Origin: an uncultured Oscillospiraceae bacterium
Lineage (GTDB): Bacteria > Bacillota > Clostridia > Peptostreptococcales > Anaerovoracaceae
Length of the DNA stretch: 29,313 nucleotides
Direction of reading: 5' to 3'
Assembly: GCA_964523955.1 (NCBI GenBank)
Contig: CAZGBL010000002.1
Span: 1-29,313, forward strand
Made by a program: the position numbers and the translations under genes. Under the pieces are notes generated by a model. The model made no database searches. It worked only from the letters and a program-made list of their open reading frames with translations, and was not told the DNA's origin. Positions 1 through 29,313 of the stretch are shown here, piece by piece. The stretch's first letter is position 1. Each line of letters begins with the position of its first letter.

Positions 1-131
1 CTGGCGCTTGTTATATTACAAAAAAATATTTCCTATTTCAAAAGCTATCAAAAAAAGGTATAATATTCAGTGGGTAATGATAGATATTCATGGCTTAACC
101 AACAGTATTTTTAGCTGAAAGGTATTTCATT

Positions 132-587
132 ATGAGATATTCCCGACAGGATAAAATCCTGGAAATCATAGCGGAAAATGAAATCGAAACGCAAGAGGCT
201 CTGGCGGAAAAACTGGCAGAAAGCGGATTTAATGTGACTCAAGCTACGATCTCAAGAGATATAAAAGAGCTGCAGCTTATCAAAACACAATCCTCCAGCG
301 GTCGCTACAAATATGCTATCGCACCACAGGTCTCCGCTTCAGGTGCCAGCGACAGATTTCATAAAATATTCAAAAATACGGTCAGCTCTATCGCTTCTTC
401 CGGCAATATTATCGTCCTTAAGACACTTTCAGGATGCGCTAATGCTGCAGGAGAAGCCATTGACTCTATAGGCTCTGACGGTATTCTCGGCTGTCTGGCA
501 GGCGACAATACGGTATTTGTCGTCGTAGATTCTCCCGGCCATGTTCCTGTGATCGTCAAGAAATTTTCTGACATCATAGGAGGCTGA
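132..587 (+). CDS. argR: Arginine repressor ArgR
   Basis: 151 aa. N-terminal wHTH with TQEALAEKL..GFNVTQATISRDIKEL; C-terminal oligomerisation/arginine-binding motif GCLAGDNTVFV; directly upstream of recN as is usual in Bacillota. Confidence 0.96.
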   Translation: MRYSRQDKILEIIAENEIETQEALAEKLAESGFNVTQATISRDIKELQLIKTQSSSGRYKYAIAPQVSASGASDRFHKIFKNTVSSIASSGNIIVLKTLSGCANAAGEAIDSIGSDGILGCLAGDNTVFVVVDSPGHVPVIVKKFSDIIGG

Positions 588-764
588 CTGCACCCAGCGG
601 CAAAATCGTTCCTTTACTGCCTTCAAACCGCAAAAAATCGAAACCATCTGACAGAGTCCCTCATTCGAGCCGCCTGACAGATACCGCAGCGGATTTGCAG
701 AATAAACCGATATTTCGTTCGTCTGTCTATGGCCGCAGCGGTCAAAAGAAAAGAAAGCGGTGAA

Positions 765-2456
765 ATGATGCTGACACATATCTATATTAAAAATTTCGCT
801 ATTATACGCGAAATCGATATTGATCTCGAAGCAGGACTCAACATTATCACAGGAGAAACTGGAACGGGAAAATCCATCGTCATTCAAGCCATCAGTACAG
901 CCCTCGGCGGCAGAGGGAGCTCCTCTCTTGTTGCGAAAGGCTGCGATCGCGCGCTGGTTCAGCTGATTTTTTCCCTTTCGGCGGAGGAAAAAGAGCGGAT
1001 CAATTCCGACTGTGACTATTCTCTGGAAGATATAGACGAAGATCTCATAATTTCTCGGGATATTCACGCTTCTGGAAAGAGCATCGCCCGCATCAATGGC
1101 CGAATCGTCAACCTGTCCGTCTTGAGCAGTGTCACGTCGCTTCTCATCGATATTCACGGACAGTACGATAATCAGATGCTTCTAAATTCTGACAATCATA
1201 TGAAAATACTGGACAGCTTTACCGGAGAGAAGATTTTTCCCGTCAAGAAGAGACTGGCTCTCACATTTGAAAATTACCAGACCGCCAGACGAACTCTTGC
1301 TAAACTGCTCAAAGAGCACGGTGAATATCTCCGCAGGCAGGATTTTCTTCGCTACGAATTAGATGAAATCACAGCGGCGGCGCCTATCATAGGTGAAGAC
1401 GAAGAACTGACGCAGCGCCTATCCATTCTGCAGAACAGCGAGAAAATTTACGCCTCCCTCAACGAGGTATATGAGCTGCTCTACGAAAACTCTTTGGAAC
1501 GCTGCGCCGCATTGCTCTCCGATATCGCTGACTACGATACTTCTTATGCTGCTTTTTTGGAGTCTGTTCAAAACTGTCTGTATACATTAGAAGACACCTG
1601 CGCGGAAATCAGAAAGGCACGCGATAACATCACGTTTTCACCGGAAGAAATAGATACGGTTCTCGAAAGAATTGATACATTAGAAAAACTCAAAAGAAAA
1701 TACGGCGGAACCATCGATAAAGTACTCGAATATCGGCAGCAAGTCGCAGAGGAACTGAATACTTTTGAAAATATCGACGACAGAGAAAAAGAACTGAAGA
1801 TACAGATCCAAGATTTACAAAAACAACTTGATGTATTGTGCGGACAATTGACCGCACTGCGTAAAGAAGCAGCCGTCAGATTGTCCGAAGAGATGACCGA
1901 TCAGCTGACACAGCTGAATTTTAAGAATGTTCAGTTCGCTGCAAAGTTAGATGCTTTGACAGATGTAAAAGGCAGAAAGCTCTATTCCGCAGAAGGCACA
2001 GATCTGGTGGAGTTTTTCTTCAACGCAAACAAAGGAGCTGAACTAAAGCCCTTGGCCGATGTGGCGTCCGGAGGAGAAATCTCCAGGATCTCTCTGGCGT
2101 TCAAATGTCTTACGGAAGGTTTGGGAACCACGCAGACCATGATTTTCGATGAAATCGATACCGGTATCAGCGGTATCACCGCCAGCGTAGTGGGCAAAAA
2201 AATGTCACAGCTGGGACAGAATCATCAGATTCTCTGCATCACTCACCTGCCGCAGATTGCGGCTGCAGGCGATCATCAGTACCAGATCTCAAAAGACGAG
2301 GATGATGACAGCAATTATACTACGATCTGCAAATTGAATGAAAAGGACAGGATCACGGAAATTGCCCGCCTTCTGGGCGGTATGAACATCACGCCGACGA
2401 CATTGGCCAGCGCAGAGGAACTCCTTCAGAGTTCTAAATATCGCGAGAATCTTTAA
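765..2456 (+). CDS. recN: DNA repair protein RecN (SMC-like ATPase)
   Basis: Walker A ITGETGTGKS, long coiled coil, ABC signature VASGGEISR, Walker B MIFDEIDTG, ITHLPQIAA. The ORF opens at 729, but ATG 765 (MMLTHIYIKNF, the typical RecN start, preceded by AAAGCGGTG) is the more likely start. Confidence 0.97.
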   Translation: MMLTHIYIKNFAIIREIDIDLEAGLNIITGETGTGKSIVIQAISTALGGRGSSSLVAKGCDRALVQLIFSLSAEEKERINSDCDYSLEDIDEDLIISRDIHASGKSIARINGRIVNLSVLSSVTSLLIDIHGQYDNQMLLNSDNHMKILDSFTGEKIFPVKKRLALTFENYQTARRTLAKLLKEHGEYLRRQDFLRYELDEITAAAPIIGEDEELTQRLSILQNSEKIYASLNEVYELLYENSLERCAALLSDIADYDTSYAAFLESVQNCLYTLEDTCAEIRKARDNITFSPEEIDTVLERIDTLEKLKRKYGGTIDKVLEYRQQVAEELNTFENIDDREKELKIQIQDLQKQLDVLCGQLTALRKEAAVRLSEEMTDQLTQLNFKNVQFAAKLDALTDVKGRKLYSAEGTDLVEFFFNANKGAELKPLADVASGGEISRISLAFKCLTEGLGTTQTMIFDEIDTGISGITASVVGKKMSQLGQNHQILCITHLPQIAAAGDHQYQISKDEDDDSNYTTICKLNEKDRITEIARLLGGMNITPTTLASAEELLQSSKYRENL

Positions 2457-2494
2457 AACTGCAAATCACTCATTTTACGAAAATGTTGTGTTAT

Positions 2495-2551
2495 AAAAAA
2501 GAAATCCGGCAGAAGAGGGTCACTCCGCCTCTTCTGCCGGATTTCTTTTTT
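2495..2551. terminator. Bidirectional intrinsic terminator between convergent recN and aroK
   Basis: Perfect 24-bp inverted repeat AAAAAAGAAATCCGGCAGAAGAGG (2495-2518) / CCTCTTCTGCCGGATTTCTTTTTT (2528-2551) with a 9-nt loop; A-tract and T-tract flanks give a U-tract on both strands. Confidence 0.92.
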
Positions 2552-2567
2552 GCTTTGTCTTGTTTCA

Positions 2568-3059
2568 TCAGACACGCTTTAAAATCTCCGAAATGACGTC
2601 TTCAATCGAAAGATCGACTGCATCGATGGTAATATCCGCATACTTCTCATAAAGCGGCACGCGATAATCATACAGATCTGCCAGCGTTTCCCCTGGCTTC
2701 ATAGCGATGCCCCGCGTCTTGATGTTTTTCAGCCGCCGATCGATCTCCGAAAGCGGCAGTTTCAGGTAGACGACGACACCGTTTTCCTTTAAATGATTCA
2801 TCGCTTTCTCACTGTAAACGGCGCTTCCGCCGGTAGAAATTACAGAATTTTCCACATCGACAGATGTGAGAACCTTCTCCTCAATTTTAAGGAAAGTATT
2901 CATTCCCTGATTATCTATAATATATTGAAGCTTTTTTTTCTCTTCCTGCTGAATCATCAGATCTGTGTCCACAAAAGCCATCGCCGCCGTCTTAGCGAGA
3001 ATCACACCCACACTGCTCTTGCCGCAAGCCGGCATGCCGATCAAAACGATATTTTTCAT
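2568..3059 (-). CDS. aroK: Shikimate kinase
   Basis: 163 aa. IVLIGMPACGKSSVG Walker A, FVDTD, VISTGGS, R..LYEKYAD; RBS GAGGAGG upstream. Confidence 0.92.
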   Translation of the reverse strand: MKNIVLIGMPACGKSSVGVILAKTAAMAFVDTDLMIQQEEKKKLQYIIDNQGMNTFLKIEEKVLTSVDVENSVISTGGSAVYSEKAMNHLKENGVVVYLKLPLSEIDRRLKNIKTRGIAMKPGETLADLYDYRVPLYEKYADITIDAVDLSIEDVISEILKRV

Positions 3060-3135
3060 GACTTTAGTCCCTCCTCTATGGAGCTGCTGTCGGCGCTATC
3101 ACACCGTGAAAGCATTCTCAAATCTATGCCGCATC

Positions 3136-3161
3136 AAAAAACCGGAGCATTTCTGCTCCGG
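3136..3161 (-). terminator. Intrinsic terminator downstream of ispH-rpsA
   Basis: Minus strand CCGGAGCA-GAAA-TGCTCCGG-TTTTTT: 8-bp GC-rich stem, GAAA tetraloop, U6 tract, about 110 nt after the stop codon at 3270. Confidence 0.85.
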
Positions 3162-3269
3162 CAATCGCAATCAAAAGAACAAACGCACAGTACAAGGTAC
3201 TCATCGATAAAATAACAAAATACCGTTACACGTTAAATCGATATTTGCTGTTTTTTCATAAGAAAGGTA

Positions 3270-5366
3270 CTATTCTGCATCTCCTGCGTCTTCTGCTGGT
3301 TCTTCTGCAGCCACAGCTTCTGTTTCTGCTTCAGCTTCTGCTGCAGGAGCCTCAAGTGTCTCCTTGATGCTTAAACTGATTCTCTTCTTTTCTTCATCGA
3401 TATCGAGAATCTTAGCGGCTACTGTCTGACCGATACTGATTTCATCAGCGATGTTCGTAACTCTCTTGTGAGCAATTTCAGAGATATGTACGAGACCATC
3501 GAGACCCGGTTCGAGTTCTACAAATGCGCCGTACTCTTTAATCTGAACAACCTTACCTTCTACAACCTGACCTGCCTGATAATGCTCATTGATTACCGAC
3601 CAAGGTTCCGGCGTATTCTGCTTGAGACCAAGAGAAATTTTTCCCTTCTCTTCGTTCATGGAAAGGATCTTAACATTGATCTTCTCGCCGATTTTGAGAG
3701 CTTCCTGCGGATGCTTGAGCTTACCCCAGGAGATTTCAGAGATGTGAAGGAGACCGTCGATGCCGCCGATATCTACGAACGCGCCGTAGTCGGTGAATCT
3801 CATAACAGTACCCTCTACCGTATCGCCGACATTGATGGAAGACCAGATTTCTGCAATCTTCTTGCTCTTTTCCTCTGCGAGATACGCCTTGTGAGAGAAG
3901 ACTGCCTTATTTCTCCTCTGATCAACTCTCGTAACCTTTACAGTAAGAACCTTACCGATAAATTCATCTGCCTTCTCAACATATCTGTCGTTTAACTGAG
4001 ACATAGGAATAAAGCCGGTAACTTCCTTGTAAGCTGCGATTACGCCGCCTTTAACTTCTCTGATAACTTTAGCAGTAACAAACGATTTATCTTCATAAGC
4101 CTTGATGATTTCATTCCAGTGCTCGCTGATTTCAACCTTTTTACGAGATAATAAGATGTTGCCGTCGCCATCATCTGTCTTTAATACCTTAGCTTCAACG
4201 ACGTCGCCCAATTTAAAGAGAGATTCGATATCCTGATCTGCTTCAAGCGCAATCTCGTCTTTCGGAATGATGCCGTCCTTTTTGCAGCCTAAGTTTACAT
4301 AAACTTCACGCGGTCCTACCTGAATCACTTCGCCTTTTACGATTTCTCCACGCTGCGGCATCTTTAATGATTTTTCGATTTCTGCCATAAAGTCGTGCAT
4401 TTCGTTAGCTTCGTCGATGTTGTTAGTGATAACGTCACTCATGTTAGAAATAACCTCCTTAATTATTCGTTCGGGTGCCGATGCACCCGCCGATATTCCA
4501 ATTCTATTATATTTTTCAATATCTTTCAATGGTAAATGTAATCTATTTTCTATAAAATAAGTTTTCTCGCAGACTTCAGACGCGATTTCAAATAGCCTTC
4601 TGCTGTTGGAGCTGTCCTTTCCACCGATGACGATCATCAGATCGGACTGCTCCGCCACACGTCTGCAGGCATTCTGACGATTCGTGGTGGCACTGCAGAT
4701 CGTACATTTCAAAACAGCCTCCGGATATTCCTCTATCAGAGCCTCAGCGCAGGAATCCCACACTTTTCTATTGAGTGTCGTCTGAGCTACCGCGAAAATT
4801 CCTCTTCCTGATGTCCTGGCCTCTGTAAGCCGCTGCTGGTTCTCCGGAAGAGAGAGCTGCGTCGGATCGTTGATGACAATCGCTTGATTGTCACACCACC
4901 CGTCGATGCCGATCACTTCCGGATGGGATGCATCCCCCACTACAACGACCTCTTTCCCTTCTTTATACGCTTCATTTGCCAGACGATGTATTTTTTTTAC
5001 ATGCGGACAAGTAGCGTCTATCAACAGACCGCAGGACTGTCTGATCGCATCTTCCTCTTTCTGTCCCACACCGTGAGAACGGATGATAATCGCTGCATCC
5101 GGCTCTATACTGCCGATTTTTTCACAGATTTCCACGCCTCTGTTCTTCAAATCGTTTACCACATCGTCGTTATGAATGATAGGTCCATATGTATAGACCT
5201 TTTTTCCCGTATTCTTCAGTCTTTCTACCGTTTCCAGCGTTTTTTCAAGAGCTGTCATCACACCATAACAAAATCCGGAATATTCCGCTCTGGTAATCGT
5301 CTTGCCGTTTCGCTCAAATTCAATTTTATCCGCCATATGGTCTCTCTGATTACTCCTCTCGATCAT
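3270..5366 (-). CDS. ispH-rpsA: Bifunctional 4-hydroxy-3-methylbut-2-enyl diphosphate reductase / 30S ribosomal protein S1 fusion (IspH-RPS1)
   Basis: The IspH half has the three [4Fe-4S] cysteines (GFCYGV, DATCPHV, TICSAT) plus IIHN, RSHG, AQTT, SSNS and SAGASAP. Four S1 repeats follow (e.g. FTDYGAFVDIGGIDGLLHISEI, EYGAFVELEPGLDGLVHISEI), then an Ala/Glu tail. Start is 5366 (ATGA overlap with the rarA stop) or 5336. Confidence 0.96.
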   Translation of the reverse strand: MIERSNQRDHMADKIEFERNGKTITRAEYSGFCYGVMTALEKTLETVERLKNTGKKVYTYGPIIHNDDVVNDLKNRGVEICEKIGSIEPDAAIIIRSHGVGQKEEDAIRQSCGLLIDATCPHVKKIHRLANEAYKEGKEVVVVGDASHPEVIGIDGWCDNQAIVINDPTQLSLPENQQRLTEARTSGRGIFAVAQTTLNRKVWDSCAEALIEEYPEAVLKCTICSATTNRQNACRRVAEQSDLMIVIGGKDSSNSRRLFEIASEVCEKTYFIENRLHLPLKDIEKYNRIGISAGASAPERIIKEVISNMSDVITNNIDEANEMHDFMAEIEKSLKMPQRGEIVKGEVIQVGPREVYVNLGCKKDGIIPKDEIALEADQDIESLFKLGDVVEAKVLKTDDGDGNILLSRKKVEISEHWNEIIKAYEDKSFVTAKVIREVKGGVIAAYKEVTGFIPMSQLNDRYVEKADEFIGKVLTVKVTRVDQRRNKAVFSHKAYLAEEKSKKIAEIWSSINVGDTVEGTVMRFTDYGAFVDIGGIDGLLHISEISWGKLKHPQEALKIGEKINVKILSMNEEKGKISLGLKQNTPEPWSVINEHYQAGQVVEGKVVQIKEYGAFVELEPGLDGLVHISEIAHKRVTNIADEISIGQTVAAKILDIDEEKKRISLSIKETLEAPAAEAEAETEAVAAEEPAEDAGDAE

Positions 5367-6637
5367 TTTCTTCCGCCGCGCAGGGCGTTTAGAAATTTTT
5401 TAAACGCGCCTTCCCTGCCGTTTTCCGTAGGATTGTAGTAGCGTATCTTCTCTTTGTACAAATTATCCGGTAAATACTGCTGTTCCACATATCCGCCGTA
5501 ATCGTGAGGATATTTGTAGCCGCCAATTCCCCGTTCCGATGCGCCTTTATAATGACAGTCCATAAGATGACGAGGCACCTCGTCGATCTTCCGCTGTCTC
5601 AGATCTTCAACAGCGCTGTCTATAGCCAGAATACAGGAATTCGATTTCGGACTGGATGCCAATAAAATCACCGCTTGCGCCAGATTGATTCTCGCCTCCG
5701 GAAAGCCTGTCATAAGAGCCGCCTGTACGCAGGATGTGACGATGCTGATCGCCTGAGGATACGCCATACCGATATCTTCAGAAGCGATAACAAGTAAGCG
5801 TCGTCCGATGGTCTGGGGATCTGCACCGCCCTCGATGAGGCGAGCCAGATAATGAACAGCGGCGTCGGGATCGCTGCCTCGAATCGACTTCTGCAGCGCT
5901 GACAGAAGATTGTACTTATCCTCGCTTTTATCGTAAAATGACACCTTCGACTGCATCGCCTCGCCCACGAGTTCCACTGTGATCTTCTGGCCAGCCGAAA
6001 TATTTTCGGCGATAAAGCCCAAAGTGTCGAGCGCCACTCGCGCGTCTCCATTGCTGAGATCAGCGATCATACTGACTGCGTCAGGATCATATGAGATCTG
6101 AAGCCTTTTCAGACCGCGCTCTTCATCTTTCAACGCATTGAGGAGGATTTCCTCCACCTCTTCCGTTTCCAGACGACGAAATTCATAGAGGGAACGAACT
6201 CTGCTGATCACCGCATTATTAATGGAAAAATAAGGATTTTCCGTAGTGCTTCCGATAAATTTAATAACGCCCTCTTCCAGCGCCTTCAAAAGAGAATCCT
6301 GCTGCAGCTTATTCCAGCGGTGAAATTCATCCACATAGACATATGTCGTCCTATTCTCCAGACCGTAAAACCGGAATTTTGCATCCTCCAAAATCTGCTT
6401 CAGCTCCTTCGTCCCGGCTACAGATGCGTTGATTTCGCAAAACTGAGCGTCCATTTCAGATGCGATAATGCGCGCCAGCGTCGTCTTCCCCGTACCGGAA
6501 GGTCCGTAAAAAATTCCTGATTCAAAGGTTTTGTTTTTGATCGAATTGAAGAGAAGCGATCCCTCGTATAGAAAATGCTTCTGTCCTTTAAAATCTTCAA
6601 TTCTTCTCGGCCGCATCGCCGTAGATAAAGGTATCAT
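5363..6637 (-). CDS. rarA: Replication-associated recombination protein A (RarA/MgsA AAA+ ATPase)
   Basis: PLSTAMRPRRIEDFKGQKH, Walker A GPSGTGKT, Walker B YVDEFHR, GSTTENPYF, GDAR sensor, SALQKSIRGSDPDAA, ASEDIG, YKYPHDY..VEQQYLP. Confidence 0.95.
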   Translation of the reverse strand: MIPLSTAMRPRRIEDFKGQKHFLYEGSLLFNSIKNKTFESGIFYGPSGTGKTTLARIIASEMDAQFCEINASVAGTKELKQILEDAKFRFYGLENRTTYVYVDEFHRWNKLQQDSLLKALEEGVIKFIGSTTENPYFSINNAVISRVRSLYEFRRLETEEVEEILLNALKDEERGLKRLQISYDPDAVSMIADLSNGDARVALDTLGFIAENISAGQKITVELVGEAMQSKVSFYDKSEDKYNLLSALQKSIRGSDPDAAVHYLARLIEGGADPQTIGRRLLVIASEDIGMAYPQAISIVTSCVQAALMTGFPEARINLAQAVILLASSPKSNSCILAIDSAVEDLRQRKIDEVPRHLMDCHYKGASERGIGGYKYPHDYGGYVEQQYLPDNLYKEKIRYYNPTENGREGAFKKFLNALRGGRK

Positions 6638-6817
6638 TCCGTTTTCCGTCTCCTCTTCTTCCGCGCCATTCCATATCCGCTGCCGCTTACCGCCAGCATT
6701 CCGCCGACGTCGAAAAATAGATCAACGTCGAGACTGTGCCGTTATTTCTTTTCCGTATCCTCACGGAAAAAGCAGCGCTCTCTCATATCCTGTACAAAAT
6801 TCCGTGCCGATCCAGCC

Positions 6818-7333
6818 TCAATACTCGACGCCTTTTCTTGCTTTCACTCCCCGGTCGAAAGGATGCTTAATCTTTTCCATGTCCGTCACATAGTCCGCTA
6901 TTTCGACCATCCAGCCGTCAGGTACTCTTCCCGTCATCACGATCTCAAAAACTCCGCGATAGCTTTCTGCCAGCTCCCTCAAGCGATCCGTCGAAATCAT
7001 CCCACGCTCTGCCGCAGTTACGCTCTCGTCCAAAATCAACAGCTGAGCGCCCGTCGTCAAAGCCTGCTCAAAAGCCTTCTCCAGCAATCTTCCATTGCTC
7101 GCTGCCGCCTTTTCCCGCTCTTCCGATGTCATCTGAAACGTAAATTTTTCGCTGAAGCCGCCTCGAAGAATCGTAATATTCGGAAGTAGAGCTAAACTGG
7201 AAAGCTCTCCTGTCTCCTGCCCTTTTAAAAACTGGGTGAAGACCACTTTCTGGCCGCTGCCGCATGCGCGCACAGCGAGTCCGATGGAAGCCGTCGTCTT
7301 CCCTTTCCCGTCACCGCAGTAAAGATGTACCAT
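6818..7333 (-). CDS. cobO: Cob(I)yrinic acid a,c-diamide adenosyltransferase (CobO/CobA/BtuR family)
   Basis: 171 aa. VHLYCGDGKGKTTASIGLAVRA, QFLKG, LLILDE, EIVMTGR, ADYVTDMEKIKHPFDRGVKARKGVEY. Confidence 0.93.
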   Translation of the reverse strand: MVHLYCGDGKGKTTASIGLAVRACGSGQKVVFTQFLKGQETGELSSLALLPNITILRGGFSEKFTFQMTSEEREKAAASNGRLLEKAFEQALTTGAQLLILDESVTAAERGMISTDRLRELAESYRGVFEIVMTGRVPDGWMVEIADYVTDMEKIKHPFDRGVKARKGVEY

Positions 7334-7334
7334 A

Positions 7335-8114
7335 TCAGTATGCCTCGATTCCTAAACGTGCCGTAAATATATCCCAAACCTGATCTGCAGACATTCCTTT
7401 GGGGCGCACGATCTCTCCCACAAGAGACACCTTAATCTTGGAAATCTCAGCCGCCTTAAGATTTTCCCTGAGCGACATAATATCCCCCGCCGATATGACC
7501 AAATGCGTAATCCTCTTCCCTTCTATGATACCGCACAGGAGAACTGCCGGCAGAGGCGTACTCATACAGATGATATTCTCCTCCGGATAGCCGGCGTCAC
7601 AGCAGATTTGAATGCTTTTCTCTTCCGGAGGAAGAAGCGCCACTACGCGATCTTTGAGCACTCCATCTTTTTCAGTAACGATAGCTTCGATCATATCATC
7701 ACAGCCGATCATCAGCACATTTCCGACAGTATAAGAAGCTTCCCGAATCACGTCGGAAACGTCGGCGCATCGAACAGTATGAGTAAAATCGATATCCACA
7801 CTGCTGGAAATTTTGTAGTAATCGAGTTCTATTTCCTCCGCTGTCTTTTTGATCTCATCCGATGCCGCAGCTGCATGGATCTCCGTTCCGTCCACCAGAA
7901 CGCTGATGCCTACTCTATTTACCCAGCTTTTTATATTTTCCGAATCCAAATAGCGAGGGATTACCGTAATGTTTCCTAAAACATGCTGACGAGAACCGTA
8001 TTCTTCTGATACAACAGCATAGATATGATCCGTATACTCTGCCAGAGAATCCACAAACATCTTCGCTTCCTTTGAGCCGACAAATACCATAATCTTCTCG
8101 TTTTTTACACTCAT
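7335..8114 (-). CDS. Divergent precorrin-6A/cobalt-precorrin-6A reductase (CobK/CbiJ)-like protein; conserved motifs degenerate
   Basis: The layout matches CbiJ (KIMVFVGSKEA..., VVSEEYG, ISVLVDGTEIHAAAAS..IKKTAEE, RVVALLP, CCDAGYPEENIICM, ITHLVIS..LKAAE), but each signature is altered. The likely start is ATG 8114 (RBS AAGGAG, 6-nt spacer), giving 259 aa; the ORF track extends it to 8285. Confidence 0.7.
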   Translation of the reverse strand: MSVKNEKIMVFVGSKEAKMFVDSLAEYTDHIYAVVSEEYGSRQHVLGNITVIPRYLDSENIKSWVNRVGISVLVDGTEIHAAAASDEIKKTAEEIELDYYKISSSVDIDFTHTVRCADVSDVIREASYTVGNVLMIGCDDMIEAIVTEKDGVLKDRVVALLPPEEKSIQICCDAGYPEENIICMSTPLPAVLLCGIIEGKRITHLVISAGDIMSLRENLKAAEISKIKVSLVGEIVRPKGMSADQVWDIFTARLGIEAY

Positions 8115-8339
8115 TCTGATCTCCTTAATCTGATCTTCCTTAAAATCACATTCCGGGACAAACATTCCGGTTTTCTCAACGTATCTGGTTTCTCGCAGTA
8201 CCATATCGCTATAACAAGCGCCAGATGTTTCTCCCCGCTTCTGTAAGCGGCGGGTTCCATTTCCGACTTTCGGTACCCGAGCCATAATCCCCCGCCGAAA
8301 CCCGGCTGAGCAAAGCTCCTGTCAAATCGGCGCGTGCCA

Positions 8340-11300
8340 TCATTTCTTTCTCCTGAAAACAGAAGCCAACTTGCTTTTTGGCCTGGCTTCATCGATTTTG
8401 CGCTCCATTTCGCTGACGCGTTTTTTGATATCTTTTCGGTTCGGATTGTATCTCAGCAGCTTCTGATAATCAGAAAGCGCCTTCTCCGTATTTCCGATCT
8501 TTTCATATGCCATTCCACGAAAACGGTAAGCCGACTCTACTGCCGCCGTATTTACAACATTCTGATTTGTAATCACCTTACGGAACGCTTCAATCGCATC
8601 GTCGTATTTTTCCATATGATAAAGCGCTACGCCTTTATTAACATATAAATTGACATAATCACCGTTAATCGCTATCCCACGATCTGCCGCCTCTGCAGCC
8701 TCTTTGTAACGTCCTGCCGCATTACAACACTTTGAAATATAACTGTATGCCTTTAAATTATCGATTTCACGCATCACGATTTCTCTAAAATTTGAGATAG
8801 CAGCGTTATTATCGCCTCTGAGATGACAGATAATTCCTTTTACCATGTAACCGTCTGTCATTTCAGGATTTAAGCTGATCGCTCTTTCCACATCCCTGAG
8901 CGCCTGTTCGTATCTTCCGTTTTCCGCCTTGTACTTAGCCAGACTGATATAGCTTTGACGATATTTCGGATCCAAACTGATAGCTTTATTAAAATAAAAT
9001 TCAGGATCAGAACCGTACTCATCGATGATTTCGCTTAACACTTCATGCGCTTCATCCTTGCCCTCAGAATATTTTCGGAGATGTGCAGCACGATGTTCTC
9101 TTACCATCTTATCCGGTGAATTCTGCTCCTTCTGATCTTTCGGCAGAACCTTTTCATCGAGATTCCCTGATAACAGGTTCTTATCCGATTCTGCAGAAGA
9201 TTGCTCCCCATCGCCGAGGCTGTTTTCTCCGGCCTGTTCTCCTTCCGCTCCATCGCTGCCGTATACGTCCGATTTCTTCGTCTCAGGCGTATCGCCGCCG
9301 CGTTCCTTCATCTTTTCCTCTGCGCTATCATCCGAAACTCCAGAAACTTCAGCCGTTTCATCAGCAGCAGAGCCTTCTGCCGGCCCATCTCCCATTTCTT
9401 CCTCTTCGCTCATGTCCTCTGCTGTCTCCTCAATATCATAAAGAGATATGATATTGCCTAAAATCACATAAGCTTCTGCGTCATTGGAACGAATCTTCAA
9501 CGAAGCTTTGATGTCGGCAGCCGCTTCATCATCTTTGCCCCGTTCTTCTAACAAAATAGCTCTCCGTTTTAAGGAAATGTAATCTTCAGGATTCAGCTCG
9601 ATGGCTTTCGTATAATACTTTTCCGCACTGCGCTTATCACCGGTTTCAAAACACTTATCCGCATAAGCATAAACATAGGTATGATTTTTCGGCTCCAGAT
9701 CCGCCGCGTTTTTCAGCCACTTCAGCGCATCCTTTTCGTTCCCTTTTTCCGACTCTATTCTTCCCAGCAGATAATGGAGCTCTCCTGACTGCAGATCTTC
9801 AGAAAGCAGTGTTCCTGCTATGACTTCGGCAGCCGCATATTTCCCTAACATAAAAAGGATCTCTGCTTTCAGGCCGAACAGTTCCTTTGACGCAGGCGCT
9901 ACGCACAGACCCGCTTCTGCTGCAGAAAGAGCCGCATGATACTTCTCCTCGGAAAGATATGCTCTGGCAGCCGCAATATAAAATACCGCATTGTCAGAGC
10001 CTGCGCTCATAGCATTTTCCAGAAAATCCACACCCTTCTTCTCATCATGAGGCGTTCGTTCCATGTAAACAAGCCCTGCATATCCGTCAACATCGTAACT
10101 TCTCACCGACATTTTCGCAACATCGCTGCGGAATACCAGAAGTTCGGCATTTCGCTCCTGTTCATATAAAAGAGCTGCCTTGATACTGCAGACACTTGCC
10201 GGATCGTCTCCTGCTTTCAAAGCTTCGTCATACATACTGAGCGCTCCGTCATAATCTCTCTTTAACTGAAGAATCATCCCTTTCATGATTCTGACGCCCT
10301 TCAGTTCGGGATCCTTTGTCAAAGCCTCGTTAAAAGATTTAAGCGCGTTGGAAAACTTACCTTCTGAAATTTCACATCTGCCTTTCAGCGCCATGATATG
10401 CGCCGTTTTTTGATCCTCTTTTAACTGGCCTATGGCTTCTCTACAGGCTTCGTATCTGCCGACGTTGAAATAGATTTCCGGCAATACATCACGTTCCACA
10501 TCTTCTTCTTTATGCTCTCCTACGATCTTACAATCGATATCATAGATGAGATCTTCTGCCTTTTCGCGAAATTCCGAATCTTTCCTAAGATCAGAGAGAA
10601 CTCTTCGCGCTTCCGCATCACGATTCATCAAACAGAGCACTACCGCCTTTTTATACGCAAGAGCTGCAGACTGCGGATATTCGGAACCTTTTTTTATCAG
10701 ATCGTAATACGCTTCCGTCATCCGTCCCCGCTGGAGCAGTTCATCGATATCTCTATCGATTTTAAAAATCTCTCTCTTTTTTTCCAGAGCCGCGTCTGCT
10801 CTGGAAGGAGTGGCAGACTCTTTGGCAGCGCTCAGCCCGTCCAGATTAGAAAGAGCGTACCGCGCCTCTCCAGCCAGTTTATCGTCATGATCCAAAACTG
10901 CAGTAAGCCGTTTCCTATGGCAGAATGCTTCCAGATCATCTGGCTCTGCTGCAGCGGCTGCATTATAATAAAACAGGGCGTCTTCCCTTCTTCCATAAGC
11001 TTCGAGAACCATGCCTTTCAGCAGCTGAGCTTTTACCGTATTCACATTGAAATCCAAAAGGATTTCCGCCAGATAGTCTGTTTCTTTTGTCTTGCCCTCT
11101 TCCAAAAGAATCTTTCCCAGCGGATAATAGGCGTCAAACTGTCTATAATCCTCCGCGATAATATCCTGATACAGCTGTCCCGCTTTTTTTCTCGATCCGC
11201 CTCGTTCTAAACGAGCCGCGTCTGCCATCCGCAAAGAAAGCTCTTCTCTTTTTATCATATTTGACCGCTGACCATGATCAGAACCCGAAGCGGCAGCGTC

Positions 11301-12017
11301 CAACTTTGCTAAAAGCGATGAATCGCAGCCGCCTGCACCGAAGAGCTCCTCAGCTTTCGCATAAAGAGCTTGCGCCTGTGAATAATGCTTTCTGGACATG
11401 TGTATGTCGCCTAACAGCTCATAAGCGTCTGCAGACGCATAGGATGATGATAAAATATCGGATAAAATCCGCTCTGCGGAAGAAAAGTCAAAACGCAGAT
11501 AAGCAGCCCGCGCTTTCATCAGCGCAATATCAGGATGATCGCCGCAAATCTGTTCCGCTTCCAGTATTTTCTTTTCCGCAAGGTAAATCTGACGCTTCTT
11601 CAGATGAAAATCAGCAGCTTCCGCTGCTTTTACAATTTTTGTAAGTTGTGTTTCCGAAAGCTCCGCAGGAAGCAGAGAATATCTGACAGGATCTTTCACC
11701 ACCATTTTATTATAGAGTTCCCGAACAATCTTCGCTGAGTAAAATTCGGACAGAAGCGCCGGCTGATTCCTCAGCTCTACTGTCCGGAAAAGACTTCTGA
11801 CGGCAGCGACCGGAATGTGTTCATGAGCCATTACAAATTCTGCCGCCGTTTTGACCGTCTCCTCAGGACAAATTTCATACGATCCGCTCACCGCATTTTT
11901 CCATGCAGATCGATCGATCCGCTTTGCAAACTCGTCATATATATTTTTAAGTGTTTTTTTTAATTCCACAATAATCTCATTTTTATTCATCGCGTCCTTT
12001 TTCTCCCTGTGTTTCAT
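8340..12017 (-). CDS. Large cytoplasmic tetratricopeptide-repeat (TPR) protein with an acidic low-complexity insert
   Basis: 1225 aa. Many TPR-like units (ADAYELLGDIHM..HYSQAQALYAKAEEL; AYADKCFETGDKRSAEKYYTKAIELNP; AYRFRGMAYEKIGNTEKALSDYQKLLRYNP); an E/D/G/S-rich segment of about 140 aa at about 9005-9435; no signal peptide or TM helix seen. Confidence 0.88.
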   Translation of the reverse strand: MKHREKKDAMNKNEIIVELKKTLKNIYDEFAKRIDRSAWKNAVSGSYEICPEETVKTAAEFVMAHEHIPVAAVRSLFRTVELRNQPALLSEFYSAKIVRELYNKMVVKDPVRYSLLPAELSETQLTKIVKAAEAADFHLKKRQIYLAEKKILEAEQICGDHPDIALMKARAAYLRFDFSSAERILSDILSSSYASADAYELLGDIHMSRKHYSQAQALYAKAEELFGAGGCDSSLLAKLDAAASGSDHGQRSNMIKREELSLRMADAARLERGGSRKKAGQLYQDIIAEDYRQFDAYYPLGKILLEEGKTKETDYLAEILLDFNVNTVKAQLLKGMVLEAYGRREDALFYYNAAAAAEPDDLEAFCHRKRLTAVLDHDDKLAGEARYALSNLDGLSAAKESATPSRADAALEKKREIFKIDRDIDELLQRGRMTEAYYDLIKKGSEYPQSAALAYKKAVVLCLMNRDAEARRVLSDLRKDSEFREKAEDLIYDIDCKIVGEHKEEDVERDVLPEIYFNVGRYEACREAIGQLKEDQKTAHIMALKGRCEISEGKFSNALKSFNEALTKDPELKGVRIMKGMILQLKRDYDGALSMYDEALKAGDDPASVCSIKAALLYEQERNAELLVFRSDVAKMSVRSYDVDGYAGLVYMERTPHDEKKGVDFLENAMSAGSDNAVFYIAAARAYLSEEKYHAALSAAEAGLCVAPASKELFGLKAEILFMLGKYAAAEVIAGTLLSEDLQSGELHYLLGRIESEKGNEKDALKWLKNAADLEPKNHTYVYAYADKCFETGDKRSAEKYYTKAIELNPEDYISLKRRAILLEERGKDDEAAADIKASLKIRSNDAEAYVILGNIISLYDIEETAEDMSEEEEMGDGPAEGSAADETAEVSGVSDDSAEEKMKERGGDTPETKKSDVYGSDGAEGEQAGENSLGDGEQSSAESDKNLLSGNLDEKVLPKDQKEQNSPDKMVREHRAAHLRKYSEGKDEAHEVLSEIIDEYGSDPEFYFNKAISLDPKYRQSYISLAKYKAENGRYEQALRDVERAISLNPEMTDGYMVKGIICHLRGDNNAAISNFREIVMREIDNLKAYSYISKCCNAAGRYKEAAEAADRGIAINGDYVNLYVNKGVALYHMEKYDDAIEAFRKVITNQNVVNTAAVESAYRFRGMAYEKIGNTEKALSDYQKLLRYNPNRKDIKKRVSEMERKIDEARPKSKLASVFRRKK

Positions 12018-12220
12018 CAGAATACAGATTTCGCCGCTTCTTTTCCTTTTTATTCGCCGAAAAGTAAAGTCAAAATCCTTCTATAGTCCCTACAGAAAAC
12101 CCCTGTCATTTTCGGATGCCAGGCGCGGATTTCATCGATTGACAAGCAAAATCCTCCGTCCGGCTCTATATGATGAACGCTTTTTACAGCAGCGCTGCGT
12201 CAATCTGATTCTTCTCGTAC

Positions 12221-12229
12221 ATTATATCA
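12221..12229 (-). promoter_or_regulatory. Putative sigma-A extended -10 promoter for the TPR gene operon
   Basis: Minus strand TGA-TATAAT (perfect TGn-TATAAT), about 200 nt upstream of the TPR start; -35 is weak (TAGTAA). Confidence 0.5.
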
Positions 12230-12237
12230 TTCTGATG

Positions 12238-12266
12238 GTATCTTTACTACAAATTCGGACAGACTA
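12238..12266 (+). promoter_or_regulatory. Putative forespore sigma-G/sigma-F-type promoter for the ger operon
   Basis: GTATC-N17-CAGACTA, one mismatch in each box to the sigma-G consensus GTATA-N17-CATACTA; the -10 is preceded by GG (GGACAGACTA, sigma-F-like); 46 nt upstream of the GerA start. Confidence 0.4.
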
Positions 12267-12312
12267 ATTTTAGTTTTAACGACAGGAACACAGGGAAAGG
12301 AAGCGATATATT

Positions 12313-13791
12313 ATGCCGGAAAAAAAGCTGGTTTCATCCCGCCTCAAGGATAATATCGACTATTTAGACAGTCTTTTCAAAAATGACATCACTGTAAAAA
12401 TCAGACAATTTTCAAATGTCTCTGACAATGAGATTAAAATGTGTGTATTTTTCATAGATGGATTGACAAGTGAAGAATTTATCAGTGAAGATATTATTTC
12501 GCCGATTATGCTCTCTAAAGATCTGCACCGGAATACAGATCTCTTCGTGACAATACGTGATAGAGTCCTTATCGGCTGTAATATTAAATGCAGCGACGAT
12601 ATGTCTGAACTCATCAGATCCTTCCTGTTAGGAGATGCGGTTTTTCTCGTCGACGGTCATCCTCAGGGAATCATCATCTCCGCAAAAAACTGGGCCATTC
12701 GGTCGGTAGATGAACCGGATTCAGAAAAGGTCATCCGGGGTCCTCACGAAGGATTTAATGAATCGATCATGACAAACCTGTCTCTTATCCGCAGAAAAAT
12801 TACGAACCCCGACCTAAAATATGAATTTTTCACTGTGGGACGAAAATCCCAGACTCTGCTCTGTATGTGTTACATGGATGGATTGGCAGATAAAAAAATT
12901 CTGGAGGAAATGCGGCGGCGCATTAACAGTGTAAATATCGACTGTATTATCGATGCGGAATATGTGGAAGAAATCATCAAAGACGGCCGTTATTCTCCGT
13001 TCAAAACCGTCGGTTCTACGGAAAGACCGGATATTGCCGCGTCAAAGCTCATGGAAGGACGTATCGCGCTCGTCATCAACGGAACTCCTGTAGTTCTCAC
13101 CGCACCTTTCGTCTTCTTAGAGTATTTCACGTCGGGCGACGATTATTACAACGACGCTTACTACGCCACATTTAACCGCATACTTCGATTTATCGGCTTC
13201 TTCTTTACGGTCAGTCTGCCGGCGCTTTATATCGCATTGATCACACATCATATCCAGATGCTGCCGATTCATTTTTTGATCGCCGCTGCCGGAAGCAGGC
13301 AAGGAATGCCATTCTCCTCTTTGGCTGAAACGCTTATTTTAATTCTTATCTTTGAAATGGTTCGAGAGGGAAGCGCCAAAATTCCTTCCAGTATCGGCAC
13401 AGCGTTTTCTATCGTCGGAGGTATCGTTTTGGGGGAAGCGGCGGTAAGCGCTCATTTCGTCAGTCTTCCGATCATCATCATAGTCGCATTCTCTGGAATC
13501 ACCGGACTGATCATTCCCGAGCTGAAAGGCTCTGTTATCGTCATCCGTCTCGCTCTCTTATTTCTGGCTGCATCTATGGGAATTTTCGGATATTTCATCG
13601 GTATCATGATGCTCATCTTCGCCGTATGCTCTTTGGAATCTTTCGGCATTCCCTATAATTCACTTACTGTGAGAGGATTCCGCCAGATCTTTGCCGATAC
13701 CTTCGTTCGCGATGTATGGCCGAACATGAAAAAAAGACCTGTAGTCTCCGGAACGGATGACATACACAGACAGGGGGATGAATCATATTGA
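12313..13791 (+). CDS. gerKA: Spore germination receptor subunit A (GerA/GerKA family)
   Basis: 492 aa. FFIDGL, RSVDEPDSEKVIRGPHEGFNESIMTNLSLIRRKI, YSPFKTVGSTERPDIAASKLMEGRIALVINGTP, FEMVREGSAKIPSSIGTAFSIVGGIVLGEAAVSA, SLESFGIPY. Confidence 0.92.
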   Translation: MPEKKLVSSRLKDNIDYLDSLFKNDITVKIRQFSNVSDNEIKMCVFFIDGLTSEEFISEDIISPIMLSKDLHRNTDLFVTIRDRVLIGCNIKCSDDMSELIRSFLLGDAVFLVDGHPQGIIISAKNWAIRSVDEPDSEKVIRGPHEGFNESIMTNLSLIRRKITNPDLKYEFFTVGRKSQTLLCMCYMDGLADKKILEEMRRRINSVNIDCIIDAEYVEEIIKDGRYSPFKTVGSTERPDIAASKLMEGRIALVINGTPVVLTAPFVFLEYFTSGDDYYNDAYYATFNRILRFIGFFFTVSLPALYIALITHHIQMLPIHFLIAAAGSRQGMPFSSLAETLILILIFEMVREGSAKIPSSIGTAFSIVGGIVLGEAAVSAHFVSLPIIIIVAFSGITGLIIPELKGSVIVIRLALLFLAASMGIFGYFIGIMMLIFAVCSLESFGIPYNSLTVRGFRQIFADTFVRDVWPNMKKRPVVSGTDDIHRQGDESY

Positions 13792-14501
13792 GAATCCGGC
13801 ATTATATCATCATTCCATTCATCATATTGATGATGATTTTTGGGCTGGCCTCGTTCAATAAAGGACACCTGGATAACATTTCTATCATTACCTGTATCGA
13901 AATTCAGAAATCAGACGACGATATCTATCACATGAGAGCAGAAATTGCCGATACCAGCGGCGGTGACGCAAAACCATCAGAAGCCAATCTCATATCAGCA
14001 GAGGGAATGTCGATAAAAGAAGCTTATCAAAATCTCTCTAATATCGATAGCAGCAGTATTTATACCGGCCACGTCCGGCTGATACTTTTCGATCTGGATA
14101 CTGCAGAAGAAGAAGGTTTTGAAAATCTCGCTGATTTTATCCTGGACAATGACGATATGAGATTCAATATTCAGATCGCTCTCTATGATTCAAAATCAGG
14201 AGATGTACTTGAAACAGAAACTTTTATTACGGGAAATAAAGGACTCGATGTCAGCCGAGGCATTAGAAATGCCGCTGCAAAAGGAACAAACGTCAACACG
14301 GAGGCTTTTCAGGTTATCAACTCCATCGGAGAAAAAGCACCTGTTTATTTTCCGGTCATCGGTACGATGCCCATGAATGACCGGATGATTTCCTATGTTG
14401 CGGATACTGCCGTTTTTTACGACGACAATCTAAAAAGCCGGGGAAAACTCAGCGATATCACGGCGGATACCGTTGGAAAGGAGGAATCTACAGATGAATA
14501 A
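13788..14501 (+). CDS. Ger(x)C-like germination protein, N-terminal domain only, no lipobox Cys
   Basis: 237 aa; TTG start overlapping the gerA stop (TTGA). Hydrophobic N-terminus, then LDNISIITCIEIQK..YHMRAEI, AEGMSIKEA..NLS, IYTGHVRLILF, DFILDNDDMRFN resembling the GerC N-domain; located between the A and B subunit genes. Confidence 0.7.
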   Translation: MRIRHYIIIPFIILMMIFGLASFNKGHLDNISIITCIEIQKSDDDIYHMRAEIADTSGGDAKPSEANLISAEGMSIKEAYQNLSNIDSSSIYTGHVRLILFDLDTAEEEGFENLADFILDNDDMRFNIQIALYDSKSGDVLETETFITGNKGLDVSRGIRNAAAKGTNVNTEAFQVINSIGEKAPVYFPVIGTMPMNDRMISYVADTAVFYDDNLKSRGKLSDITADTVGKEESTDE

Positions 14502-15417
14502 TAATCTAAACCTTTCTTCGATGACCTTTTTTTCTGACAAAAGAAGCCTTTTTTTCATCGCGCTTCTCTATTTTTCTGACGCCCTCCTGATCTGTTCTCA
14601 TCGTTCTGTTACCGACAGCTTTGGATGGGTTTCGGTTATTATCTCAGGATTGATTTCTTCCGGATTCGTTTTATTATTTGCGAAAATATCCCGTCACACA
14701 GGAGTCGGTCTCTTTTTCCTCATTCTTTCTAAAACAGCCGCTGTCATTTTCATCACAGTGTCGCTCTTTCTCTTCGCCAATTTCATCCAGTGCTGCATCA
14801 ATATGGCGGTCGTTTCCTGGTTGATTCCGGCCTTTATTCTGCTTACAGCCGCATTTGCCGCATTCAAAGACTTCGCGATTATCAAGAGAAGCGCGTCCAT
14901 TTTAGCAGCGATCATCGCGGTCTTCCTCATATTTTCACTAATCATCCTATGGAACAGAATACACTTTTCCAATATCTATCACTTGTTCCAGAGTCGGCAA
15001 TCACTTTTCAAGCAAGTAATTTTCTATACTGCCATTTTTACAATAAAAGGCATACTTCTCATAGAAATTCTTCGGGTTGAAAACAAAATGGATAATACGG
15101 ATTCTCGTATCGTCATCTCCGCCATCTCCATATCTTGTGTACTCATCGCGGCGATACAGCTCATCACACTGACTGTTTTAGGCGACCGGCTGTATTCTCT
15201 GATCGATTATCCCATATATTATACTCTGGGTCTCACAAGATACGGCGACTATTTTGAACGTGCGGAAGTCATCTCACTTGCAATCTTTATGATCACCCTT
15301 ACCTTCAAAATATCTGTGCTCATGCGCCTCGTATTTCCGCATCATCAGAAAAAAGAACAAACTGAACCAGCTTCTGAAGAATCCGGTGCCTCGCTCATGC
15401 CCGGCAACGATCTTTAA
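14494..15417 (+). CDS. Ger(x)B-like APC-family germination permease subunit
   Basis: Polytopic membrane protein of about 307 aa with DSFGWVSVIISGL, LTVLG..LYSLIDYPIY, YGDYFERAEVISLAIFMI (GerAB-like FERxE motif). ATG 14494 has RBS AAGGAGG and is preferred to TTG 14473. Confidence 0.75.
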   Translation: MNNNLNLSSMTFFSDKRSLFFIALLYFSDALLICSHRSVTDSFGWVSVIISGLISSGFVLLFAKISRHTGVGLFFLILSKTAAVIFITVSLFLFANFIQCCINMAVVSWLIPAFILLTAAFAAFKDFAIIKRSASILAAIIAVFLIFSLIILWNRIHFSNIYHLFQSRQSLFKQVIFYTAIFTIKGILLIEILRVENKMDNTDSRIVISAISISCVLIAAIQLITLTVLGDRLYSLIDYPIYYTLGLTRYGDYFERAEVISLAIFMITLTFKISVLMRLVFPHHQKKEQTEPASEESGASLMPGNDL

Positions 15418-15506
15418 CGCTCTGACGCATCACATTTATCACGGATTAAGGCCTGTCGAATTGAAAATAGGTACTCAAGAAAAAAGACAAAAAAGACGGA
15501 TAAAAA

Positions 15507-15577
15507 TGATATACTCCCCATAATGCAGACACTCGAAATAACAAAAATTTCGAGATTACGCTATGGGGAGCATATCA
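15507..15577. mobile_element. 71-bp IS3/IS150-like miniature inverted-repeat element (MITE or IS-end remnant)
   Basis: Begins TG and ends CA. 16-bp terminal IR TGATATACTCCCCATA / TATGGGGAGCATATCA (1 mismatch); internal GCAGACA motif and 8-bp inner hairpin CTCGAAAT/ATTTCGAG; AAAA on both flanks (possible target duplication); no transposase. Confidence 0.5.
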
Positions 15578-15601
15578 AAAAGCGATCGCTTTTCTTTCCT
15601 G

Positions 15602-16120
15602 CTACAGATCATTATACTTTATAGCAGAAAGTAATACCATAACTCCTGCCAAGATCAGATAAATTCCTGTAAACATGACGAGAACATCGACGCCCCAAAC
15701 AGGAACAATACACATCAGAACGCCGAACACTATATGTATTACTCCGAACAGAATATTCTTATTCTTATCGCTGCCCGCACGCGAATGCGCTCTCGCCACA
15801 TTAAAACGATCTATACCCGCCGCGAATGCTATCACTCCGATAAAAACGCCCACGACGCGAATCATCATTCTTGTATGCCCCATCAAATAAATGCCGCAGA
15901 TCATCAATAGAATCCCACACAGCAACTTCGGGACGGGCAGTTCTCCATATTTTCTCATCATAAGAGCGCCTGTCAGAAAATAACCGCCCGCCACAAATAC
16001 GACAACCCCCACTGAGAGACCGAAAAAAGCTATGACCTGATTTTTAAACGCATAACATACGATTCCCAAAGCGATCAGAACAAAACCTGATAAAACGCCA
16101 AACCGCCTGAAATAATCCAT
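15602..16120 (-). CDS. HdeD/DUF308-family integral membrane protein
   Basis: About six Gly-rich TM segments (SGFVLIALGIV, LCGILLMICGIYLM, ILFGVIHIVFGVLM, LVMFTGIYLILAGV). ATG 16120 is preferred because TTG 16141 lies upstream of the predicted transcription start. Confidence 0.75.
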   Translation of the reverse strand: MDYFRRFGVLSGFVLIALGIVCYAFKNQVIAFFGLSVGVVVFVAGGYFLTGALMMRKYGELPVPKLLCGILLMICGIYLMGHTRMMIRVVGVFIGVIAFAAGIDRFNVARAHSRAGSDKNKNILFGVIHIVFGVLMCIVPVWGVDVLVMFTGIYLILAGVMVLLSAIKYNDL

Positions 16121-16145
16121 AATCTTACACCTTCCTTTCAAAAGG

Positions 16146-16154
16146 AGTATAACA
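16146..16154 (-). promoter_or_regulatory. Putative extended -10 promoter for the HdeD-family gene
   Basis: Minus strand TGT-TATACT, about 25 nt upstream of ATG 16120. Confidence 0.45.
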
Positions 16155-16190
16155 CAGTTTAGCGATCTGTACCATCCGGGTCTTTTCCAT

Positions 16191-17069
16191 TCAGGAAAGT
16201 ATATTATCCATAAAATGAATAATCTTTTCCTTCACGCCAATCAGCCCTCCGATCCTTTGTGAAAAATATTCGCTTTCTGGATCATGTACTTCAAGTGACG
16301 ATTGTTCTGCTGCCGCAGCGTAAATCCCCTCTTTTGCTTTTTCTGAAGGCTCACATGTTTTCTCAGAAGAATTATGTTGGAGACGAATCAGATCTTCTGC
16401 CAGATTAATATATCCGCGAATCCCATATTCATTTCCGAGCACCTGATTCCTGTAATCTGCCAGAGTTCCTGTCGTTCCTCTCCCACTGCTGCGAAGAGCT
16501 GCTGCGTCATCGATAAAATTCGCTATCAGCATTTTAAGAGGTTTTGTCGTTCGATATCCCGGAAGATATAACAATTTGAGCGACTGATCTTCAGAAGATA
16601 CAAAAATACGGTCTATTCGAAAAGACACATATTCAGAAAAAATCAGATAATCCTCACAGGATCGAATTAAATTCAGAAGCCTTGCTGTCAATTCCAGTAT
16701 GACGACATCTGAAAGATCTCGATTTTTCAAATAGACACTGAGATTCTTATAGTCTGTCATCTTATAAAATACGTCAAGGTCTGATCCGTTCCTGACCGTA
16801 TACATTTCCACAAACGCCGGACATCTGTTGTTCAGAATCACATTGTTTTCGTAAGAACTCACAACAGCTTTCGCAAACCTCATATGAAGCCGGCGTTCCC
16901 CTCCCCTCTGCTGATAGAGGTTTTGCAATCCATAACCGTCTGCCGTATTGCTGCCGCAGACATATTCTGAAGAACGATTCTTGCAGGATTCTTCCGCTTT
17001 TTTCTCAAAATACCTGATGTCATTCACACTGTAACTCAAACGCTCTTTCCCCCTTTCTTCCGCATCCAT
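16191..17069 (-). CDS. DUF6382-like (kinase-fold-like) Tad-associated protein lacking the usual FHA domain
   Basis: Core NNVILNNRCPAFVEMYTVRNGSDLDVFYKMTDYKNLSVYL...LLNLIRSCEDYLI..EYVSFRIDRIFV...LKLLYLPGY resembles DUF6382, which ends clostridial tad operons. No TM or FHA at the C-terminus. Alternative start ATG 16883. Confidence 0.6.
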   Translation of the reverse strand: MDAEERGKERLSYSVNDIRYFEKKAEESCKNRSSEYVCGSNTADGYGLQNLYQQRGGERRLHMRFAKAVVSSYENNVILNNRCPAFVEMYTVRNGSDLDVFYKMTDYKNLSVYLKNRDLSDVVILELTARLLNLIRSCEDYLIFSEYVSFRIDRIFVSSEDQSLKLLYLPGYRTTKPLKMLIANFIDDAAALRSSGRGTTGTLADYRNQVLGNEYGIRGYINLAEDLIRLQHNSSEKTCEPSEKAKEGIYAAAAEQSSLEVHDPESEYFSQRIGGLIGVKEKIIHFMDNILS

Positions 17070-17090
17070 CTTCGCCGACCTTCCAATTCC

Positions 17091-17918
17091 TTATCCTCCG
17101 CATACACTGCACGCCGTAAAGTTTTTCGTCAAAGCATCCTCTCGATCCATTTCGATGACATATTTTTTTACTGAATGACAGTCAGCTCTGTGATAAGAAT
17201 TTCCATATTGAAAAATGTACACCGTTTCTCCATATTTCACATCCCCTTTGATACATAGAGGACAAGCGTCATATTTTTTGAACAAGTCCCCATCCGCTGT
17301 TACCTCAAATGCATAAGAACTGATATACCGGCAGCTTTTATTGTGGTATTTCTCTCCGGCATTCGGAAAAAGATACACAATATTTCCATCCTCATCCGCC
17401 AACATTTGCTCAAAAGGAAAGACGGCTCCGGAATGCGACTCCCCATTCCAGCTGCGAAAATAGAGACTGTTTTCGATGGAAATTTCGCGAATAAATGCTG
17501 CGGGAAGGTTGATTTTCATATGATAGGATACGTTCACTTTTGTTAAATCCGATATGCCGAAAAAACCTTTTTCAAAATCATAGGTATTAAGTCGTATATT
17601 TTGAGCTTCAATACCCCGCTCCTCTAATCCCGATCTGATGCTATAAAGAAAAATTTGCCTATTTCCTGCATCAATAAATAATTCCTTTATACGATCGGGA
17701 AGCAGATCTTCTCCTTTACCAAAAATGTAAGACTCCACGGACGCCTTTCGAGCTTCATCCGCCAAAGCTTCAAAGACGAATACTTGAAGATAAATAGCTT
17801 TGATCAATGAAGAAAGAGTCAAAATACTGATAATAAATATAGGAAGAAAAATTACTGTTTCTGTTATCATAGACCCTCTTTTTCCTCCATGATATTTCAT
17901 CATTCGCCTTCCAGACAT
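17091..17918 (-). CDS. TadE-like minor pilin with two C-terminal Cys/His metal-binding modules
   Basis: Class III signal KRG|SMITE (E+5) and a hydrophobic helix; C-terminal YHNKSC...ACPLC and YHRADC...ACSVC; RBS AAAGGAG. Confidence 0.8.
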   Translation of the reverse strand: MSGRRMMKYHGGKRGSMITETVIFLPIFIISILTLSSLIKAIYLQVFVFEALADEARKASVESYIFGKGEDLLPDRIKELFIDAGNRQIFLYSIRSGLEERGIEAQNIRLNTYDFEKGFFGISDLTKVNVSYHMKINLPAAFIREISIENSLYFRSWNGESHSGAVFPFEQMLADEDGNIVYLFPNAGEKYHNKSCRYISSYAFEVTADGDLFKKYDACPLCIKGDVKYGETVYIFQYGNSYHRADCHSVKKYVIEMDREDALTKNFTACSVCGG

Positions 17919-18043
17919 GATCCGTCTCCTTTCAAAAAACCTTCCGCACTTTTAGATTCCGATATTCCCCTCGTCTGCCGTATGGCAGATTCTTTCATTA
18001 AATGCGTTCTAACAGCATCGATTAACAGTATCAACAGAATCAA
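17900..18043 (-). pseudogene. Possible 47-codon ORF / prepilin-peptidase relic between two pilin genes
   Basis: TTG start overlaps the upstream stop (TTGA), and its TGA overlaps an in-frame ATG of the next gene (ATGA). Translation MILLILLIDAVRTHLMKESAIRQTRGISESKSAEGFLKGDGSCLEGE. Resemblance to an A24 N-terminus is weak. Confidence 0.2.
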
Positions 18044-19551
18044 TAAGTATGTATCATCCGTACACGCGTTCTGCCCGATCCGATCCCTGCATAAATGCTT
18101 TTTTTCTGCAGTTCCGCTTTCAGTGAAAAACCGCAGAAGAGATTACTCAATACAAAATCCTGCCGATCTGTCCCTTTCAGGTTAATCTGGATGAGATCCA
18201 TAATGCGCAGAAGCTTTGTCTCTGACTTTTCTGTCAGCAAAAGAAGGCGAAGATAAGAGGCATAACTGAGACCCGACGACGAATTATTTTCTATCATCGC
18301 CCCATCGATCACACCTGATATCACCTCCGAGAGATCCATCTTCCAGCTCTGTTCTGACTTTATCAGTGCAATCTTATTTCCCGCCTCTAAATTCTTCAGA
18401 TCGTTCGATGCTTCCAGAGCGCTCCATGCTGTAATAATCAACAGCTGCGTCAATGGAACAAAAGGCCCTGGCGTCAGGCTCTCCGCGAAAGCCAATGTCT
18501 GTTCCAGCTTTTCAGGATTGCTGTAGAGATAAGCGGCATTCAGCGCTGTACGAATCGTATAAACAGCCCTTCTCGCTTTTTTATAATTTTCCTTATCCGA
18601 AAAACTGCCGTATAAGATATATTCCACCTCATTTGAGAAAAAGCATTCCTGCTTTTTTTCATCTATATGATTGTAAAAGAAACTCAAAATATACTCATTG
18701 GAATATATCTCCGATTTTAAAGTTTCCAGATCGGTAAGCTGCGGAAGCTTCTCAAGAGAGGATAATATTCCCGAAAAGGCGGTATTCTCCTTGTATCCTG
18801 CCAGTACAGAAGGAAGGACGTCCTTAATTTTTCCATTCCTCAATACAGCTTCCGATTCCTCTTCTGTTCTACCCGCCCCTCCATTCTCCGATTTTTCATC
18901 TAAACTGTTTTTTAAGTTTTTCAGCATGCCATGAACATGATCCGCAGTGTCAAAATCAATGGATGTTTCGCTTTGTTCATCCTCCGGCGTTTCTTCTGAC
19001 CGCCGTCTTTTTTCCTCTTCTTTTGCATTTTCCAGTTCTTCTTTTCTCTTCTCCTTATCAGATAAAAGGAGAATCGCCTCTTTTACAGACTGAAATTGTG
19101 ACATGCCATCGGAAATTCTGTCGGATATGATCTTATACTTCATAATTTCATTGATCTGATTCTGAAATACCTCGGTATCGCTCAAACAATATCCGGATTT
19201 TTCGATACTTATTTCCATCAATCTGCATTCCGTCAGAGGAAATGCCTCTAACGTTTCTTCTGATAAATCTGCAATCATTTCCGCAATCTCTCCTTCATCA
19301 TATTCATATCCAAACAGAGCATATCGATCCTTTAACGCTCTGTCGTATCCGGCCAGAATGCTGCGGCCGGCCGTCTCAAAAGTACATTCAGCCACTGAGA
19401 CTGCGGCACGTCGAGATGCTGCTTCCCCTATAGAGCCCACAGCCATGAGAACGGAAACAAATATACAGGTCAGCATAACGGCGATTGAACCGCATTTCTT
19501 CTTCCGAGCCTTTCTTATTCTCTCAATCAGATTCATTTCCAATTTTTTCAA
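18040..19551 (-). CDS. TadG-like large minor pilin (DUF5702 family)
   Basis: Basic leader KKKCG|SIAVMLTCIFVSVL; motifs DRYALFGY, NEVEYILYG, IRTALNAAYLYSN, WSALEASNDL, GLSYASYLRLLL..LLRIMDLIQINL typical of clostridial tad loci; charged coiled-coil middle. Exact start uncertain. Confidence 0.8.
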   Translation of the reverse strand: MKKLEMNLIERIRKARKKKCGSIAVMLTCIFVSVLMAVGSIGEAASRRAAVSVAECTFETAGRSILAGYDRALKDRYALFGYEYDEGEIAEMIADLSEETLEAFPLTECRLMEISIEKSGYCLSDTEVFQNQINEIMKYKIISDRISDGMSQFQSVKEAILLLSDKEKRKEELENAKEEEKRRRSEETPEDEQSETSIDFDTADHVHGMLKNLKNSLDEKSENGGAGRTEEESEAVLRNGKIKDVLPSVLAGYKENTAFSGILSSLEKLPQLTDLETLKSEIYSNEYILSFFYNHIDEKKQECFFSNEVEYILYGSFSDKENYKKARRAVYTIRTALNAAYLYSNPEKLEQTLAFAESLTPGPFVPLTQLLIITAWSALEASNDLKNLEAGNKIALIKSEQSWKMDLSEVISGVIDGAMIENNSSSGLSYASYLRLLLLTEKSETKLLRIMDLIQINLKGTDRQDFVLSNLFCGFSLKAELQKKSIYAGIGSGRTRVRMIHTY

Positions 19552-19969
19552 ACACTAAATCTGCAGTACGGATAATATCATCCTCATCCAGAGACGTCCA
19601 GACAGCTTTGCTTCTGCTCTGTGCGCGGACAGGAATCAGCGATGTAAAAGTCTTCTTTCTCTGTACTTGAGCGCTATAACTGGGTATCAAATCTCCTGAT
19701 TTCACAACTTCACTTTTTTGTACAAAATCATCATTCCATCCGGAAAGCACCGCAATTTCACCCGTACGCGAACCTAATATCACAGTCTCTGACGCTTCCT
19801 CTGCCGCTGTTCTCACATTGTAATCGATCTGTGACATATCCTGCACACTATTGAAGAAAAATATCATCAGCAAGAGAAACATCGCTGTTATAATAACGAT
19901 GACCGGATAGATCAATGCCGCTTCTACAATATAGCTTCCCCTTTTCCTGCGGAGCTTTTGTTTCAGCAT
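19523..19969 (-). CDS. TadE-like minor pilin
   Basis: RRKRG|SYIVEAALIYPVIV (E+5), single TM; ATG 19969 overlaps the flp stop (TGATG). Confidence 0.82.
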   Translation of the reverse strand: MLKQKLRRKRGSYIVEAALIYPVIVIITAMFLLLMIFFFNSVQDMSQIDYNVRTAAEEASETVILGSRTGEIAVLSGWNDDFVQKSEVVKSGDLIPSYSAQVQRKKTFTSLIPVRAQSRSKAVWTSLDEDDIIRTADLVFEKIGNESD

Positions 19970-20139
19970 CAATTGAAACTGCTTCCCAGCAGCGTGCTGA
20001 AAGTAGTATTGACAAACAGTCCGATCTGTTCTTTAAAAATGAGTCCAATTCCTACTGCAATCGCAATAAGAATCCCCACCTGTACTAATTCCATTCCTTT
20101 TTTGGATCGAATCGTAATATCAATTAACGCTTTTTTCAT
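19969..20139 (-). CDS. flp: Flp-family (type IVc) major pilin; not in the ORF track (56 aa)
   Basis: Read manually: MKKALIDITIRSKKG|MELVQVGILIAIAVGIGLIFKEQIGLFVNTTFSTLLGSSFN*; strong RBS AGGAGG 9 nt upstream; canonical position between tadC and tadE. Confidence 0.9.
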   Translation of the reverse strand: MKKALIDITIRSKKGMELVQVGILIAIAVGIGLIFKEQIGLFVNTTFSTLLGSSFN

Positions 20140-20199
20140 AAATGTCTTCCTCCTACTATATTTTATTCATCAACAAAACTCACCGCTGCACTTACACAT

Positions 20200-21576
20200 C
20201 TACATTTGCATCATCGCTGGAGCCACTGTCACTAAAACCAAGGAAACTAACATTAATATCATCGGCAATGTTAACTTCGTATCGATCAGCCGTATCTTTT
20301 CCTGCATTAATGTTCTTTCTCTGTCGCGGAGAAGGCAGCTTTCCACTTCTAATTTTTCCGCCAAAGAAGTCCCTTTTCCGATGTTGTCTTCCATCACAGC
20401 GCTGAAACGCATGATTTCATTTATTCCTGTCCTTGACGCAAACTCCCGCCACTCTTTTATGACAGATGCATTCGTCTCTTTCACCCTTTTTCCGATCTCT
20501 GCCGCTTCATATGCCAGCGTATTCTTCTTGTCATATTCAATGGCTGCACTGCAATCCTCCGCCATCTTTTCCATCGCTGTCAGAACAGTCAGACCGCTGT
20601 TTAAAAGCAAAACAAGCTTATCTATAAAAGGCGGAAAATTTCTGACAATGCCTTGCCGATATCGTCTGATTTCCTGCTCTGCGAAAAAATAACGCCGAAA
20701 AAAGATGACGGCCACGGAAATTGCCCCGCAGAACAAAACCCAGATGATACCATCTGCACTGTATTTCATCCATTTAAGTTTGATATCATCTCCAATGTGG
20801 TCTGGCAGAACAACGTTACCGTCCTGTCTCCCCATAGAAATCTCATCTATGAGAATTTGTATCTTCCGAGATACGGAAGCCTGATATAAAGAAGGATCAT
20901 CCCTAAGCACCACGTCAAATGCAACTTCTTTTTCACAGCCTTCGTAGTTAAGACTCGCCGTCAGCCTCACCGATTCCTCTTCGCCTGCGAGAGCCAGCAC
21001 ATCATAATACCCCTCCTTTGAAATCAAAACGGGATCTGATGATTCCCATAATATTGAAATACCGCTCTCATCATCTTCTGTCGGGAGATAAAAATCCTCT
21101 GTTACGATACGTACATCCCCGAACTTCGGAGCTACGAGATCCGGCAGTTTCTGAGCAAAATCATTCAAAATTTTGTTTTTCTGTTCATCATCTAACGCTT
21201 CTTCCTGAATGATAATATTAGCAGTTCCTTCTATTGTAGTTTCGCCTCTGACTGCTTCCACAATCACCGGAATCGTCTTTTGCCCTGCTCCATGCTCCGG
21301 CCGGCCGATCTGTATGATTTCCGTTTCAGACATCGAAGACGTCAGAAATACGATTGCTGACACCGCAATAACGCCTGACAAGATAGCTGCATAAAACAGT
21401 AAGTTTTTTCTCTGATAGGATTGTACTGCAGCAGAGAGCTTCTCTCCCTCATATTTTACAGAGAGTTTTCGTTCCAAAACCTCCGACTCTCCCCGCAGCT
21501 TTTCCGGAAGTCGTTTTTCCGCAAACCTCCATGAACGCATAATACCTCTGTAAAAAATACCTCTCTTTTTCTCCAT
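20200..21576 (-). CDS. tadC: TadC-like (T2SS F family) pilus platform protein with an extracellular Ig-like insertion
   Basis: C-terminal T2SSF domain (FPPFIDKLVLLLNSGLTV, IMRFSAVMEDNIGKGTSLAEKL, IDTKLTLPMILMLVSLVLVTVAP). A loop of about 190 aa between TM helices contains LPTEDDESGISILWESSDPVLISKEG..VRLTASL (bacterial Ig-like pattern). Confidence 0.82.
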   Translation of the reverse strand: MEKKRGIFYRGIMRSWRFAEKRLPEKLRGESEVLERKLSVKYEGEKLSAAVQSYQRKNLLFYAAILSGVIAVSAIVFLTSSMSETEIIQIGRPEHGAGQKTIPVIVEAVRGETTIEGTANIIIQEEALDDEQKNKILNDFAQKLPDLVAPKFGDVRIVTEDFYLPTEDDESGISILWESSDPVLISKEGYYDVLALAGEEESVRLTASLNYEGCEKEVAFDVVLRDDPSLYQASVSRKIQILIDEISMGRQDGNVVLPDHIGDDIKLKWMKYSADGIIWVLFCGAISVAVIFFRRYFFAEQEIRRYRQGIVRNFPPFIDKLVLLLNSGLTVLTAMEKMAEDCSAAIEYDKKNTLAYEAAEIGKRVKETNASVIKEWREFASRTGINEIMRFSAVMEDNIGKGTSLAEKLEVESCLLRDRERTLMQEKIRLIDTKLTLPMILMLVSLVLVTVAPAMMQM

Positions 21577-21578
21577 TT

Positions 21579-22421
21579 TTAATCCAATGAAATCAGCCGA
21601 AAACTCCAGAGGAAAGAGCCCACTGTCGCTGCCAGTGATACCGCCATAATCAGTCTTCCTTCTGCCGTCATATACATCATCGAAAGATAATCCGAAGACG
21701 ACATATTGATGAATAACACGACAACGGGAGGCATCAAAGCCAGCAAGCGGCTTTCCAATCGTTTTTGAGAAAGCAATGCATGTTTCTCTCTGGCAAGTTC
21801 AATATTCTGTGTTATGATATTGCTCGCCTTTGCGATCAATGCATTGATATCACCTCCCGTTTTTCGGCAGGTCATACAAACATCTACAAATTCAACGATC
21901 TCATCGATATGAGAACGATATGCAAGATCTTTCATCAACGGCTCTGCACTGCAATTTGTTTCACGAATGACACTGTTCATCCGAAATAACTCTCTGGCCA
22001 TATAACAGTCCCTCCCATATAATAAAGTGATAGGCTCGTAGGCGTCTTCCAACGCTTCTTCCAGATTTCTCCCTGTATTGACTGAAGAGGATATGGAATA
22101 GAGAAAATCCCGAAATTGCATTCTCAGATCATACTTCTGCCTGTTGACTTTCATTTTCTTATATATAGGAAGAACAAAAATCGAAAGAGGAATCGCTGCT
22201 GCGCTGACTGCCAAGCTGTGAAAATAGAGATATCCGCACACACCGAACAAAAGTCCACTCAGCAATAGAATATTTACTTTCTCATCTCTGCCCATAGAGT
22301 AAACATCATAATCCGTTCCTGTCCCTCTTGCATTCTGCTCTTCCGATCTTCGGGCGCCGATAAATTTATCCATACCGCCGTTCGTTTTTTCTTCGTTTTT
22401 TACCATCCACTCATTCCCCAA
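21579..22421 (-). CDS. tadB: TadB-like (T2SS F family) pilus platform protein
   Basis: QFRDFLYSISSSVNTGRNLEEAL, FVDVCMTCRKTGGDIN, QKRLESRLLALMP, MYMTAEGRLIM. Start codon uncertain (22421 or 22406). Confidence 0.88.
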   Translation of the reverse strand: MGNEWMVKNEEKTNGGMDKFIGARRSEEQNARGTGTDYDVYSMGRDEKVNILLLSGLLFGVCGYLYFHSLAVSAAAIPLSIFVLPIYKKMKVNRQKYDLRMQFRDFLYSISSSVNTGRNLEEALEDAYEPITLLYGRDCYMARELFRMNSVIRETNCSAEPLMKDLAYRSHIDEIVEFVDVCMTCRKTGGDINALIAKASNIITQNIELAREKHALLSQKRLESRLLALMPPVVVLFINMSSSDYLSMMYMTAEGRLIMAVSLAATVGSFLWSFRLISLD

Positions 22422-23640
22422 TATTCAACCCCATCATTTCAAGCTTTTCTCTGTTTTGTATGGCGTTTCCCGTAGGCTTAAGCATCCCCTTAGTGCCCGC
22501 CTCTGTTTGAAATCGGAAAATACAGTTGAGGATCGGTTCTCCCTGCTTAAAACCGAGAAATTCCGTAATTTCCATGATCTTTCTTGTCCTATCCTTCAGT
22601 CTGGACAGATGTATCACCACATCGATTCCAGATGCGATCTGGCCTCTGACCGCATCCACGGGATATTGAACCGCAGATAAACACATGGTTTCCAGTCGGC
22701 CAAACACCGCCTGCGCCGAATTTGCGTGAATCGTACTCATTCCCCCGTCATGTCCCGTATTGAGCGCACTGATCATATCTGCCGCTTCACCGCCTCGAAC
22801 CTCTCCGACGATGATCCGATCCGGTCTCATACGAAGACTTGCACGAATCAGATCCTGCATTGTTACAACGCCTCTCCCCTGTGAATTCGCATTTTTCGTT
22901 TCTAGCCGAACGATATTCTCTATTCCTCGAATCTGAAGCTCCGCTGAATCTTCGATGACGATAATGCGCTCATCTTTTGGGATGTAATCGGTCAAAGCGC
23001 CGAGCAAAGACGACTTTCCTGAACTCGTTCCTCCGGAGATGAGCAGATTATATCCGGCTTGTACCAGAACTCTTAACATATTCGCGGCTTCCTCTGTCAC
23101 CGATCCAAATCGAATGAAATCCTCCATCGTAATACGCTTCTTCGGAAATCTCCTTATAGTGAGAACTGGTCCTGTCAGCGAAATATTTTTATACACCGCA
23201 TGAACTCTCGATCCATCACTGAGCCTGGCATCCAAAATCGGATGCATTTCATTAATCTCCCTGTGAACCTTACCTGCAATTCTCATGATTACCTCTTCCA
23301 GATCTTCATCGGAAGAAAATGCCTCGTCAATCCTCACCAATTCGCCTGCACGCTCCACAAAAATATCATCTTTGCCGTTGACCATAATTTCATTGATGCG
23401 ATCATCTTCCATATAAGGCTGCAGAAGATCCAAATCCTTACGCATGGCATTAAATACGCCATTTACCAGCGCAATCTTCTCTTTGTAATTCATATCCGCC
23501 GCGTGTTCGCTTTGAAAGATATAAGCTTCGATCAGTTCTCTCATATCCTGATCCGTTTCTGGGCTTCGTTCACTGATGGATAATCTCACCTCATCCGATA
23601 TTCTTCGTATCAGCTCCGCTCTGCTATTCCCATCAAGCAA
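22411..23640 (-). CDS. cpaF: Tad pilus assembly ATPase CpaF/TadA
   Basis: [21 protein letters not shown], Walker [48 protein letters not shown]. Confidence 0.95.
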
Positions 23641-24796
23641 CAGAAATCACTTCCTTTAATATGCCATCAACCGATGCCGCAAAAGCGCCTGTCATACTGA
23701 TCTGTCTGCATCCATCAGCAAAATAAAAACTATGTGGATCATAAGGCAAATGCAGCAGGTTTCCATCCGCCCGATTTTCTTGAATACCTCCATCTCCGTC
23801 AAAAAAATAGAGTTCATCCTGCCCATATCCCTCCATATTGATCACCACTTTTATAATATCGGCATCAGCTTCACCGGAAGTATTTTTCAATATGTACTCC
23901 TTCCATTCTTCCGCCAGTTCGCCGCCATCTCTATCCGCTGAAGACAGGACGAACATCAAATCCGATTTTTCTGCAATCAACCCCGTAATTTCATCATTTG
24001 AATTATCCAGATCCAAGATGATCACATCAAAAATCTCGGAAAAACACAAGCTGTCGATAAAGCGTTCCATTTCTGTTACACTCAATAAGGAGAGCTCATT
24101 GATGCCGCCTGGCATATTAAAAGTGAATACTCCAAATTTATCTTTGACAAGATAAGAATCCAGCGACGTTTCCGGATGATCCCCTGCAAATAAATGGTAG
24201 ATATACTCATTTACTGTTTTATACTTTTTCCCAGACTGCATCGAAAAATATCTCCTCAGGTCATAGAGCATGGAAACGCTTACAACCAGGGCTGACCGAT
24301 TCTTTTTTTGCCGAATCATTCGAGCAATCGTCAAAGATAATGACGTTTTTCCTGCTCCACCGCAGCAACTCGTTATAGAAATAACGAAGAATGGACTCTT
24401 CTCTGATAAGAGATTTCTGCCCAATTGATGCTCCGACAGAAAAAAATTTATATGCATAACAATTTTCGATGCACTGGTATACTTAAAAATCGGCTCTGAC
24501 GCAGGCAGTTTTTCTTTTAATTGTAATATATCCTCCTCTCTCTCACATAAAAATACAGATTTTGATGCGACAGCCATTACGCATTCCTGAAAGATAAGAT
24601 TCAAATCAGCACTTCCGAAAATATAGAGATCATATCGTGCCTCAGGCATACTATCCCGCGTATGAAAATCATTCTTCCAGCTTTCAAAGTCCTCAGATGA
24701 CATGGTCACATTTCGGCAGGAACACATCATATATTGTGAAAACATCTCTCTGAACCAGTCGTCATCATCGATCAAGCACACGCTAACTCTTCTCAA
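23633..24796 (-). CDS. CpaE/TadZ-like ParA/MinD-family pilus localisation ATPase with receiver-like N-domain
   Basis: N-terminal VSVCLIDDD, IFKYTSAS; deviant Walker A SCCGGAGKTS; DVIILDL; VVINM; first gene of the tad operon, TTG start with RBS GAGGTG. Confidence 0.78.
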   Translation of the reverse strand: MRRVSVCLIDDDDWFREMFSQYMMCSCRNVTMSSEDFESWKNDFHTRDSMPEARYDLYIFGSADLNLIFQECVMAVASKSVFLCEREEDILQLKEKLPASEPIFKYTSASKIVMHINFFLSEHQLGRNLLSEKSPFFVISITSCCGGAGKTSLSLTIARMIRQKKNRSALVVSVSMLYDLRRYFSMQSGKKYKTVNEYIYHLFAGDHPETSLDSYLVKDKFGVFTFNMPGGINELSLLSVTEMERFIDSLCFSEIFDVIILDLDNSNDEITGLIAEKSDLMFVLSSADRDGGELAEEWKEYILKNTSGEADADIIKVVINMEGYGQDELYFFDGDGGIQENRADGNLLHLPYDPHSFYFADGCRQISMTGAFAASVDGILKEVISVA

Positions 24797-24823
24797 TCAC
24801 TCACCTCTTTCCCCTCCCGCAAA

Positions 24824-24838
24824 TGTAAATTTCTTACA
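24824..24838. promoter_or_regulatory. Palindromic operator candidate over the tad transcription start
   Basis: TGTAA-N5-TTACA perfect dyad immediately downstream of the predicted -10. Confidence 0.35.
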
Positions 24839-24843
24839 ATTAA

Positions 24844-24872
24844 ATCCTATCATCAGGATCGAGGTTTGTCAA
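24844..24872 (-). promoter_or_regulatory. Sigma-A promoter of the tad operon
   Basis: Minus strand TTGACA-N17-TAGGAT with TG at the extended -10 position; about 45 nt upstream of the first gene. Confidence 0.65.
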
Positions 24873-24975
24873 TATTTTCCTGTAAATTTTTGTTTGTTGT
24901 TTTTCACATATCCGGATTGCGCTTTTCAGATATGACAAAATAAATTCCTATTCAAATTGTCATAAAAATGTAATA

Positions 24976-25015
24976 TTGTGAAATAATTAATTAGTTCTTG
25001 TTAAATATTTAATTA
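24976..25015. promoter_or_regulatory. Two tandem Rex-like operators upstream of adhE
   Basis: TTGTGAA-ATAA-TTAATTA (24976-24993) and TTGTTAA-ATAT-TTAATTA (24998-25015) versus the Rex consensus TTGTKAA-N4-TTMACAA; adhE is a standard Rex target in Clostridia. Confidence 0.55.
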
Positions 25016-25027
25016 GATTCAACCATA

Positions 25028-25057
25028 TTGACATTAATTCTTTCGTTATGTTAATCT
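25028..25057 (+). promoter_or_regulatory. Candidate adhE promoter P1
   Basis: TTGACA-N18-TAATCT with TGn extension, 12 bp downstream of the Rex-like boxes. Confidence 0.5.
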
Positions 25058-25098
25058 ATGGGTGTAAGGATTTGTGTTGTCAATCTCAACAACAGTGA

Positions 25099-25126
25099 TT
25101 GTTCAATACGACCAAATAAATATAAT
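25099..25126 (+). promoter_or_regulatory. Candidate adhE promoter P2
   Basis: TTGTTC-N16-TATAAT. Confidence 0.4.
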
Positions 25127-25292
25127 TTTCGTATCATTACGTTTTTTATATTTATGCTTATCAAAAACTACACTGTAATGCTTTTGATATTTACAGTTGT
25201 TTTAAAACGTGCGTCCGTATTTGTGTGTCATCAGATGCGGAAGTGCAAACAGTTCAAGTTTAACCTTATTCATTTATTAAAAGGAGGACAAA

Positions 25293-28064
25293 TTGGCTAA
25301 AGAACTTATTATCAATTCCGTCGAATCTTTCGAAGAAGCTTTACCAATCATTCGTGCTTCTCAGGACGAATTCGCTACATTTACTCAGGAACAGGTAGAT
25401 ACTATCTGCGAAAAGGCTGCTATGGCAGTTTCCAAGATGAGAATTCCTCTCGCAAAGATGGCGAACGAAGAAACTGGGTATGGTATCGTAGTTGATAAGA
25501 TCACTAAGAACCAGTATGCTTCTGAACACATCTGGAACTACATGCGTACTGCTAAGACTTGCGGTATCATTGAAGAAAATCCTGCAGCTGGCACTAAGCG
25601 TGTAGCATCTCCTAAGGGTGTTATCGCTGCGATCGTTCCTACTACTAACCCGACTTCTACTACTATCTATAAGATCTTATTGGCATTAAAGACAAGAAAT
25701 GCTATCATCGTTTCTCCTCATCCAAATGCAGTTAACTGCACAATCGAAGCTGCAAGAATCATGAGAAACGCTGCTATCGAAGCTGGTCTTCCTGAAAACG
25801 TCATCAACTGGGTATCCGTACCTTCCCTCGACATCTCCGACGTAATGATGAAGAAGGTTGACCTCATCATGGCTACTGGCGGTGAAGCGATGGTACACGC
25901 TGCTTACTCCTCCGGTACTCCGGCTATCGGCGTAGGTCCTGGTAACTGTAACGTAGTTATTGATGAAACTGCTGACTTAAGAATGGCAGTAGAATCCATC
26001 ATCCACTCCAAGACTTTCGATAACGGTATGATCTGTGCGACAGAGCAGCACATCACTGTATTAAACAGCGTTTATAAGGAAGTTAAGGCTCTCATGAAGG
26101 ACGCTCGCTGCTACTTCCTGAGCAAGGACGAAGCTGAAAAGGTTGCTGAAGTATTCTTCAATCCTAAGACTCACGGCGTTAAGGCTGCGGCTGTAGGTCA
26201 GACTGCAGTTCACCTCGCTGAAATGGCTGGTATCGACGTTCCTGCTGAAACTAAGGTACTCGTTTACGAGACAGATGATACTTCCCACGACAATCCATGG
26301 GCAAATGAAAAGCTGACTACACTCCTCGGTATGTTCAAGGCTAACACTCTTGACGAAGCATTCGACATCTGTGCCAAGCTCGTACTCGAAGGCGGTGCCG
26401 GTCATACTGCAGCTCTGTACGTTGATCCTGTTGAAGAAGACAAGATCGATGCATTCGCTGAAAAGATGAAGGCAGGACGTATCCTCATTAATACTCCTTC
26501 CTGCTTCGGCGGTCTCGGTGACCTCTACAACTTCGACATGGCTCCGTCCCTCACACTCGGACCTGGTTCTGTCGGCGGTTCTTCCTTCATGGGTCAGACA
26601 CACTACGAGCAGTTACTCGACATAAAGATCGTTGCAATGAGAAAAGAAAACATGCTCTGGTTGCAGCTGCCTAAGAAGTTATATCACAAGACTGGCTGCA
26701 CCAGCGTAGCTCTGAAGGAAATGAAGGATGTTTATAACTTCAAGAGAGCATTCATCATTACAGACGCTAACCTCTATCAGATCGGTGCTTGCGATGCTAT
26801 CATCAACCAGTTAAGAGATATGGGTATCGAAACTGCAGAATTCTTCGACATCAGAGTTGACCCTCAGATTCAGGATGCTATGAAGGGTCTCCCTAAGATG
26901 CACGAATTCGAACCGGACGTAATCATCGCAGTTGGCGGTGGTTCTGCTATCGATACAGCTAAGATCATGTGGATCATGTACGAAAACCCTGAAGAAGCGT
27001 TCCTCGACATGGCTACAATCTTCCTCGATATCAGAAAGAGAATCAGATTCTTCCCTCAGATGGGTACAAAGGCTAAGTTAGTCTGCATCCCTACTACTGC
27101 AGGTACTGGTTCCGAATGTACTCCATTCACAATCATTTCCGATGCTAACACTGGCATGAAGTGGCCGATCATCGGTTACGAAATGATGCCTGAAATGGCT
27201 ATCGTAGACGCTGACAACATGATGAAGCTCCCTCCTAAAGCTACTCAGGCTTCCGGCTACGACGTACTCACTCATGCAGTTGAAGCATATGTTTCCACAT
27301 TTGCTACTGAATATACTGACGGATTCGCTAAGTCTGCAGTTGAAATGGTATTCAAGTATCTCCCTGATGCGTATAAATCCGCATTCAAGGATGCTAAGCC
27401 GAATCCTGTAGCACGTGAAAAGATGGCAGATGCTTCTGCTCTCGCAGGTGTTGCATTCGCTAACGCATTCCTCGGTATCAACCACTCCCTGTCTCATAAG
27501 CTCGGCGGTTGGTTCCACGTTCCTCACGGTACTGCAAACGCTCTGCTCTGCCCTTACGTTTGTAGGTTCAACGCTCAGAAGCACCCTTACCACATGGGTA
27601 CATTCTCTCAGTACAAGTATCCTCAGGCATTCGAAAGATACGTTGAACTGGGCGAGTTAATCGGAGTTAAGGGTAAGAACGACGAAGAAACATTCAAGAA
27701 TTGGATCAAGGCTCTCGAACAGCTCAAGGTTGATATCGATATCCCTGAAACAATTTGCGACTGGCTGGTTGAAAATCACCCAGAAAAGACTGCTGAAGAA
27801 CACGAAGCAGACTTCCTCGCTGCAGTAGATCAGATGTCTGAATGGGCATTCCACGATGCATGCACAGGCGCTAACCCTGTATATCCTTTGATCTCTGAAC
27901 TCAAGCAGATTTACCTCAGAGCATTCTACGGCGATGCTAAGTTCATCGAAAAATATGGTGATGTTCTTTCCGTCGAAGTTAATAATCCTACTGATACTCA
28001 CGCTGCATATCCTCTCGGTCTTGTTGCTGAAATCGGTGAAGATAAGGTTGGCGGCTTCAAATAA
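25293..28064 (+). CDS. adhE: Bifunctional acetaldehyde-CoA/alcohol dehydrogenase AdhE
   Basis: 923 aa, TTG start with RBS AAGGAGG. ALDH domain (PTTNPTST, ATGGEAMV..AYSSGTPAIGVGPGN, DNGMICATEQ catalytic Cys). Fe-ADH domain with GGGSAID, TTAGTGSE and Fe ligands GYDVLTHAVEAY and GINHSLSHKLGGWFHVPHG. Strong high-expression-type codon bias. Confidence 0.97.
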   Translation: MAKELIINSVESFEEALPIIRASQDEFATFTQEQVDTICEKAAMAVSKMRIPLAKMANEETGYGIVVDKITKNQYASEHIWNYMRTAKTCGIIEENPAAGTKRVASPKGVIAAIVPTTNPTSTTIYKILLALKTRNAIIVSPHPNAVNCTIEAARIMRNAAIEAGLPENVINWVSVPSLDISDVMMKKVDLIMATGGEAMVHAAYSSGTPAIGVGPGNCNVVIDETADLRMAVESIIHSKTFDNGMICATEQHITVLNSVYKEVKALMKDARCYFLSKDEAEKVAEVFFNPKTHGVKAAAVGQTAVHLAEMAGIDVPAETKVLVYETDDTSHDNPWANEKLTTLLGMFKANTLDEAFDICAKLVLEGGAGHTAALYVDPVEEDKIDAFAEKMKAGRILINTPSCFGGLGDLYNFDMAPSLTLGPGSVGGSSFMGQTHYEQLLDIKIVAMRKENMLWLQLPKKLYHKTGCTSVALKEMKDVYNFKRAFIITDANLYQIGACDAIINQLRDMGIETAEFFDIRVDPQIQDAMKGLPKMHEFEPDVIIAVGGGSAIDTAKIMWIMYENPEEAFLDMATIFLDIRKRIRFFPQMGTKAKLVCIPTTAGTGSECTPFTIISDANTGMKWPIIGYEMMPEMAIVDADNMMKLPPKATQASGYDVLTHAVEAYVSTFATEYTDGFAKSAVEMVFKYLPDAYKSAFKDAKPNPVAREKMADASALAGVAFANAFLGINHSLSHKLGGWFHVPHGTANALLCPYVCRFNAQKHPYHMGTFSQYKYPQAFERYVELGELIGVKGKNDEETFKNWIKALEQLKVDIDIPETICDWLVENHPEKTAEEHEADFLAAVDQMSEWAFHDACTGANPVYPLISELKQIYLRAFYGDAKFIEKYGDVLSVEVNNPTDTHAAYPLGLVAEIGEDKVGGFK

Positions 28065-28123
28065 GTCTTACCCTTTGATAAGTCTTACATAGAAAGTCAG
28101 TCACTCAGATATGATTCAGTGAG

Positions 28124-28158
28124 TGAAGCTGGTGCCGGTTCGTCCGGTATCAGCTTCA
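28124..28158 (+). other. Intercistronic RNA stem-loop without a U-tract (adhE / ADH-like gene)
   Basis: TGAAGCTGGTGCCGG-TTCGT-CCGGTATCAGCTTCA: 15-bp stem whose two DNA mismatches are both G.U pairs on the + strand. Confidence 0.7.
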
Positions 28159-28192
28159 TATCATATAGTTCATAGAATAAGGAGAAATATAT

Positions 28193-29179
28193 ATGAACAT
28201 GCTCAATCTTCCTAAAAAAGTATATTTCAAAAAGGGTTCTATGTGCGTTGCATTTAAGGAAATCGATGAAATATACCACGCAAAAAGAGCATTCATAATC
28301 TCTGACGCAAACCTGTACAGACTCGGTGCGGTTGCTCCTGTCACTGATTTTATCAGAGGCAGAGGAATCATGACTGCTGAATTCTTCACTATCGATGCGG
28401 AACCTACATTTGAAAATGTACACAGCGGTCTTCCTAAAATGCTCGAGTATCAGCCTGATTTCATCATCGGTGTCGGCGGCGGCTCTGTAATGAACGTTGC
28501 AAAGGCTATGTGGCTTCTTTATGAAAATCCTGATCTGGATCTCAACGAGGCTTCAAAGAATTTTGGAACACTCGAAGCAGACAGAGCTTCCTTCCCTACC
28601 GTTGGAAACAAGGCAAAGCTTGCTCTTTTAGCGACTACTGCTGCTACAGGTGCGGAATGCTCTCCATTCATCGTTCTCAAGAATGATGCTGGTGAAAAAT
28701 GTGTAATCGCAAGCTATAATCTCTTACCTGAAATCGCATGCGTAGATTCTGATTATTCTGAATCCATGTCTGCAGATCTCACAAAGAAGAGCGGTCTTAC
28801 CGCCCTCACTCAGGCAGTAAGAGCTTACGTTGCTGAATATGCAAGTGAATATACTGAAGGTATTGCAAGAGAAGCTGTCGGTATCGTCTTCGAGTATCTT
28901 GAAGAAGCGGTAGAAAAAGGCGCTATGGCTCCAGTGGCATACGAAAGGCTTTCCTATGCTGCTGTTCTCGCTGGTATCGCACTTTCCAATGCCGCAGCTA
29001 CCATCGATCCAAATGCGGTATTCTACCCTACGGAAGATGAAAAATCTGCTGCTAAGATCGGTGCTGATGCTCTCGCCAGAATCGTAGATCTTGCAAAGCA
29101 CGTAGGTATAAAAGCAACAAGCGATGAAAAGATTTTCGAAGCTTGGATTGCTGCTTGTGAAAAGCTGAACGCGTTATAA
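28193..29179 (+). CDS. Iron-containing alcohol dehydrogenase-like protein derived from the AdhE ADH domain; all metal ligands lost (probable pseudoenzyme)
   Basis: 328 aa, RBS AAGGAG. Colinear with the ADH half of the adjacent AdhE (LPKKVYFKKG vs LPKKLYHKTG; KRAFIISDANLY vs KRAFIITDANLY; VGGGS kept). GYDVLTHAVEAY has become GLTALTQAVRAY, and the GINHSLSH...VPHG segment is absent. Confidence 0.85.
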   Translation: MNMLNLPKKVYFKKGSMCVAFKEIDEIYHAKRAFIISDANLYRLGAVAPVTDFIRGRGIMTAEFFTIDAEPTFENVHSGLPKMLEYQPDFIIGVGGGSVMNVAKAMWLLYENPDLDLNEASKNFGTLEADRASFPTVGNKAKLALLATTAATGAECSPFIVLKNDAGEKCVIASYNLLPEIACVDSDYSESMSADLTKKSGLTALTQAVRAYVAEYASEYTEGIAREAVGIVFEYLEEAVEKGAMAPVAYERLSYAAVLAGIALSNAAATIDPNAVFYPTEDEKSAAKIGADALARIVDLAKHVGIKATSDEKIFEAWIAACEKLNAL

Positions 29180-29258
29180 TTGATATTCAAAAAGAAACAT
29201 TAAAACTTCATTGTATTTATAGAAGTAAACAATGCTTCTTCCATTTTTCCAAATACAT

Positions 29259-29296
29259 AAAATGGGTCGTCACGTTTCATTGTGGCGGCTCATTTT
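29259..29296 (+). terminator. Probable terminator hairpin after the adhE operon
   Basis: AAAATGGGTCGTCAC-GTTTCATT-GTGGCGGCTCATTTT: 15-bp stem with three G.U pairs; only a short U-run. Confidence 0.5.
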
Positions 29297-29313
29297 GCAT
29301 ATTCCCGTTTTGC

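What the first reader, a model, noticed from the sequence alone, without database searches (positions are those of the whole stretch)
28193..29179. AdhE paired with a metal-less copy of its own ADH domain: candidate spirosome cap or NAD(H)-sensing pseudoenzyme
Seen: the 328-aa protein aligns end to end with the ADH half of the adjacent AdhE, starting exactly at the domain boundary. The nucleotide-binding side is kept (ISD acidic residue, GVGGGS, ATT). All four Fe ligands are gone: Asp to Thr and His to Gln in GLTALTQAVRAY, and the segment carrying both remaining His (GINHSLSH...VPHG, 55 aa) is replaced by an unrelated 27 aa, after which alignment resumes (ARIVDLAKHVGIKATSDEKIFEAWIAACEKL vs ERYVELGELIGVKGKNDEETFKNWIKALEQL). 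The C-terminal helices are dropped. The frame is intact, has a strong RBS and shows the same high-expression-type codon choices (GCT, ACT, GGT, ATC, GAA) as adhE, unlike a decaying pseudogene. Known: AdhE polymerises into spirosomes through ADH-ADH and ALDH-ADH contacts, and filament state controls activity. Inference: a dedicated non-catalytic subunit that could heterodimerise with AdhE's ADH domain to cap or size filaments, gate aldehyde release, or sense NADH/NAD+. I know of no described system of this kind.
Basis: partly seen in the sequence, partly recalled or inferred. Interest (0 to 1): 0.8.

Follow-up and report, generated by a model that had tools for sequence, protein, structure and literature searches.

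The report
Dead ADH-domain partner gene of AdhE
Directly after the fermentation gene adhE lies a conserved, selected copy of its alcohol-dehydrogenase half that has lost its metal site but kept the surface AdhE uses to polymerise, so it is probably a non-catalytic partner of AdhE; binding is not shown.

Summary
ORF 28193-29179 (328 aa) matches residues 454-811 of the adjacent AdhE (39% identity, E 7e-81). It lacks all four Fe ligands, the two His-bearing helices and the last ~110 residues.

It is not a decaying copy. About 80 clusters of 296-338 aa relatives exist, and none has the ligands. dN/dS is 0.06-0.2. The AlphaFold model is confident (pLDDT 95). Codon bias is in the 99th percentile of the genome.

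The gene always follows adhE on the same strand. It accompanies a distinct AdhE clade of ~923 aa with a conserved ~40-aa C-terminal tail: 46 of 47 loci reached through the short gene, and 9 of 9 tail-bearing AdhEs in an Oscillibacter genus sample searched with AdhE. None of 39 canonical AdhEs and none of 3 tail-less ones has it. The two genes co-diverge.

The residues of the spirosome ADH-ADH contact (E. coli F670 knob; I460/F462 pocket) are kept in all members. NAD-binding motifs are degenerate in distant members.

Best reading: a pseudoenzyme that binds AdhE's ADH domain and limits or caps polymerisation. Binding is inferred, not shown. I found no published description. This scan reported the same kind of gene before, in another genome (e1-5246527).

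The parts
25293..28064 (+). adhE of the '923-aa type': intact ALDH and ADH domains, all four Fe ligands present, TTG start behind an AAAGGAGG site
   Evidence: NCBIfam PRK13805 1150 bits against a cutoff of 951; Pfam Aldedh + Fe-ADH + ADH_Fe_C; upstream sequence
27939..28061 (+). Clade-specific C-terminal tail of AdhE (~40 aa, '...DTHAAYPxG..IGxDKVGGF'), absent from canonical AdhE
   Evidence: The NCBIfam profile ends at residue 882. The tail is conserved across the clade and missing in canonical AdhEs. AF2 pLDDT is 47-66 for the isolated ADH+tail.
28119..28164 (+). Intercistronic stem-loop of about 20 bp with no U-tract, between adhE and the short gene
   Evidence: RNA fold of 28062-28200: -44 kcal/mol, z -5.6. 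Stems of 12 bp or more occur in most of the 44 related spacers.
28179..28184 (+). Shine-Dalgarno AAGGAG of the short gene
   Evidence: Sequence. AAGGAG or GGAGG is found at the same place in most related loci.
28193..29179 (+). Metal-less, C-terminally reduced ADH-domain paralogue (328 aa), a putative AdhE partner pseudoenzyme
29258..29297 (.). 17-bp hairpin flanked by an A-tract and a U-tract: terminator-like end of the two-gene unit, before a convergent HemN-like gene
   Evidence: Fold z -3.7; a convergent radical-SAM ORF lies downstream

Best explanation
The 328-aa protein is a pseudoenzyme derived from the ADH domain of AdhE.

Shown:
- It has no metal site. The Asp and first His ligands are replaced, and the two helices carrying the other His ligands are deleted. 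The last ~110 residues are also missing.
- The N-terminal Rossmann-like domain and five C-terminal helices are kept and predicted as a compact fold.
- The gene is under purifying selection. It lies directly downstream of adhE and is inherited together with it.
- It accompanies one AdhE clade that carries a conserved C-terminal tail.

Inferred:
- It keeps the canonical Fe-ADH dimer surface: knob Tyr220 (E. coli F670) and pocket Val10/Tyr11/Phe12 (I460/Y461/F462). This is the surface through which AdhE dimers polymerise into spirosomes. It has no ALDH domain to continue the chain.
- It therefore most likely binds the free ADH face of an AdhE dimer. This would end or limit polymerisation, or give a defined AdhE-partner hetero-oligomer, and so tune AdhE activity.
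- The conserved, apparently flexible AdhE tail may be a second docking element. This last point is speculative.
For: 1. Ligand loss holds across the family. In 79 relatives of 296-338 aa, the Asp position is never Asp, the first His position is almost never His, and the His-His segment is deleted in all.
2. Selection: dN/dS is 0.06-0.2 for pairs with dS below 1, against 0.02-0.12 for adhE.
3. Fold: AF2 pLDDT 95, pTM 0.92. The best structural matches are AdhE ADH domains (6scg TMq 0.89; 8uhw 0.90).
4. Linkage: 46 of 47 loci with an AdhE at least 70% identical to the window's have the short gene 18-204 bp downstream on the same strand. The 47th has a frameshifted adhE in the assembly. None of 39 canonical AdhEs has it.
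5. Linkage in samples chosen by kinship: all 7 genomes of the window's genus. In an Oscillibacter genus sample searched with AdhE, 9 of 9 tail-bearing AdhEs have it and 0 of 3 tail-less ones do.
6. Co-divergence: the short family is one clade (SH-aLRT 96-100) inside AdhE ADH domains, and its branching mirrors that of the partner AdhE.
7. Interface: F670 inserted into the I460/F462/I712 pocket is required for spirosomes (PMC6778083). The C. thermocellum equivalent is Tyr (PMC12204686). In 86 short proteins the knob is Tyr 78 / Phe 8. The pocket is V/I/L in 83 of 83, Tyr in 83 of 83 and Phe in 81 of 83.
8. Expression hints: codon bias in the 99th percentile. In RNA libraries, one 1729-nt contig spans the adhE 3' end, the spacer and the whole short ORF at the same depth as adhE (27 against 27.5). 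A second library has a 685-nt bridging contig.
9. The partner AdhE clade differs from canonical AdhE at two contact positions: F462 is His in 23 of 37, and the S705 position is Asp in 35 of 37. The short protein keeps the canonical Phe and Asn there.
Against: - No binding, expression at protein level or effect on filaments is shown.
- The knob and pocket residues are also general features of AdhE ADH domains. They could serve homodimerisation of the short protein rather than binding to AdhE.
- The protein evolves about 10 times faster than the AdhE ADH domain, and its I712-equivalent pocket residue is variable.
- Strong codon bias suggests an abundant protein, which fits a stoichiometric partner better than a rare end-cap.
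- A test for co-evolution at interface positions had too few independent changes to say anything.
- One diverged subclade (P0087, L159) follows a canonical, tail-less AdhE, so the tail is not needed for the pairing.
- DNA carry-over in the RNA libraries is not excluded.
- It is unknown whether this AdhE clade forms spirosomes at all.
Confidence: 0.5

Rival explanations
1. It is an NAD(H)-binding redox sensor. The retained Rossmann-like domain binds NADH or NAD+ without turnover and passes the redox state to AdhE or to another target.
For: In the window's protein D38, GGGS and T148/T149 are intact. G95 is invariant, and G96, T148 and G153 are at least 90% conserved. AdhE conformation responds to cofactors.
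Against: Across 86 members D38 is Asp in only 68. The third Gly is kept in 62 and the Ser in 47. Several members read GVGDSK, GGRA or GGPN. Half of the cofactor cleft, the His-bearing helices, is deleted.
Confidence: 0.15
2. It is an assembly or stabilising subunit that docks on the clade-specific C-terminal tail of AdhE, or on another AdhE surface, rather than on the polymerisation face. It would act as a scaffold, chaperone or localisation factor.
For: The short gene and the conserved ~40-aa AdhE tail co-occur in all loci of the main clade. The tail is conserved in sequence but has low confidence (pLDDT 47-66) in the isolated ADH+tail model, as expected for a partner-binding peptide.
Against: The P0087 subclade pairs with a tail-less AdhE. 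No contact could be computed with the tools available.
Confidence: 0.15
3. It is still an enzyme. It would have a metal-independent or differently liganded activity on an aldehyde, an alcohol or a related substrate produced by AdhE.
For: It is under purifying selection and looks highly expressed. An Arg conserved in 67 of 86 members replaces the Glu after the first His ligand, on the same helix face as the former ligand positions.
Against: The former ligand positions are variable rather than replaced by one new residue: A, T, K, N, Q, S, Y at the Asp position. Two active-site helices and the C-terminal helices are missing. NAD motifs are degenerate in many members.
Confidence: 0.1
4. It is a functionless remnant of a tandem adhE duplication.
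For: Some loci have adhE-short-adhE2 in tandem. The short gene evolves much faster than adhE.
Against: Frames are intact in more than 100 diverged members down to about 35% identity. dN/dS is 0.06-0.2. Synteny is conserved across families. The Shine-Dalgarno site is strong, codon bias is high and the fold is confident.
Confidence: 0.03

Closest known systems
ADH domain of bifunctional AdhE (group III Fe-dependent ADH; E. coli 6scg/6ahc/6tqh, C. thermocellum 8uhw)
   Same: It is the direct evolutionary source. It has the same fold (TMq 0.89-0.90) and 39% identity to the neighbouring AdhE. It shares the N-terminal boundary, the knob and pocket residues of the ADH-ADH contact, and the start of AdhE-specific loop 2 (YENPxxDL).
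   Different: It has no ALDH domain or linker, no Fe ligands and no His-bearing helices. The last ~110 residues are missing. It scores 243 bits against the NCBIfam AdhE cutoff of 951. It evolves about 10 times faster.
ErcA, the alcohol-dehydrogenase-like regulatory protein of Pseudomonas (NCBIfam NF041833)
   Same: It is a member of the Fe-ADH superfamily annotated as regulatory rather than catalytic.
   Different: P0001 scores 117 bits against a cutoff of 550. The ErcA profile is full-length (382 positions). Its link to ethanol-oxidation regulators rather than adhE is from my own knowledge and was not tested here.
Stand-alone Fe-ADHs (FucO 1rrm, Z. mobilis ADH2 3owo, B. methanolicus Mdh 8zwd)
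   Same: They share the superfamily fold (TMq 0.8-0.84) and are described as dimers through the same surface.
   Different: They are catalytic, with a complete C-terminal domain and the D/H/H/H site. Identity is 22-25%. They are not linked to adhE.
Pseudoenzyme paralogues that regulate their active relatives, and filament end-capping proteins such as actin capping protein (analogy only)
   Same: The proposed logic is the same: an inactive copy keeps one assembly interface and so limits or regulates the polymer of the active protein.
   Different: There is no homology. No such factor is described for spirosomes in the papers searched.

Membership tests
Fe-dependent (group III) alcohol dehydrogenase, Pfam PF00465 + PF25137 | N-terminal Rossmann-like NAD-binding domain with the GGGS turn | tested here: met
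   PF00465 115 bits (cutoff 31.3), profile positions 1-167 of 168. GVGGGS is at residues 93-98.
Fe-dependent (group III) alcohol dehydrogenase, Pfam PF00465 + PF25137 | Metal site of Asp, His, His, His | tested here: not met
   Thr203 and Gln207 stand at the first two ligand positions. The segment carrying the other two His is deleted. The same holds in all 79 relatives.
Fe-dependent (group III) alcohol dehydrogenase, Pfam PF00465 + PF25137 | Complete C-terminal helical domain | tested here: not met
   ADH_Fe_C matches only profile positions 3-74 of 194. The model has 5 C-terminal helices.
Bifunctional AdhE (NCBIfam NF010378) | ALDH domain fused to the ADH domain, and score above the family cutoff | tested here: not met
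   There is no ALDH domain. It scores 242.7 bits against a cutoff of 951 and matches only profile positions 456-723.
ErcA-type ADH-like regulator (NF041833) | Score above the family cutoff | tested here: not met
   116.9 bits against a cutoff of 550.
Pseudoenzyme (operational definition) | Catalytic residues lost, while fold and sequence stay under purifying selection | tested here: met
   Ligands lost across the family. dN/dS 0.06-0.2. pLDDT 95.
Pseudoenzyme (operational definition) | Absence of catalytic activity | not testable with these tools
   This needs enzyme assays and metal analysis.
Spirosome-interacting or capping subunit (proposed, not an established family) | ADH-ADH contact residues retained (F670 knob; I460/F462 pocket) | tested here: met
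   Tyr or Phe at the knob in 86 of 86. V/I/L in 83 of 83 and Phe in 81 of 83 at the pocket. Residue mapping.
Spirosome-interacting or capping subunit (proposed, not an established family) | Physical binding to AdhE and an effect on filament length | not testable with these tools
   No multimer prediction or experiment is available here.

The most novel reading that the evidence does not exclude
A clade of gut-anaerobe AdhEs works as an obligate two-protein system. A dead copy of the ADH domain occupies the polymerisation face of AdhE, possibly helped by AdhE's conserved C-terminal tail. This would turn an open-ended enzyme filament into a capped, length-limited or non-filamentous assembly. It would be the first dedicated protein regulator of spirosome assembly.
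Probability: 0.35. Interest if true: 0.8.

Novelty: new variant of a known kind. Interest (0 to 1): 0.62.

Why it matters
AdhE spirosomes are a well-studied case of an enzyme whose filament state controls activity and the channelling of toxic acetaldehyde. How cells set filament length is an open question. Only cofactors, point mutations and small molecules are reported to affect it in the papers I read.

A naturally evolved, co-inherited, catalytically dead ADH domain that keeps the polymerisation surface offers a concrete, testable candidate for protein-level control. It occurs in cultured strains: Oscillibacter valericigenes Sjm18-20, Eubacterium pyruvativorans i6 and Eubacterium sp. F2. 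It could also serve as a tool to cap or shorten spirosomes in engineered ethanol producers.

It also corrects an annotation. These genes are named 'iron-containing alcohol dehydrogenase' in public records, although they cannot bind the metal in the canonical way.

Tried and rejected
1. Co-evolution between AdhE and short-protein interface positions (669/219 E-D; 462 against 262). There were only 1 to 3 independent changes, so no test is possible.
2. A class-wide even sample of 399 genomes and a sample of 201 Oscillospiraceae, both searched with AdhE. The 923-type clade is too rare to sample this way: 0 and 2 genomes. The linkage test was therefore done at genus level.
3. The first locus scan with a 36-sequence alignment failed because no stretch was conserved enough. 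It succeeded with 12 sequences.
4. Rex-box search upstream of adhE: nothing above chance.
5. The simple terminator scan found nothing between or after the genes. Folding shows an intercistronic hairpin without a U-tract and a terminator-like hairpin after the short gene.
6. Literature searches for a spirosome cap or an ADH pseudoenzyme: no relevant paper. Two searches were swamped by unrelated hits.
7. Whether the short family is sister to the 923-type ADH domains specifically: SH-aLRT 93 in one tree, unresolved in a broader one. Only 'derived from an AdhE ADH domain' is claimed.
8. Pseudogene reading: rejected on dN/dS and conservation.

Full report
**Observation**

The ORF at 28193-29179 (+) is intact, 328 aa, with an ATG start. 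AAGGAG lies 8 nt upstream. It aligns to residues 454-811 of the AdhE encoded 128 bp upstream (25293-28064) with 39% identity, E 7e-81.

Pfam finds a complete Fe-ADH N-domain but only the first 74 of 194 positions of the C-terminal domain. NCBIfam's AdhE model matches at 243 bits against a cutoff of 951.

The two N-terminal metal ligands are Thr203 and Gln207. The segment with both remaining His is replaced by a shorter unrelated stretch. The last ~110 residues of AdhE have no counterpart. The neighbouring AdhE keeps all four ligands.

**A real family**

A word-indexed search found about 80 clusters (at 90% identity) of 296-338 aa proteins, 40-92% identical to the query. An exhaustive HMMER search found the same set as roughly 20-30 clusters at 50% identity.

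In an alignment of 79 such proteins none has Asp at the first ligand position, and all carry the deletion. His at the second ligand position is rare: 1 of these 79, and 3 of the 86 members of the wider alignment. The Asp position is variable (A, T, K, N, Q, S, Y), as expected for a site freed from constraint. The Glu that follows the first His ligand is Arg in 67 of 86.

Names given by sources are only 'iron-containing alcohol dehydrogenase' or 'acetaldehyde dehydrogenase/alcohol dehydrogenase'.

**Selection and fold**

Nei-Gojobori dN/dS for pairs with dS below 1 is 0.06-0.2 for the short gene. It is 0.02-0.12 for the adjacent adhE.

An AlphaFold2 model built on 86 sequences has mean pLDDT 95 and pTM 0.92. 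It shows the Rossmann-like domain plus five helices. The best structural matches are AdhE ADH domains: E. coli 6scg at TMq 0.89 and C. thermocellum 8uhw at 0.90.

**Linkage to adhE**

- In three diverged members (47%, 53% and 39% identity) with otherwise unrelated flanks, the gene lies directly downstream of adhE.
- Among loci fetched from species genomes, 46 of 47 AdhEs that are at least 70% identical to the window's are followed within 18-204 bp by a short homologue on the same strand. The 47th has a frameshifted adhE in the assembly, with the short gene present. None of 39 canonical AdhEs (about 50-55% identity, 860-900 aa) has one. These loci were reached through the short gene, so I also used samples chosen by kinship.
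- All seven other genomes of the window's genus have the short gene. It lies beside adhE in six of them and on a separate contig in the seventh.
- In 61 genomes of the Oscillibacter genus searched with AdhE, all 9 tail-bearing AdhEs have the short gene downstream. The 3 tail-less AdhEs of 68-70% identity do not.
- The clade is rare. No such AdhE turned up in the 399 other genomes scored in an even sample of the class, and only 2 of 201 Oscillospiraceae had one.
- Carriers include Oscillibacter valericigenes Sjm18-20, Dysosmobacter, Eubacterium pyruvativorans i6, Eubacterium sp. F2, [Eubacterium] saphenum and Anaerovoracaceae MAGs.
- The window's genome also has a second, tail-less AdhE (893 aa, 65% identity) on another contig, without a short neighbour.

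**The partner AdhE is a distinct clade**

It has a 10-aa insertion and a conserved ~40-aa C-terminal tail ('...DTHAAYPxG..IGxDKVGGF') that canonical AdhEs lack. In a model of the ADH domain plus tail, the tail is mostly coil with pLDDT 47-66. That is compatible with a peptide that becomes ordered only on a partner. This is inference only.

One diverged subclade of short proteins (P0087 and relatives) follows a canonical, tail-less 913-aa AdhE. The tail is therefore not required for the pairing.

**Evolution**

The short proteins form one clade (SH-aLRT 96-100) nested among AdhE ADH domains, not among stand-alone Fe-ADHs. The stem branch is long, and the internal branching mirrors that of the partner AdhE.

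Terminal and internal branches are about ten times longer than those of the partner ADH domain. Whether the family is sister specifically to the 923-type clade is not robust: 93 in one tree, unresolved in the other. Long-branch artefacts cannot be excluded.

**Which surfaces are kept**

In E. coli, F670 of one ADH domain inserts into a pocket formed by I460, F462 and I712 of the next. F670 mutants lose spirosomes and activity (PMC6778083). The contact is the canonical Fe-ADH dimer interface (bioRxiv 10.1101/2019.12.19.882415). In C. thermocellum the knob is Tyr, and this position together with S705 influences filament length (PMC12204686).

Mapping through the PDB alignment gives Val10 = I460, Phe12 = F462, Tyr220 = F670 and Ile262 = I712. 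Conservation in 86 short proteins:

| E. coli position | Role | Residues in the short family |
|---|---|---|
| F670 | knob | Tyr 78, Phe 8 |
| I460 | pocket | V/I/L in 83 of 83 |
| Y461 | pocket | Tyr in 83 of 83 |
| F462 | pocket | Phe 81, Tyr 2 |
| G673 | next to knob | Gly in 83 of 86 |
| I712 | pocket | variable |

NAD-binding elements are weaker: Asp38 in 68 of 86, and G-G-G-S kept in 86, 78, 62 and 47 members.

The AdhE-specific loops at the ALDH-ADH channel are only partly kept. The start of loop 2 (YENPxxDL) is nearly invariant, but many members delete 12 residues of it. Loop 3 lies in the replaced segment.

The partner AdhE clade has His instead of Phe at position 462 in 23 of 37 sequences. 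It has Asp at the S705 position in 35 of 37. Canonical AdhEs and the short proteins have Phe and Asn there. This hints at a remodelled interface. A co-evolution test had too few independent events.

**Expression**

The unit is bicistronic. It is flanked by a divergent Tad-like pilus locus and a convergent HemN-like gene.

The 128-bp spacer holds a ~20-bp stem-loop without a U-tract (z -5.6). Comparable stems followed by a strong Shine-Dalgarno site occur in most related loci. A terminator-like hairpin follows the short gene.

Codon usage of the short gene is in the 99th percentile of the genome for adhE-like bias. Its dS is higher than that of adhE, which fits strong but lower expression.

In one RNA library a 1729-nt contig (about 93% identical) spans the adhE 3' end, the spacer and the entire short ORF, at the same depth as the adhE contig. 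A second library has a 685-nt bridging contig. DNA carry-over is not excluded.

**Interpretation**

Shown: a conserved, selected, well-folded, metal-less derivative of AdhE's ADH domain, co-inherited and probably co-transcribed with a special AdhE clade.

Inferred: it uses the retained dimer surface to bind AdhE's ADH domain. Lacking an ALDH domain, it would then terminate or limit polymerisation, or form a defined hetero-oligomer.

The NAD-sensor, tail-docking scaffold and residual-enzyme readings remain possible. The remnant reading is rejected.

**Prior knowledge**

No paper in the library combines spirosomes with a capping or accessory protein in this sense. A survey of ALDH-ADH fusions does not mention it under the terms I searched.

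This scan had already reported the same kind of gene in another genome, with the same reading (e1-5246527). That is not independent evidence. I re-derived each point here on this window.

Noticed in passing
window 27939-28061 (AdhE residues ~883-923) and ~27640-27670: The AdhE next to the finding belongs to a distinct clade. It has a conserved ~40-aa C-terminal tail ('...DTHAAYPxG..IGxDKVGGF') and a 10-aa insertion, both absent from canonical AdhE. The tail is predicted with low confidence in isolation.
   Followed up: partly
window 28119-28164; spacers of L026-L094: A stable intercistronic stem-loop (12-23 bp, no U-tract) followed by a strong Shine-Dalgarno site recurs between adhE and the short gene in most loci. 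It may set the adhE:partner ratio.
   Followed up: partly
P0075 (304 aa, metagenomic): Its first ~100 residues are about 92% identical to the N-terminus of the 923-type AdhE ADH domain, and the rest is a typical short-family sequence. This is either gene conversion between adhE and its partner or a chimeric assembly.
   Followed up: partly
L030, L058, L061, L071, L073: Some Oscillospiraceae loci carry adhE(923-type)-short-adhE2, where adhE2 is a second, canonical AdhE of about 45% identity, in tandem on one strand.
   Followed up: no
L159 (P0087), P0121, P0132, P0149: A diverged subclade of short, ligand-less proteins follows a canonical, tail-less 913-aa AdhE. The pairing is therefore older or more general than the tail-bearing clade.
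   Followed up: partly
L037, L055, L069, L075: Near-identical adhE-short cassettes sit in MAGs labelled Succinivibrio, Alloprevotella, Acidaminococcus and Acidaminococcales. This points to mis-binning or horizontal transfer of the cassette.
   Followed up: no
G000 contig C128:3485-6073: The window's genome has a second AdhE (893 aa, 65-66% identical, no tail) with no short gene in the ~1 kb available downstream.
   Followed up: partly
window 15602-24796 (- strand): A Tad/type-IV-pilus-like locus (T2SSE ATPase, T2SSF, DUF5702). It includes a 387-aa ORF (23633-24796) with no Pfam match, directly upstream of adhE and divergent from it.
   Followed up: no
window 3270-5366 (-): An IspH (LytB) domain fused to four S1 RNA-binding domains in one 698-aa ORF.
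   Followed up: no
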